Below, piece by piece: positions 1 through 64,000 of a stretch of DNA of 64,000 nucleotides. Made by a program: the position numbers and the translations under genes. The notes beneath the pieces were generated by a model that was not told where the DNA came from, did no database searches, and saw only the letters and a program-made list of their open reading frames with translations. Positions within the stretch are counted from its first letter, which is position 1. Every line of letters starts with the position of its first letter. The DNA comes from an uncultured Eubacteriales bacterium (GTDB lineage: Bacteria; Bacillota; Clostridia; TANB77; CAG-508): the NCBI GenBank assembly GCA_949294555.1, contig CASFHP010000004.1, positions 31,635 to 95,634 of the forward strand, given 5' to 3'.

Positions 1-2
1 AA

Positions 3-488
3 GATGATGAAATGTTTATGAGAAATGTATCTGAATGTAAACGATTAGGTATTCCTTATGGTGTATATATTTATTCATATGCAGTAGATACAGATAAGGC
101 AGTATCAGAAGCAGAACATGTAAGAAGATTACTAACACAAGCTGGAGATTATACAACACCAGAATATGGAATTTGGTTTGATATGGAATCAGATGGCTAT
201 AAAGCAGATTACAATGTTACAGATGAAATGTATAGAGAAATTGCCCATACATTTATTAGTGAAATGAATAGATTTGGGTATAATAATATTGGTATCTATG
301 CTAACTTAAATTGGTGGACAACTGTTTTAAATGACGAAAGCCTAGACCAATATCCAAAATGGGTAGCTCAACATAATACACATTGTGACTATCAAAAAGA
401 TTATATTATGTGGCAATATACAAGTGATGGTTCTGTAAATGGAATTTCAGGAAGCGTGGATATGGATTATTATTATTGTTACAGATAA
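3..488 (+). CDS. GH25-family muramidase (lysozyme), C-terminal part; the 5' end lies outside the window
   Basis: The frame is open from the window edge. Motifs GIPYGVYIYSYA, WFDME and MWQYTSDGSVNGISGSVDMD are typical of glycoside hydrolase family 25 catalytic domains. Confidence 0.8.
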   Translation, partial: DDEMFMRNVSECKRLGIPYGVYIYSYAVDTDKAVSEAEHVRRLLTQAGDYTTPEYGIWFDMESDGYKADYNVTDEMYREIAHTFISEMNRFGYNNIGIYANLNWWTTVLNDESLDQYPKWVAQHNTHCDYQKDYIMWQYTSDGSVNGISGSVDMDYYYCYR

Positions 489-511
489 AACAATTTAAAT
501 AGGGGAAAAAT

Positions 512-586
512 ATGTGGATACTTTATATAATTTCAATTATTATATTATATATACTATTATTGATATTTAAAAAAAATCGGAAATAA
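512..586 (+). CDS. Candidate 24-aa single-TM micropeptide
   Basis: ATG 512 has an AGGGGA SD about 7 nt upstream. It encodes MWILYIISIIILYILLLIFKKNRK, and its stop lies 1 nt before the next start. It is below the ORF-track cutoff and could be chance in AT-rich DNA. Confidence 0.25.
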   Translation: MWILYIISIIILYILLLIFKKNRK

Positions 587-587
587 A

Positions 588-2306
588 ATGAATTTGCTTT
601 TATGGGCAGCATTAACTGTTGTATTTATATTATGTTACAATGTATTTATATGTTATATATATAGTATTATAAAAATACCTTGCAATTTAATAAGTTTGAC
701 AATTTTTAATTTTATAGTAAGCTTTTCAATTCTTCTAGGAATTAGAAAACAAAAAACAATACAAAAATTTTTTATAAGAAAATCGGATATTGCCGTAATA
801 TTTCTATTTCTTATAATTGTAATTGTTATTGCCAATATACATTTTGGTGGATTTCCATTTGAATTGAATTATGAATCAACAGATCCTGCTACACATTATA
901 CGGCTGCAAGAGAATTTTATAAATCTTCTACATTATTAAATAATGTAGAAGATACAACTATTTTTAATTTTAAAACAATGATGCCAATTTCGTATGTTAA
1001 TACAGGAATAACGTTCATGATAGCAGAAAACTTCTTAGAAGAATATCAATTTTATAATATTTATGTATTGATAGATTTGTTTATTCTTTTTGTGTCAGGA
1101 TTATTGATATATAGTTATCTTAAATTGTTTGCGAAAAACTATAAATTTAATATAATTGTAATTCTATTTTCAATATTATATTTACTGGCATATCAATTAA
1201 ACAGCTTGATATTTGGATATGCATATTTATCAGTTAGCTTGAATATTATCATTTCTATATTTATCATGATGAAATTAAAAGATAATCTAAAGTTTGGTTT
1301 GTGGACAACAATTATGTTTTTGTTAAATTTTGGATTGTTTTTTGGATATTATTTCTTTGTGCCTGTTGTCTATGCATCAGAAGGAATTTTCTTATTGTTA
1401 AATATGATAAAAAATAGAAAGAAAGAACCAATATTAAGATTTAAAAATTGTATTTGTATTTTTATTACATTAATTCTTCCAACAATATTGGGATTTATAT
1501 ATTTTGTTTTACCTGAAATAGGAAAAAGTAGTGAATTAATTGCTGTAGACGGATATATATATAAAGAATTATATGGGGATTTACTATTTTATATTCCTTT
1601 TGTACTATTCTATATTATCTATCATATAAAACATAAAAAAATTGATTTTAATTTTATAAGTTTAATAATAGGTATGTTGTATGCATTTACTCTTTTTATA
1701 GGAGGAATAGGATTTAACAAAGTATCTTCATATTATTTTTATAAAACATATTATTTTCTGTATATACCAATTATTATTACTACTTGTAATTGTATATATA
1801 TTTTATGGAAAGAAGAAAAAAGTAGAGTTTTGACTAGTGTTATATTGGCTGTGTATATTGGAGGGCTAGTATGGAATGTTTTAGGAATAGATATAAAATT
1901 GCAAAACAGAAATCCAAAATTCAATCCTGAAACTAGAAGTGCACAGATTTTTCCAATATATAATTACAACTGGGAAAAAATGCATACAAGTGAGAAAATT
2001 TGCACAAAGGATATGTTAGATATCATTTATTATTATGGTAATTTAATTGATGATAATAAAGAATCTGTTATGATAAAAGGAAATAACAGATTACAGAGAT
2101 GGATGTATGCTTTATTTGGGGTTACACATCATAATAACTATTTAGAATTTTCAGAACCTAGTATATGGAATACAACTGAAGATTGGATACAATCAGATAA
2201 GCAATATTTAATAGCGTTTTATGAAGAAAAATTAACACTAGATAATCAAGAAAAATATGAAATTATATTAATGAACGATGATGGATGTATTTTAAAAAGA
2301 AAATAA
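588..2306 (+). CDS. Polytopic membrane protein of the polysaccharide locus (possible polymerase or GT-C-type enzyme)
   Basis: 572-aa ORF with many hydrophobic helices and a roughly 130-aa soluble C-terminus. The function is suggested only by its position at the head of the glycosyltransferase cluster; no named motif was recognised. Confidence 0.6.
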   Translation: MNLLLWAALTVVFILCYNVFICYIYSIIKIPCNLISLTIFNFIVSFSILLGIRKQKTIQKFFIRKSDIAVIFLFLIIVIVIANIHFGGFPFELNYESTDPATHYTAAREFYKSSTLLNNVEDTTIFNFKTMMPISYVNTGITFMIAENFLEEYQFYNIYVLIDLFILFVSGLLIYSYLKLFAKNYKFNIIVILFSILYLLAYQLNSLIFGYAYLSVSLNIIISIFIMMKLKDNLKFGLWTTIMFLLNFGLFFGYYFFVPVVYASEGIFLLLNMIKNRKKEPILRFKNCICIFITLILPTILGFIYFVLPEIGKSSELIAVDGYIYKELYGDLLFYIPFVLFYIIYHIKHKKIDFNFISLIIGMLYAFTLFIGGIGFNKVSSYYFYKTYYFLYIPIIITTCNCIYILWKEEKSRVLTSVILAVYIGGLVWNVLGIDIKLQNRNPKFNPETRSAQIFPIYNYNWEKMHTSEKICTKDMLDIIYYYGNLIDDNKESVMIKGNNRLQRWMYALFGVTHHNNYLEFSEPSIWNTTEDWIQSDKQYLIAFYEEKLTLDNQEKYEIILMNDDGCILKRK

Positions 2307-2355
2307 TATATGATTTTAATTTTTATAGTAAAAATTGTAAGAATGGGAGAAAAAG

Positions 2356-3054
2356 ATGAATAAAGATGTACTTATAGTTGTACCAGCATATAATGAAGAA
2401 AAAAATATAGAAAACACAATAAAAGATATAAAAGAAAATACAGCATATGATTATGTTATTATCAATGATTGTTCAACAGATAGTACAAAACAAATTTGTG
2501 AAAAAAATAAATTCAATCTAATAACATTACCGATAAATTCAGGACTAAGTAATGTTATTAGATTGGGAATGAAATATGCATATGAAGAAGGATATCAAAT
2601 TGTTTTACAATTTGATGGAGATGGACAACATGAAGCCAAATATATCAATATACTAGTAGATGAAATAAAAAATAATAATTGTGATATTGCAATAGGTTCA
2701 AGATTTTTGGAAGAAAAAAAGAAGAAAAATATAAGAATGATTGGTAGCAAGTTAATTTCTTTAGCAATAAAATTGACTACAGGAATAACGATAAAGGATC
2801 CTACATCAGGAATGAGAGCATATGGAAAAAAAGCAATTTATGAGTTTAATAAAAATTTGCATTTGGCGCCAGAGCCAGAGACATTAGTATATATGATAAA
2901 AAATAATATTACAATAAAGGAAATTCAAGTAAAAATGAAAGAAAGACAATACGGTGCAAGCTATTTAACATCGTTAAAATCTATAGAGTATATGTTAGAT
3001 ACATTATTTTCAATATTTTTTATACGAAATAGAAGAAGTAAGAAGGAGAAATGA
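2356..3054 (+). CDS. Family 2 glycosyltransferase (GT-A fold)
   Basis: The N-terminal VVPAYNEEKNI...INDCSTDST and the FDGDGQH (DxD-type) motif are present, with a good SD GGGAGAAAAAG. Confidence 0.85.
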   Translation: MNKDVLIVVPAYNEEKNIENTIKDIKENTAYDYVIINDCSTDSTKQICEKNKFNLITLPINSGLSNVIRLGMKYAYEEGYQIVLQFDGDGQHEAKYINILVDEIKNNNCDIAIGSRFLEEKKKKNIRMIGSKLISLAIKLTTGITIKDPTSGMRAYGKKAIYEFNKNLHLAPEPETLVYMIKNNITIKEIQVKMKERQYGASYLTSLKSIEYMLDTLFSIFFIRNRRSKKEK

Positions 3055-3413
3055 AAATGTCTATAACATTGAGAATAATTTTAATAATAGGATCTATTAT
3101 ATTATTTCTATTATGTTTAAAAAAGATGAGAAAATCAGAATTAAAAATAACAAATGGCGTTATGTGGATGTTTGGAAGTTTGATTTTAATATTAATGAGT
3201 ATTTTTTCTGACGCAGTAGGAATTATTTCTCAAAAAATAGGGTTCATGGCACCTGTTAATTTTGTCTTTTTAATTATTATCTTATTTTTACTAATTCAAG
3301 TATTTCTAATGAATTTGAAAATAGTAGTGTTAACAGATAAAATTAACCAAATTAATCAATATATTGTATTGATGAAGACAAAATTAGAAAAAGATGGAGA
3401 AGATCATAAATGA
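3051..3413 (+). CDS. Small 3-4 TM membrane protein, DUF2304-like partner of the upstream GT2
   Basis: 120 aa, overlapping the GT2 stop by 4 nt. Its size, topology and pairing with a GT2 fit DUF2304-type proteins. ATG 3057 has better SD spacing than ATG 3051. Confidence 0.6.
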   Translation: MKMSITLRIILIIGSIILFLLCLKKMRKSELKITNGVMWMFGSLILILMSIFSDAVGIISQKIGFMAPVNFVFLIIILFLLIQVFLMNLKIVVLTDKINQINQYIVLMKTKLEKDGEDHK

Positions 3414-4538
3414 AAACAATAGCTTTATTTTCTGGATATTATTTACCACATATTGGGGGTGTAGAACGATATACATATAATTTGGCACAACAGTTTAAAA
3501 TGATGGGATATAGAGTTATTGTTGTCACTACGCAATATGATACTGCATTAAGTAGTGTCGAGGAATCTGAAATTTGTAAAATATATAGATTACCAATATA
3601 TAGAATTTTTAGCAAAAGATATCCTGTTTTAAAAGTAAATATGAAATATTTTAATATGATAAAGCAATTGAAAAGTGAAAATATTGATTCAATTATTATA
3701 AATACTAGATTTTGGCTTACATCATTACTTGGTTCACACATATCAAAAAAATGGAATATTCCTGCATTTGTAATAGAACATGGTACATCTCATTTTACTG
3801 TAGGAAATAAATTTCTTGATAGATTAGGACATTTCTATGAACATAAAATCACAAAAGCAATAAAGAAAAATATAGTGGATTTTTATGGGGTTTCTAGGGA
3901 AGCAACTATATGGTTGAAGCATTTTAAGATTGAAGCAAAGGGTATTTTATATAATGCAATAGATAAAGGAGAGTATAAAGCGTTTGAAAAATATCTACAA
4001 AAAGAAGAGAACAGAATAATAATTACATATATTGGTAGGATGGTAGAAGAAAAAGGGATTTTAAATTTAATACAAGCCTATAAAAAAATTTCTGACAAAT
4101 ATCCTTATACAGAATTAATATTAGCAGGAAAAGGTACTCTATTAAAAAAAATAGAAAAAGAAAATAGTAATGATAAAAAAATAAAAATATTGGGAGAGAT
4201 ATCTCATGAGCAAGTTATGAAGTTATTAGGAAAAACAAATATATTTGTGAATCCATCTTGGTCAGAAGGATTACCAACTTCTATTTTGGAAGCAGGATTA
4301 ATGAAATGCGCAGTTTTAGCTACACGGGGTAGGAGGAACAACTGAAATTATATGTAATCCCAAATTAGGAATTATTTGCAATAAGGAAATAGAGGATTTA
4401 TCAAATAAATTAGAATATTTAATTTTAAATAAAAATAAATTAAATATAATGGGAGAAGAATTACATAAACATGTTTTAGAAAATTTCACTTGGGAGGAGA
4501 CTGCAAGTAAAATAATAGATATAATGAAATTTAAATAG
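3410..4538 (+). pseudogene. GT4 (GT-B fold) glycosyltransferase interrupted by a 1-nt frameshift
   Basis: ORF 3410-4345 carries EGLPTSILEAGLMKCAVLAT and then stops. The adjacent frame continues GVGGTTEIICNP...FTWEETASKIIDIMKFK* to 4538, which is the normal GT4 C-terminus. The shift maps to the GGGG run at 4326-4329. Confidence 0.75.
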
Positions 4539-4550
4539 GAGAGAAATAAA

Positions 4551-5774
4551 GTGAAAAAATCGCATTTTATTTGGAATATGTTTGGAACAATAATTGCTTC
4601 ATGTTTAAGTTCCATTTTATTATTAATAGTTGTAAGAATTAATGGTGTAGAAATTGCCGGTATATTTTCAATTGCATTTGCAACATCAGTTATATTGAAT
4701 GCAGTAGGTGATTTTGGAATTAGAATTTTACAAGTTACAGATATTAAACAGCAATATACCTTTGGAGAGTATATGGCTTTAAGAATTATTGTTGTTTTTG
4801 TTATGATTGTATTAGGGATAATATTTATTATTGTTTCTCATTATGATATAGATAAAGCGTATATATTATTCTTTTTGATATTATTTAGAGCAGTTGATAA
4901 CTTTAGTGAAAGCTATCAAGCACAATTTCAATTGTCAAATAGATTGGATTTAGCTGGAAAAACATTGATTATTAGAAATAGTATATCATGTGTTGCATTT
5001 TTTCTTGTAGACATTTTAACACATAATATTATTATATCGACACTTGCATTATTTATTACAAATCTTATTTTGTTGGGATTATTAGATTATAGGTGGAAAA
5101 AACATTTTGTTAAAGACAAAATACACTTTACAAAAGAAAAATGTATTGAAATACTCAAAGAAGCTTTACCTGTATGTATATCAACAATTTTAGCACTATA
5201 TTTAACAAATGCTGTTAAATATGCTATTGACTTAGTTGGAAATAATGAAATGCAAACATATTATAATATTATATATCTACCAGCTTTTACAATTAATTTG
5301 TTAAGTACTTGCATTATGAAACCAATTTTAAAACTTTTGGCAGAATCTTTCGAACAGGGAGATATGAAAAAATTAGTAACATTAATTCTAAAGGTTATTT
5401 TACTAACATTTGGAGCCACAATCGTTATCATTTTGATATGTATGACAATTGGTATACCTATATTAGAATATATTTTTGGATTAAAATTGGATAATTATCG
5501 AAATGAATTTGTCATTTTATTAGTATCAGGATTTTTCTATTCTGTATCTATATTATTGTTCTATGCATTATCTACTATAAGGAAGCAGAAATGGACAATA
5601 TATGTATATATGTGTGTCAGTGTCTTAGCATATTTTCTTACAAAAATATTCGTAAGAGAATTGCAAATGACAGGGGCTGCATTGGGAAATATTACGATAA
5701 ATTGTTTATTAGTTGTTGCTTTAGGAATATTATTTATTATATTTATCAAAAAAAGAAGGAGAATTTCAACATAG
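4551..5774 (+). CDS. Wzx/MOP-type polysaccharide flippase
   Basis: 407 aa with about 12 TM helices. It has a GTG start with an AGGAGAG SD 7 nt upstream. The call rests on topology and locus context. Confidence 0.7.
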   Translation: MKKSHFIWNMFGTIIASCLSSILLLIVVRINGVEIAGIFSIAFATSVILNAVGDFGIRILQVTDIKQQYTFGEYMALRIIVVFVMIVLGIIFIIVSHYDIDKAYILFFLILFRAVDNFSESYQAQFQLSNRLDLAGKTLIIRNSISCVAFFLVDILTHNIIISTLALFITNLILLGLLDYRWKKHFVKDKIHFTKEKCIEILKEALPVCISTILALYLTNAVKYAIDLVGNNEMQTYYNIIYLPAFTINLLSTCIMKPILKLLAESFEQGDMKKLVTLILKVILLTFGATIVIILICMTIGIPILEYIFGLKLDNYRNEFVILLVSGFFYSVSILLFYALSTIRKQKWTIYVYMCVSVLAYFLTKIFVRELQMTGAALGNITINCLLVVALGILFIIFIKKRRRIST

Positions 5775-5783
5775 GAATTCTCC

Positions 5784-6953
5784 TTAAGATTTTTCTTTTT
5801 TCAAGTAAAGACGGAAAAATGTTTTTGTTTTTCTAATTAAAATCCTAGGTAGAGAAATTAGCTTTTTAACGCACCATATAAGTTTATTTTTTATGCTAAT
5901 AAAAAAGTTTTTTACAGAATTTTTGGCTTTTTCAAAAAATGCAGATATTTTGTCATAATGTTTATAATACGATAACCATTTTATAATGGCTTTTGTATTT
6001 TCTTGTTTAATTAATCCTAATAAATGTTTTCTATGAAGGTCTTTTAAAAAATCTTTTACATATGTATTTTGATAAAGGTCTTCTCCAAACATAGTATTTA
6101 TTTTTTTACAAAAGATAGGTATCAAATGTTCCTGCTCTTTTTTAGACAAATCACTGATAGGGTAAATAAGCAATGCTAATATTTGGTGTGTATATAAAGA
6201 GGTTTTTATTTGTAATTGAACCTCTTCTGGTAAAGTTTTGGCATATTCAAAACAAATTTTAGCTGTGTCAAAAATAACAAATCGTTTTTCGCTAAAAGTA
6301 TTATTTTGAATAGAACCAGCTCTTTGATAATATTTATAAAAAGGTTTATCAATTTTACATATTTTTTTAGCTTGTGCAACCAAAATAGGGGTAATAGCAA
6401 CATCTTCATTGTTTAGTCCTACTGGAAACTTAGCACCTTCATATAATTCTTTTTTTACCAATTTATTACAAGAAGTCGCCATAAGTGGTGTATCAATTAA
6501 TCTAAAAAAGTCGTCTGTTCGTTTTATATTGGTACAATGGCTATAAATCGTATGTCCATCATCAAAAACTTGCTCGACATCACAATAAACAACATCTGCA
6601 TTTTCTTTTAATGCTAAAGCAAGCATTTCTTTATGCATATTGCTATCTACATAATCATCAGAATCAACAAAAGTGATATACTTTCCAGTTGCTTTTGCAA
6701 TACCATAGTTTTTAGTGTCTGACAAACCACCATTTTCTTTTTTATAATATTTCAAAACATTTGGATATCGTTTTTCAAATTTTTTAATAATATATTCTGA
6801 ATTATCTGGAGAACCATCATTAATTACCAAAACTTCTGTATTTTCTGGTACATTTTTTAAAACACTGTTTAAACATTTTTCAATATATTTTTCTGTATTA
6901 TATACAGGAATGATGATAGAAAGATTATTGGTTGTTTTGCTCTTCAATTTCAA
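5784..6953 (-). CDS. Family 2 glycosyltransferase (N-type paralogue)
   Basis: Motifs LSIIIPVYNTEKYIEKCLNSV, INDGSPDNS and DSDDY are present. It has a TTG start behind a GAGGAGG SD and overlaps the upstream gene by 29 nt. Confidence 0.85.
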   Translation of the reverse strand: MKLKSKTTNNLSIIIPVYNTEKYIEKCLNSVLKNVPENTEVLVINDGSPDNSEYIIKKFEKRYPNVLKYYKKENGGLSDTKNYGIAKATGKYITFVDSDDYVDSNMHKEMLALALKENADVVYCDVEQVFDDGHTIYSHCTNIKRTDDFFRLIDTPLMATSCNKLVKKELYEGAKFPVGLNNEDVAITPILVAQAKKICKIDKPFYKYYQRAGSIQNNTFSEKRFVIFDTAKICFEYAKTLPEEVQLQIKTSLYTHQILALLIYPISDLSKKEQEHLIPIFCKKINTMFGEDLYQNTYVKDFLKDLHRKHLLGLIKQENTKAIIKWLSYYKHYDKISAFFEKAKNSVKNFFISIKNKLIWCVKKLISLPRILIRKTKTFFRLYLKKEKS

Positions 6954-7869
6954 AACACCTCCTCTTATCAGCTCTCCTTTTCATTACACGTTCTTTTACC
7001 TCTTCTGATAGTGTAACTCTCTTCATAATATCATCTTGAATTCTACAAATTTCCTCATATTCTTGTTTGGCAGAAGTTGTTAAAGTAACAGATTTACTTT
7101 GCATACGATGATAATTTAAAGACGTTTTGCAATAATGAATATCGCCATGTTCTAATACTTTTGTATAGAAATACCAGTCACCAGCCAATCGGAATGTTTG
7201 AGCTGTTTTTAACATTTCTTCAAAATTTACAGAAGGTAATTTCCTAAAAACAGCACCAGAAACATTAGCAATGGTATTATTAATACATAATGTACTTGCA
7301 AGTTCCATATCGCCTGTATTATCATAATCTTCATTCCATTTGCCAGTTTGGAAAATATCAATCCATTCACGTAAATCCTTCATTAAAATAACATTATTCT
7401 CATCCATAGTTAATGATTCACAATAAGATAAAATGGTATTAGGATTGTCAAAACCTTTCATAACATTTTCTAAAAATAGGGGAGAACAACTATCATCAGC
7501 CTCACAAATCCATAAAAAGTCCCCAGTAGAATATTTAAAAGCATTTTGCCAGCCACAGAAAACATTTCCGCTATTGGTCTCTCTTTTAATAAAAGACACT
7601 TTCAAATCAGGATATTTTTTTTGCACCTTTTTTAATTTTTTATCAATAACCTCTACACTATTATCTGTAGATTTATCATCAATAATAACCAATTCATAAA
7701 TTGGGTAAGTTTGTTGTAAAATAGAATCAATTCTCTCAATAATATAATTGGCATAATTGTAGTTTGGAATAACTGCAGATACTTTTTTAAGGTTGTCTAG
7801 AACTAATTTTTTTGGTACATTTTTATAAATATTTACTTTTTCTTTAAATAAGTTCTTAAAATTCAACAT
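6925..7869 (-). CDS. Family 2 glycosyltransferase (C-type paralogue)
   Basis: Motifs VIPNYNYANYIIERIDSILQQT, IIDDKSTDNS and CEADD are present. The start is moved to ATG 7869 (MLNFKNLF), which has an AGGAGCAAATT SD; the track start at 7929 lacks one. Confidence 0.8.
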   Translation of the reverse strand: MLNFKNLFKEKVNIYKNVPKKLVLDNLKKVSAVIPNYNYANYIIERIDSILQQTYPIYELVIIDDKSTDNSVEVIDKKLKKVQKKYPDLKVSFIKRETNSGNVFCGWQNAFKYSTGDFLWICEADDSCSPLFLENVMKGFDNPNTILSYCESLTMDENNVILMKDLREWIDIFQTGKWNEDYDNTGDMELASTLCINNTIANVSGAVFRKLPSVNFEEMLKTAQTFRLAGDWYFYTKVLEHGDIHYCKTSLNYHRMQSKSVTLTTSAKQEYEEICRIQDDIMKRVTLSEEVKERVMKRRADKRRCFEIEEQNNQ

Positions 7870-8016
7870 AATTTGCTCCTTTTTTTCTAAAATCAAAGAA
7901 ATTATAACATAGCAAAAAAAAGTAGTCAATCAAAGTTTTTAAATAATACGATTGCTTTTTATATACAAGTTTGATATACTGTTCAAAGTAAAAGGGAACA
8001 AAAAAGGAGATAAAAA

Positions 8017-9993
8017 ATGATACAGCCAAAATTAACAATTATTGTACCTTGCTATAATGTTGAAAAATATGTCGAAAAAAGTATCAACAGTATTTTAGAA
8101 CAAACATATGAGCCAATAAAAATCATTGCAATAGATGATTGTTCAACAGATAAGACATATTCAAAAATAAAAGATATACAAACCAAGTATCCAGATAAAA
8201 TGACAGTTTATCAAAATGAAGAAAATAAAGGTCTTGCATATACCAGAAACAGAGGAATTCAATTAGCAGATAGTGAATATATAGGGTTTATTGATTCTGA
8301 TGATTATATTGATAAACAATATTATGAAAAATTAATGGGAGTTCTAGTGAAAAACGAAGCAGAAATCACAATTGCAGATATGCAATTAGTAGATGAAAAT
8401 GGAGAACCATTAGGAGATGTACAAAGAGGAATAAATCTAGAGGAAACAGATATAAAAAAAGCAGCCATTGACAATGGATTAGCAGCTTCTGCTTGTAACA
8501 AAGTATTTAAAAAGTCATTAATTAAAAACTACTTATTTTTAGAAGGAAAAATTAATGAAGATATTTGTTCTGTCATTCCTGCTGTGCTACATGCCAAAAA
8601 ACTTGCATATACAAACGAAGTGGCATATTATTATGTACAGAGAAATACTTCTATACAAAATTCTACATTTTCAGAAAAGAGATTTGACATTTTTGATTCT
8701 GTAGAATTAACATTTGAGAGAATTAAGGATTTAAAAGATGTACAAGCATATCAATCTATCATTTTATACCATCAAATCTTAATGTTATATGTGTTTGTTA
8801 TTACAACACTAGAAAATATAAAGGATAGACAAAAATATTTGAAACTTTTTATAAAAAAAGAGCAAAATATCAAAATCGAAAAACAAGCATGTGTCAAAAG
8901 GTATTTAGACACAAGAGGAAGATGGGGAAGAATTTACTGGAAACTCGTAATTGGTCTATTACGATTAAAATCAGCAACACTAATAAATTGTATCATCACA
9001 ATTGGAAAACAAATTGTAAAGTTTAAGAAAAAAATAATGGATAAAGAAGGAAAATGTGTCATAAAAGAAAATTTAGGAATGGAAGATTTGGTAAAAGCAG
9101 CTAAAGAACAGAAGAGAAAAAAAGAAAGCAAACTGCATATATCTGTAGTTGTTCCAAATTATAATTATGAAAAATTTTTAATAGAACGAATATATAGTAT
9201 ATTATATCAAACAGAAAAGATTAGTGAATTGATTATTTTAGATGATTGTTCAAAAGACAATAGTCGAAAATTAATTGATGACATTGTAGAAAATATAAAA
9301 GATTATATACCTGTTAGAAAAGTATATAATGAAGAAAATTCAGGAATTGCTTTTAAACAATGGCAAAAAGGGTTTAAACTAGCTCAAGGAGATTATGTTT
9401 GGATTGCAGAAGCAGATGATTATTGTGACAAACATTTAATGAAAGCATTAGTGAAAAACATAAAAAAAGATAAAGATATTGTCATTAGTTATGCAGATAC
9501 TTCTTTTATAGATAAAGACGGAAAAATATTTTTGAAATCGATAGAACCAGAAATTGATATTCGAAAAACAAACCATTGGAAACATTCTTATATCAATAAA
9601 GGAACAGATGAATTAAATAATTATACATTTTTAAATTGCACAATTGCCAATGTATCATCTACATTAATTAAAAAAGGAAATTATGATACCTTTTTTGATA
9701 AAGCCATACAATATCGACAATCAGGAGATTGGGTGTTATATGCACATTTAATGACATTAGGAGATGTTGCTTATGTCAATAAACCATTAAACAATTATCG
9801 TGTTCATGGAAATAACATTACAAGTACGATGAAAAAACAAAAACACCTGGAAGAAATTAAACGTATTCATAAAGGAATGGAAGAATTGACAAGTATTACC
9901 GCATGGCACAAAAAAGAATTTCAAAAGCGCTATGATTTTTTAATAAAAGCATGGCAATTGGAGAAAGAAAACCAAAAGGAATTAGAACAATAA
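8017..9993 (+). CDS. Bifunctional glycosyltransferase with two GT2 domains
   Basis: The N-domain has IIVPCYNVEKYVEKSINSIL, IDDCSTDKT and DSDDY. The C-domain has VVVPNYNYEKFLIERIYSIL, LDDCSKDNS and AEADD. Confidence 0.85.
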   Translation: MIQPKLTIIVPCYNVEKYVEKSINSILEQTYEPIKIIAIDDCSTDKTYSKIKDIQTKYPDKMTVYQNEENKGLAYTRNRGIQLADSEYIGFIDSDDYIDKQYYEKLMGVLVKNEAEITIADMQLVDENGEPLGDVQRGINLEETDIKKAAIDNGLAASACNKVFKKSLIKNYLFLEGKINEDICSVIPAVLHAKKLAYTNEVAYYYVQRNTSIQNSTFSEKRFDIFDSVELTFERIKDLKDVQAYQSIILYHQILMLYVFVITTLENIKDRQKYLKLFIKKEQNIKIEKQACVKRYLDTRGRWGRIYWKLVIGLLRLKSATLINCIITIGKQIVKFKKKIMDKEGKCVIKENLGMEDLVKAAKEQKRKKESKLHISVVVPNYNYEKFLIERIYSILYQTEKISELIILDDCSKDNSRKLIDDIVENIKDYIPVRKVYNEENSGIAFKQWQKGFKLAQGDYVWIAEADDYCDKHLMKALVKNIKKDKDIVISYADTSFIDKDGKIFLKSIEPEIDIRKTNHWKHSYINKGTDELNNYTFLNCTIANVSSTLIKKGNYDTFFDKAIQYRQSGDWVLYAHLMTLGDVAYVNKPLNNYRVHGNNITSTMKKQKHLEEIKRIHKGMEELTSITAWHKKEFQKRYDFLIKAWQLEKENQKELEQ

Positions 9994-10022
9994 AGGATAA
10001 ATAGAATTTAGGAGGAGCAAGT

Positions 10023-11624
10023 ATGAAAGACATTTGGAAGGCTTACAAAGATACGATTCTTGTTACAGGGATTGCTATTATATTTATAGTCTTTTTAATT
10101 ATACAACACCAATTTTTATATATGTATCATGATGATTATGGATATGCATCACTAAGTTATGCCTATCTAGTAGATGGGGTTAGTGGAACCAATTATTCTT
10201 TAGGACAGGTTTTTGAATTTTTAAGTGGACATTATCAAATATGGGGTGGAAGAATACTATATTTCTTCTTTGAGATTGTCCTACTAGGATATACAGGACT
10301 TGCAGGCTATAGAATTGTGCAAGCACTTGCCATATTCGGTATCTTTTTTGCAATGTATAAAATCATGCATAAACTTTTAGGAGACAAAGTGGAAAGATGG
10401 AAATTAGCCTTAACATGCATGCTATTATATGGTATTATAGAAATTATGACTTTCCGAACGGGAATATTTTGGATTACGGCAGCAGTATTATATATAATTC
10501 CGATTTTATTTTTATTTATTTATGTGTATGTATATATGTTCAAAATCAAAGGGGAACAAACAAATACGAAGGCAAAAAACATTCTATATATAACAATCAT
10601 GGGCATTTGTATCTTTTTAGCAACATTTTCACAAGAACAAGTAGGTGTTGCTAGTTTAATGTTTGTGCTAATCTATACAGTGTATAATGCAATTAAAAAT
10701 AAAAAGGTAAGTAAAATAGATATAGCGATGAGTGTCATTGCGATTATTGGTTTTGCCATTTTAATGCTAGCACCAGGAAATGAACTAAGAAAAGAACATC
10801 CAACAAGTATTGATTTTTATCAAAAGCCATTACTAGAAAGGACAATAGACGGAATTCAAGCAACGATTGAAGGGAATTTTGGAGAAAATAATAAAATTTT
10901 TGGACTTTTCTTCTTTACAACTGTATTGATAGCAAGTGTACAAAATATCAGAAAACGATATGGAATTAAATGGATGAACTATATAAGCTTATTATCAACA
11001 GCAGGAATAACTATGTTAATGTTCATCAAAACAGAAGGATATTTTAGTTATGTATATTCATTGGTACAAGGTCATAGATTGATTTTAATTGCTACCATTG
11101 GCTTTACGCTACTACAATTATTCTTCATTGCATATACAATTACGATGTATTTATGGAACAAAAAATCGGAAGGACTGATTAACCTCTTCTATTGTGCGAT
11201 TATTTCTCAAGGGGTTATGATTGTAGCACCATATTTTGCTTCTCGCTCAAGCATTGTATTTGAAATCCTATATTGTGTAATCGCACTAAAAATCATAGGA
11301 GACCTGTATAAGGAAAACGGTGCAAAACAAATAGTAACATGTATCATGATACCATTTTTAGTGATTTGTTTATTAAATATGCTTATTATTACAAAAGGCT
11401 ATTATGAAAATAGTCATGTGAATGCAGAAAATGACCAAAAGTTACGAGCTGTTTCTGAACAGATTGCGAATGGCGAAGAAATAACAGAAGTAACATTAAA
11501 ACAATTACCAAATATTTTATATAGTGGGGACCAACCATATACAGAAGGAAATGATTATATAAAATATTATATGAGACAATATTATAATTTACCAGAAAAC
11601 TTTGTTATCAATTATGAGGAATAA
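10023..11624 (+). CDS. Large polytopic membrane protein (possible GT-C glycosyltransferase or polymerase)
   Basis: 533 aa with about 13 hydrophobic helices and a GGAGGAGCAAGT SD. Function is inferred from context only. Confidence 0.6.
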   Translation: MKDIWKAYKDTILVTGIAIIFIVFLIIQHQFLYMYHDDYGYASLSYAYLVDGVSGTNYSLGQVFEFLSGHYQIWGGRILYFFFEIVLLGYTGLAGYRIVQALAIFGIFFAMYKIMHKLLGDKVERWKLALTCMLLYGIIEIMTFRTGIFWITAAVLYIIPILFLFIYVYVYMFKIKGEQTNTKAKNILYITIMGICIFLATFSQEQVGVASLMFVLIYTVYNAIKNKKVSKIDIAMSVIAIIGFAILMLAPGNELRKEHPTSIDFYQKPLLERTIDGIQATIEGNFGENNKIFGLFFFTTVLIASVQNIRKRYGIKWMNYISLLSTAGITMLMFIKTEGYFSYVYSLVQGHRLILIATIGFTLLQLFFIAYTITMYLWNKKSEGLINLFYCAIISQGVMIVAPYFASRSSIVFEILYCVIALKIIGDLYKENGAKQIVTCIMIPFLVICLLNMLIITKGYYENSHVNAENDQKLRAVSEQIANGEEITEVTLKQLPNILYSGDQPYTEGNDYIKYYMRQYYNLPENFVINYEE

Positions 11625-11640
11625 GAGGGGAAGGCTTGAC

Positions 11641-13299
11641 ATGCAAGAAGAAATTACAGAAAAACAAGAGATAATGAAAGTAGAAAAGACAAGTAAAATA
11701 GAAAATATATTGATACAAATTTGTTTTTTTATAGGTATATGTATAACGATTGGATTAGGAATAGCAGCCTTTATTATTACGTATTATTTTACAAATAAAT
11801 ATTCAGCGTATTTAGAGTTTATGAGTATTCGTATAGATAATATGTTATTAAATATAGTAGGTGTTGCCATATTTTTAATAGTAGTGTATATGATAAAAAA
11901 ACTGCTGAAAAAAATTCCTAGTGAAATGTTATGTGTATTCACAGTTGTTACCATTATGCTATTATCTGCTATATTTATTTATTGGGCAAGAATTTTACCA
12001 AAGGCTGACCAAGAGATGATGACACATTTGGCTTCAGAATTTATAAAAGGAAATTATGATTCTCTAGAGCCAGGGGGATATTTACATACATATCCATTTC
12101 AATTAGGATATATTTATCTTACAGAAATCCTATTTAGACTATTAGGCGAAGATGCTATTGTTATGCAAATGGTAAATGTTCTTTGTATAGGTGGTATTGT
12201 ACAATTATTATATAATTTCACAAAAAAAATCTTTCAAAATCAAGAAGTGAATAAAATTTTTTGCATACTTATGCTAGGATTTTTACCAATTATTTTCTTT
12301 TCTACTTTTATATATGGTAATATCATAGGACTATTGTTTGCATTAATTGCCATTTATCAAATTTGTTTGTATAGAGAACAAAGAAAAGTAAAATATTTAA
12401 TAATTGCTAGTGTTAGTATAGGAATTTCTGTATTACTAAAGAAAAATTATCAAATATTTTTTGTTGGAATGGTTATCTTATGGATATTAGACTTTATTGA
12501 AAAAAGAGACAAAAAAATCTTTATAGGAATTGTATTATCTGCAGTCTGCATGGTTCTATTTGGTAAACTGGTTTATTTCTATACAGAACAACGAACAGGT
12601 ATAGAAGTAGCAGATGGAATACCAATGGTTTCGTATTTTCAAATGGGATTGCGACAAGGGAATGAAAACAAAATGGCAGGATGGTATGATGCAAGTACAG
12701 TTATGATATACAAACAAGCTAATGAAGATGCACAAGAAGCTTCTAAACAAAGTTTAGAAGAACTAAAAGAACTTTTACAAGAATATGCCAATAATCCTTC
12801 AGAAGCTGTTAACATGCTGATAGAAAAAATTGAAACTACATGGTTAGAACCAACTTTTCAAACAATTTGGATAAATGAACCAGCAGAAAACTTTGGAAAA
12901 ACACCGGAAAGTATGACAAGTAATAAAGTATTAATTAGTTTTTTTGATGGAAAATTATCAACAGCATATATAGAATATAATAATATTTATCAAATTGTAT
13001 TATATATAATGGCAGGAATTGGCTTGATAGTGGAATTCAAAAAGCCAAATATAGAAAAATTAAGTTTAATTTTAATGGTAATTGGTGGATTTACTTTCCA
13101 TTTGTTATGGGAAACAAAAGCATATTATGTTTTAACATTTTATATATTGCTATTACCATATGCGGCAAATGGTTTACAATTTATATTTGAAAAAATAAGA
13201 AAACAATGTTATAATTTGTCAAAAAGGAAGAAGGAAAAATTAGAAGGAGGATATAAAAGCGAAAATGGAAACAATAAAAGTACTATGGAACAAATATAA
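11641..13299 (+). CDS. ArnT/PMT_2-like GT-C membrane glycosyltransferase (tentative)
   Basis: The start is moved to ATG 11641 (SD GGAAGG 6 nt upstream). It is multi-TM with a large extracytoplasmic C-terminal region and sits next to GtrA and the GtrB-like genes. Confidence 0.55.
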   Translation: MQEEITEKQEIMKVEKTSKIENILIQICFFIGICITIGLGIAAFIITYYFTNKYSAYLEFMSIRIDNMLLNIVGVAIFLIVVYMIKKLLKKIPSEMLCVFTVVTIMLLSAIFIYWARILPKADQEMMTHLASEFIKGNYDSLEPGGYLHTYPFQLGYIYLTEILFRLLGEDAIVMQMVNVLCIGGIVQLLYNFTKKIFQNQEVNKIFCILMLGFLPIIFFSTFIYGNIIGLLFALIAIYQICLYREQRKVKYLIIASVSIGISVLLKKNYQIFFVGMVILWILDFIEKRDKKIFIGIVLSAVCMVLFGKLVYFYTEQRTGIEVADGIPMVSYFQMGLRQGNENKMAGWYDASTVMIYKQANEDAQEASKQSLEELKELLQEYANNPSEAVNMLIEKIETTWLEPTFQTIWINEPAENFGKTPESMTSNKVLISFFDGKLSTAYIEYNNIYQIVLYIMAGIGLIVEFKKPNIEKLSLILMVIGGFTFHLLWETKAYYVLTFYILLLPYAANGLQFIFEKIRKQCYNLSKRKKEKLEGGYKSENGNNKSTMEQI

Positions 13300-13687
13300 A
13301 GAAATTATTAATTATCTAATATTCGGTGTATTAACGACACTTGTGAATTATGTGTCATACCTTATCTTAGCAAAAGCATGTAATGTTGATTATATGGTAA
13401 GTACGGTCATTGCACAAATTATATCCATTCTATTTGCTTATGTGACCAATAAGCTATTTGTATTTCAAACAAAAGGATTAAGCAAAAAAGAATTTTTCAA
13501 AGAAATGTTTTCTTTCTTTGGATTTAGAATTTTATCTCTATTTTTAGATATGGGATTTATGTACCTATTTGTAGATGTTTTACACTTAAATGATGTGATT
13601 ATGAAATTAGTTTCAAATGTACTAATTGTCATTGCAAATTACATATTTAGTAAAGTATTTATATTTAAAAAGAAAACAAAAGAGTAA
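13265..13687 (+). CDS. GtrA-family small membrane protein (lipid-linked sugar translocase family)
   Basis: 140 aa with 4 TM helices. Motifs LIFGVLTTLVNYVSYLIL and AYVTNKLFVFQ are typical of GtrA-like proteins. Confidence 0.8.
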   Translation: METIKVLWNKYKEIINYLIFGVLTTLVNYVSYLILAKACNVDYMVSTVIAQIISILFAYVTNKLFVFQTKGLSKKEFFKEMFSFFGFRILSLFLDMGFMYLFVDVLHLNDVIMKLVSNVLIVIANYIFSKVFIFKKKTKE

Positions 13688-13764
13688 AAGATAGGTTGCC
13701 TAAATGAATATTGTGTACTATATGAGAGAAAAAAATATATTTTATAATAGGAGATGTGAAAATA

Positions 13765-14727
13765 ATGGAAACAAAGAAAAAAATATCATTTGTTATACCA
13801 ATGTATTATGAAGAAAAAGTTGTAGAAGAATGTTATAAAAGAGTAAAAAATGTATTAAATGATTTATCACAATATGACCATGAAATAATTGTGATAAATG
13901 ACGGAAGTACAGATGAAACGTTACCACTTTTAGAAAAAATAGCAAAAAACGATAAATCATTAAAAGTAGTTTCTTTTTCAAGAAACTTTGGGCATCAAGC
14001 AGCTGTTACAGCAGGGTTAAAATATGTAACAGGAGATGCGATTGTCATTATTGATGCTGATTTACAAGACCCACCAGAACTTATTAAAGATATGATAAAG
14101 TTATGGGAAGAAGGCAATGAAGTTATTTATGGAAAAAGAAAAACTAGAAAAGGAGAATCTGCCTTTAAATTATTTACAGCAAAAATGTTCTATAAAACAC
14201 TAAATGCCTTATCAGATGTAGAAATCCCAAAAGACACAGGAGATTTTCGATTAGTAGATAGAAAAGTCGTAGATACGATTAATCAAATGCCAGAACATAA
14301 CAAATTTTTAAGAGGATTATTTAGTTGGGTAGGATATAAACAAAAAGCTTTTGAATATGAAAGACAAGAACGATTTGCTGGAAAAACAAAATATCCATTG
14401 AAAAAGATGTTAAAACTTGCATCTGATGGAATAATAGGTTTTTCTACCAAACCACTAAAATTAGTAGGAATTTTAGGTATTATTTCTATTGTGATATCCT
14501 TTATTTTATTAATATATGCCTTAATATCTTATCTATTTCAATTAAATAATTTATCTGCTGGTTGGACATCTATTATGGTAGCCATTACCTTTTTTGCAGG
14601 GGTACAGCTATTATCTATTTGGATTATTGCAGAATATATAGGAAAAATATATGACGAATCAAAAAGAAGACCACAATATATTGTTGACAAGACAATTAAT
14701 ATAGAGGAAGAAGAGGTTGAAAAGTAA
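13765..14727 (+). CDS. GtrB/CsbB-like polyprenyl-phosphate glycosyltransferase (GT2 with 2 C-terminal TM helices)
   Basis: Motifs SFVIPMYYEE, INDGSTDET, FSRNFGHQAA and DADLQDPP are present, with two C-terminal TM helices. ATG 13765 is preferred over GTG 13756 on SD spacing. Confidence 0.85.
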   Translation: METKKKISFVIPMYYEEKVVEECYKRVKNVLNDLSQYDHEIIVINDGSTDETLPLLEKIAKNDKSLKVVSFSRNFGHQAAVTAGLKYVTGDAIVIIDADLQDPPELIKDMIKLWEEGNEVIYGKRKTRKGESAFKLFTAKMFYKTLNALSDVEIPKDTGDFRLVDRKVVDTINQMPEHNKFLRGLFSWVGYKQKAFEYERQERFAGKTKYPLKKMLKLASDGIIGFSTKPLKLVGILGIISIVISFILLIYALISYLFQLNNLSAGWTSIMVAITFFAGVQLLSIWIIAEYIGKIYDESKRRPQYIVDKTINIEEEEVEK

Positions 14728-15669
14728 ATGGACAAAATATCTGTAATTATATCTTGCTATAATGAAGAACAAAGCATACCATTATTTTATAAAGAAATAG
14801 AACGTGTGAGAAAACAAGACTTTGCTGAAACAGAATTTGAATATATTTTTGTAAATGATGGTTCAAGAGACAAAACACTAGAAGAAATCAAAGAACTAAG
14901 ACAGCACGATGCAAAAGTACGATATATTTCATTTTCAAGGAATTTTGGGAAAGAAGCTGCTATGCTTGCAGGCTTAGAGCATGCAGAAGGTGACTATATT
15001 ACTTTAATGGATGCTGATTTACAAGACCCACCAGCTTTATTAAGAAAAATGTATGATTGCATAAAAAATGAAGGATATGATTGCGTAGCAACAAGAAGGG
15101 TAAATAGAAAAGGAGAGCCACCAATTAGAAGCTTTTTTGCAAGGATTTTCTATAAATTAATTAATAAAATGTCAAATGTAGAAATGGTAGATGGTGCAAG
15201 AGATTATCGATTAATGACAAGGCAAATGGTACAAGCTATTATTTCTGTAAAGGAATATAATCGTTATTCAAAAGGTATTTTTAGCTTTGTTGGATTTAAA
15301 ACCAAATGGTTAGAATATGAAAATGTCGAAAGAGTTGCAGGAGAAACAAAATGGTCTTTTTGGAAATTGTTTAAATACGCCATAGAAGGTATTACAGCAT
15401 TTTCTACAACACCATTAATGATATCTTCTGTTATAGGTTTACTATTTTGCTTTGTAGCTTTTATATTGATATTGTTTATTATCATAAGAACTTTAGTATA
15501 TGGAGACCCAACTTCTGGTTGGCCTTCTATGGTATGTATCATATTTTTTGTTAGTGGTATTCAATTATTTTCTTTGGGAATTATTGGACAATATTTGTCT
15601 AAGACATATCTTGAAGTGAAAAATAGACCAATTTATATCATAAAGGAAACAGAGAAAGATGAAAAATAA
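14728..15669 (+). CDS. Second GtrB/CsbB-like polyprenyl-phosphate glycosyltransferase (tandem paralogue)
   Basis: Motifs SVIISCYNEE, VNDGSRDKT, FSRNFGKEAA and DADLQDPP are present, with two C-terminal TM helices. It starts directly after the stop of the previous gene. Confidence 0.85.
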   Translation: MDKISVIISCYNEEQSIPLFYKEIERVRKQDFAETEFEYIFVNDGSRDKTLEEIKELRQHDAKVRYISFSRNFGKEAAMLAGLEHAEGDYITLMDADLQDPPALLRKMYDCIKNEGYDCVATRRVNRKGEPPIRSFFARIFYKLINKMSNVEMVDGARDYRLMTRQMVQAIISVKEYNRYSKGIFSFVGFKTKWLEYENVERVAGETKWSFWKLFKYAIEGITAFSTTPLMISSVIGLLFCFVAFILILFIIIRTLVYGDPTSGWPSMVCIIFFVSGIQLFSLGIIGQYLSKTYLEVKNRPIYIIKETEKDEK

Positions 15670-15671
15670 TT

Positions 15672-15942
15672 AAAAAATTTGTTACAATTAACAGTTTAAA
15701 TATCAAGTAAAATCAGAAACCAGTAATATATAAATATTTTATTCATTAAATGGCTAACATTACAGAATAAACAAATTATAATCTTATCAAGTGTAAAATC
15801 GCTGGCGTACCGCGACTTTTCCACTTGATAAGATAACAATTTGTAATATTCTTCCATTTGCACATTTAATTTCATAAAATATTTATATATTACTGGTTTC
15901 TGATTGTTTTAGAAATCGAATGTTAATTGTAACAAATTTTTT
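15672..15942 (+). repeat. Giant nested hairpin, copy A (149-nt conserved core 15734-15882 inside unique perfect arms)
   Basis: 15672-15693 pairs 22/22 with 15921-15942, and 15711-15740 pairs 30/30 with 15876-15905. The core is 146/149 identical to 24822-24970. Confidence 0.85.
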
Positions 15943-15958
15943 CTCCAAGTTCTTAGGA

Positions 15959-15990
15959 AAGTGCAGGAAAAGTCTTGTACTTTTTTGTTT
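15959..15990 (+). terminator. Rho-independent terminator
   Basis: The stem AAGTGCAGG/CTTGTACTT (9 bp, with two G:U pairs in the + sense) is followed by TTTTGTTTT. Confidence 0.7.
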
Positions 15991-16045
15991 TAAATGATAT
16001 GATATATACGGTTTTTATAGGAAAAAAATTAGGAGGAGAGTAGTT

Positions 16046-16915
16046 ATGAAAATATTAATAACTGGAGCAAATGGAATGCTTGCAAGTTCTGTAAGAAAAA
16101 GATTAGCAAATGGAAATGAATTAATTTGTACAGATGTAGCAGATTTAGATATTACTGATTTAGAGGCTGTTAAAAAGAAAGTGGCAGAGATTAAGCCAGA
16201 ATATATTGTGAATTGTGCAGCTTATACAGCTGTTGATAAGGCAGAAGATAATTATGAAATTGCAGATAAAATTAATGGTGATGGACCAAGAAATTTAGCA
16301 ATTGCTGCTAAAATTGAAGATGCAACTTTAATTCATATTAGTACAGATTATGTATTTAATGGAGAATTAGATGTATCAAAAGCATATAGTGAGGATGACG
16401 AAGTAGGACCTGTAACGGTTTATGGAAAAACAAAGTTACATGGAGAAGAAGGTGTAAAGGAAAATACAGATAAGTATTATATCTTTAGAACTGCATGGCT
16501 ATATGGAGATGGAAATAATTTTGTTAGAACTATGTTAAAATTAGGAAAAACAAAAGATGAATTAAATGTTGTAGCAGACCAACACGGAAGCCCAACATAT
16601 GCAGAAGATTTAGCTAACATTATTGCAGAGGCTATTGAAAAGAAAATACCATATGGCATTTATCATACAACAAATCAAGAATTTACAACTTGGTATGATT
16701 TTACAAAGAAAATATTTGAATTGGCAAATATTTCTTGCAAAGTAAATCCAGTGTCAACAGAGAAATATATAGAGATTATGAATATAAAACAGGCTAAAAG
16801 ACCATTTAATTCTCAATTAAGCAAGGAAAAAATCTTAGCACAAGGTATTTCTATTCCAAATTGGGAAGATGGATTAAAAAGATATTTAGAAGTGGAATTA
16901 AATAAAAAAGATTAA
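16046..16915 (+). CDS. rmlD: dTDP-4-dehydrorhamnose reductase
   Basis: The N-terminus ILITGANGMLA, the STDYVF motif and the overall RmlD length (289 aa) fit. It is the first gene of the rmlDACB block. Confidence 0.9.
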   Translation: MKILITGANGMLASSVRKRLANGNELICTDVADLDITDLEAVKKKVAEIKPEYIVNCAAYTAVDKAEDNYEIADKINGDGPRNLAIAAKIEDATLIHISTDYVFNGELDVSKAYSEDDEVGPVTVYGKTKLHGEEGVKENTDKYYIFRTAWLYGDGNNFVRTMLKLGKTKDELNVVADQHGSPTYAEDLANIIAEAIEKKIPYGIYHTTNQEFTTWYDFTKKIFELANISCKVNPVSTEKYIEIMNIKQAKRPFNSQLSKEKILAQGISIPNWEDGLKRYLEVELNKKD

Positions 16916-17017
16916 GAATATATAATGAAGAATTGTATTTATAGAAAAAAGTAAAAATAGTTGTAGTTAAATTATATCAAAATTTAATTCCAGTGTATGG
17001 AGAAAGGAATGAGAAAA

Positions 17018-17908
17018 ATGAAAAAGAGAAAAGGAATTATTTTAGCAGGAGGTAGTGGAACAAGATTATATCCATTAACACTTGCTATATCAAAACAAAT
17101 CATGCCAGTATATGATAAACCAATGATATATTATCCATTATCCGTATTAATGGAAGCAGAAGTAAGAGAAGTGTTAATTATATCAACACCTAGAGATATG
17201 CCTGTATTCAAAGAATTATTAGGCGATGGTTCTCAATGGGGAATGCATTTTGAATATAAAATTCAAGAAAAACCAAATGGATTAGCAGAAGCTTTTATCA
17301 TTGGTGCTGACTTTATCGGAGAAGATAATGTCGTTATGATTTTAGGAGATAATATGTTCTATGGTTCTCATTTGCCTGAAATTTTAAGAAGAGCTAGCAA
17401 AAGAGAAGATGAAGCAACAATTTTTGGATATTATGTAAAAGACCCAAGAGCCTATGGCGTAGTAGAAATTGACGAAAATGGAAAAGCAATTTCTATTGAA
17501 GAAAAACCAAAAGAACCAAAATCAAATTATGCAGTTCCAGGATTATATTTCTATACAAACGAAGTTGTAGAAATTGCAAAAGGTATTAAACCTTCTGCAA
17601 GAGGAGAATTAGAAATCACAACTGTTAATGATGAATATATGAAAATGAAAAAACTAACAGTAGAAAAATTAGGAAGAGGAATGACATGGTTTGATACAGG
17701 TACACATGATGCTTTATTAGAAACAGCAAGCTTTGTTCAAACTATTGAAAAAAGACAAGGAATGCAGGTTTGTTGCCCAGAAGAAATCGCCTTTAAGAAA
17801 GGTTGGATTTCAAGTGAAGAATTATTAGCTTTAGCACAAAAATATATGAAGACAGAATATGGTGTATATTTGAAAGATTTAGCAGAAAATAGATTTGGAA
17901 ATGAGTAA
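17018..17908 (+). CDS. rmlA: Glucose-1-phosphate thymidylyltransferase
   Basis: Motifs [17 protein letters not shown] and [14 protein letters not shown] are present. The start is set at ATG 17018 on SD spacing. Confidence 0.92.
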
Positions 17909-17976
17909 AAAAATTATTCGTACAATATTTAAAGAAATTGAGTAGAAAAGTCTATTTTTTAAGGGGGAAAATTCAA

Positions 17977-18558
17977 ATGGGAAAATTTAAAAAAATCGAA
18001 ACATCTATAAAAGATGTATATATTATTGAACCAACAGTATTTGGCGATAACAGAGGATATTTTATGGAAACATATAGTGATGCAGAATTTGCAGAAATTG
18101 GATTACATTATCACTTTGTACAAGACAATCAATCAAAATCAAGAAAAGGTGTTTTAAGAGGGTTACACTTCCAAAAAGAAAATACACAAGCAAAATTAGT
18201 TAGATGTATTAAAGGAGAAGTATTTGATGTTGCAGTAGACTTAAGACCAGGAAGTGAAACATATGGTAAATGGGAAGGGGTTATCCTTTCAGAAGAAAAT
18301 AAAAAAATGTTTATGATACCAAGAGGATTTGCGCATGGATTTTTAGTATTATCAGATGAGGCAGAATTTACATATAAATGTGATGATATATATAACCATG
18401 AAGCAGAAGGTGGCTTAGCTTGGAATGATAAAGATGTCAATATTGATTGGCCTTTAGGAGATATGAAAATTGAAGATTTATTAACATCAGAAAAAGACGC
18501 AAAATGGCCTTCATTAAAAGAATTAAAAGAAACAGATTTATTTAAGAATTTAAAATAA
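17977..18558 (+). CDS. rmlC: dTDP-4-dehydrorhamnose 3,5-epimerase
   Basis: Motifs FGDNRGYFMETY, RGLHFQ and PRGFAHGF are present. The start is set at ATG 17977, behind an AAGGGGGA SD. Confidence 0.92.
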   Translation: MGKFKKIETSIKDVYIIEPTVFGDNRGYFMETYSDAEFAEIGLHYHFVQDNQSKSRKGVLRGLHFQKENTQAKLVRCIKGEVFDVAVDLRPGSETYGKWEGVILSEENKKMFMIPRGFAHGFLVLSDEAEFTYKCDDIYNHEAEGGLAWNDKDVNIDWPLGDMKIEDLLTSEKDAKWPSLKELKETDLFKNLK

Positions 18559-18582
18559 TAAACGAAAGGAATGTAGAAAAAG

Positions 18583-19551
18583 ATGAAAAACAATATTTTA
18601 GTAACAGGAGCAGCTGGATTTATAGGAGCAAATTTTGCAGAATTTTTTGTAAACAAACATCCAGACTATAATGTCATTGTATTAGACAAATTAACATATG
18701 CAGGAAATATGGACAACTTAAAAAAAGTAATGGACAAAATTACTTTTGAAAAAGGAGATATTTGTGATTTTGAATTTGTAACAGAATTATTTAAAAAATA
18801 TGATATTAATGGTGTTATCCATTTTGCAGCAGAATCTCATGTAGATAATAGTATTAAAACACCATTTATCTTCACACAAACCAATGTATTGGGAACACAT
18901 ACTCTTTTAGAAGTAGCAAAACAAACATGGGGAGAAGGAAGCAGTAACAAATTTGTTCATATATCAACAGATGAAGTATATGGAACTTTAGGAGAAGAGG
19001 GATACTTTACAGAAAAATCTCCAATACAACCAAACAGCCCATATTCAGCATCAAAAGCAAGTTCAGATTTAATTGCTTTAGCATATCATGAAACCTATAA
19101 AATGAACGTAACTGTAACAAACTGTTCTAACAATTATGGTCCATATCAACATAATGAAAAATTAATTCCACATATGATTAAATTAGCTTTAAAAGATGAA
19201 AAACTACCAGTTTATGGAACAGGAAGAAATATTAGAGATTGGCTATATGTAGAAGACCATTGTGAAGCAATCGACTTAGTATTCCATAATGGAAAAGCTG
19301 GAGAAAGATATAATATTGGTGGACATAATGAAAAGAGAAATATTGAAATTGTTAAATTAATTTTAAAGAGATTAGATAAATCAGAATCATTAATTGAATT
19401 TGTTGAGGACAGAAAAGGACATGATTATAGATATGCTATAGACCCAACAAAAATCAAAAATGAACTAGGTTGGTATCCAAAAACAAAGTTTGAAGATGGA
19501 ATTGTAAAAACAATTGACTGGTATTTAGAAAATCCAGAATGGTTAAACTAA
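18583..19551 (+). CDS. rmlB: dTDP-glucose 4,6-dehydratase
   Basis: Motifs ILVTGAAGFIGANF, HISTDEVYG and YSASKA (the SDR YxxxK motif) are present. Confidence 0.92.
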   Translation: MKNNILVTGAAGFIGANFAEFFVNKHPDYNVIVLDKLTYAGNMDNLKKVMDKITFEKGDICDFEFVTELFKKYDINGVIHFAAESHVDNSIKTPFIFTQTNVLGTHTLLEVAKQTWGEGSSNKFVHISTDEVYGTLGEEGYFTEKSPIQPNSPYSASKASSDLIALAYHETYKMNVTVTNCSNNYGPYQHNEKLIPHMIKLALKDEKLPVYGTGRNIRDWLYVEDHCEAIDLVFHNGKAGERYNIGGHNEKRNIEIVKLILKRLDKSESLIEFVEDRKGHDYRYAIDPTKIKNELGWYPKTKFEDGIVKTIDWYLENPEWLN

Positions 19552-19563
19552 AAGGAGGAGACA

Positions 19564-20862
19564 TTGAATACAAAGGAAAAACTAGTAAGATACAAAAAGA
19601 ACAATGTTAGATTATTTCCCTTGTACAAAATGGTATCATGGGACTTACTGTTCTATTATCCAATCATATTTTTATTTTTGACACAAGTAAAAGGCTTTTC
19701 TGCAGCACAAGTATTATTTTCTGATGCTTTTTATACATTATCCAATACCTTATGGCAAATACCAGTCACAAGATTGGTAGATAGAGTTGGCAAAAAGAAT
19801 TCATTAATCGTCGGAAATATATTGTATACTTTAAGCATATTTTCAATGATTTTTATGCAAGAGTATTATGAATTGCTAATCATTCAATTTATATATGCAT
19901 TAGGATATTCTATAAAAGGCATTTGTGAAGCAAATATTCTATATGATTCTTTACCTGGAAGTAATAAACGAGGAAAGGTATTTTCTACAATTGATGGAAA
20001 ATCCTCTTCTTACTTCTATATATTTGAAGCCATTGCCTCTGCAATAGCTGGATTTACATTTGTTATTAATGGATATATTCCCATGGTATTATGTTTTATC
20101 TGCTGTACAATTGCAACCATTTTATCTTTTAAATTTAGACATACAGCAATTGTACAAAATAAAGTAGAACCAATTAGATTTACAGAATATATGGGACAAT
20201 TAAAAACATCTTTTACATATTTCTTAAAATCCAAAAGGATACGTTCTTTAATCATGTTTAATGCATTATTAATGGGAACAATAACAGGAATTGTTAATTT
20301 GAGAAGTAGTATATTAAACGAAATGCAGGTACCAGAACAATACTTTGGAATTATATTTGCTATTCTACAACTTGTTGCAGCTATATCTACAAGAAATACA
20401 GAAAGAATACAAGAAAATTTCAAAAATAAAACATTAGCTTGGTTAGGAATTCCAACTGTGGTATCTTGTATAGTTATTGGTTTTATTGGACGAGATCAAC
20501 TATCAAAATCGTCACTTATCTTAATCGTTGTGCTATTTGCAATTCAATATGCAATAAAAGGACCATATATTGGATTAATCACAAGGTACTTGAATAATTT
20601 TACCAATAGGAATATACGCCCTAAGATATCTGCATTGCGATATTTAACAGCCAACTTAGCAACAGCCATAATTTCACTAATATGTTCAGGATTATTGTCA
20701 ATTACCACAACAGCGAATACATTTATTATTATCGGATGTTTAACAACAATAGGCATAATCTTATTATTAGATTTTATGAAAGACAAAGTGGGGCTACAAC
20801 CAGAAGAATATAGTGAAGAAGATATCAAATATAGTATTAATCGACCAGAAAAACGAAATTGA
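19564..20862 (+). CDS. MFS-type transporter
   Basis: 432 aa with about 12 TM helices, and a TTG start behind an AAGGAGGAG SD. The substrate is unknown. Confidence 0.7.
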   Translation: MNTKEKLVRYKKNNVRLFPLYKMVSWDLLFYYPIIFLFLTQVKGFSAAQVLFSDAFYTLSNTLWQIPVTRLVDRVGKKNSLIVGNILYTLSIFSMIFMQEYYELLIIQFIYALGYSIKGICEANILYDSLPGSNKRGKVFSTIDGKSSSYFYIFEAIASAIAGFTFVINGYIPMVLCFICCTIATILSFKFRHTAIVQNKVEPIRFTEYMGQLKTSFTYFLKSKRIRSLIMFNALLMGTITGIVNLRSSILNEMQVPEQYFGIIFAILQLVAAISTRNTERIQENFKNKTLAWLGIPTVVSCIVIGFIGRDQLSKSSLILIVVLFAIQYAIKGPYIGLITRYLNNFTNRNIRPKISALRYLTANLATAIISLICSGLLSITTTANTFIIIGCLTTIGIILLLDFMKDKVGLQPEEYSEEDIKYSINRPEKRN

Positions 20863-20880
20863 AAAGATTAGAAAGTACTA

Positions 20881-20909
20881 TTGAAAAAGTAATTAATATA
20901 TGGTAAAAT
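20881..20909 (+). promoter_or_regulatory. Sigma-A type promoter of the ABC-F leader
   Basis: TTGAAA, a 17-nt spacer, then TAAAAT with a TGG extended -10. Confidence 0.5.
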
Positions 20910-20947
20910 AATAAAGAATTAAAACGAAAGGTTAAATTGGTGAAAAA

Positions 20948-20983
20948 ATGATGATTATTAATAAACTAAAAAATTTAAAATAA
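20948..20983 (+). CDS. Candidate 11-aa leader peptide MMIINKLKNLK
   Basis: A short ORF upstream of an ARE ABC-F gene. Its codons 3-7 form the 5' arm of a 15-bp stem. Confidence 0.5.
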   Translation: MMIINKLKNLK

Positions 20984-21117
20984 GATATAATCATATTTTA
21001 GAATAGTTTATTAATAATGCAAATTTTAATGTCATGGAATATGACAATCAATTTAATATTGGATTGTAAATTATTATATAATAAACCTCTTCTTTAATAT
21101 GATTAAAGGAGGGGTTT
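20954..21117 (+). promoter_or_regulatory. Ribosome-dependent attenuator (alternative hairpins, the last one sequestering the SD)
   Basis: 20954-20968 pairs 15/15 with 21004-21018. 21083-21098 pairs with 21102-21117 (16 bp, 2 G:U) and covers the AAAGGAGG SD of the ABC-F gene. Confidence 0.6.
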
Positions 21118-21118
21118 T

Positions 21119-22708
21119 ATGGTATTAGAATTAAAAAATATTTCAAAATATTATGGAGACAGAAAAATATTAGAAATTAAAAATTTAAAAATATATGAAA
21201 ATGAAAAAATAGGAATTGTAGGACAAAATGGTTCTGGAAAAACAACATTACTCAATATTATTTCTGGAGCATTAAAACCAGATACAGGAGAGATTATTAG
21301 AAAACAAAAGATATTATATCTTGAACAATTTGAAGAAACAAACAATGAAAATATAAACTTAAGTGGCGGAGAGAAGAAAAAGAAAGCATTTAATCAAAAA
21401 ATATTAAAACAAACAGGCATATTGCTAATTGATGAGCCATCAAGCAACTTAGATGAAAATGGAATACAGTATATAAAAAAAGAATTAAAAAAATACAATG
21501 GTACCATTCTTATCATATCTCATGACAGAAGTTTATTAGATGAAATCTGTACAGGGATTATTGAAATAAAAGATGGTAAAGTAAGAAAATATGATGGAAA
21601 TTATGCTAGTTATAAAATGCAAAAAGAAGCAGAAATCAAAAGACAACAATTTGAATATAGACAATACATCGAAGAAAAAAATAGATTACAAAAAGCAATT
21701 ATGATTTCTAAAAATACAGCAAAAGAAATTAGAAAAACACCAAAACGAATGGGAAACTCTGAAGCAAGACTTCATAAAAGAGGTGTTGAAAATGTAAGAG
21801 AAAAACTAGAAGGACATACAAATGCATTAAAAACAAGACTAGAAAAGTTAGAAGAAAAAGAAAAACCACATACCAATTCACAAATATATATGCAATATCA
21901 AACAGAAACAAGTATAAAAAGTAAAATTGCTATTGATATACAAAACTTAACATTACAATTAGGGAAAAAATCTCTATTAGAGAATGCAAGTTGTGTTATA
22001 AAAACCAATCATAAAACAGCATTAATAGGAGAAAATGGGGTAGGAAAAACAACTTTAATTAATGAAATTATCAAAAATACTGACAAATCTATCAAAATAA
22101 ATCCAGGTATAAAAATAGGCTATTTTAGCCAAGACTTTACAAACTTGAATTTTCAAAAATCTGTTATAGAAAATGTCATGCAAGATACAAATCAGTCAGA
22201 AAAAGTGGTAAAAAATGTATTAGCAAACCTTCTATTTAAAGATAAAGATATTAATAAGAAAATAGAAAATTTAAGTGGAGGAGAACGCGTAAAAGCTTCT
22301 ATTGCTAAAATATTAGTGTCAGAAAATAATATGTTAATTTTAGATGAACCAACTAATTTTTTAGATATAGAATCTATTGAAAGCTTGGAAAAATTGCTAA
22401 AAGAATATAATGGAACGATTTTATTTGTCACACATGATAAAGCATTTATTGACAATATAGCAACAGATATCTTGCTTATAAAAAATCACGAAATTATCGA
22501 ACATGAAGGAAACTATACAAGTTATTTGCAGTATCAAGAAGAAAAATCAAAGAAAAAGGAAACATATACTGAAAACAATAAATTATTATTAGATTTCAAA
22601 TTGTCACAAATCAGTTCAGAATTATCTATTACAAAAGATGAAGAGAGAAAAAAGGAATTGGAAGAAGAATTTAATCGATTAATACAATTACGAAATTTGA
22701 CGGATTAG
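21119..22708 (+). CDS. Vga-type ARE ABC-F ribosomal protection protein
   Basis: There are two NBDs (GQNGSGKTTLL/LSGGEKKK/LLIDEP and GENGVGKTTLI/LSGGERVK/LILDEP). The first NBD is short and the inter-domain linker is long and basic, with no TM domain, giving the same overall layout as Vga(A). Confidence 0.85.
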   Translation: MVLELKNISKYYGDRKILEIKNLKIYENEKIGIVGQNGSGKTTLLNIISGALKPDTGEIIRKQKILYLEQFEETNNENINLSGGEKKKKAFNQKILKQTGILLIDEPSSNLDENGIQYIKKELKKYNGTILIISHDRSLLDEICTGIIEIKDGKVRKYDGNYASYKMQKEAEIKRQQFEYRQYIEEKNRLQKAIMISKNTAKEIRKTPKRMGNSEARLHKRGVENVREKLEGHTNALKTRLEKLEEKEKPHTNSQIYMQYQTETSIKSKIAIDIQNLTLQLGKKSLLENASCVIKTNHKTALIGENGVGKTTLINEIIKNTDKSIKINPGIKIGYFSQDFTNLNFQKSVIENVMQDTNQSEKVVKNVLANLLFKDKDINKKIENLSGGERVKASIAKILVSENNMLILDEPTNFLDIESIESLEKLLKEYNGTILFVTHDKAFIDNIATDILLIKNHEIIEHEGNYTSYLQYQEEKSKKKETYTENNKLLLDFKLSQISSELSITKDEERKKELEEEFNRLIQLRNLTD

Positions 22709-22753
22709 ATAAAAAACAATATAATGTAGGAAACAAAGGAAAAGGTGATAAAG

Positions 22754-23191
22754 ATGATTAGAAAAATAAGAGAAGAGGATTTAACAAATGTAATGACATT
22801 ATGGGTAAAGGGAAACTTTAAAGCCAATAGTTTCATAGAAAAAGACTACTGGTTAGAAATCTATAATCAAGTAAAAGCAGACTTTTTGGAAAATTTTAAA
22901 ACCTATATATATGTAGAAAATGAAGAAATTTTAGGATTTATTTCTATTCATGATGATGAAATTAAAGCAATATGTGTCAAAGAAGAAAATAGAAGAAATG
23001 GAATTGGAACAAAATTAGTAAATTATTGTAGAGATAATCTTGAAGAAAATGAAGAACTCTATATAAAAATTTTTGAAAAAAATATGAATGGTATCTTGTT
23101 TTTTTCAAAATTACAATTTAAAAATAGTAAAGTACAATTAAATGAACAATTTAATGAAACAGAATATGTTATGACATGGAAAAAAGAATAA
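22754..23191 (+). CDS. GNAT-family N-acetyltransferase
   Basis: The acetyl-CoA motif RRNGIGTKLV is present and the protein is about 145 aa. ATG 22754 is preferred over GTG 22745. Confidence 0.75.
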   Translation: MIRKIREEDLTNVMTLWVKGNFKANSFIEKDYWLEIYNQVKADFLENFKTYIYVENEEILGFISIHDDEIKAICVKEENRRNGIGTKLVNYCRDNLEENEELYIKIFEKNMNGILFFSKLQFKNSKVQLNEQFNETEYVMTWKKE

Positions 23192-23201
23192 TTTTAAAGA
23201 T

Positions 23202-23247
23202 AAAGATAAAGTATAAAATATTAAAAATACTTTATCTTTTATTTTTA
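23202..23247 (+). terminator. Rho-independent terminator
   Basis: The stem AAAGATAAAGTAT/ATACTTTATCTTT is followed by a T-rich tail. Confidence 0.7.
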
Positions 23248-23313
23248 CATATTAACGATTATAATATCTTAAGAAAAATTTAATAATTCATAAAAAAATA
23301 CTTAATAAATACC

Positions 23314-23342
23314 TGATATACTAAAAATTACAAAGATGTAAG
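23314..23342 (+). promoter_or_regulatory. Extended -10 promoter (TGATATACT) plus the TTACA-N4-TGTAA palindrome
   Basis: A near-identical block is found at 25115-25142. Confidence 0.4.
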
Positions 23343-23434
23343 ATAAAAAATAATGTAAAATGCATACAATTTAGGAAAAATGTGGTATAATATATATGTT
23401 ATAGTTTATTTTAACATAAACAGAAAGGATAAAA

Positions 23435-24166
23435 ATGAGCAGAAAAAGTAAGATAAAAATATTGAGAATACTATTAGCAATCATTGCTGTTGCAATTATA
23501 ATAGGGGTTATCATTTATTTGGTACCAGTTATGAAAAATTTAAGCACAGTCGAAGGGCAAGAAGCATTTAGAAATAAAGTAAATGATTCTGGATTTATTG
23601 GATTACTTATGTTATTTGGTTTACAAGTAGCACAAATATTTTTAATTATATTACCAGGAGAACCGATAGAAATATTAGCAGGTATGTGTTATGGAGGCTG
23701 GGGAGGCTTATTGTTTATAACTGTATCTGTATGTATTCTTACAACAGCTATATTCTTTATGGTTAGAAAATTGGGAAGAAGATTTGTTTATGATATTTGT
23801 GATGAAGAAAAAGTAAAGAAAATTGAAAATAGTAAACTATTTAAAAATCCTAAAAAAATTGAATGGATAATGATTATATTATTTATGATACCAGGAACGC
23901 CAAAAGATTTATTAGTATATATTGCAGGCTTATTACCAATAAAACCATTAAGATTTATCTTAATATCAACATTTGCAAGATTACCATCAGTTGTATCCTC
24001 AACATTTGCAGGAAATACGTTAATGAAAGGAGATTGGCAATCCAGTTTAGTTATATATGCTATCACATTTATACTAGTTGGAATTATCGTATTTATTGCT
24101 AACAAATTTGATAAAAGTAAAACAACCGAAGAAGCATTAAAATCCATACAAAAAGATATAAAATAG
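23435..24166 (+). CDS. TVP38/TMEM64 (DedA-related) family membrane protein
   Basis: 243 aa and multi-TM, with LPGEPIEILAGM and the later IPGTPKDLLVYIAG repeat typical of this family. Confidence 0.8.
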   Translation: MSRKSKIKILRILLAIIAVAIIIGVIIYLVPVMKNLSTVEGQEAFRNKVNDSGFIGLLMLFGLQVAQIFLIILPGEPIEILAGMCYGGWGGLLFITVSVCILTTAIFFMVRKLGRRFVYDICDEEKVKKIENSKLFKNPKKIEWIMIILFMIPGTPKDLLVYIAGLLPIKPLRFILISTFARLPSVVSSTFAGNTLMKGDWQSSLVIYAITFILVGIIVFIANKFDKSKTTEEALKSIQKDIK

Positions 24167-24191
24167 AAAGAAAGGAAATAAGGGGAAATAT

Positions 24192-24740
24192 ATGAATGAA
24201 GTATTAACATCTAAAACTACGAAAGATAAAATAATAGAATATATAATATATTTTTTCATATATTCTTTTATAGGATGGTTGATAGAAACCATTTATGCTT
24301 TATTTGTACATGGTTATTTTGTAAAAAGAGGATTTCTATTTGGACCAATTTGTCCAATTTATGGCTTTGGAGCAGTATTACTATTATTAGCAACAAAAAA
24401 ACTATACAAAAAGCCGTTTTTGAAATTTTTAATTGCAACCATTGCTTTTACCTTATTTGAATATATGGTTTCTTTTATATTAGAAATGTTATTTGGATTA
24501 AGATGGTGGGATTACTCAAATGACTTTTTAAATATCCAAGGAAGAGTTAGTTTATTATACTCTATATTTTGGGGTGTTATCGGACTAATATTATTAGAAA
24601 AATTACACCCATACATACAAGATAAAATACAGAAAATAACCAAAGGAAACACAAATAATATTCAGAAAATTGTTTGTTTGGTTCTTGTTATTATATTAAT
24701 AGTAGATACTGTTTTTTCAGTGCTAAAATATCTACATTAA
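24192..24740 (+). CDS. PF06541-type (CmpB-like, putative ABC-transporter type IV) membrane protein, paralogue 1
   Basis: Motifs YSFIGWLIETIY, FLFGPICPIYGFGAV and RWWDYS are present. Confidence 0.75.
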   Translation: MNEVLTSKTTKDKIIEYIIYFFIYSFIGWLIETIYALFVHGYFVKRGFLFGPICPIYGFGAVLLLLATKKLYKKPFLKFLIATIAFTLFEYMVSFILEMLFGLRWWDYSNDFLNIQGRVSLLYSIFWGVIGLILLEKLHPYIQDKIQKITKGNTNNIQKIVCLVLVIILIVDTVFSVLKYLH

Positions 24741-24745
24741 TTTAT

Positions 24746-25047
24746 GTCCAATTGGGGACGTTTCTTTTTGAGACATTTTTATGTTAATATTAGTTTCTTA
24801 AATAATAAATAATGTATATCATATTTTATTCATTAAATGGCTATCATTACAAAATAAACAAATTATAATCTTATCAAGTGTAAAATCGCTGGCGCACCGC
24901 GACTTTTCCACTTGATAAGATAACAATTTGTAATATTCTTCCATTTGCACATTTAATTTCATAAAATATGATATACATTATTTATAGTTAGTAGCTTGAT
25001 ATGTTAACATAAAAATGTCTCGAAAAGAAACGTCTCTAATTGGACAA
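24746..25047 (+). repeat. Giant nested hairpin, copy B (core 24822-24970)
   Basis: 24746-24788 pairs with 25005-25047 over 43 positions; the 3 non-Watson-Crick pairs are all G:U in the + sense. The inner stem 24806-24828 pairs 23/23 with 24964-24986. Confidence 0.85.
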
Positions 25048-25114
25048 TTTAATTTTTCTTAAGAATTTATTCAAATAAATTTAAGAAACCCTAAAAGTAT
25101 TATTAAGATTTGCA

Positions 25115-25142
25115 TGATATATTAAAATTACAAAAATGTAAT
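25115..25142 (+). promoter_or_regulatory. Extended -10 promoter (TGATATATT) plus the TTACA-N4-TGTAA palindrome
   Basis: A paralogous block is found at 23314-23342, and further ATGTAA repeats lie downstream. Confidence 0.4.
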
Positions 25143-25213
25143 AGAAATGTAAGACAAAACAATTTGAACAAAGTAAGATGTCGTGTAAAATGATAATATA
25201 AGGGGTGGAGCAA

Positions 25214-25858
25214 ATGAAAAAAGAAAAATGGATAAATGAATGGATAAAATTATTCTGGGTATTCATTATTGGAAGTTTAATTGGATATGTTGTAGAAATG
25301 ATTGTAGGTTTAGTTCAAAATGGGCATTTTGTTTCAAGACAGGGACTACTATTTGGACCATTTGCACAAGTCTATGGATTAGGAATTTTGGCATATTATT
25401 TGATTGTTCCAAAAATTAAAGGTGGCTATGTAAAAATCTTTTTTGTCACAATGATATTAGGTGGCACTGTAGAATACTTATGTTCTTATTTTCAAGAGTT
25501 ATTATTTGGAACAATATCATGGGATTATTCTCACTTATGGTTTAATATAAATGGTAGGACAAGTTTATTGCATTGTACATATTGGGGAATAGGAGGCGTA
25601 TTGTTTATGAAATATGTATTGCCTATCATCAATCACATAGATAAAATTATTAAAAATCAATATTTTAGAACTATAACTGCATTATTTGCAATATTTATGA
25701 TATTTAACATATCTGTATCTTCAATGGCGGCTATTAGACAGGATGAAAGAAATCGTCAAATTGCTGCTTCAAATAATATTGATGTGTTTTTTGATAAATA
25801 TTATTCTGATGAAGTTATGGACACGATATACGAAAATAAAATAGAAGTGAAAAAATAG
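25214..25858 (+). CDS. PF06541-type membrane protein, paralogue 2
   Basis: Motifs IGSLIGYVVEMI, LLFGPFAQVYGLG and SWDYS are present. ATG 25214 sits behind an AAGGGGTGGAG SD. Confidence 0.75.
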   Translation: MKKEKWINEWIKLFWVFIIGSLIGYVVEMIVGLVQNGHFVSRQGLLFGPFAQVYGLGILAYYLIVPKIKGGYVKIFFVTMILGGTVEYLCSYFQELLFGTISWDYSHLWFNINGRTSLLHCTYWGIGGVLFMKYVLPIINHIDKIIKNQYFRTITALFAIFMIFNISVSSMAAIRQDERNRQIAASNNIDVFFDKYYSDEVMDTIYENKIEVKK

Positions 25859-25912
25859 GAAATAGGAATACTAAAATTGACATTATGTAAATAAAATTTC
25901 TGTCAAGCAACA

Positions 25913-25942
25913 GGCACCACCAGTTATAGGTGGTGCTTTTGC
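25913..25942 (+). terminator. Rho-independent terminator
   Basis: The GC-rich stem GGCACCACC/GGTGGTGC is followed by TTTTGC. Confidence 0.75.
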
Positions 25943-25947
25943 TTGTG

Positions 25948-25996
25948 TAGGAAAAATCGAGTTTTTCCTATATAAGCACATCGCTTTGCTCTAACG
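25948..25996 (+). repeat. Intergenic repeat family R2 (TAGGAAAAAT..ATTTTTCCTA hairpin plus a conserved tail)
   Basis: It is similar to 48281-48331 and 38651-38687. The hairpin alone recurs, inverted, at 38078-38097. Confidence 0.5.
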
Positions 25997-26070
25997 ATTG
26001 CACACAAATTTTATTCTATCATGAAAAAACATCAAACATTATTTACATAAAATCATATTATATATAGAAG

Positions 26071-26136
26071 TTTAACCTTATTGTATGCGGAAAATCTACA
26101 TAGGGCAATATAAAAGCCGATTTTTCCTTCAATAAG
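26071..26136 (+). repeat. Intergenic repeat family R1 (hairpin with a conserved loop of about 23 nt)
   Basis: It aligns with 40020-40097, sharing TTAACCTT..CGGAAAA(A)TC-ACATAGGG.AA.ATAAAAG-CGATTTTTCC. Confidence 0.55.
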
Positions 26137-26169
26137 AAAACGACAAGAAAACTGAAAGGAGGAATTTAT

Positions 26170-26748
26170 TTGGATGTTAAAGGTAAAAAAATAGGATTTG
26201 CTTTAACAGGCTCGTTTTGTACATTTCAAAAAGTGTTACCAAAAATGAAAGAACTCATCAAAAAAGAAGCAGAAATTGTACCAATTATGTCATTTAATAG
26301 TTATGAGTTAGACACAAAATTTGGTAAAGCAAAAGACTTTATTAAAGAAATAGAAGAAATGACAGGAAAAGAAATTATCCATACTATTCCAGGTGCAGAA
26401 CCAATTGGTCCTAAAAAAATGACAGACATTATGATAATTGCACCATGTTCTGGAAATACAATGTCAAAATTAGCTTGTGATATTATAGATACACCTGCTA
26501 CAATGGCAGCTAAATCGCATTTAAGAAATAATAGACCACTGGTTATTGCACCTTCGACAAATAATGGATTAAGTGGAAATGCTGAAAATATAGGAAGACT
26601 GCTTAATAGGAAAAATTATTACTTCGTACCATTTAAGCAGGATAACCCCATAACCAAGCCAAGGTCTATCGTATTTGACGCAGAATACATCATAAAAACA
26701 ATAGAATATGCACTAGAAGGAGAACAGATTAGTCCTATACTAATTTAG
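26170..26748 (+). CDS. dpaB: Dipicolinate synthase subunit B (SpoVFB-type flavoprotein)
   Basis: Motifs GKKIGFALTGSFCTF, IIAPCSGNTMSKLA, DTPATMAAKSHLRNNRPLV and YFVPFKQDNP match the SpoVFB pattern throughout. It has a TTG start behind an AAAGGAGGAA SD. Confidence 0.85.
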   Translation: MDVKGKKIGFALTGSFCTFQKVLPKMKELIKKEAEIVPIMSFNSYELDTKFGKAKDFIKEIEEMTGKEIIHTIPGAEPIGPKKMTDIMIIAPCSGNTMSKLACDIIDTPATMAAKSHLRNNRPLVIAPSTNNGLSGNAENIGRLLNRKNYYFVPFKQDNPITKPRSIVFDAEYIIKTIEYALEGEQISPILI

Positions 26749-26777
26749 AAAAAACAAACATTTTTTTGCAAAACCTA

Positions 26778-26829
26778 TTGACAAAGAATAAATGTTCGTA
26801 TATAATACAAACATAGCGAACATTTATTC
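26778..26829 (+). promoter_or_regulatory. Consensus sigma-A promoter overlapped by two LexA (Cheo-box-like) sites
   Basis: TTGACA (26778-83), a 17-nt spacer, then TATAAT (26801-06). GAATAAATGTTCG (26786-98) and CGAACATTTATTC (26817-29) each differ by one base from GAAC-N4-GTTC. Confidence 0.6.
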
Positions 26830-26846
26830 ATCAAGGAGGGGTTGTT

Positions 26847-27152
26847 ATGAAAAATATAAGAATTATTAATAAACATAAATTTATCAGAACAATTGTTATT
26901 TTAGGAATTTTGATAGGAGCTGTCATATCTGTGTTCAACAATCGAGCATATTCTAATACAGAAGAAAAATACAAAACAGAATATGTTGTAAAAGGAGAAA
27001 CGCTATGGGGGATTGCGGAAAAAGAAATACAAGAAAATCCTTATTTTGAAAATGAAGATATTCAAAATGTCATATTAGAAATAAAAAAGCAAAATCATAT
27101 GACAACAAGTGACTTAAAAGAAGGAATGGAATTAAAAATTCCAACTTATTAG
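26847..27152 (+). CDS. YneA-like SOS cell-division inhibitor (N-terminal TM plus LysM domain)
   Basis: 101 aa, with a TM helix followed by the LysM sequence YVVKGETLWGIAEKE...LKEGMELKIP. LexA boxes lie in its promoter. Confidence 0.65.
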   Translation: MKNIRIINKHKFIRTIVILGILIGAVISVFNNRAYSNTEEKYKTEYVVKGETLWGIAEKEIQENPYFENEDIQNVILEIKKQNHMTTSDLKEGMELKIPTY

Positions 27153-27179
27153 AGTGTAATATTATAAATAGTATTTAAC

Positions 27180-27311
27180 AAAAAACGGGGCAAATGATTT
27201 GATTTACAAATCTTATACGTTTCTTGCTAGACCTTAAATTAATATAATAAATGTTAAAAAATAGAGAAAAGGTCTAGAGAAGCTAGATTTGTTCAACTTG
27301 CCTCGTTTTTT
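27180..27311. other. 132-nt compound hairpin (terminator-like, flanked by an A-run and a T-run)
   Basis: The outer stem 27180-27193/27298-27311 is 14 bp with 1 G:U. The inner stem CTAGACCTT/AAGGTCTAG lies at 27227-35/27259-67. Confidence 0.55.
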
Positions 27312-27410
27312 CTATTGTATATATTTATTTTTTATGATAAAATTTTTAAAGAGGCAGAAAAAACATATTTTCTTCTGCCAGACTTGTAGTTAATGAAAGG
27401 AATGATAAAA

Positions 27411-36164: not shown

Positions 36165-38077
36165 CAATTGAATATTTATCAAAAGGGATAGAAGAGGAAA
36201 AAAAATTCCAAACATTACTTGGTGTTACAGGTTCTGGAAAAACATTCACAATGGCAAATATTATTCAAAAAGTACAAAAACCAACACTTGTTTTAGCACA
36301 TAATAAGACATTAGCAGGACAACTGTATTCCGAATTCAAAGAGTTTTTTCCAGAAAATAATGTGGAATATTTTGTTTCTTATTATGATTATTACCAGCCA
36401 GAAAGTTATATCCCACAATCAGATACGTATATAGAAAAAGATTCATCTGTAAATGACGAAATAGATAAGCTAAGACACTCTGCGACACTATCTTTATTTG
36501 AAACGAGAGATGTCATTATTGTAGCTTCTGTTTCTTGTATTTATGGTTTAGGAGACCCAGAAGATTATCAAGAAATGATGTTATCTTTAAGACCAGGCAT
36601 GCAAAAGGGAAGAGATGAGGTCTTGAAAAAATTAGTTACCATGCAATATACGAGAAATGAGATTGATTTCAAAAGAGGAACATTTAGGGCAAAAGGAGAT
36701 ATTGTAGAAATTTATCCATCTGACCAATCAGAATCTGCCATTAGGGTAGAATTTTGGGGAGATGAAATCGAAAAATTGGTAGAAATTAATCCATTAACAG
36801 GAAAAACAATAGGAACTAGACGTCATGTTCTGATTTCTCCAGCTTCTCACTATGTAACAACTAAAAGTAAAATGGAGAGGGCCATTACCACAATTGAAGA
36901 AGAATTGGAAGAAAGAATTAAATATTTTAAAGACCATAATAAATTGATTGAAGCACAAAGAATAGAAGAGAGAACCAATTTTGATATTGAAATGATGAAA
37001 GAAACTGGATTTTGTTCTGGAATTGAAAACTATTCAAGACATATTAGTGGCAGAAAACCAGGAAGTCCACCATATACCTTGTTTGATTATTTTCCAAAAG
37101 ATTTCTTATTATTAATTGATGAATCACATGCAACTATTCCACAAGTAAGAGCAATGTATAATGGAGACCATTCACGAAAAGAATCATTGGTTAATTATGG
37201 ATTTCGTTTACCTTCTGCATTTGACAATAGACCATTAACATTTGAAGAATTTGAAAAGAAATTAAATCAAGTTATATTTGTTAGTGCAACACCGGGAGAT
37301 TACGAAAAAGAACATAGCAAGGGAAATATTGTAGAACAAATTATTAGACCAACAGGATTACTAGACCCTAAAATTGAAGTAAAACCGGTAGAAAATCAAA
37401 TTGATGACTTGCTAGAGCAAATTCGTATTAGAGTTGAGAAAAATGAAAGGGTTTTAGTAACGACTTTAACCAAAAAGATGGCGGAAGATTTAACCGATTA
37501 TTTGAAAGGACTAGATATTAAAGTAACTTATATGCATTCAGATACAAAAACATTGGAAAGAATGGAAATTATCAGAAATCTTCGTTTAGGAGAATTTGAT
37601 GTATTAGTTGGTATCAACCTATTAAGAGAAGGTTTGGATATTCCAGAAGTATCTTTGGTTGCCATATTAGATGCTGACAAGGAAGGATTTTTACGTTCAG
37701 AGAGGTCTTTAATTCAAACGATTGGAAGGGCAGCTAGAAATACAGATGGAACTGTTATTATGTATGCAGATGAATTAACCGAAAGTATGGAAAAAGCTAT
37801 TTCAGAAACGAACAGGAGAAGAAGAATTCAGGAAGCATATAATGAAGAACATCATATAACACCAAAAACGATTAGAAAATCTGTACGTGATACGATTAAG
37901 GTTACCATTACAGATGATATTGGTGTAGAATATAAATTGGAAAAAGAAGAGGATATTAAAGATACAATTACAAAATTAACAGATGAGATGTTGAAATATG
38001 CGGCTGAAATGGAATTCGAAAAAGCTGCTGAATTACGTGATAAAATTAAAGAACTTGAAAAACTAGTTTCAGAATAA
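36116..38077 (+). CDS. uvrB: Excinuclease ABC subunit B
   Basis: Motifs [20 protein letters not shown], the helicase motifs and the C-terminal UVR domain [14 protein letters not shown] are present. Confidence 0.95.
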
Positions 38078-38113
38078 GAAAAAACTCGATTTTTCTGTGC
38101 AACGTTGTTTTTT

Positions 38114-38149
38114 TATTGAATAGGAAAAAGTAATTTTTTCTATTCAATA
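38114..38149. repeat. TATTGAATAGGAAA-loop-TTTCTATTCAATA hairpin
   Basis: A 16-bp stem with one G:U in the + sense. The same 13-nt arm sequence recurs at 63772-63806. Confidence 0.5.
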
Positions 38150-38177
38150 AAAAAGCCCTCGAAAATCTCCGAGGGGA
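38147..38177 (-). terminator. Rho-independent terminator of the small minus-strand gene
   Basis: On the minus strand, the CCCTCG/CGAGGG stem is followed by CTTTTTT. Confidence 0.6.
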
Positions 38178-38217
38178 TTTATAAGATTGCTGTGCTGGTT
38201 AACAGTTACTGGAAATA

Positions 38218-38412
38218 TTACATTGTAAGCAATGCTTGCAATGAAGACATTTTTACAGAATATTTTCCGTCTCCTTTACCAGAAGGAGTATACGGAATTC
38301 CCTGACTTTTCAAGAATGTCTTATCCCACTGGTTTAAAAAGACATCCTGTGTGCCATCTTTGTTTGGCGAGCCTGTTTTCGCCACACAGTATAAGTATTT
38401 ATTCAAACTCAT
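38218..38412 (-). CDS. 64-aa hypothetical protein in a GC-richer islet
   Basis: ATG 38412 sits behind an AAAGGAGA SD 8 nt upstream, and the gene has its own extended -10 promoter and terminator. It encodes MSLNKYLYCVAKTGSPNKDGTQDVFLNQWDKTFLKSQGIPYTPSGKGDGKYSVKMSSLQALLTM; no family was recognised. Confidence 0.55.
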   Translation of the reverse strand: MSLNKYLYCVAKTGSPNKDGTQDVFLNQWDKTFLKSQGIPYTPSGKGDGKYSVKMSSLQALLTM

Positions 38413-38473
38413 CGGAAACCATCTCCTTTCTCCGATGAAAAGGCACAGCAATCACTACAAACCTTAGAACTAA

Positions 38474-38482
38474 ATTATAACA
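38474..38482 (-). promoter_or_regulatory. Extended -10 element TGTTATAAT
   Basis: On the minus strand, about 60 nt upstream of ATG 38412. Confidence 0.45.
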
Positions 38483-38610
38483 TAAAAAATGGGAAAAACA
38501 GGAAATGAAATGATATTATTTTCACTTTTCATCGCAATATTCGACATTTTCTGCCAATATGTTTTTATATATTAGAAACTCAGCATGACTTTCCTAATAT
38601 ATAAAAATAC

Positions 38611-38657
38611 AAAAAACTGTACACAACTTATTAAAATTGTAAGTGTACAGTTTTTTT
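38611..38657 (-). terminator. Terminator with an A-run and a T-run (bidirectional form) downstream of the DUF5684-like gene
   Basis: The stem CTGTACAC/GTGTACAG is flanked by A6 and T7. Confidence 0.7.
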
Positions 38658-38690
38658 CTATTCGAAAACATTGCGTTGCTTTGATAATTA

Positions 38691-39275
38691 TTACAAATTA
38701 GAATTATCTTCATCATTATTTGTTGGTGGTTCATCAACAGGTTTTTCAGAAATATTTACAACACCATCACCTTGATAAGAAGTGCTGGAAGTTGTTGAAA
38801 AACCTCCATTTCCAACATATTGAGCTTTACCGAAACCTAAAATCATATAGAAAATCGTTGGAAGGAATAATAATCCGATTGTATATCCCACATCTTTTCC
38901 AAAAGCTTTTGCTAATGAATTGCATTGATAGATTCTAATTCCTAAAGCAATAAGCCATCCAATAAAAGGAATAAATGTTAATAAATACCCACATACAATC
39001 CATGGAGAAAGCCCAGAAATTCTAAATAGAATTACTAAATTGTAGATTGGTATAATACATTTCCATCCTTTTTCTCCAGCTTTTGTAAAGACTTTCCACA
39101 TTCCAACTAATTGTAATATGACAATAATTAGACCAATTATTAGAAAAATTCCCATAATGGTTCCTAAAATGGTTCCACCCAATACAGCAATAGTTGAATC
39201 TGGACCACTACTATACCCGTAATCATAATAGTCTGCATAATTTGGATAAGAAGAATAGTAATCATAATATCCCAT
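38691..39275 (-). CDS. DUF5684-like membrane protein with a Tyr-rich N-terminus
   Basis: WKVFTKAGEKGWKCIIPIYNLVILFRISGLSPW and 4 TM helices are present. The N-terminus is MGYYDYYSSYPNYADYYDYGYSSGP. Confidence 0.65.
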   Translation of the reverse strand: MGYYDYYSSYPNYADYYDYGYSSGPDSTIAVLGGTILGTIMGIFLIIGLIIVILQLVGMWKVFTKAGEKGWKCIIPIYNLVILFRISGLSPWIVCGYLLTFIPFIGWLIALGIRIYQCNSLAKAFGKDVGYTIGLLFLPTIFYMILGFGKAQYVGNGGFSTTSSTSYQGDGVVNISEKPVDEPPTNNDEDNSNL

Positions 39276-39356
39276 AAATAAATCCCCCTTTCATAAACTT
39301 CACAATTAAATTTTCCCATTTTTCGACAAAAAAGTCAATATAAAATAGAAAAAAAC

Positions 39357-39385
39357 TTGTATAAAAAAAGTTAGTCTGATATAAT
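39357..39385 (+). promoter_or_regulatory. Sigma-A promoter of the hydrogenase operon
   Basis: TTGTAT, a 17-nt spacer, then TATAAT with a TGA extended -10. Confidence 0.55.
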
Positions 39386-39424
39386 CTATGTAGTTATGCA
39401 ATAATATATACGGGAGGTATTAAA

Positions 39425-39931
39425 ATGAGTGAAAACAAATGTCAATGTGGCAATCCCAAAAAGGATGAATTCATGCAGAAATTGTTTGAAGAATATTTGC
39501 CTATAAAAGATAATTTAATTCAAATGTTAAACGAAGTACAAGAGCATTATGGATATATTCCACAAAATGCACAAAAAGAACTTTCAGAATTTTTAAATAT
39601 TCCAATGGCAGAAATTTACGGAGTCATAACGTTTTATTCGAGATTTACCCTAAAACCTAAAGGAAAATATAATGTTTCAGTATGCTTGGGAACAGCATGT
39701 TATGTAAAAGGTTCTCAAAAAATTATGGATAGATTAAAAGAAAGATTACAAATCGAACCAGGCGAAACGACAAAAGATGGTCTATTTTCTATTGAAGAAA
39801 CAAGATGTGTCGGAGCGTGTGGTTTAGCACCAGTGTTTACTGTAAATGGCGAAGTATATGGAAAAGCAACTGTAAAAAAATTAGATGAAGTTTTAGACGG
39901 AATTATAAAAGAAAGTGAAAAAACAAACTAA
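39425..39931 (+). CDS. hydC: NuoE-like [2Fe-2S] subunit of a bifurcating-type [FeFe]-hydrogenase
   Basis: The thioredoxin-like ferredoxin pattern VSVCLGTACYVKG...RCVGACGLAPV is present. Confidence 0.85.
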   Translation: MSENKCQCGNPKKDEFMQKLFEEYLPIKDNLIQMLNEVQEHYGYIPQNAQKELSEFLNIPMAEIYGVITFYSRFTLKPKGKYNVSVCLGTACYVKGSQKIMDRLKERLQIEPGETTKDGLFSIEETRCVGACGLAPVFTVNGEVYGKATVKKLDEVLDGIIKESEKTN

Positions 39932-39943
39932 TTTATAAGAAAA

Positions 39944-39978
39944 GCGTGCGTTAACGAAATCAAAGATTTCGACGCACA
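39944..39978 (+). repeat. Intergenic repeat family R3 (nested hairpin)
   Basis: GCGTGCGTTAACGAAATCAAAGATTTCGACGCACA is 32/35 identical to 44788-44822. Both copies lie a few nt after a stop codon. Confidence 0.6.
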
Positions 39979-40019
39979 CATGTGAAGACTGCTTCGCAGT
40001 ACTTCACAAATATATGTAG

Positions 40020-40097
40020 CTTAACCTTGTTGCCTTGTTGTATACGGAAAAATCCACATAGGGTCAAGATAAAAGACGATTTTTCCTATACAATAGG
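40020..40097 (+). repeat. Intergenic repeat family R1
   Basis: It aligns with 26071-26136. The stems TTGTATA-C-GGAAAAATC/GATTTTTCC-TATACAA enclose the conserved loop. Confidence 0.55.
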
Positions 40098-40163
40098 AAT
40101 TTCTTATATTATAGGAAATGCAATCTCCTATAATGTAAAAAAATATAAATTAGCGCATTCTAA

Positions 40164-40206
40164 TTTACATAAAAATGTCTCGAACAGAAACGTCCCTAAT
40201 TGGACA
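40164..40206 (+). repeat. Repeat M1 (a half-palindrome identical in type to the arms of hairpin copy B)
   Basis: ACATAAAAATGTCTCGAACAGAAACGTCCCTAATTGGACA is 38/40 identical to 25008-25047. It ends 5 nt before the hydB SD. Confidence 0.6.
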
Positions 40207-40219
40207 AAAGGAGGAAAGT

Positions 40220-42079
40220 ATGAAAAGTCTAGAAGAAATTCACAAAATAAGAGAAGAAAAAAGAAAAGAGTTGGATTTAAGAGTAAATACAAAAGCAGAT
40301 ACCAGAGAGAAACATATTTTGGTATGTCATGGTACTGGTTGTACTTCTTCAAAATCACCTGAAATTTTAGAAAATTTTAGAAGAATTTTAAAAGAAAGAA
40401 ATATAACCAATGTAAGAGTTATCAAAACAGGTTGTTTTGGACTTTGTGCAAAAGGTCCAATTGTTATTATCAGACCAGAAGATACCTTTTATGCAATGGT
40501 TACACCAGAAGATTGTGAGGAAATTATTGATACCCATATTGTTAAAGGAGAAAGAGTAGAAAGATTACTTTGCAAAGATATAGATGGAACAGTTGTTAAT
40601 AGTTTAGATGAGTTAAACTTTTATAAAAAACAAAAAAGAATTGCACTTAAAAACTGTGGTGTTGTCAATCCAGAAGATATTGATGAGTACATAGCATTTG
40701 ATGGATATAAAGCATTAGAAAAAGTATTAAAAGAAATGACACAAGATGAGGTCATTGATGTTGTAAAAGAATCTGGCTTAAGAGGTAGAGGAGGCGCAGG
40801 TTTCCCTACAGGTAAGAAATGGGAACTTACCAAAGCGTCAGAAGGAGACCAAAAATACGTGGTTTGTAATGCTGATGAAGGAGACCCAGGTGCTTTCATG
40901 GATAGAAGTATCTTAGAAGGAGACCCTCATTCTGTATTAGAAGCTATGGAAATTGCAGGATATGCTATTGGAGCAAATAAAGGATATATCTATGTTAGAG
41001 CAGAATATCCAATTGCAGTTCAAAGATTAAAAATTGCCATCGAACAAGCAAGAGAATATGGACTATTGGGAGAAAACATTTTTGGAACAGACTTTAGTTT
41101 TGATATAGAAATTCGATTAGGTGCAGGAGCCTTTGTATGTGGAGAAGAAACAGCTTTGCTAGAATCTATTGAAGGAAAAAGAGGGCAACCAAGAGTAAAA
41201 CCACCATATCCAGCACAATCAGGATTATGGGGAAAACCAACTTTAATTAATAATGTTGAAACATATGCAAATATTGCCCAAATTATCCTAAAAGGTGCGA
41301 AATGGTATTCTTCAATTGGAACAGAAACATCAAAAGGAACAAAAGTATTTGCATTAGGTGGAAATGTTAATAATATTGGATTAGTAGAAGTACCAATGGG
41401 AACAACCCTAAGAGAAATTATCTATGACATTGGTGGAGGAATTCCTAATGGTAGAGAATTTAAAGCAGCACAAACAGGTGGACCTTCAGGAGGATGTATA
41501 CCTAAAGAACATCTAGATACACCGATTGACTATGAATCTCTAAAAGAAATTGGTTCTATGATGGGTTCAGGTGGATTAATTGTTATGGATGATACAAAAT
41601 GTATGGTAGCTTTAGCAAAATTCTATCTAGACTTTACAGTAAGCGAAAGTTGTGGTAAATGTACACCTTGTAGAATAGGAACAAAAAGAATGTTAGAAAT
41701 CTTAGAGAGACTATGTAATGGAGAAGGAGACGAACTAGATATCTATAAACTAGAAAAATTAGCAGCAAACATTCAAAAAGCAAGTATTTGTGGATTAGGG
41801 CAAACAGCACCAAACCCAGTTGTCAGTACTCTAAAATATTTTAGAGAAGAATTTAGACAACATGCTATCCAAAAAGAATGTCGAACACTAGAATGTAAAG
41901 CAATGGCAAAAATTACAATTAATGAAGAAAAATGTAAAGGTTGTGGCTTATGCCAAAAACATTGTCCAGTAAATGCCATAGACGGTTCTGGAAGAGACAA
42001 AAGAATTATCAACCAAGAAAAATGTATTAAATGTGGTACATGTATTGCAAGTTGTCCATTCCATGCAATAGGCAATTAG
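40220..42079 (+). CDS. hydB: NuoF-like NAD(H)/FMN-binding subunit of the [FeFe]-hydrogenase
   Basis: The start is set at ATG 40220 (SD AAAGGAGGAAAG). It has a thioredoxin-like N-domain, GLRGRGGAGFPTGKKW, CGKCTPCR and two C-terminal CxxCxxCxxxCP ferredoxin motifs. Confidence 0.88.
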   Translation: MKSLEEIHKIREEKRKELDLRVNTKADTREKHILVCHGTGCTSSKSPEILENFRRILKERNITNVRVIKTGCFGLCAKGPIVIIRPEDTFYAMVTPEDCEEIIDTHIVKGERVERLLCKDIDGTVVNSLDELNFYKKQKRIALKNCGVVNPEDIDEYIAFDGYKALEKVLKEMTQDEVIDVVKESGLRGRGGAGFPTGKKWELTKASEGDQKYVVCNADEGDPGAFMDRSILEGDPHSVLEAMEIAGYAIGANKGYIYVRAEYPIAVQRLKIAIEQAREYGLLGENIFGTDFSFDIEIRLGAGAFVCGEETALLESIEGKRGQPRVKPPYPAQSGLWGKPTLINNVETYANIAQIILKGAKWYSSIGTETSKGTKVFALGGNVNNIGLVEVPMGTTLREIIYDIGGGIPNGREFKAAQTGGPSGGCIPKEHLDTPIDYESLKEIGSMMGSGGLIVMDDTKCMVALAKFYLDFTVSESCGKCTPCRIGTKRMLEILERLCNGEGDELDIYKLEKLAANIQKASICGLGQTAPNPVVSTLKYFREEFRQHAIQKECRTLECKAMAKITINEEKCKGCGLCQKHCPVNAIDGSGRDKRIINQEKCIKCGTCIASCPFHAIGN

Positions 42080-42143
42080 GGACGTGCCAAAAGGGACAGA
42101 CCTATATGTCAATCATTTTAAATGAGTTAAGGAGAAGATGAAT

Positions 42144-43895
42144 ATGGAAAAAGAAATGGTTAATTTAACAATTGACAATCAAAAAATAACAGTGCCTAAA
42201 GGAACAACAATCCTAAATGCTGCTAAGCAAGCAGGAATAGACATCCCAACATTATGCTTTTTAAAAGACATCAATGAAGTGGGAGATTGTAGAATGTGTA
42301 TTGTTGAAGTTGAAGGAAGAAGGGGATTTGCAACCTCTTGTATCCAAACCGTGGAAGAAGGTATGGTGGTCCATACGCATACGCCAAATGTATTAGAAGC
42401 ACGTCATGTTATTCTAGATTTAATAATTTCAAATCATGCTAAAGACTGCTTAACTTGCACACGTTCAGGAAATTGTGAGTTACAAGCATTAGCAACAAAA
42501 TTCAATGTTTTAAATATTGAATTTGAAGGAGAAAGAACAGAACATAAAATAGATGACTTATCTCCATCTATTGTCAGAGATTTTAATAAATGTATTTTAT
42601 GTAGAAGATGTGTAGCAGCATGTAAAAATGTTCAAAAAATAGGTGCCATTGATTGTATTAATAGAGGTTTTGAATCTTGTATATCAACCGTTGGAGACCA
42701 TAGTTTAAATGATGTTAACTGTACATTTTGTGGTCAATGTATAGAGGCTTGCCCAACAGGTGCATTACATGAAAAAGAAACGATTAATGATGTATGGGTA
42801 AAATTAAAAGACCCAGATACAACTGTTATTGTACAAACAGCACCAGCAGTTAGAGTAGCGCTTGGCGAAGAATTTGGAATGCCAATAGGTACAAATGTAG
42901 TAGGAAAAATGGTAACAGCATTAAAGCGATTAGGCTTTGATAGAGTATTTGACACCAACACAGGTGCTGACCTTACGATTATGGAAGAAGCAAATGAATT
43001 TATAGAAAGATTTACAAAAAATGATAATTTGCCTATGATTACATCTTGTAGTCCAGGTTGGGTAAAATATATAGAAATGAATTATCCAGAATTATTACCA
43101 CATCTATCTAGCTGTAAATCTCCACATGAAATGTTTGGAGCCATATTAAAAACCTATTATGCAAAAAGAGAAGGACTAGACCCAGAAAAAATCTATGTAG
43201 TTTCAGTAATGCCATGTATTGCTAAAAAGTTTGAAAGACAAAGACCAGAAATGATGGAAGATAATTTATATGATGTAGATAATGTTATCACAACAAGAGA
43301 ATTAGCAAGAATGATAAAACAAGCCAACATAGAATTTGAAAAATTGGAAGATAGTAATTTTGACAGCCCTATGGGAGAAGCAAGTGGTGCAGGAGCTATC
43401 TTTGGAACAACTGGTGGTGTTATGGAGGCAGCTTTAAGAACTGCACAAGATACTTTAACAGGAAAGGACCTACCTAAAATTGACTTTGAACAAGTAAGAG
43501 GTGGGGAAGGCATTAAAAGAGCAACCATTAATATTGCAGGAAAAGATATAAATGTTGTTGCAGCAAGTGGATTGGCAAATGCTAGAACCATATTAGAGGA
43601 AATTAAATCAGGAAAAGCAAATTATCAATTTGTCGAAATTATGGCTTGCCCAGGTGGATGTATCATGGGTGGTGGCCAACCAATTAAAAGTTCTAAAGTA
43701 AGAGCAGAAGTAGATGTTAGAAAATTAAGAGCAGACGCCTTATATACAATTGATGAAAGAAGCATTGTTAGAAAATCACATGAAAATCCTGTTATGAAAA
43801 AATTATATAAAGATTTCTTGGAAAAACCAGGAAGTGAAATTGCTGAAAGATTGTTACATACAACCTATACAAAGAGAGAAAAATATAACATTTAA
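42144..43895 (+). CDS. hydA: [FeFe]-hydrogenase catalytic subunit
   Basis: It has N-terminal 2Fe-2S and 4Fe-4S domains. The H-cluster motifs are TSCSPGW (variant), MPCIAKKFE and EIMACPGGCIMGGGQP. The start could be 42138 or 42144; 42144 has the better SD spacing. Confidence 0.88.
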   Translation: MEKEMVNLTIDNQKITVPKGTTILNAAKQAGIDIPTLCFLKDINEVGDCRMCIVEVEGRRGFATSCIQTVEEGMVVHTHTPNVLEARHVILDLIISNHAKDCLTCTRSGNCELQALATKFNVLNIEFEGERTEHKIDDLSPSIVRDFNKCILCRRCVAACKNVQKIGAIDCINRGFESCISTVGDHSLNDVNCTFCGQCIEACPTGALHEKETINDVWVKLKDPDTTVIVQTAPAVRVALGEEFGMPIGTNVVGKMVTALKRLGFDRVFDTNTGADLTIMEEANEFIERFTKNDNLPMITSCSPGWVKYIEMNYPELLPHLSSCKSPHEMFGAILKTYYAKREGLDPEKIYVVSVMPCIAKKFERQRPEMMEDNLYDVDNVITTRELARMIKQANIEFEKLEDSNFDSPMGEASGAGAIFGTTGGVMEAALRTAQDTLTGKDLPKIDFEQVRGGEGIKRATINIAGKDINVVAASGLANARTILEEIKSGKANYQFVEIMACPGGCIMGGGQPIKSSKVRAEVDVRKLRADALYTIDERSIVRKSHENPVMKKLYKDFLEKPGSEIAERLLHTTYTKREKYNI

Positions 43896-43925
43896 AATTT
43901 ATTTTAAATAGGAGAAGCAAATTAT

Positions 43926-44783
43926 ATGTATAAAATGATAATTTTAGATTTAGATGGAACATTATTAAATGATTACAAAGAAATTAGTAAAGAAAATATA
44001 AACCTTATAAAAAGAGCATATAATGAAAAGGGGATAATATCAGTAATTGCAACAGGAAGACCATTGGAATATGCAAATGAAATTTGTAATTTATATGGTA
44101 ATTGTTTTACTAATTATATTATTGCATGCAATGGTGCTATTATAAAAAATACTGAAACTAATGAATATATTCATAAAGTTACATTTACAAATGAAGAGAT
44201 ATTAAATCTTAGAAATATTTTTTTAGAGGAAAATGCAGATTATATGCTACTTTATACAGATAAACAAGTAATAAGTGAAGAAAAAAAAGCAAATGCATTA
44301 AAGAATTCAGGAATCATTGCAAATCAAAAAGAAATAAAACTTGAAAATATAAAAGATGTAATAAAAAGTAATCCAAATCTTACAAATTTATTATGCTTGA
44401 TAGGAGGAGATACTTTGGCATTAGAAAATATTATTTCAAAACTAAATAAAATAAAAGGAATAGACACACCTGGTATTTGCAATTATTCTCGTAAAGCAAA
44501 AACATTTTCATTTGAATCAAAATATATAGATGTAATGAAAGAGGGCTGTAGTAAAAAGAATGCTATATATATTTTGGCAGATAAACTAGGAATAAAAAAA
44601 GAGGAAATCATTGTAATGGGAGATGGAGGTAATGATATTTCAATGTTTGAGTGTGCAGGATTAAAAATAGCAATGGAAAATGCAGAAGAACATTTAAAAG
44701 AAAAAGCAGATTTTGTGACAGCAAGTAATAATAATGATGGTGTTGCAAAAGCAATTCAAAAATTTGTATTTAATGAAGTATAA
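43926..44783 (+). CDS. Cof-type HAD-IIB phosphatase
   Basis: Motifs IILDLDGTLLND, ATGRP and MGDGGNDISM are present. Confidence 0.85.
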   Translation: MYKMIILDLDGTLLNDYKEISKENINLIKRAYNEKGIISVIATGRPLEYANEICNLYGNCFTNYIIACNGAIIKNTETNEYIHKVTFTNEEILNLRNIFLEENADYMLLYTDKQVISEEKKANALKNSGIIANQKEIKLENIKDVIKSNPNLTNLLCLIGGDTLALENIISKLNKIKGIDTPGICNYSRKAKTFSFESKYIDVMKEGCSKKNAIYILADKLGIKKEEIIVMGDGGNDISMFECAGLKIAMENAEEHLKEKADFVTASNNNDGVAKAIQKFVFNEV

Positions 44784-44787
44784 AAAA

Positions 44788-44822
44788 GCATGCATTAACG
44801 AAATCAAAGATTTTGACGCACA
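44788..44822 (+). repeat. Intergenic repeat family R3
   Basis: See 39944-39978. Confidence 0.6.
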
Positions 44823-44830
44823 AGTGCAGT

Positions 44831-44906
44831 AATAAAAATCCCCCTCTAAAAAGAGGGGGAGCGTTTATAAACGAAAAATCACATTTTAATGTGCAACATT
44901 AAATGT
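44831..44906 (-). ncRNA. Candidate small RNA, unit 2
   Basis: On the minus strand: a TATAAT box (44913-18), the conserved 5' segment ATAATTACATTTAATGTTGCACAT, the hairpin CACAT-TAAA-ATGTG, then the CCCCCTC/GAGGGGG stem plus ATTTTTATT. The -35 is weak. Confidence 0.35.
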
Positions 44907-44940
44907 AATTATATTATATGCAAATAGTAAAAAATTATTA

Positions 44941-45018
44941 CAAAAAAGCAGAGACTAGGTTTATACCTAATCTCTGAAAGACAACTTCCACATCGTATGA
45001 TGTGCAACAATTAAATGT
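44941..45018 (-). ncRNA. Candidate small RNA, unit 1
   Basis: On the minus strand: a consensus promoter, the 5' segment ATAGTTACATTTAATTGTTGCACAT, the hairpin CACATC-ATAC-GATGTG, then an 11-bp terminator stem whose single non-WC pair is U:G only in the minus sense, followed by CTTTTTT. Confidence 0.45.
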
Positions 45019-45024
45019 AACTAT

Positions 45025-45053
45025 ATTATAAACCTTTTTTCTATTATAGTCAA
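45025..45053 (-). promoter_or_regulatory. Consensus sigma-A promoter directly after the stop of the MazF-like gene
   Basis: On the minus strand: TTGACT, a 17-nt spacer, then TATAAT. Confidence 0.55.
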
Positions 45054-45062
45054 GTTTTTTAT

Positions 45063-45527
45063 TTAATTATCAAAAAGATAATATTTCTTTAAAGCTATTA
45101 AAATTTTTTCATAGTCCATATTAGATAAAAAAGCTATTTTTTTATTATAAAAAAACGGCTCTCGTATTCTTTTGTAGCTAAAGTTAGCCATAGATTCTAA
45201 TTTTGCAGTACTACAAGGCAGAGAATGTATATCACAGTGAAAATAATATTTATCATTGAAACACTTACTACTTAAAGGAATTACAGTCCACATTTTTTTA
45301 TCCGAAGAAGAACGCCATAGAATAGCAGGTCTTAACTTTCTTATTTCGGAACCAATGTTTTGACCAAAATCCACCCAAACAATAGACCTAGGTTTTAATG
45401 AAAAGATATCTATATTTTGTTCTTCTAATAAAAGTTTATCATAATACCATTTTAGATATTTAATTTCTTCTATATTTTTATAATCAATTTTTTTATCTAA
45501 TTTTTTCAATAGAGAAATTTTTAGCAA
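45063..45527 (-). CDS. PemK/MazF-fold toxin-like protein with a roughly 45-aa N-terminal extension
   Basis: The pattern RSIVWVDFGQNIGSEIRKLRPAILW...WTVIPLSSK is MazF/PemK-like. It has a TTG start without a convincing SD. Confidence 0.65.
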   Translation of the reverse strand: MLKISLLKKLDKKIDYKNIEEIKYLKWYYDKLLLEEQNIDIFSLKPRSIVWVDFGQNIGSEIRKLRPAILWRSSSDKKMWTVIPLSSKCFNDKYYFHCDIHSLPCSTAKLESMANFSYKRIREPFFYNKKIAFLSNMDYEKILIALKKYYLFDN

Positions 45528-45576
45528 TTTTAAAATGTAAGAGAAATCCTTGATATTTAATTTCAGAAAGTTTCCT

Positions 45577-45801
45577 TTAACATAAACTAACCCGTTTTAT
45601 ATTTTTTCTAGAATATTCTTGTAAATCATTTATATCAACAAATTTATTGATAGATTTTATATAAATAAAATCATCAGACTGCATAGTAGAATGAATTGTT
45701 AATCCTACATAATGATTTTTGGATATATTATATAAAATTAAAACAAATTTTTTATTTTCATTTTCTGATACTTCATAGATATTTTGAGAATATATATTCA
45801 T
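45577..45801 (-). CDS. 74-aa hypothetical protein, possibly a truncated MazF-like fold
   Basis: The SD TAGGAGGATTTTAT is good. NIYEVSENENKKFVLILYNISKNHYVGLTIHST loosely follows the MazF N-terminal beta-strand pattern, and no RHH or AbrB antitoxin motif is seen. Confidence 0.5.
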   Translation of the reverse strand: MNIYSQNIYEVSENENKKFVLILYNISKNHYVGLTIHSTMQSDDFIYIKSINKFVDINDLQEYSRKNIKRVSLC

Positions 45802-45966
45802 ATAAAATCCTCCTAGTAATAGCTTGTTTAATGATACTACATTTCTAGTTTAAAATCAATACATTTGTTTGCTAAAATCTAAATATTTTTTTCTAAATAA
45901 AAAAATTAACTATTTTCTATTGCAACTTTTTGATAAATAGTATATAGTAAGAAAGGGTGTAGAAAA

Positions 45967-46065
45967 ATGACAAAATTTGTAGAAAATATTACAAGACTAA
46001 AAACAAGTAATATCAATAGAAATATTGTTTATTTTGCGTTCCCAATTTTTAAATTAATAAGGTAA
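45967..46065 (+). CDS. Candidate 32-aa ORF (leader peptide or small protein)
   Basis: The promoter is TTGCAA-17-TATAGT (45920-48) and the SD is AAAGGGTG. It encodes MTKFVENITRLKTSNINRNIVYFAFPIFKLIR and is followed by a terminator. Confidence 0.3.
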   Translation: MTKFVENITRLKTSNINRNIVYFAFPIFKLIR

Positions 46066-46071
46066 GTGTTT

Positions 46072-46103
46072 ATATCAATTCTTTTCGGATTGATATTTTT
46101 TTG
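46072..46103 (+). terminator. Rho-independent terminator or attenuator
   Basis: The stem ATATCAAT/ATTGATAT is followed by T7. Confidence 0.65.
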
Positions 46104-46217
46104 CATTATAGGAAATTGCATTTTCATAATGCAAAAAAATTGCACAGAAAAATTGCTATGCAATTTTTCGCGCCGACAAATCAAAATACTTACTTAGAAA
46201 ATAGAAGGAGGCGTTTT

Positions 46218-48215
46218 ATGGAACAAACAAAAAAATTACTCTTAGATGTAAACGAAAAACCAACAATTGGTAAATGGATTATCTTAGCCTTACAGCATGT
46301 TTTTGCCATGTTTGGAGCAACCATTTTAGTTCCAATCATGGTAAATACAGCAGCAGGGGAAGAGGTTCTTACCATTCCAGTAGCATTAGTAACATCAGGA
46401 ATTGGAACATTAATTTATATTTTATGTACAAAAGGAAGATCACCAGTATATTTAGGAAGTTCTTTTGCATTTATTGCACCACTAGCCGCAGCTTATGTAA
46501 AAGGTGGCATTTCAGGTGCAATGGTTGGTGTTATGGCAGTAGGACTTGTTTATGTTATTTTTGCAATTCTTATTCATTTTATAGGCAAAAAATGGATAGA
46601 CAAATTATTACCACCAGTTGTTATTGGACCAATGATTATGATTATTGGATTAAGTTTAGCACCAAGTGCGATTTCTCAAGTAGGATTAGGAACAGAAACA
46701 CAAATTGACTGGAGATGTATCGCAGTAGCCTTAATTACTTTCTTAACAACAGCAGTTGTTATGGTTAGAGGAAAAGGATTTTTAAAAATTATTCCATTTT
46801 TAGTAGGAATTGTCGTAGGATATGTTTCAGCAATATGCTTTGGATTAGTGGATTTTGCTCCAGTATTAGAAGCAGGATTTTTCAGTATGCCAAGCTTTGT
46901 GGTACCATTTTTAAATTATACACCTAATTTTTCAGCATTATTAACAATTGTACCAATTTCTTTGGTAACAATTGCAGAACATATTGGGGACCATACAGCA
47001 TTAAGTACGATTATTGGAAAGAATTTATTGAAAGACCCTGGATTAGATAGAACTTTATTAGGAGATGGTTTAGCAACATTTGTAGCAGGATTTTTAGGAG
47101 GACCAGCAAATACCACTTATGGAGAAAACACATCTGTTGTTGGAATGACAAAAGTAGCGTCTGTATGGGTAATTGGATTAGCAGCAATTATTGCTATTTG
47201 TTTAGGATTTTTAGGAAAATTTACAGCACTAGTATCAACCATTCCTGATGCTGTTTTAGGAGGTGTATCTCTATTACTATATGGATTTATTTCTGTAAAT
47301 GGTCTAAAAGTATTAATTGAAAATAAAATAGACTTTGGAAAATCTAAAAATATTGTTGTAGCTTCTACTATGTTGGTTTTAGGATTAGGAGGAGCAGCAA
47401 TCTCAATTGTACATGGAGATTTATCTGTAACAATTTCAGGAATGAGTTTAGCAGCCATTATCGGTATATTATTAAACTTATTATTACCAGATGAAAAAGA
47501 AGATGAAGACACCAAACCAGAAAATGAAAAAGAAGTCAAATATGAAAGTGAGGCAAATGCAATGGAAGAAATCAAAAAGGATACAGTTAGCAATGTAACC
47601 GTATTAGACAATCCCTTAATAGAACACAAATTATCAATTATTAGAAACAAAAACACAGGAACAAAAGAATTTAGAGAAATTATAGGGGAGATAGCAACAT
47701 TATTATGCTATCATGCATTAGAAGATGCAAAATTAAAAGAAACAGAAATCGAAACACCAATCTGCAAAATGAAAGCAAGAGTATTAGACGAAGATAATTA
47801 TGCTTTTGTACCAATTTTAAGAGCAGGAACAGGTATGTTAGATGGATTATTAAAAATTGTACCAAATGCAAAAATTGGACATATTGGATTATACAGAAAT
47901 GAAGAAACCTTAGAACCAGTACAATATTATTATAAAATGCCAAAAGATATCGCAAAAAGAGAAGCCATTATCTTAGACCCAATGTTAGCAACAGGCGGGT
48001 CAGCAGCAGATACCATCAAAATGCTAAAAAAAGATGGTGTTAAAAAAATCAAATTCTTATGTATTTTATCTGCACCAGAAGGTATTGAAAGATTAAAGAA
48101 AGAACATCCAGATGTACAAATTTACACAGCATGCATTGACGAAAAACTAAATGACAAAGGCTATATTGTACCAGGATTGGGAGACGCAGGAGACAGAATA
48201 TTTGGAACAAAATAA
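46218..48215 (+). CDS. Fusion protein: NCS2 uracil permease (PyrP/UraA-like) plus uracil phosphoribosyltransferase (Upp)
   Basis: The start is set at ATG 46218 (SD AGAAGGAGG). The permease region has QHVFAMFGATILVP and about 12-14 TM helices, followed by an acidic linker. From about 47595 a full Upp domain runs on, with LDPMLATGGSA and YIVPGLGDAGDRIFGTK. Confidence 0.88.
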   Translation: MEQTKKLLLDVNEKPTIGKWIILALQHVFAMFGATILVPIMVNTAAGEEVLTIPVALVTSGIGTLIYILCTKGRSPVYLGSSFAFIAPLAAAYVKGGISGAMVGVMAVGLVYVIFAILIHFIGKKWIDKLLPPVVIGPMIMIIGLSLAPSAISQVGLGTETQIDWRCIAVALITFLTTAVVMVRGKGFLKIIPFLVGIVVGYVSAICFGLVDFAPVLEAGFFSMPSFVVPFLNYTPNFSALLTIVPISLVTIAEHIGDHTALSTIIGKNLLKDPGLDRTLLGDGLATFVAGFLGGPANTTYGENTSVVGMTKVASVWVIGLAAIIAICLGFLGKFTALVSTIPDAVLGGVSLLLYGFISVNGLKVLIENKIDFGKSKNIVVASTMLVLGLGGAAISIVHGDLSVTISGMSLAAIIGILLNLLLPDEKEDEDTKPENEKEVKYESEANAMEEIKKDTVSNVTVLDNPLIEHKLSIIRNKNTGTKEFREIIGEIATLLCYHALEDAKLKETEIETPICKMKARVLDEDNYAFVPILRAGTGMLDGLLKIVPNAKIGHIGLYRNEETLEPVQYYYKMPKDIAKREAIILDPMLATGGSAADTIKMLKKDGVKKIKFLCILSAPEGIERLKKEHPDVQIYTACIDEKLNDKGYIVPGLGDAGDRIFGTK

Positions 48216-48220
48216 AACAC

Positions 48221-48266
48221 AAAAATGGGACAGTTAGGGACAGGTCGCTAATTGTCTCATTTTTGT
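48221..48266 (+). terminator. Rho-independent terminator built from an M1-like palindrome
   Basis: 48221-48237 pairs with 48248-48264 (17 bp, two G:U in the + sense), and a T-run follows. Confidence 0.75.
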
Positions 48267-48280
48267 CGAAATTTGTTCTT

Positions 48281-48331
48281 TATAGAAAAAATGAATTTTT
48301 CCTATAGTAAAACATTGCTTCGTTCTGAAAG
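48281..48331 (+). repeat. Intergenic repeat family R2
   Basis: TATAGAAAAAATGAATTTTTCCTATA followed by GTAAAACATTGCTTCGTTCTGAAAG; compare 25948-25996 and 38651-38687. Confidence 0.5.
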
Positions 48332-48346
48332 TTCCAAAATCAAAAC

Positions 48347-48433
48347 TTATTTGTTATTGTTATTTTGTCTTTCATTATTGTTATTTTGATTATTAGAATT
48401 ATTATTTTTATTTTCTTTCTTTTTCTTACTCAT
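48347..48433 (-). CDS. Candidate 28-aa Asn/Lys-rich micropeptide
   Basis: It has a strong SD (GAGGAGGTG) 8-9 nt upstream of the ATG and encodes MSKKKKENKNNNSNNQNNNNERQNNNNK. Confidence 0.4.
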   Translation of the reverse strand: MSKKKKENKNNNSNNQNNNNERQNNNNK

Positions 48434-48560
48434 ATTAAAGCACCTCCTCAAAGTATATTATTATTTTGTACGATAAATGAAAAAATATTCACATATAATT
48501 TGTTTTTTCTATATAATTGATATATAATAGATACGATTAAAATTTCGGGAGGATTGACAA

Positions 48561-49964
48561 ATGCGTTATAACAATGAAAAATTAAATGAATTTAATGATT
48601 ACATAAGATACAGAAAAGTAGCCATAATAGGATTAGGTGTTAGTAATTTACCACTTTTAGATTATTTATATGAAAAAAAAGCCAATGTAACTGTTTTTGA
48701 TGAAAGAGAATATAATCAAATCCCAAGAGATATTATTGAAAAAATTACCAATTATGGGTTTATGATACATTTTGGAGAAAACTGCTTACAACAATTAAAA
48801 AATTTCAATGTCATTTTACGTTCTCCTAGTTGTTTGCCAACAAAACCAGAACTAGTAGAAGAAGCAAATAGAGGAGCATTAGTAACAACAGAAGTTGAAT
48901 TATTGATGGAAATGTGTCCAGCAAAAATTGTAGGTGTAACAGGAAGTGATGGAAAAACAACAACGACGAGTTTAATTAATAGTATTTTGCAAAAAGCAGG
49001 ATATAAAACATTTTTAGGTGGCAATATCGGAACACCATTATTTACAAAATTACCTGAAATGACACCTGAAGATATTGTTGTTTTGGAATTAAGTAGTTTT
49101 CAATTAATGGGAATGGAAATTAGTCCACAAATTGCTGTTATTACTAATATAACACCAAATCACTTAAATATACATAAAGACTATCAAGAATATATTGACG
49201 CTAAGAAAAATATTTTTAAATATCAAGACGAAAATGGAATTTTAATTTTAAATTATGACAATGAAATTACAAGAGAATGTGCCAAAGAAGCAAAGGGCAA
49301 AGTAATTTTCTTTAGTAGTCAAACCAAATTAGATAATGGATATATTGTAGACGAAGATGTTATCAAAGAATGTGATGACAAAGTTAGAAAACATATCTTA
49401 AATACGGAAGACGTGATTTTAAGAGGAAATCATAACTATCAAAATATTGCAACAGCAATTGCTGCAACAGCAAGTTTAGTTGACACAGAAACAGCAGTAA
49501 GAGCCATAAAAGAATTTAAGCCAGTAGAACATCGAATTGAATTTGTGGAAGAAATTGATGGGGTAAAATGGTATAATGATTCTGCAAGTTCTTCTCCTTC
49601 TAGAACTTTATCAGGATTGAATGCATTTAAAGAAAATATTGTTTTAATTGCTGGAGGATATGATAAAAATTTAGATTACACACCAATTGCTAAACCAATT
49701 GTTGATAAAGTAAAAACATTAATATTAATTGGCCAAACTTCTGGAAAGATATATGAAGTGGTCAAAAAGGAATTGGAAAAGGAAAATAAAAATCTAGATA
49801 TTTATATGTGTGAGACTTTGGAAGAAACTATTCCAATTGCTAAAAAAAGTGCTAATCAAGGAGATGTTGTTTTATTTTCTCCTGCTAGTGCAAGTTTTGA
49901 TATGTTTAAAAATTTTGCTGATAGAGGTAATCAGTTTAAAAATTTAGTTAAGGATTTAAAATAG
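48561..49964 (+). CDS. murD: UDP-N-acetylmuramoylalanine--D-glutamate ligase
   Basis: GVTGSDGKTTTTS is present, and the Mur ligase domain order and length (467 aa) fit. Confidence 0.92.
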   Translation: MRYNNEKLNEFNDYIRYRKVAIIGLGVSNLPLLDYLYEKKANVTVFDEREYNQIPRDIIEKITNYGFMIHFGENCLQQLKNFNVILRSPSCLPTKPELVEEANRGALVTTEVELLMEMCPAKIVGVTGSDGKTTTTSLINSILQKAGYKTFLGGNIGTPLFTKLPEMTPEDIVVLELSSFQLMGMEISPQIAVITNITPNHLNIHKDYQEYIDAKKNIFKYQDENGILILNYDNEITRECAKEAKGKVIFFSSQTKLDNGYIVDEDVIKECDDKVRKHILNTEDVILRGNHNYQNIATAIAATASLVDTETAVRAIKEFKPVEHRIEFVEEIDGVKWYNDSASSSPSRTLSGLNAFKENIVLIAGGYDKNLDYTPIAKPIVDKVKTLILIGQTSGKIYEVVKKELEKENKNLDIYMCETLEETIPIAKKSANQGDVVLFSPASASFDMFKNFADRGNQFKNLVKDLK

Positions 49965-50010
49965 AAAAATAGAGATTTAAAATAAAAAATATATTAATAT
50001 ATAAAAGTGC

Positions 50011-50041
50011 AAGGGAGCCTAAAAAAACAGGCTCCCTTTTT
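50011..50041. terminator. Bidirectional terminator (murD on + and the small gene on -)
   Basis: The stem AGGGAGCCT/AGGCTCCCT has an A/T-run loop and a T-run. Confidence 0.75.
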
Positions 50042-50048
50042 CTACGGG

Positions 50049-50222
50049 CTACTCATTATTACATGTTAAAAGAAACTCTTTTGCCTTGCTTACAATATTT
50101 TGCTCACTAAGACTAAGTCTTTGCGAACTCTCAGAAAATAGAACAATTTGCTCTGCAATCTGAAATTCTCTTTTGGGTGGTAAATTTTGGTTCCATTGTG
50201 ATAATAACATATTATAAGTCAT
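50049..50222 (-). CDS. 57-aa hypothetical protein
   Basis: The SD GGAGGTATTTT precedes the ATG. It encodes MTYNMLLSQWNQNLPPKREFQIAEQIVLFSESSQRLSLSEQNIVSKAKEFLLTCNNE. It is below the ORF-track cutoff. Confidence 0.45.
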   Translation of the reverse strand: MTYNMLLSQWNQNLPPKREFQIAEQIVLFSESSQRLSLSEQNIVSKAKEFLLTCNNE

Positions 50223-50343
50223 AAAATACCTCCTTCATTAAAGCAACCCTTCCTTGTATCTGCATAATTATATCACAAAAAAACAAAAATGTAAAAAAAA
50301 CAGAGGAGCCCAAATAATGAGCTCACTCTTCATCTACAGGCAA

Positions 50344-50535
50344 TTACTTTACTGATAGAAGAAACTCAAGCGTTTCTTCTATCAATTTTTCATCTTCAGG
50401 AACAAAGCACATGGTCACTTTGTTCCTTGGGTCTTGCAGTAACTGAATTTCTTTAGCTACTGCCTTTTTCAAGTCGATAGGAGCATTGTTTTCATTCAAA
50501 AATGCCCATAACTCTCGTAGTTCTTTACTATTCAT
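50344..50535 (-). CDS. 63-aa hypothetical protein (weak paralogue of 50049-50222)
   Basis: The start is moved to ATG 50535 (SD AAGGAGGGTTATA). It encodes MNSKELRELWAFLNENNAPIDLKK...LEFLLSVK and has its own terminator. Confidence 0.5.
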   Translation of the reverse strand: MNSKELRELWAFLNENNAPIDLKKAVAKEIQLLQDPRNKVTMCFVPEDEKLIEETLEFLLSVK

Positions 50536-50691
50536 TATAACCCTCCTTGCCTTTTTTTGTATATGTATATAATTATACCACAAAATAGTGAAAAAGTAAA
50601 AAATATAGGACAATAAAACGAAACAATATGCACATTTCACAGTTTATTTACATATCTTGTAAAAGAAAAGTTATACAAGGAGGAATTTGAT

Positions 50692-51306
50692 ATGTATGAT
50701 AATCAGTATGAGGAATACATAAGAAGTATTTTAGGATATCCAAACACAACAAACTTTAATCAAAATCAAATGTATTCTAATGGATATTCAGTAGCTATGC
50801 AAACAGATACGAGAAACGATTTAGAAGAATTTTATCCAGAGATATATAAAATTATATATCCGATGGTAAAAAAAGCTTGCGAAGGAAATATGAGAGCAAG
50901 CACGAGAGAAGAAATTGAACAAATGACAGATGAAATTTATTCAGCATTAGAAGATAGTAATCAAATTAATGTGAATATCAATTTAGGAAATACAGTATCT
51001 ACAACAAATGCTAATAGAACACAAAATAGAAATGAAGTACATAAAGAGGAAGTTCAAAGAAAGACTTTAGAAAACCAAGAAACTGAAAATAGAAATGTAG
51101 AGATGCAAAATAGAAGACGTCCTGGGAATAATAATTTAAGGGATTTGATAAAAATACTTTTAATTAGAGAATTACTAAGAAGACGTAATAGACCACATAA
51201 TAATTTCCCACCAAGACCACCACAAAATCCACCACGTCCACCAATGAGACCACCGATTATGCCAAGAAATTATGAACAACCATTATATGATATTTATGAA
51301 TATTAA
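50692..51306 (+). CDS. Hypothetical protein with a Pro/Arg-rich C-terminus
   Basis: 204 aa with the SD AAGGAGGAATTTGAT and a C-terminal PPRPPQNPPRPPMRPPIMPRNYEQPLYDIYEY. It may be spore-associated, but no family was recognised. Confidence 0.6.
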   Translation: MYDNQYEEYIRSILGYPNTTNFNQNQMYSNGYSVAMQTDTRNDLEEFYPEIYKIIYPMVKKACEGNMRASTREEIEQMTDEIYSALEDSNQINVNINLGNTVSTTNANRTQNRNEVHKEEVQRKTLENQETENRNVEMQNRRRPGNNNLRDLIKILLIRELLRRRNRPHNNFPPRPPQNPPRPPMRPPIMPRNYEQPLYDIYEY

Positions 51307-51508
51307 ATTTATACTAGGAAAATTTTTGGTAAAAATTACACAAAATTTAAAAATTTGTCAATCTTTCAAAATAAAAACTGTACCTTATTAAATTCTGAAA
51401 AACCACATATATTCGAAAAACTACTCTTTTCAATACAACAAAATTTGAATAAAATTTTAGAAAATGCGAAAAATAAATATGAGAAAATTTGAAAGGTGGT
51501 AAAGAAAA

Positions 51509-51955
51509 ATGAAAGTTAAAGATTGTATGTGTACAGATGTATGCTGTGTAAAACCAGAAACAACAATACGTGATGTAGCAAAATTAATGTCACAAAATCA
51601 CATAGGTTCTCTTCCAGTATGTGATACAAATAATTGCTTATGCGGAATTGTAACAGATAGAGATATTATTTTAAGAACCATTGCTTGTGATAAAGATGTA
51701 AAAACAACACCTGTAAGTGATATCATGTCTACAAATGTATGTACTTGTGAAGAAAACGAAGATATGGCAAATGCTGAAAACAAAATGGGAACAAACAAAG
51801 TAAGAAGATTACCTGTTTGTGATAATAATAAAAAAGTAATTGGAATGTTGACACTAGGGGATATTGCACAAAATAGAGCAGATTTAGATGATAGAGAAAT
51901 TTGTATTACATTTGAAGATATTTGTGATTGTGATACAAATAAAAATGCAGATTAA
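51509..51955 (+). CDS. CBS-pair domain protein (Cys-rich)
   Basis: It has two CBS motifs (..HIGSLPVCD.. and ..VRRLPVCDNNKKVIGMLTLGDI..) and unusually many Cys residues. Confidence 0.8.
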   Translation: MKVKDCMCTDVCCVKPETTIRDVAKLMSQNHIGSLPVCDTNNCLCGIVTDRDIILRTIACDKDVKTTPVSDIMSTNVCTCEENEDMANAENKMGTNKVRRLPVCDNNKKVIGMLTLGDIAQNRADLDDREICITFEDICDCDTNKNAD

Positions 51956-52194
51956 GGTTTAATAGAATATCAGAATATTAAAATGATTAAACTACCAGGA
52001 TTTAAACGAAAAAATACTGTGTATAAAATTTTATATACAGTATTTTTTATTATAAAAAACAAAATGGTTAATAAGTTCTATATGTATATAAATTCCAAGA
52101 ATACATATAATAAGATATAGAAAAGACTTTTTAGAAAAGTACATAGAATTTTTGAAACTTTCATTCTTCTAAAATATAGGAAACAGGAGGAAAA

Positions 52195-53292
52195 ATGATT
52201 GTAAACATACCATATTGGACAAGAGTAGCAAAAAATATTTTATATGTTGTATTACTGATAGTTGGGTTATATATCGCACTAAAACTATCCATTTTTTACA
52301 TGCCATTTTTAGTAGCATTTATCATTTCTTTAATTATTGAACCATGTATAAAATTTGTCATGCGAAAAACCAAATTAACCAGAAGAACAAGTTCAATTAT
52401 TATTTTTATCATTGTTTCTCTTGTTATTTTGGGAATTTTGGGTTGGATTATTGTTACATTGTTTTCAGAATCTTCTAGCCTATTACAAGGATTAAATGAT
52501 TATGTGGATAAAGCTTCTGTGCAAATCCAAAGATTTATTGAACAATTTGACTTTGATAAAATAAAATTATCAGATGAAATCTTAACCATTGTTCAAGATT
52601 CTAGTGGCGATTTTTTACAAACAGTTTCTAATTGGGTTAGAAATGCATTAAATGGATTAATAAATATGATAACAAAAATTCCTGAAATCGCTATTTGTGT
52701 GGGAATTACAATATTAGCATTATACTTTATTTGCGTAGATAAAATCTATATTTTAGACCAGATAGAACATCATTTACCAAAAGTTTGGGTAAAAAAATTA
52801 AGCAATCATTTGAAAGATTTAATTCAAACTTTAGGTGGTTATTTAAAGGCTGAGGCAACACTTATTTTAGTTTCTTTTATTATTTCTTTGGTAGGATTAT
52901 ATGTATTATCTTTTTTAAAATTTAATGTGCAATATCCTTTATTAATGGCTTTATTTATTGGATTTGTAGATGCACTTCCAATTTTAGGTTCTGGAACAGT
53001 TATGGTACCTTGGGCAATTATATCTGGCTTAAATGGAGATTTATCTTTAGGAATTGCTATCCTTACTTTGTTTATTATTATGTCTATTGTAAGACAGTTT
53101 CTAGAACCAAAATTGGTCAGCAAAAATATTGGTGTTCATCCGATTTTTACGTTAATTGCTATGTATACAGGATTTAAAATAACAGGGGTTATTGGATTAC
53201 TTCTAGGACCAATTGCCTTAATCATTATTAAAAATATATTTGCAAATTTAATTGACAAAGGGGTGTTTAAGACAATTTTTGATAGAAAATAA
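52195..53292 (+). CDS. ytvI: AI-2E/PerM-family membrane protein, YtvI-like (sporulation integral membrane protein)
   Basis: 365 aa with about 8 TM helices. It has the FVDALPILGSGTVMVPWA motif typical of the family. Confidence 0.75.
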   Translation: MIVNIPYWTRVAKNILYVVLLIVGLYIALKLSIFYMPFLVAFIISLIIEPCIKFVMRKTKLTRRTSSIIIFIIVSLVILGILGWIIVTLFSESSSLLQGLNDYVDKASVQIQRFIEQFDFDKIKLSDEILTIVQDSSGDFLQTVSNWVRNALNGLINMITKIPEIAICVGITILALYFICVDKIYILDQIEHHLPKVWVKKLSNHLKDLIQTLGGYLKAEATLILVSFIISLVGLYVLSFLKFNVQYPLLMALFIGFVDALPILGSGTVMVPWAIISGLNGDLSLGIAILTLFIIMSIVRQFLEPKLVSKNIGVHPIFTLIAMYTGFKITGVIGLLLGPIALIIIKNIFANLIDKGVFKTIFDRK

Positions 53293-53487
53293 AATACCAT
53301 AAGAGGGACAAAATTAAAGTTTTTATGAATAAAGGAGAGTATTACCCCAATTTTGTTACCACTCAGTGCATAATCCCAAATCAAGAAATTTTTAACAAAG
53401 TAAATTTTAATATTGAAATAATTTTATAATAATGCTAAAATATTAATGATAAAATTGTAAAAAATATAGGAGAGAAAAAATATACTT

Positions 53488-55833
53488 ATGAAAAATAAAA
53501 ATCAGGAATATAATGATTTTGAAAATTTTAAACGAAAAGCACAAACAGAAGATAATTATTATTTAACTATATTTTATGAAAATAATCTAACAACGATAAA
53601 TCTTTCTGAATATAGAAGGAACTTTTTTACTTTTGGAAGAGATGAAGATAATGACATTGTTATTCATTCAGAGGAGATTGATTTTGAACAAGGATATTTT
53701 CAAATTACGGAATATGGTGTTTTAGCAGTAAATACGAGTAAGAATTTTTTAATGATTAGTAATAATAATAAACCATTTAATGATGTGTATCTATCAGAAG
53801 GCGGATTTATAAAAATTATTAACCCATCTTCTCAAGATAGATCACACAGCATTTTGTTCATCATGTCTATTGGACAAAATTTAGATGAGTGGAAAAGCTA
53901 TCCATTACAGTTTGGAGGAAATTCCCTAGGTAGTGGGGGAGGGTGTGATGTTATATTACCTCCAAACGGTGTAGCTAAAAAACATGCTGTTATAACGAGA
54001 ATAGGAAATAAATTAACGATTAAAGATGAAACGACTTTAAATGGAATATTTGTCAATGGTCAACAAATTTCTTCATCACAAGAATTTCCACTAAATAATT
54101 TAGATGTGATTGTTATTGGCAATTCAAAAATTATTTTATATAACCAAAAATTAATTTATCAAATATATAAAAGAGGTGTACAATTAGACGCTATTGACAT
54201 TGTAAAACGTGTCCGTATAAAGTTTAGGACAAGAGAAATTTCCTCTCATGTTAGTATGCATGTAAAACCTTCTGAATTTGTAGCTTTTGTAGGAGGATCA
54301 GGTGCTGGAAAATCTACATTTATGAAGTGTATTAGTGGTGTTGACACACCTTCATCTGGAATTGTTCTTTTAAATGGAGAAAATTTGTATGAAGATTATG
54401 AAAATTTAAAACATAATATAGGTTATGTACCACAAGAAGATATTGTATATTCTAATTTGACATTACATGACATGTTAAAATATACAGCAAAATTAAGAAT
54501 GCCAGAAAATTCAACTAAAAAAGAAAGACTGCAAAGAATTAAAGAAGTACTAGAGATTGTACAATTAACAGATTTTGAGAATTCATATATTAGGCAACTA
54601 AGTGGTGGTCAGCGAAAAAGAGCAAGTATAGCGGTAGAATTAATTGCAGATCCAAGCTTATTCTTTTTAGACGAACCAACCAGTGGATTAGACCCAGATA
54701 CAGAAAGAAGTATGATGCAAACCCTTCAAAAAATGTCTAAAATGGGAAAAACGATAATTTTAGTAACACATAATACATTAAATTTGCATTTATGTGACAA
54801 AGTGGCATTTTTTGGTAGAGGTGGTCATTTATGTTTCTATGGAAAACCGCAAGAAGCCTTAGACTTTTTTGGGGTAGATGATTTTATTGATATTTATACA
54901 TTGTTAAATGAAAATATGGAAGAATGGTATGACAAATTTACAGCCATTTATGGAAAAGAAACAGTTAATCAGACAGAAGTTAAAAAAAGAAACAGAGTAC
55001 CACACAAGAAAAAGTCATTTTTTAAACAATTAATAACTTTGATTAGGAGATATATAAAATTAATATCAAATGATGTGCAACAACTCATCCTACTGTTTGC
55101 TCAAGCACCAATCGTTGCTGTATTATTAGCACTGGTATCGACAGAAGATTTGTATTCTACTTATGATGATACAAAAGCAATTCTTTTTTCTTTAGGATGT
55201 GCGTCTATTTGGTTAGGATTAATGAATTCAGTTCAAGAAATTTGTAAAGAAAAAGTTATTTTACAAAAAGAACATATGTCAGATTTAAAACTATCGACAT
55301 ATCTACTATCAAAATTTATTGTACAAGGACTGTTAGCTTTTATTCAAGCAACACTGATGGTATATATTTTCCAAAAGATCGTTGGAGGTTCACCTAATAA
55401 TATTTTGATAGATTCTTACTGGGATGTTCAGATTATCTGTTTCTTGTCAATTTTGTCTTCTGCTGCATTAGGATTATGTATCTCGGCAATTGTAAAAAAT
55501 GCAAACATAGCTATGTCCATTATTCCTTTAATATTAGTTCCTCAATTACTATTTTCTGGAATGTTATTCAAATTAGAAGGAATTACAGAATTTATCTCCA
55601 ATTTTATATTATGTAGATGGTCAGTAGAAGGACTAGGAACAAGTGCAAATTTGAACGATTTGACACATATTATTCAAACAATTAATCCAATGGCAGAAGT
55701 AGAACCTGAAGACTATTTTACCTTTACATCAGAACATATGATGCATGTTATTTTTGTTATTATATTAATGACATTGGTTCTAATGATTTTAAGTTATTTA
55801 GCGTTAAGAAAAAATGTAAATAAAAATATGTAA
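53488..55833 (+). CDS. FHA-FHA-ABC(ATPase)-ABC2(permease) single-polypeptide transporter
   Basis: It has two FHA-like segments (FTFGRDEDNDIVI and NSLGSGGGCDVILPP...GIFVNGQQI), then GGSGAGKSTF/LSGGQRKR/FFLDEPTSGLD, then a 6-TM ABC-2 type domain. Confidence 0.85.
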   Translation: MKNKNQEYNDFENFKRKAQTEDNYYLTIFYENNLTTINLSEYRRNFFTFGRDEDNDIVIHSEEIDFEQGYFQITEYGVLAVNTSKNFLMISNNNKPFNDVYLSEGGFIKIINPSSQDRSHSILFIMSIGQNLDEWKSYPLQFGGNSLGSGGGCDVILPPNGVAKKHAVITRIGNKLTIKDETTLNGIFVNGQQISSSQEFPLNNLDVIVIGNSKIILYNQKLIYQIYKRGVQLDAIDIVKRVRIKFRTREISSHVSMHVKPSEFVAFVGGSGAGKSTFMKCISGVDTPSSGIVLLNGENLYEDYENLKHNIGYVPQEDIVYSNLTLHDMLKYTAKLRMPENSTKKERLQRIKEVLEIVQLTDFENSYIRQLSGGQRKRASIAVELIADPSLFFLDEPTSGLDPDTERSMMQTLQKMSKMGKTIILVTHNTLNLHLCDKVAFFGRGGHLCFYGKPQEALDFFGVDDFIDIYTLLNENMEEWYDKFTAIYGKETVNQTEVKKRNRVPHKKKSFFKQLITLIRRYIKLISNDVQQLILLFAQAPIVAVLLALVSTEDLYSTYDDTKAILFSLGCASIWLGLMNSVQEICKEKVILQKEHMSDLKLSTYLLSKFIVQGLLAFIQATLMVYIFQKIVGGSPNNILIDSYWDVQIICFLSILSSAALGLCISAIVKNANIAMSIIPLILVPQLLFSGMLFKLEGITEFISNFILCRWSVEGLGTSANLNDLTHIIQTINPMAEVEPEDYFTFTSEHMMHVIFVIILMTLVLMILSYLALRKNVNKNM

Positions 55834-55838
55834 GAAAA

Positions 55839-55872
55839 AATAAAGAACCTTTGCACAAGGTTCTTTATTTTG
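55839..55872. terminator. Bidirectional terminator between convergent genes
   Basis: The 13-bp stem AATAAAGAACCTT/AAGGTTCTTTATT has the loop GCAC. Confidence 0.75.
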
Positions 55873-56512
55873 CATCTTTCAATTGTTTATATCGAATAAT
55901 AGAAATAATAGCACTAATAATCAATAAAGCAATAATTCCAATTATAACTGTACTTGTACCAGCGTAGGGAAGAGGCGTTGTCACTTGTTGAATATCTTGA
56001 GGTAAAGAAGTAGTTGTTTGTACATTTTGATTTGTATCACTATTTTGTTGATCTTGATTTGCATTTATATCAGTATTATTATTTGGTGTTTCTGTATAAC
56101 CTAAATCTGCTGCTTTCTGATCTGACCATTCCTTTATAATAGCGATTTCTTCTTGCATTTCATGTAAATTACTATTGGTTAGATTGTCAACTTGTGAATT
56201 TAATTCAACATCCAAAACAGTTAAAATTAAAGGGTTTAAGTCTGAAACGGTATCTAACATGTCAATATCTGCACGTAAAGTTTCTTTTAAAGTGTCATCT
56301 ACACTTGATACAGAATGTAAATCAGTATATGTTTTATCTACTATTACTTTAAATTCTATTAAATTTCCTAAATCGCTTTCATATTCATTTAATAATTCTA
56401 TTAATTCTTGCCTTTCACTTTCTGTTACAGCCAATACAGGTGATAGCAAGTGAAAAAATAAAAACATAAATATAAAAATAATAATCAATAGTTTTCTGTG
56501 AATTTTATACAT
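55865..56512 (-). CDS. Secreted surface protein with an LPYAG sorting signal
   Basis: It has a signal peptide, an acidic helical region, then TPLPYAG plus a TM helix plus RYKQLKDAK at the C-terminus. Confidence 0.7.
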   Translation of the reverse strand: MYKIHRKLLIIIFIFMFLFFHLLSPVLAVTESERQELIELLNEYESDLGNLIEFKVIVDKTYTDLHSVSSVDDTLKETLRADIDMLDTVSDLNPLILTVLDVELNSQVDNLTNSNLHEMQEEIAIIKEWSDQKAADLGYTETPNNNTDINANQDQQNSDTNQNVQTTTSLPQDIQQVTTPLPYAGTSTVIIGIIALLIISAIISIIRYKQLKDAK

Positions 56513-56711
56513 ATTGAACGAATCCTTTCTTGTTTATCCTTCGTTTATTATATAGGAAAAATCTAACTATATTAGGAAAGAGATTTTAAATATTTTTCTA
56601 TATAATAGTATGTGAAATAAGTTTTACATCTATACAAAAAATTTATTTGACATAGATTTTAAACTTCACTACTATAAAGTATACTATAAAAATGCTTTAA
56701 ATGTCAACACC

Positions 56712-56754
56712 AAAAAAAGATACTTCTTCTTTTTAGAAGAAAGTATCTTTTTTA
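56712..56754. terminator. Terminator with flanking A- and T-runs
   Basis: The stem AAGATACTTCTTCT/AGAAGAAAGTATCTT lies downstream of the minus-strand hydrolase gene. Confidence 0.7.
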
Positions 56755-56765
56755 TATTCTACATA

Positions 56766-58223
56766 TTAGAAGCTAAACATATTTTTAATTAATTTTAAAG
56801 CTTTGATTAATCCACTAATTAGAGATGGACTTTCTGCTGCTTCTTCTTGATAGTCAGAAACTTTATCTACTTGTGCACCACTAGCAACTTTTTCAGCTTG
56901 TGCAATAAAGTTATCTACATGTCCTTCATATACATTTTCTTTGTTACCTAAGATGATGAAAGCATGTTGTTCTCCTTCGGCTTCAAATCTTTGTACATAA
57001 GGAATATTTGGATTGTTCATAGCTGTTTCATAAACTCTTGTACTATTTTCAAAAGGTACTGTGGTATCGCTTGTACCATGTATAATTAGTATTGGAAGTT
57101 GACAGTTTTCTAAGCTTGTTAATGCATTTTCATGTTCATCAAAGTTTTCCGCTGTTAAACCAACATCTACTTGATTAATTAACATGTCTTTGATTGTATC
57201 TCTACTAATAATTTGTGATAAATCTGTTACATCAAATATACCAAGTATTTTTGATACTAATTCATTACTTCCTAAAGTATTTAATAAGTCTTCTACAATT
57301 CCTGTCATAGAAGTATATCCACAATCATCTACTAATCCAATAACATTTTGATCTTTTAGTGTTTTACCATCTACTTCTAATCCTGATAAGAATAATGTTG
57401 TAGCACCACCTAATGATACACCATGAACAAAGATTTCATCACATGTGTAATGTTCATTTAGATATGTTAGCCAATCCCAAATGTCAAGACTATCTAGATA
57501 TCCCATTCCACCTTTTCCTTCATTACCGCCACTATTACCAAATCCTCTTAAGTCAGGTGCTAGAATGTTAAATCCTTGATCAATATACATATGACCAATT
57601 GCGTCTGCCATTGCTTGACCGTTCATCATAAATCCATGTACTAATACAACCCATTTATTAGAAGTTGGATTTCCATTTGCATCTGGATTAGCATAATAGA
57701 TATTACCGCTTAAATTAACTGCATATGCTTCTCCTGAGAAATTACCAGCAGTTGTTGCAACCATATCATCTACAACTACATTAGGACTTAAACTTTCTAT
57801 TGCAAGATTAGTATTATTTAAGAATGATTGTATTGTTGATACAATAGAACTTAATAAGCCACTTGCACTTGTATCTGTTGATGTAATCGTTGTGTTTAAA
57901 ATTTGGTTAGATATATAAGGTATAACTGTTGTATCACTGTATTTTTCTTGAAGTTCTGTGATCTTGTCAATGATATTAATTTTCATATCATCAACACTCA
58001 TATTTGTGTTAAGACCTTGTGTGAAATTTTTTGCTTCATTTAAGAAAGATTTGTAGTTATCAATATCAGCATATTTATTGTTGATTGCTGTATTGACATT
58101 GTCTCTGTTTCCAAATGGCCAGAAACTAAAAGCCGCCTTACTTGTTATAGGTGTAAGTACCATAATTGCTAAGATAAGAATTGCTAATATTCTTTTCATA
58201 GATATAAATGAACTCTTTTTCAT
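56766..58223 (-). CDS. Secreted alpha/beta-fold hydrolase
   Basis: It has a signal peptide, the nucleophile elbow HGVSLGG, and a later IIHGTSDTTVP and an EQHAF His motif. Confidence 0.8.
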   Translation of the reverse strand: MKKSSFISMKRILAILILAIMVLTPITSKAAFSFWPFGNRDNVNTAINNKYADIDNYKSFLNEAKNFTQGLNTNMSVDDMKINIIDKITELQEKYSDTTVIPYISNQILNTTITSTDTSASGLLSSIVSTIQSFLNNTNLAIESLSPNVVVDDMVATTAGNFSGEAYAVNLSGNIYYANPDANGNPTSNKWVVLVHGFMMNGQAMADAIGHMYIDQGFNILAPDLRGFGNSGGNEGKGGMGYLDSLDIWDWLTYLNEHYTCDEIFVHGVSLGGATTLFLSGLEVDGKTLKDQNVIGLVDDCGYTSMTGIVEDLLNTLGSNELVSKILGIFDVTDLSQIISRDTIKDMLINQVDVGLTAENFDEHENALTSLENCQLPILIIHGTSDTTVPFENSTRVYETAMNNPNIPYVQRFEAEGEQHAFIILGNKENVYEGHVDNFIAQAEKVASGAQVDKVSDYQEEAAESPSLISGLIKALKLIKNMFSF

Positions 58224-58342
58224 TTTACAACCCCTCCTTTGTTTATTCTAGTTAAAACCTGATGCATAAAATAATTAAATCATTTAATCACTCTACATAA
58301 CATTATACCACATTTTATAATTATTGTCAAAAAATGTAGTCT

Positions 58343-58374
58343 AAAAAAAGAAGATTCATTTTTTTGAATCTTCT
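58343..58374 (-). terminator. Rho-independent terminator of guaA
   Basis: On the minus strand, the stem GAAGATTC/GAATCTTC is followed by T7. Confidence 0.75.
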
Positions 58375-58381
58375 ACTTTAT

Positions 58382-59920
58382 TTATTCCCATTCAATGGTT
58401 GCAGGCGGTTTTGAAGTAATATCATAAACAACTCTATTAACATGTTTTACTTCATTAACAATTCTTGAAGAAACTTTTTCTAATACTTCATAAGGAATTT
58501 TGCTCCAAACACCAGTCATAAAATCTGTTGTTTCAACTGCACGTAGGGCAATGGTATAATCATAAGTTCTTTCATCTCCCATAACACCAACAGATTTTAA
58601 GTTTGTCAATACTGCAAAATATTGATTAATAGATTTATGAAGTCCTGCGTTTGCGATTTCTTCTCTAAAAATACTGTCTGCTTCTTTTAAGATATCTAAT
58701 TTATCCTCAGTAATATCGCCAATTACTCTAATTGCTAGTCCAGGACCAGGGAATGGTTGTCTAAATACTAAGTTTTCAGGTATTCCTAATTCCAATCCTG
58801 TTTTTCTAACTTCATCTTTAAATAGATTTCTTAAAGGTTCTACAATTTCTTTAAAATCTACATAGTCTGGAAGACCACCAACATTGTGATGACTTTTAAT
58901 AACAGAACTTTTTCCTAAACCGCTTTCAATAACATCAGGGTATATAGTACCTTGTACTAAAAAGTCTACTGTACCAATTTTCTTGGCTTCTTCTTCAAAA
59001 ACTCTAATAAATTCTTCTCCAATGATTTTTCTTTTTCTTTCTGGGTCTGTAACACCAGCAAGTTTAGCTAAAAATCTATCTTTTGCATTCACTCTGACTA
59101 AATTAATATCAAATTGATTTCTGAAAACTTCTTCAACTTCGTCACCTTCGTTTTTACGAAGCAATCCATGGTCAACAAAGATACATGTTAAGTTTTTACC
59201 AATAGCTTTATGTAATAGCACAGCTGCAACAGAAGAATCAACACCACCAGATAGGGCACATAAAGCTTTTTTATCTCCGATTTTTTCTTTTAGAGTTTTA
59301 ATACTATCTTCTACAAAAGAAGAAATTTGCCAATCTCCAGAACAACCACAAATATTAAACAAAAAATTCTTGATAACTTGTGTTCCATTAACAGATAAGT
59401 TAACTTCTGGATGGAATTGAATACCATATAATTTTTTCTCTGCATTTTCCATTGCTGCATTTGGGCAATGGTCTGTTGAACCAATATTTTTAAAACCGTT
59501 TGGTACTTCTGACACAAAATCTGTATGACTCATTAAGAAATCATTTGTAGTTTCAAATCCTTGAAATAGGGAAGAGGTGTTATCAATATTTACCTTTGTT
59601 GTTCCATATTCTCTTGTATTTGCTCTTGAAACATTTCCTCCTAAAGTATAAGTCATTAATTGCATACCATAACAAATTCCTAAAACAGGAATACCTAAAT
59701 CGAAAATACCTTCTGCACATTTAGGAGAATCTTCTCCATAAACACTAGCAGGTCCACCTGTAAAGATAATTCCTTTCGGATTTTTCTCTTTGATTTTTTC
59801 AATAGAGATGTTGTATGGTACAACTTCTGAATACACATTACATTCTCTGACTCTTCTTGCAATTAATTGATTGTATTGTCCACCAAAGTCTAAGATTAAA
59901 ATTAATTCATTTTCTTTCAT
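58382..59920 (-). CDS. guaA: GMP synthase (glutamine-hydrolysing)
   Basis: It has the GATase motif GICYGMQL, the ATP-PPase motif SGGVDSSV and the C-terminal PPATIEWE. Confidence 0.95.
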
Positions 59921-59965
59921 CTTTTATCTCATTCCTTTCTTAAGGCACAAATCTGGTTGGAAAAG

Positions 59966-60067
59966 AATTAAATTTTGGCTAGGAAAACGAGTTTAAAATT
60001 TATGAGGCGTACTAGTTGTACGTTGAATAAATTTTAAATGAAGTTTGACGACGCCAAAATTATAATT
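59966..60067. other. Roughly 100-nt imperfect hairpin inside the guaA leader
   Basis: The stems are 59971-79/60053-61 (9 bp), 59992-60003/60027-38 (12 bp) and 60008-12/60018-22 (5 bp). Confidence 0.5.
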
Positions 60068-60137
60068 ATTTTTCAACCCCTTACCTCCGAATTTAAAATC
60101 ATATATATATAATATCACAATTTGTCGATAAAGTAAA

Positions 60138-60160
60138 CAAAAAAATGCCCATCAGGGCAT
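60138..60160 (-). terminator. Rho-independent terminator
   Basis: On the minus strand, the stem ATGCCC/GGGCAT is followed by T7. Confidence 0.7.
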
Positions 60161-60166
60161 TTTCTT

Positions 60167-60715
60167 TTACAATACACCACTTGTAGGAATATAGCTCTCA
60201 TCAGGAGGATATACATATTCTTCATTTGGTTTATCAACTGTTTTTATGTCTGTTACTTTTACAATAGGCATATCACCATGATAATTGCCTTTTGTAATTT
60301 CACCAGTTAACTCAACCCAAGTTTCATTTTTAAACTCCTGTGCATTTTCATACTCACAAAGAAATCCAACAATCACATATTGAAAATCAGAAGAAATAAT
60401 CATATCTCTAGCCAATATAAATTGGGTATCTGTTAAATCTAACACACGATAAATATAGCCTGTAAATTGAATTTTTACACCAACATAATCATCTATATTT
60501 TCATGAACGGCTTTTAAGACATTTGTATAATTTTTAGCAGAAATAACAGAAACATCGCTTTGAGGCATACAACTAGAGATATTTCTTTCATTTTTAGCAC
60601 CCATGAATAATTTTATACTAACAAAGATTAAGATAATAATAATTAAAATGACAATACCTGTAAAAAAGTATTTAAAAAGTTTACTTCCATTTACTTTAAA
60701 ATTATATATAAACAT
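60167..60715 (-). CDS. Membrane-anchored protein resembling the DUF1980/TIGR03943 C-terminal domain
   Basis: It has an N-terminal TM helix. The pattern VKIQFTGYIYR...FILARDMI...WVELTGEI...YVYPP loosely matches that family. Confidence 0.5.
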   Translation of the reverse strand: MFIYNFKVNGSKLFKYFFTGIVILIIIILIFVSIKLFMGAKNERNISSCMPQSDVSVISAKNYTNVLKAVHENIDDYVGVKIQFTGYIYRVLDLTDTQFILARDMIISSDFQYVIVGFLCEYENAQEFKNETWVELTGEITKGNYHGDMPIVKVTDIKTVDKPNEEYVYPPDESYIPTSGVL

Positions 60716-60779
60716 AGAATTTTCCTTTCCATTATAAGTTTTGCTTTTTAATTATATGCATATAAAAAACTATTATGCT

Positions 60780-60894
60780 TAATTTGATGACTTTGGGGAC
60801 GGAGCAAAAAATCATCATTTATATAAAGATTTTTATAAAACTTCTTATAAAATAAATGATGATTTTTTGCTCCGTCCCCAAAGTCATCAAATTA
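60780..60894. repeat. Perfect 43-bp inverted repeat with a 29-nt loop
   Basis: 60780-60822 is the exact reverse complement of 60852-60894. The loop contains TATAAA three times. Confidence 0.9.
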
Positions 60895-61002
60895 TTCTAA
60901 TAAATCCCCTCAAAACACTTGATAAAAAAATATTTTAGTGATATAGTATCAAGGACAAAATTAGATATAAATGAAAAAATAAACTTAGGAGGAACGAATA
61001 CA

Positions 61003-63747
61003 ATGGGATTATTTAAAACATACAGTGAGAAAGAATTAAAAAGAGTAAAGCCATTAGTAAATAAAATAAATGCGCTTGAAGAAGAGATGTCAAAATTAAG
61101 TGATAGTGAATTAAGAGGAAAAACAGACTATTTTAAAAAACAATTAGCAGATGGTAAAACATTAGATGATATATTGCCAGAAGCTTATGCTGTTGTTAGA
61201 GAAGCTTCTAAAAGAGTTTTAGGTATGAGACATTTTGATGTGCAATTAATTGGTGGTATTATTTTACACCAAGGTAGAATTGCGGAAATGAAGACAGGAG
61301 AAGGAAAAACATTAGTTGCTACTTTGCCAGTATATCTAAATGCACTTGAAGGAAAAGGTGTTCATGTTATTACTGTCAATGACTATCTAGCAAAAAGAGA
61401 TAGTGAATGGATGGGAAAATTATATAAATTCTTAGGATTATCTGTTGGATTAGTAATTAGCGGTATGGAACCTAAAGCAAAACAAGAAGCATATAATGCA
61501 GATGTTACTTATGGTACAAATAATGAATTTGGATTTGATTACTTAAGAGATAATATGGTTATTTATAAAGACCAATTAGTACAAAGAGGATTACATTATG
61601 CGATTGTCGATGAGATTGATAGTATTTTAATTGATGAAGCCAGAACACCACTTATTATTTCAGGTAAAGCAAATGAATCTTCTGATTTATATAAAAAAGC
61701 AGATAATTTTGTTAGAAGATTAACACCAAAAGTTATTGTAGAAGAAGATGTAAAAGATTATGAACAAGCAGAAGACAATGAAAAATATGATTATATTGTA
61801 GACTTAAAGGCAAAATCTGCGTCACTTACACAAAAAGGTATTAAAAAAGCAGAAGAAGCATTTGGACTAGAAAACTTCAATGACTTGGAAAATTCAACAT
61901 TGGTACACCATGTTAACCAAGCTTTAAGAGCACATGGTGTTATGAAAAAAGATATTGACTATATCGTAAAAGATGGAGAAGTACTAATTGTTGATGAATT
62001 TACAGGTCGTATCATGTATGGAAGAAGATATAATAATGGATTACATCAAGCAATTGAAGCCAAAGAACATGTAAAAATTGCAGATGAATCAAAAACATTG
62101 GCAACCATTACATTCCAAAATTACTTTAGAATGTATGACAAATTATCTGGTATGACAGGTACTGCCATGACAGAAGAAGCAGAGTTTGAGGAAATTTATA
62201 ACTTAGACGTTGTAGAAATTCCTACAAATAAACCAATGATTCGTAAAGATGAAAATGATGTTATATATAAAAATGAGAATGCAAAATTCAGAGCAATTGT
62301 AAAAAGCATCAAAGAAAGTCATGAAAAGGGTCAACCAGTTCTAGTAGGTACTGTATCAATCGAAAAATCAGAAAAATTAAGCAAATTACTAAAACAAGAA
62401 GGTATTAAGCATGAGGTATTAAATGCGAAATATCATGAAAAAGAGGCAGAAATTGTTGCACAAGCTGGTAAGTTTGGAGCAGTAACGATTGCAACAAACA
62501 TGGCAGGACGTGGTACCGATATTATCTTAGGTGGAAACAGTGAATTCTTAGCAAAAGAAGAAATGAGAAGAAAGAAAGTACCTCATGAGCTAATAGAAGA
62601 AGCAAACACTTATTATGAAACAGACAATGAAGATATTTTAAATGCTAGAAAACAATTTAAAGAATTAGTAGATAAATATGATGAACAAATTAAGGAAGAA
62701 AAAGAGAAAGTAATTGAAGCTGGTGGATTAAAAATCATCGGAACAGAAAGACATGAATCAAGAAGAATTGATAACCAGTTAAGAGGACGTTCAGGACGTC
62801 AAGGAGATGTCGGAGAATCTAAATTCTATATTGCCTTAGATGATGATTTAATGAAAATCTTCGGTGGAGATGCGATTACAAAAGTATATAATTCTTTAGG
62901 TGCAGATGAAAACATGCCAATTGATTCTAAAATCATATCAAGAGCAGTTGAAAATGCACAAAAGAAAGTAGAAAGTAGAAACTTTAGTATTCGTAAAAAT
63001 GTCTTAAAATATGATGACGTTATGAATGCACAAAGAGAAATTATCTATGGTCAAAGAAGAGAAGTACTAGATGGAGAAAATATCCATGATAATATTATGG
63101 ATATGATACATTCTGTAGCAGAAGCTACTGTTAATATGTATATAGATCCAGAAAAGAACGAAGTAAATGTAGAAGCCCTAAATCAAGATATTTTAAATAC
63201 ATATGGAATTGAAATGCTACCATATATTAAGGACCATATTTCAGAGCCTGAAAAGATTACAGAAGAATTAATCAAACAAGCAAATGCAAAATATACAGAA
63301 AAAGAAGTAGCTATTGGTTCTGAACAAATGAGAGAACTTGAAAGAATTGTTATGCTTAAAGTTGTTGATGAAAAATGGATGAATCATATTGATAGCATGG
63401 ACGAATTAAAAAATGGTATTGGCCTTCGTGCGTATGGTCAACAAGACCCTGTTGTAAAATACAGAATCGAAGGTATGGATATGTTTGATGAAATGATTTC
63501 AGACATTAAAGTTGATGTAACAAAAATTTTAATGAATATTCGTCAGCAAGGAGAAGCAAAAAGACAAGAAACTGTCAAAATTACAGGAGCAGCATTAGAA
63601 GCTATCCATAGTGTTGATGGCGGAGCAAAAATTGGTACAGACGTTGATAGAACTATCAAAAACGATGGACCAAAAGTAGGAAGAAATGACCCATGCCCAT
63701 GTGGTTCAGGTAAAAAATATAAAAATTGTCATGGCAAAAATGCTTAG
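61003..63747 (+). CDS. secA: Preprotein translocase ATPase SecA
   Basis: The start is set at ATG 61003 (SD TAGGAGGAAC). It has [14 protein letters not shown], the DEAD-like [19 protein letters not shown], and the C-terminal zinc motif [14 protein letters not shown]. Confidence 0.95.
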
Positions 63748-63771
63748 TCATATGCTTCCTGATAAATTTGT

Positions 63772-63806
63772 TATTGAATAGGAAACATGCAAATTCCTAT
63801 TCAATA
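63772..63806. repeat. TATTGAATAGGAA-loop-TTCCTATTCAATA hairpin
   Basis: A 13-bp perfect stem whose arm is identical to the one at 38114-38149. Confidence 0.5.
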
Positions 63807-63837
63807 AAATAGATACAAAATTTTGGAGGGATGAAAC

Positions 63838-64000
63838 GTGAACTACTCAAAAAGTACAGACAAAAAATGGCAAGAAAAATGGAAAGAAGCCAATATATAT
63901 AAATACAATCCAGACAGTAAAAAAGAAAAACTTTATACCTTAGAAATGTTTTCTTATCCATCAGGAGCAAAGCTTCATTTAGGACACTGGTTCAATTTTG
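63838..64000 (+). CDS. leuS: Leucyl-tRNA synthetase, N-terminal fragment (continues beyond the window)
   Basis: It has a GTG start 7 nt after a GGAGGG SD. It encodes (M)[23 protein letters not shown]...[20 protein letters not shown], which includes the class I HIGH-region pattern. Confidence 0.8.

Follow-up and report, generated by a model that had tools for sequence, protein, structure and literature searches.

The window, the whole 64-kb stretch of DNA that was analysed, has a G+C content of 28% and a strong positive GC skew, and nearly all of its genes lie on the + strand. It contains two giant hairpins, composites A and B, in which a nearly identical centre is enclosed by different arms. 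Composite A follows an ORF at 14728-15669 (stop codon at 15667-15669) and precedes a terminator-like hairpin at 15954-15987; the first-pass annotation, which had put it between a stop codon and a terminator, was right on this point. The features are as follows.

15672-15942, + strand: composite A, about 271 nt; type-A outer arms, inner arms and core in one hairpin
15672-15693, + strand: outer left arm of A, with the type-A terminal repeat GTTACAATTAACA from 15681; pairs 22/22 with 15921-15942
15711-15740, + strand: inner left arm of A, AATCAGAAACCAGTAATATATAA plus the start of the core; pairs 30/30 with 15876-15905
15734-15882, + strand: core copy A, a "shell" (about 15736-15782 and about 15833-15880) around the central stem and tip; 146/149 identical to core B
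15783-15832, + strand: central 11-bp stem and GC-rich tip hairpin, AAAATCGC-T-GG CGTA CC GCGA-C-TTTT
15876-15905, + strand: inner right arm of A; pairs 30/30 with 15711-15740
15921-15942, + strand: outer right arm of A, TGTTAATTGTAAC plus an A/T run
15954-15987, + strand: host intrinsic terminator, downstream of composite A and not part of the element
24745-25046, + strand: composite B, about 302 nt; type-B outer arms, inner arms and core
24745-24790, + strand: type-B outer left arm, TGTCCAATTGGGGACGTTTCTTTTTGAGACATTTTTATGTTAATAT; 46 nt, 91% complementary to 25001-25046
24805-24829, + strand: inner left arm of B, ATAAATAATGTATATC plus the start of the core; pairs 25/25 with 24961-24985
24821-24969, + strand: core copy B, matched by the nhmmer profile; 146/149 identical to core A
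24961-24985, + strand: inner right arm of B; pairs 25/25 with 24805-24829
25001-25046, + strand: type-B outer right arm; 93% identical to the solo arm at 40164-40207
40164-40207, + strand: solo type-B arm, without partner arm and without core; abuts the ribosome-binding site of the gene starting at 40220

The core and its copies

The two cores agree at 146 of 149 positions with no indels (15734-15882 against 24821-24969), and the substitutions fall at 15757, 15765 and 15808. The same identity had been given in the first-pass annotation, with a second interval (24822-24970) that is off by one. The sequence bears out the central stem (CTTATCAAGTG/CACTTGATAAG), the GC-rich tip and the T/C loop difference (15808) that it described, and the pairing that it gave for the arms of locus A, 30/30 for the inner pair (15711-15740 with 15876-15905) and 22/22 for the outer pair (15672-15693 with 15921-15942), was reproduced. 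The chance expectation for the 50-nt core pattern is 0.00. Folded as DNA, locus A reaches -75.2 kcal/mol and locus B -83.9 kcal/mol, each with z = -16.3 and with no shuffled sequence folding equally well. In both host types the offset of the core from the geometric centre is within 1-5 nt, and all four mismatches between the type-B outer arms of the window are G-T on the + strand. A promoter scan returned promoter-like sites no more often than in shuffles, and the tip fails a simple terminator rule, its tail being only TTTT.

Although its sequence is palindromic, the core is oriented, since the nhmmer family profile scores about 140 bits on one strand and about 32 on the other (141.9 bits on + and 31.9 bits on - for core A). 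The profile of all copies has exactly two matches in the 64-kb window, and the core profile has none in 80 kb of more distant relatives.

The tip had been taken for the conserved heart of the element. Among the window copies and 12 matches from two metagenome-assembled genomes (MAGs) it is indeed invariant except for one loop base (T at 15808, C elsewhere). This does not extend to more distant copies: the tip is AAATCGCTAGTATACTGCGAC in L020, where GG/CC has become AG/CT, and AAATTGCTGGCGCACCGCAGAT in L034 and L035, and a different tip hairpin occupies the position in L030-L033 (CTCTCACAGCAAGTCTGAGA) and in L045 (CTCTCAAATTAGGCAATTCGAGA). The part that is conserved in sequence is the two-sided shell, ATTTTATTCATTAAATGGCTRRCATTAC...AATATACAAATTCTAAC on one side and AGAATTTGTAATATTYYTYCATTWGCACATTTAATYTCATAAAAT on the other, with asymmetric internal loops within it. 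We conclude that the conserved part of the core is an asymmetric shell and that the tip is variable in distant copies.

The 12 matches come from a scan for the tip across 185,579 species, one genome each. All true matches fell in two MAGs of uncultured Clostridia, BRZ_BI bin48 and BRZ_DE bin90, and many lay at contig ends, as expected of a repeat that breaks assemblies. Bin48 carries both loci of the window (L005/L012 correspond to A and L007 to B) with flank identities of 91-97%. For further copies, an ORF that runs through the core on the minus strand was used only as a search handle: a profile of its translations retrieved 20 ORF calls in ENA assemblies, none with a name or a domain. The DNA of eleven of these calls, together with one match from the JGI metagenomes (L045), added about 10 loci, and copies recovered through this protein search are biased to intact frames. 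The resulting dataset consists of the window and 48 fetched loci, with about 286 kb of related sequence.

Other collections yielded little. In the JGI metagenomes the tip pattern had no match, and the shell pattern had the one true match (L045) and two chance matches. The tip scan of viral contigs gave five matches, all by chance and in coding or GC-rich DNA, and BLASTN of the core, composite A and a core-less B element against plasmids and phages returned only chance AT-rich matches. Rfam had no match at gathering thresholds over the whole 64 kb; in E-value mode, the element retrieved only generic long-hairpin matches to plant miRNA precursors, at 35 bits against a gathering score of 211. The Rfam search thus gave no family, in keeping with the first-pass annotation, which knew of no RNA class for the element.

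Copy number is apparently low, at least 6-7 per MAG, and all core copies are intergenic. They are dispersed singly among housekeeping genes (the rhamnose pathway, asd, feoAB, spoIIIA and the ftsZ region), and one (L030) adjoins a gene for a TraG/VirD4 coupling protein. Decayed copies occur in L004 (about 2860-3000), in L047, where the tip and the right stem are deleted, and in L048, where the tip carries an insertion. In tandem gene contexts the + strand of the core is sense at eight loci and antisense at one (L014/L020); some copies lie between convergent genes and others between divergent genes. Either transcription or replication could underlie the 8:1 bias, because genes follow the leading strand as read from the GC skew. 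Collectively, these data define the core as a repeat family in its own right, with about 20 loci in a few related uncultured Clostridia.

Arm families and mobility

The arms of the two composites share no alignment outside the core, as had been claimed; this does not make them specific to their loci, since each arm type recurs elsewhere. Type A has a 14-bp terminal repeat, GTTACAATTNACAG, with the right end CTGTNAATTGTAAC and an 8-bp target duplication. Its outer arms (GTTACAATTNACAG...CTGTNAATTGTAAC) recur around cores in L002, L009, L011 and L030, the terminus of the outer left arm of locus A is also found in L002, L009, L030, L036 and L037, and the inner arm CCAGTAATATATAA recurs in L002, L009 and L030. 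Type B has a 43-bp terminal repeat starting TGTCCAATTGGGGACG. The outer arm of locus B (43-46 nt from TGTCCAATTGGGGACGTTTC) recurs in L004, L008, L014, L020 and L033-L035, and these loci also have the layered architecture of composite B. Type D, which starts GAGACAGTTTGGGACAGG and has an inverted repeat of about 58-95 bp, is still more external and encloses cores in L013, L045, L047 and L048. In L010/L001 the core unit has no recognisable host.

Types A and B also exist without a core. A type-A element of 70 nt in L036 (12889-12970) has a perfect 8-bp direct duplication, ATCTAAAA; core-less type A contains a possible remnant of the right end of the shell (GCATCCTATAAAATAAT), a stretch that is short and AT-rich. 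The core-less type-B element in L002 (6381-6528) measures 148 nt, with perfect terminal repeats of 42-43 bp around a non-palindromic interior of 62 nt. These elements contradict the description of the locus as the reverse of a MITE: the flanks of the core are the conserved termini of other repeat families, two of which (A and B) also occur core-less. The core-less type-A elements might be deletion derivatives instead of empty hosts.

Target duplications differ between the layers. The type-A duplication in L002 is TACCATAT/TACTATAT; the flanks of locus A (AAAAATTT and AAATTTTT) form no clean direct repeat, being inverted complements within an A/T run. No consistent target duplication was found for type-B elements or for the core unit among the loci compared. 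In about 286 kb of related sequence, a search for an autonomous partner found no arms paired at the 1-3 kb spacing of an insertion sequence, and no transposase domain was present in 20 ORFs of the window or in the annotated neighbours.

Locus A could be compared with an orthologous site. The glycosyltransferase encoded upstream of it has orthologues with a 97% identical product on long contigs (L036-L038), which are syntenic with the window over about 19 kb. Composite A (266 nt in the alignment, 15671-15936) is missing from the glycosyltransferase/RmlD intergenic site of these contigs, where only TTTTT separates the stop codon from the terminator. Composite A therefore behaves as a unit of insertion or deletion and not as a conserved 3'UTR structure of its gene. 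From this alignment we infer that it probably inserted in the window lineage; deletion in the relative is possible, as its DNA is only 83-90% identical. At locus B the relative has a different gene content, without the 217-aa CmpB paralogue, and no clean empty-site comparison is available. Between more closely related genomes the evidence is direct: L037 carries a 125-nt element with type-A termini, flanked by ACTAAAAG, that is missing in L036, and the two genomes are 99.86% identical. We conclude that a type-A element is still moving.

Preservation of the hairpin and its interpretation

Pairing was examined in an alignment, A3, of 12 distinct copies. Standard pairs make up 97.2% of its 752 pair cells, and when partner columns are slid by 1-3 positions pairing falls to 40-50%. 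Changes on both sides occur in 16 of 63 pairs, against a mean of 7.6 in shuffled alignments, none of which (0/500) reached 16, and double changes outnumber single changes (38 vs about 5 cells). The three nucleotides just outside the shell vary yet are always complementary (cat/atg, aat/att, aaa/ttt, gct/agc and tct/aga). The two orthologues L014 and L020, each flanked by VanW and MatE genes and sharing 87-96% identity in the flanks, differ by six compensatory double changes and only two single changes. We conclude that hairpin pairing is actively preserved.

Wobble pairs are rare (about 0.7% of cells), and G-T and A-C mismatches are balanced (5 vs 6 cells in A3 and 7 vs 8 in the arms), so no RNA strand is singled out. 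In the core helices, six of seven double changes are of transition type, with G-U intermediates at pair 88-104, which makes stepwise compensation possible. Pairing is kept either by selection on a DNA or RNA hairpin or by arm-to-arm correction, and we cannot decide between the two.

A repeat family confined to one lineage, recurring arms, core-less elements, presence and absence between relatives and compensatory changes together point to mobile DNA, and we consider it probable that these loci are nested, non-autonomous, hairpin-dependent palindromic mobile elements of the MITE/REPIN type. The innermost unit would be an oriented hairpin of about 145 nt, with an asymmetric shell, a variable tip and variable but complementary arms of its own. 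At least three unrelated families of host repeats, all with long terminal inverted repeats (A, B and D), would have taken it up as their interior, and the nested composite would then spread as a unit via its outermost termini, using a transposase presumably supplied in trans. Movement of composites as units is the simplest account of the same multi-layer order at unrelated loci, and spread after nesting would explain why a 98%-identical core is found in unrelated arms 9 kb apart. The fold-back form (an ssDNA hairpin or cruciform, possibly RNA) may be required for propagation, or may be maintained by arm-to-arm correction. The elements would be essentially selfish, tolerated in intergenic and 3'UTR positions and inside other repeats, and the long hairpin, where transcribed, is a predicted substrate of an RNase III-type enzyme. 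The giant hairpin is thus a new repeat family of a familiar kind and not a new class of RNA gene. Nesting in a "safe haven" does not by itself predict the centring of the core, its conserved asymmetric loops or the 8:1 orientation bias.

A role in RNA was also considered. The core could be an exapted structured RNA module that is carried by the repeats and acts mainly at the RNA level in putative intergenic or 3'UTR transcripts, for instance by marking a site for RNase III processing, stabilising mRNA or blocking transcription, with selection on the RNA hairpin maintaining both pairing and loops. Transcription of locus A is to be expected from its place between stop codon and terminator, and, in the manner of functional RNAs, the helices co-vary around internal loops of conserved sequence. 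The core is sense in eight tandem-context loci and antisense in one, but this bias is equally explicable by the replication strand (+ is leading by GC skew), and copies occur in both orientations and in convergent and divergent gene contexts. The four G-T mismatches between the type-B outer arms, which an RNA would carry as G-U, and the transition-type double changes with their G-U intermediates at pair 88-104 also suit such a module, whereas the rarity of wobble pairs and the balance of G-T and A-C mismatches, which favours neither strand, argue against it. A precedent is known, in that RNase III cleaves the hairpins of Correia elements (PMC2649163). Rfam returned no match, and absence from the orthologous site beside a gene with a 97% identical product indicates that the element is dispensable for that operon. 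On this evidence, a module acting mainly as RNA is unlikely.

The position of the core within its hosts raises a different possibility, namely that other palindromic repeats extrude as DNA hairpins or cruciforms and that the apex of these is the specific insertion target of the core. The arms would then be made complementary, or become so again, through a process acting on DNA: fold-back synthesis, correction of mismatches in the hairpin, or duplication of the flanks in inverted orientation. Two unrelated hosts have the core at their centre to within 1-5 nt, at least three families serve as hosts, and as many as three or four layers are nested (L013, L045, L047 and L048); insertion sequences that target REP palindromes are also known (PMC1525189). 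One nesting event per host type followed by spread of the composite would, however, cover most copies, the inter-layer spacers of type-B composites look related by descent, and long terminal repeats leave so short an interior that any insert would be roughly central. The variable but always complementary nucleotides outside the shell and the excess of double over single changes (38 vs about 5 cells) are as apex insertion would have them, and the flanks beyond the type-A repeat at locus A are inverted complements (AAAAAATTT/AAATTTTTT) and not direct repeats; this last observation is weak, as the flanks are A/T runs. The related sequence examined held no enzyme candidate, and L010/L001 has a core unit without a recognisable host. 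It is accordingly quite improbable, in our judgement, that the core homes to hairpin apices and spreads via a fold-back ssDNA intermediate in which one arm templates the other, with the shell as the recognition site of a strand-specific enzyme. Were it so, onion-like, "Russian-doll" palindromes would grow by layers and stay complementary without selection on RNA, the strand-specific enzyme would explain the 8:1 bias along the leading strand, and the mode of transposition and maintenance would be new for bacterial repeats. The first-pass annotation had come closest with its second candidate, an element that inserts into hairpin loops: mobile-type DNA nested in palindromes stands, and insertion specific to the apex survives only as a rival.

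We think it very unlikely that the core is a site active as single-stranded DNA, such as a single-strand origin, an oriT or an attC-like recombination site, read as a folded strand with extrahelical bases. Its structure-conserved hairpin, conserved asymmetric bulges and variable tip may resemble the logic of attC, the L030 copy lies beside the TraG/VirD4 coupling-protein gene, and the orientation bias is co-linear with the leading strand. Against this, single copies are scattered among housekeeping genes, there are no cassette arrays and no adjacent integrase, relaxase or Rep gene, and the plasmid and phage searches were without matches; the sso/oriT candidate of the first-pass annotation falls with the multiple, dispersed copies in chromosomal housekeeping contexts and with these negative searches. 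Least credible of all is a small protein gene in the minus-strand frame across the core (MKLNVQMEEYYKLLSYQVEKSRCASDFTLDKIIICLFCN.SHLMNKI, a peptide of about 47 aa), which we rejected: most copies have the frame open, neither the alternative tip nor a 12-nt duplication breaks it, and gene callers predicted 20 metagenome proteins from it, but L014 and L001 have in-frame stops, L010 has no start codon, variable sites are spread flatly over the codon positions (14/13/17, with the same evenness in the other two frames), pooled pN/pS is 0.54 with amino-acid changes that mirror paired nucleotide changes, a ribosome-binding site is lacking in the majority of copies, the ends of the ORF change with the arms, and the product has no Pfam domain and no name.

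Nested palindromic mobile repeats, with later spread of the composites, would explain how identical centres come to lie in unrelated perfect arms. The analysis defines several new repeat families (core, A, B and D), all from an uncultured, gut-type lineage of Clostridia. Assemblies are broken by these repeats, with many matches at contig ends, and gene callers can be misled, the core element having put 20 spurious "proteins" into public databases. Long 3'UTR hairpins of this kind can alter mRNA processing and operon expression. The family also offers a natural system for asking whether bacterial palindromic repeats stay hairpins because DNA or RNA structure is under selection or because one arm corrects the other, and the conserved asymmetric shell and the orientation bias raise its value for that question.

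Comparison with known systems

Bacterial MITEs such as Nezha, Chunjie, Correia (CREE), ERIC and RUP have been reviewed (PMC3184786; for CREE, PMC2649163). Like them, the elements described here are small, non-coding and multi-copy, lie in intergenic positions or within operons, have terminal inverted repeats and the potential to form a hairpin over their whole length, differ in presence between relatives and fit between stop codon and terminator without breaking the operon. Core-less type A also has the direct target duplication (8 bp), whereas the flanks of locus A are inverted and type B and the core unit gave no consistent duplication. The composites (271 and 302 nt) and the core (about 145 nt) are well within the size of MITEs (below about 600 bp), and the only ORF has no coding signature. 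Dispersal and polymorphism are evident from about 20 loci, the empty site at locus A and the difference between L036 and L037. Types A and B have conserved termini; the core unit's own arms vary between copies. Unlike in MITEs, the most conserved shared part is central and not terminal, as many as 3-4 palindromic layers of unrelated families are arranged concentrically, and the arms show extensive compensatory evolution. A cognate autonomous element, that is, a parent insertion sequence with the same termini, was not found in about 286 kb. Correia elements, with 26-bp terminal repeats, a TA duplication and an IHF site, belong to Neisseria; the present elements have no sequence relation to them, another host and, for type A, an 8-bp duplication.

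REPINs, which are REP doublets, are hairpins mobilised by RAYT transposases (PMC3116915). As in REPINs, the hairpin would be the replicative unit, and compensatory changes on both sides are common; the solo arms resemble decayed remnants, and ssDNA hairpin intermediates have been proposed for REPINs (PMC3116915). REPINs differ in keeping two flanking REP 16-mers around a variable spacer or loop, whereas here the centre is conserved. They measure about 70-100 nt and occur in hundreds of copies with a linked RAYT gene, against at least 6-7 copies per MAG here, and no RAYT (Y1 transposase) gene was present among the annotated neighbours.

Nested palindromes also arise where IS1397, ISKpn1 and IS110-family elements insert into REP palindromes, each being a mobile element inside another palindromic repeat (PMC1525189). 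Those insertion sequences encode a transposase, whereas the unit described here is a 145-nt non-coding hairpin. A plasmid sso or oriT is present once per replicon, beside a Rep or relaxase gene; the present copies are multiple and chromosomal, and only L030 is near a TraG-like gene. attC sites are recognised by their structure: the palindrome is imperfect, some positions are asymmetric and extrahelical, and the terminal structure varies. These sites are 57-141 nt long, carry conserved R and L boxes (R''-L''/L'-R') at the base and form cassette arrays by intI. The core may be likened to them in its imperfect palindrome, asymmetric positions and variable terminal structure, but its copies are single, between housekeeping genes and without an integrase nearby. 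Elements derived from IS200/IS605 have subterminal hairpins, no terminal inverted repeats and no target duplication, and insert 3' of a fixed tetra- or pentanucleotide through the Y1 transposase TnpA; the orientation bias seen here is compatible with such elements and not specific to them.

The family differs from REPINs, Correia elements and REP-targeting insertion sequences in that no enzyme was found for it, its layers come from unrelated families and its conserved part is central. By analogy, REPINs would be the closest parallel for compensatory hairpin evolution (PMC3116915), and Correia elements a parallel for the likely consequences at the RNA level (PMC2649163).

Small palindromic repeats and a solitary type-B arm

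In addition to the core (the oriented palindromic repeat of about 145–149 nt) and the inverted-repeat families whose arms enclose it (types A, B and D), the window carries other self-complementary sequences. A 39-nt repeat is present in two copies (39940–39978 and 44784–44822; 92% identity), each with a stop codon a few bases 5' of it, and forms a nested palindrome, GTGCGT-TAACGAAATC-AAA-GATTTCG-ACGCAC. It is either a further small palindromic repeat family or a common terminator-like module. Between divergent genes, positions 60780–60894 hold a perfect 43-bp inverted repeat (TAATTTGATGACTTTGGGGACGGAGCAAAAAATCATCATTTAT) with an interior of 29 nt; the motif TTGGGGAC is common to this repeat and to the type-B and type-D arms. 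An additional inverted-repeat family, based on GGAAAAATCG/CGATTTTTCC, is found in intergenic positions at 25937–25965/26112–26140 and at ~40040–40095, and a resembling motif occurs near 19150 in the related locus L036.

A solo type-B arm lies at 40164–40207 (93% identity to 25004–25047); it ends right next to the ribosome-binding site (GGAGG) belonging to the gene that starts at 40220. The arm could influence translation initiation or could be a decayed element.

Reading frames with shared or internal repeats, and a toxin-like frame

The reading frames considered here are the following:
24192–24740, ORF, match to the CmpB family (PF06541)
25205–25858, ORF, match to the CmpB family (PF06541)
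29204–30121, ORF, conserved DNA blocks in common with the two CmpB ORFs
30197–33337, ORF of 1046 aa, tandem 6/12-nt repeats (AATACAAACAC-like) at 32947–33084
35078–36106, ORF of 342 aa, start within a 50-nt repeated stretch
36116–38077, ORF of 653 aa, start within the second copy of that stretch
45063–45527, minus strand, PemK/MazF-like toxin ORF (PF02452, E 2.5e-10)

The Pfam matches concern the first two ORFs; the third is grouped with them by its shared DNA blocks. The middle ORF of these three and composite B (24745–25046) are both missing from L036 and L037, two related loci that are 99.86% identical to each other.

The 1046-aa ORF also contains four internal repeats of ~52 nt each and probably encodes a repetitive surface protein. 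The repeated stretch (35077–35126 and 36115–36164; 98% identity) covers the starts of two neighbouring ORFs, which therefore share their first ~16 codons; this points either to a gene that was partly duplicated or to one that has been split. The PemK/MazF-like ORF was the sole element of a type II toxin–antitoxin module noticed in the window.

Related loci and predicted proteins

The host terminator 3' of locus A (15954–15987) was compared with that of the empty-site relative L036 (~10950–10975). Its left arm differs by two A-to-G changes (AAGTGCAGG vs AAGTACAAG), each of which replaces an A–U pair by a G–U pair and thus leaves the RNA stem intact. In L037, the intergenic region that holds the 125-nt type-A insertion also contains a second segment of ~170 nt (~17310–17480), which is missing from L036 and is not palindromic.

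Twenty predicted “proteins” of 47–111 aa in ENA assemblies (P0001–P0020) are minus-strand translations of the core repeat and its arms, and are very probably annotation artefacts.

In L030, another fetched locus, a composite of type-A arms and core (1627–1885) has a metallophosphoesterase gene on one side and a gene for a TraG/VirD4-type coupling protein on the other, which places it inside or adjoining a conjugative element.

Follow-up and report, generated by a model that had tools for sequence, protein, structure and literature searches.

REPINs and their RAYT transposases have been documented mostly in Proteobacteria. In the REPIN-RAYT systems of P. fluorescens SBW25 and E. coli (REP/BIME, TnpA_REP), inverted doublets of a repeat form a hairpin, and copies of that repeat also lie on either side of a Y1/HUH transposase gene, which is single-copy and vertically inherited. 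The doublets, typically ~100 nt long, are intergenic, often lie near stop codons and show no target duplication, and each REP is a 20-40 bp self-palindrome with a GT[AG]G tag. In REPIN hairpins, compensatory changes are reported to be common (PMC3116915). TIRtrons, or TIRYTs, are RAYT-like genes with long inverted repeats that share the motif GGGGWSAS, and their repeat families comprise singles and dimers (PMC3733652; PMC6006769). Their transposases are longer than classical RAYTs and have a C-terminal extension with a helix-turn-helix (Bac_DnaA_C, HTH_23 or HTH_28). According to Quentin et al. 2018 (PMC6006769), automatic and manual searches gave no REP-like sequences near the genes of subclass 2.1, and Y1 transposases of the IS200/IS605 type work on a single strand at the replication fork. 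The locus described here would extend REPIN/RAYT biology to a host that is not a proteobacterium, i.e. an uncultured, low-G+C lineage of human-gut Clostridia. As judged by sequence comparison, the palindrome at this locus, element B, is probably a non-coding, non-autonomous mobile element that is REPIN-like, of the TIRtron type, and carries a nested palindrome.

Element B occupies 302 nt (24745-25046) of the window, which is the whole 64,000-nt stretch of DNA that was analysed. It lies between two co-directional membrane-protein genes, starts 4 nt past the stop codon of the CmpB-like gene that precedes it and is non-coding, the longest frame in its core being 6 codons. The original prediction of a giant nested hairpin was borne out in its architecture, although its coordinates were 1-2 nt off. 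Indeed, three nested inverted repeats are present: an outer one (24745-24790 with 25001-25046, 46 nt, 91% complementary), a middle one (24805-24829 with 24961-24985) and an inner one (24858-24885 with 24904-24931, 28 nt, 89%). The middle repeat, which had been proposed as an inner stem of 23/23 bp, pairs at 25/25 positions. The predicted RNA fold of the + strand (-132.4 kcal/mol, against -45.5 +/- 4.3 for shuffled sequences, z -20) is far beyond chance, the value for the - strand is near it (-127.6 kcal/mol), and the + strand folds as single-stranded DNA at -83.9 kcal/mol (z -18). For the outer-arm 43-mer and for a 50-mer of the core, the expected number of chance matches is 0.

Read 5' to 3', B begins with the left arm of a repeat that we named M1 (24745-24790, + strand), a terminal inverted repeat of sequence TGTCCAATTGGGGACGTTTCTTTTTGAGACATTTTTATGTTAAT that also flanks a RAYT/TIRYT gene at three other loci (L102, L120, and L124). 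The left linker (24791-24804, no strand assigned) is unpaired in the folds and non-complementary to the right linker. It differs among W_B, L004, and L011, and is probably left over from what lay inside an M1 doublet. The core module that follows, all of it on the + strand, consists of the 5' arm of its basal stem S1 (24805-24829), the 5' side of an asymmetric internal loop (24830-24857) that includes GGCTATCATTACA at 24839-24851 and is constant across B-type and V-type cores, the apical hairpin module 'a' (24858-24931), which is an inverted repeat with 28-nt arms (89%) and an 18-nt G+C-rich tip CGCTGGCGCACCGCG, the 3' side of the loop (24932-24960) with TTCCATTTGCACATT at 24939-24953 and its CATT direct repeats, and the 3' arm of S1 (24961-24985). 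After the right linker (24986-25000, no strand assigned), which is likewise unpaired in the folds, B ends with the inverted right M1 arm (25001-25046, - strand), bearing three transitions that make G:T pairs, two of which are polymorphic within the species. Stem S1 (ATAATGTATAT...) was considered as an Xer/dif site and rejected by eye, as it is of low complexity and varies among copies. Promoter-like hexamers are not enriched around B (19 in 24000-25800, against 15.9 +/- 4.4 in shuffled sequences), and the sole terminator-like match near it, a mini terminator pattern, consists of the first 18 nt of M1 and a T-run. An exact-protein look-up of the downstream CmpB gene, in its GTG-start version, gave no match.

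The arms of B had been predicted to derive from a separate repeat family, and M1 does occur without the core, both in doublets as short as 64 nt and as solo arms. Using the first 20 nt of the M1 arm as an exact query, we retrieved 98 human-gut metagenome loci, in which M1 is a dispersed repeat of Clostridia with 48 inverted doublets and ~70 solo arms. The length of the doublets is near-continuous from 64 to 426 nt, in contrast to the ~100 nt of typical REPINs, with cargo of up to ~340 nt; the smallest have 4-nt loops (e.g. L103, 64 nt). Their interiors are unique unrelated sequence, other palindromic repeats, or relatives of the core. The same cargo is found within M1 arms despite different flanks (L024 = L090; L075 = L108), and composites of M1 and core, 295-302 nt long, lie at three unrelated loci (W_B, L004, and L011). 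These identical interiors and composites indicate that M1 arms and cargo move as a unit. M2, another palindromic family (TTTTGGGGACGGACTC), is found inside M1 doublets and also in the window at 60780-60894. Nesting at the apex is recurrent (M2 in M1, M1 with core in a family named M3, and alternative apical hairpins in the core), and at least four palindromic families stack one inside another, which sets the M1 system apart from REPIN-RAYT. Elsewhere in the window, the solo M1 arm expected at 40164-40206 is indeed there (40164-40207, - strand, 93% identical), directly upstream of a ribosome-binding site, and an Rfam E-value scan of 39880-40230 gave nothing meaningful. On the other hand, the hairpin at 48221-48264, previously read as M1, is actually M3: its score against M1 (12-13) equals the shuffle maximum, whereas it scores 27-29 against M3, i.e. 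the outer arms of L009, for a shuffle maximum of 12-15.

Like REPINs, M1 elements are inverted doublets that form a hairpin, and they are intergenic and often near stop codons. Indeed, M1 ends adjoin stop trinucleotides at 3.5 times the background frequency, and their flanks are enriched in T/A and in stop trinucleotides with no fixed target. There is no target-site duplication across the 48 doublets, and neither a consistent duplication nor a target motif over 163 flanks, as expected for Y1 transposition. M1 nevertheless differs from a self-palindromic REP of 20-40 bp. It begins TGTCCAATTGGGGACG, lacks GT[AG]G, and forms a stem of just 5-6 bp as a monomer; being only weakly palindromic and without the tag, it is not a classical REP. 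Its motif GGGGACGT fits GGGGWSAS at 6/8 positions, compared with 8/8 for the motif GGGGACAG of the co-resident M3 (window 48221-48264 and L009). Dispersed families of singles and dimers, and a RAYT-like gene with long terminal inverted repeats bearing a GGGG-A-C motif, are traits that M1 shares with TIRtrons/TIRYTs, and its closest class is probably TnpA_REP subclass 2.1 (PMC6006769). The abundance, cargo, and nesting seen for M1 are not reported for TIRtrons in the parts of PMC3733652 and PMC6006769 that describe them here; cargo of several hundred bases and palindromes of multiple families nested in one another are unusual.

A gene for a Y1 transposase is linked to M1. At L102, an inverted pair of M1 copies (45 nt, 96%) encloses a 256-aa ORF that matches Pfam Y1_Tnp (E 1e-15, domain at residues 14-123 of 256) and scores 73 bits with NCBIfam REP_Tyr_transpos, just below the curated cut-off of 80. 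Two orthologs of it, 80 and 70% identical, share its gene neighbourhood (radical-SAM gene, RAYT, radA, disA) and have M1-type inverted repeats on either side. At the three orthologous loci (L102, L120, and L124), these repeats are 37-45 nt long and 81-96% complementary. Because the three species-level orthologs (70-100% identity) keep one fixed site, the gene is, as judged from their position, single-copy and vertically inherited, just as in REPIN-RAYT systems. Clostridia metagenomes contain many members of this protein family. In a PDB search with a profile built from these orthologs, E. coli TnpArep (4ER8) was the sole match, with the HUH and YIxxNPVK motifs aligned; a direct single-sequence search of PDB gave no match. 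Like TIRYT proteins, the transposase is longer than classical RAYTs and has a C-terminal extension, but Pfam detects no domain in that extension at E<0.05, including no helix-turn-helix. The M1-flanked gene is known from the related loci L102, L120, and L124 and not from the window's own genome, no transposase gene having been found within the 64-kb window. We infer that this transposase acts on M1. Distant M1 pairs were also considered as autonomous elements and rejected, since those at L051, L085, L107, and L081 hold ordinary genes and only L102 holds a transposase.

We then compared the site of B between genomes. In all 10 same-species contigs (10/10), B lies at the same place and in the same orientation. 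In the sister species (90% identity in the upstream CmpB protein), the spacer is 126 nt long, compared with 473 nt in the window, and 14 nt (AGGGAAATTGGATA) stand in place of the 302-nt B. In the next outgroup (CmpB 86% identical), a small ordinary hairpin is found at the site, and neither species has an M1-like 20-mer within 3.5 kb. The indel is bounded by the M1 termini, with no target-site duplication relative to the empty allele; the 5-nt ATTTA that borders B left and right, considered as a target duplication, is not supported by that allele. A gain of B in the lineage of the window is the more parsimonious reading of these alignments. An empty palindrome made of M1 only, which the original prediction led us to look for at this site, was not found, the empty alleles being a short sequence or a small hairpin. 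Two further orthologous-site comparisons, each between a species with a B-type core and one with a V-type core, showed both sites to be occupied, which implies either long vertical persistence with concerted evolution or a strong site preference. Our comparisons thus comprise only occupied/occupied pairs and one absent/present pair, and none isolates insertion of the core. Within the empty allele is the sequence AAATTGG, similar to the CCAATTGG box that each M1 end contains, a likeness that may hint at target choice.

The core of B (24821-24969) had been said to be shared with copy A, and the two are indeed 98% identical over 149 nt (15734-15882 in copy A), with weaker homology reaching 15724-15892 and 24810-24980, respectively. 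Copy A (15673-15943, + strand) carries this core within type-1 ends (GTTACAATTAACAG ... TGTTAATTGTAAC). Sampling with a 20-mer from the apical hairpin returned 11 places in two species-level "uncultured Clostridia bacterium" MAGs, which fall into a type-1 group like copy A, with ends GTTACAATTCACAG...CTGTGAATTGTAAC, and an M1-bounded group like B (L004, L011, and L009). In L009, a degenerate M1 shell surrounds the core and is wrapped in turn by 58-nt M3 arms. Among the M1 doublets from metagenomes there is also a diverged core, the V-type, whose apical hairpin is different. Other variants are a hybrid (L033), a core with no apical hairpin (L091), and a deletion derivative (L046), and L095, L067, L066, L104, L083, and L033 have, in place of hairpin 'a', a hairpin 'b' that is unrelated to it. 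No gene is linked to the type-1 ends (GTTACAATTCACAG) in ~0.65 Mb of related DNA.

Despite this variation, the stems of the core are maintained. Over 15 copies, 97.1% of cells in the stems are paired, falling to 38.6-51.1% after a shift of the partners by 1-3 columns. Both sides have changed in 32/50 stem pairs, which 0/500 shuffles equalled, and in 17/21 pairs of S1 (15 copies). One-sided changes, i.e. G:U intermediates, are almost absent, and the covariation is therefore DNA-like; the hairpin is kept by compensatory changes, as in REPINs. While the stems vary, an internal loop of ~12 x 11 nt is constant, with GGCTAACATTACA (5') opposite CATT-N-CATT direct repeats (3'). The core lies on the locally G-rich strand in 14/16 independent copies (binomial estimate, p ~0.002). 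Since gene and replication directions coincide here, strand-specific Y1 transposition and an RNA role both fit this bias and the loop. That the core is a strand-specific functional module, either a new kind of apex-inserting non-coding element that makes Russian-doll palindromes or a new structured RNA or ssDNA ligand of some protein, is in our opinion unlikely, though worth naming. Neither the conserved asymmetric loop nor the orientation bias would be needed by purely passive cargo.

The main alternative for B as a whole is that it is kept as a functional structured RNA of the + strand, which could be an intercistronic terminator, an mRNA stabiliser or translational brake as with E. coli REPs, or a new sRNA. 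Its position between co-directional genes, 4 nt after a stop codon, would suit such a role, as would the tendency of M1 ends to abut stop trinucleotides (3.5 times background), the resemblance of the first 18 nt of M1 plus the T-run to a mini terminator, and the presence of the core on the G-rich, usually sense, strand in 14/16 copies. The original prediction had relied on the wobble pattern, and the non-Watson-Crick pairs in the first 43 nt of the arms (G24754:T25037, G24756:T25035, and T24769:G25022) are indeed G:U on the + strand. This holds for the outer arms (3:0) but not for B overall: in its core the count is reversed (0:3, with A:C on the + strand and G:U on the - strand), and the whole element has 5 pairs that are G:U on the + strand vs 3 on the - strand. 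Pooling gives no better support, with 34 vs 59 over 16 core-bearing elements oriented by the core, and 14 sense vs 11 antisense over 18 M1 doublets between co-directional genes, 4 of the 14 coming from B itself. Moreover, conspecific strains show Watson-Crick pairing at 2/3 of the wobble positions, so the wobbles of B are recent transitions. A fourth polymorphism in B within the species is another C-to-T change on the + strand, and the region has a strong positive GC skew. Covariation without G:U intermediates also speaks against selection on RNA, as does the similarity of the folds on the two strands (-127.6 vs -132.4 kcal/mol), and the bias in orientation would be equally expected from replication-strand-specific Y1 transposition. 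An Rfam scan of the whole window at gathering thresholds gave 0 matches, and at E<1 B hit just miRNA-precursor and sRNA hairpin models, far below threshold. Finally, the absence of B from its site in two related species argues against a conserved local role. The wobble asymmetry therefore does not stand as a sign of RNA selection, and we regard an RNA role as the main reason for B's retention as improbable.

Three other explanations concern the origin of B. The first, which bears only on origin and is compatible with a TIRtron-type mobile element, takes the core to be mobile in its own right and to insert specifically at the single-stranded apices of other hairpin repeats, B having arisen by such an insertion into the loop of a minimal M1 doublet. 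We consider this possible but doubtful. Minimal M1 doublets with 4-nt loops exist (L103), shells of three kinds enclose the core (type-1 ends, M1, and M3 around M1), the core is flipped relative to the frame of M1 and linkers in L011 as against W_B, and the same logic applies one level up, the core having hairpin 'a', hairpin 'b', or none. Insertion of IS specifically into REP palindromes is known (PMC3733652, and work cited in PMC3116915). Like B, IS1397/ISKpn1-type elements and mosaic BIMEs show mobile DNA inside another palindromic repeat and mosaic clusters, but IS1397 and ISKpn1 are protein-coding, belong to the IS3 family, and make duplications, whereas the inner element of B is a non-coding palindrome that leaves the hairpin continuous. 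However, no orthologous pair of an empty and a core-filled M1 doublet was found, the core was never seen without a shell, hairpin 'a' occurs only inside cores (11/11 genome matches), no gene is linked to the core or to type-1 ends in the ~0.65 Mb of related DNA, and recombination between repeats could make the same chimeras. A classical MITE descended from an insertion sequence of the DDE type would account for the long terminal inverted repeats, small size, lack of coding capacity, and many copies. Correia/NEMIS, RUP, ERIC, and EFAR elements, which form long RNA hairpins, are co-transcribed with neighbouring genes and may affect mRNA stability, resemble B in their terminal inverted repeats and 70-300 bp range. 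Nevertheless, these are DDE-linked and have target-site duplications, which are missing at B and at 48 doublets; the ends of B match a Y1 locus, the Y1 transposase is the sole gene found between M1 repeats, and that gene is syntenic and confined to a single site across species, unlike an IS. A MITE origin is thus very unlikely. An IS200/IS605-derived PATE was rejected as well, as the ends of B are inverted repeats of each other rather than asymmetric and there is no fixed tetra- or pentanucleotide target. As for in situ growth of the palindrome, with one flank copied to the opposite side during fold-back or hairpin-primed synthesis of DNA, two observations are in its favour: the long arms are close to perfect, and stems that are perfect within a copy differ between A and B. 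Against this, every arm layer (M1, S1, type-1 ends, and M3) is a dispersed repeat and none is locus-specific, the linkers are asymmetric, and comparison with the empty site shows a clean block insertion. The dispersal of the arms over many loci effectively refutes this explanation, to which we give next to no credence. The idea of an M1 palindrome with a nested insert in its loop hence survives in part: the build is modular and the block is absent from two species, but hairpin-templated growth is contradicted by the dispersal of all arm layers.

For B as a TIRtron-type mobile element, we propose the following mechanism. The M1 arms would be terminal inverted repeats recognised in trans by the RAYT/TIRYT-type Y1 (HUH) transposase encoded upstream of radA. 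Single-stranded DNA of B is predicted to fold into one long hairpin that joins the two M1 ends at its base, where the enzyme would cut and rejoin, so that B moves or is copied without target-site duplication. All sequence between the M1 arms would be cargo, which in B is a second modular palindromic repeat, the core. Either insertion or repeat recombination most likely placed the core at the tip of a minimal M1 doublet, and the composite would then have spread. Complementarity of the arms may be kept at the DNA level, either as the hairpin used for mobilisation, by quasi-palindrome correction, or by both, and no selection on a + strand RNA need be invoked for it.

The giant hairpin with its "RNA-like" wobbles would thus be a by-product of mobile DNA and a worked example of how such an artefact arises. 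Furthermore, the conserved locus next to radA links a transposase of general TIRYT type with an abundant family of repeats. M1-type elements also break metagenome assemblies, and their interiors may flip, as L003 suggests if it is not an artefact of assembly, which matters for the quality of MAGs and for structured-RNA scans. Many of the contigs that we retrieved through M1 elements start or end at or inside an element, many solo M1 arms sit at contig ends, and about half of the 11 core matches lie at or near such ends.

One or both ends of the M1 repeat, which forms the outer arms of element B (the nested hairpin between two CmpB-like genes), often abut a stop trinucleotide. Among loci L012-L109 from human-gut metagenome DNA, a TAA, TAG, or TGA trinucleotide immediately abuts the M1 end in 37 of the 163 distinct flanks, compared with a background of 6.6%, and in at least 16 cases this trinucleotide is the stop codon of an adjacent open frame of at least 110 codons. 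Examples are found at L038 (673), L084 (2083), and L066 (6455-6744), the last of which shows stop-codon contact at both sides of its M1 element. In element B itself, 4 nt separate the upstream stop codon from the start of the hairpin (window 24738-24745). This placement is reminiscent of E. coli REPs, which are also found near stop codons.

Two intergenic sites are filled both in species with the B-type core and in species with the V-type core, which has a different apical hairpin (L009 2805-3204 versus L104 2816-3106, and L004 1080-1377 versus L067 5685-5971). Such shared occupancy implies either that the elements persisted vertically and evolved in concert or that site preference is strong. 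At the first of these sites, L009 carries an additional outer layer of the palindromic M3 family, which is absent from L104. The orientation of the element also appears to vary. In L003 (1-265; MAG BRZ_BI bin48), aligned with window 24745-25120, the entire element B at the orthologous site is inverted with respect to the CmpB gene downstream of it; this contig begins within the B hairpin. In L011 (4268-4562), it is the core that is reversed relative to the M1 and linker frame of B. Either the arms mediate a true flip-flop inversion or these differences are artefacts of assembly. A short contig from the window's species (L117, 1236-1370) differs from B in its right linker and right M1 arm. Immediately beyond them come an M3-like fragment and an end of type 1 (the kind that encloses the core in copy A), which reflects either a repeat cluster or a chimeric assembly.

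The window contains other palindromic repeats. A upp-like gene is followed, directly after its stop codon, by an M3-family hairpin (48221-48264) that contains GGGACAG, and GGGGACAG in the M3 copy of L009 fully fits GGGGWSAS, the motif of TIRtron repeats. A second gene of the RAYT type may have M3 as its repeat. The M2-family palindrome (TTTGGGGACGGAGC; 60780-60894) has perfect 43-nt arms and a 29-nt loop, and in L087 and L094 M2 is nested immediately within M1 arms. A small hairpin, GTGCGTTAACGAAATCAAAGATTTCGACGCAC, occurs 3' of stop codons in two copies with 92% identity (regions 39940-40110 and 44784-44822). The ∼170-nt stretch at 39940-40110, for which Rfam returned no match, lies ∼50 nt upstream of a solo M1 arm (40164-40207), and in L098 (68-328) its reverse complement fills the space between the two arms of an M1 doublet.

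The left half of a type-1 element stands alone at 33355-33430, just 3' of the stop codon of a large, repeat-containing surface-protein gene. Inside a large ORF, a tandem array with a 12-nt period (AAYACN units; 32947-33084) encodes an Asn/Thr-rich repeat of a kind typical for surface proteins. A 50-nt direct repeat with 98% identity (35077-35126 and 36115-36164, spaced by 1038 nt) codes for a 16-residue UvrB-like N terminus, and may correspond to a duplicated gene start or a paralog. Finally, one sister-species strain (L132 3008-3505) has a 165-aa Y1_Tnp (IS200-like) gene just 3' of the second CmpB gene, a position held by a flavoprotein gene in other strains of that species.
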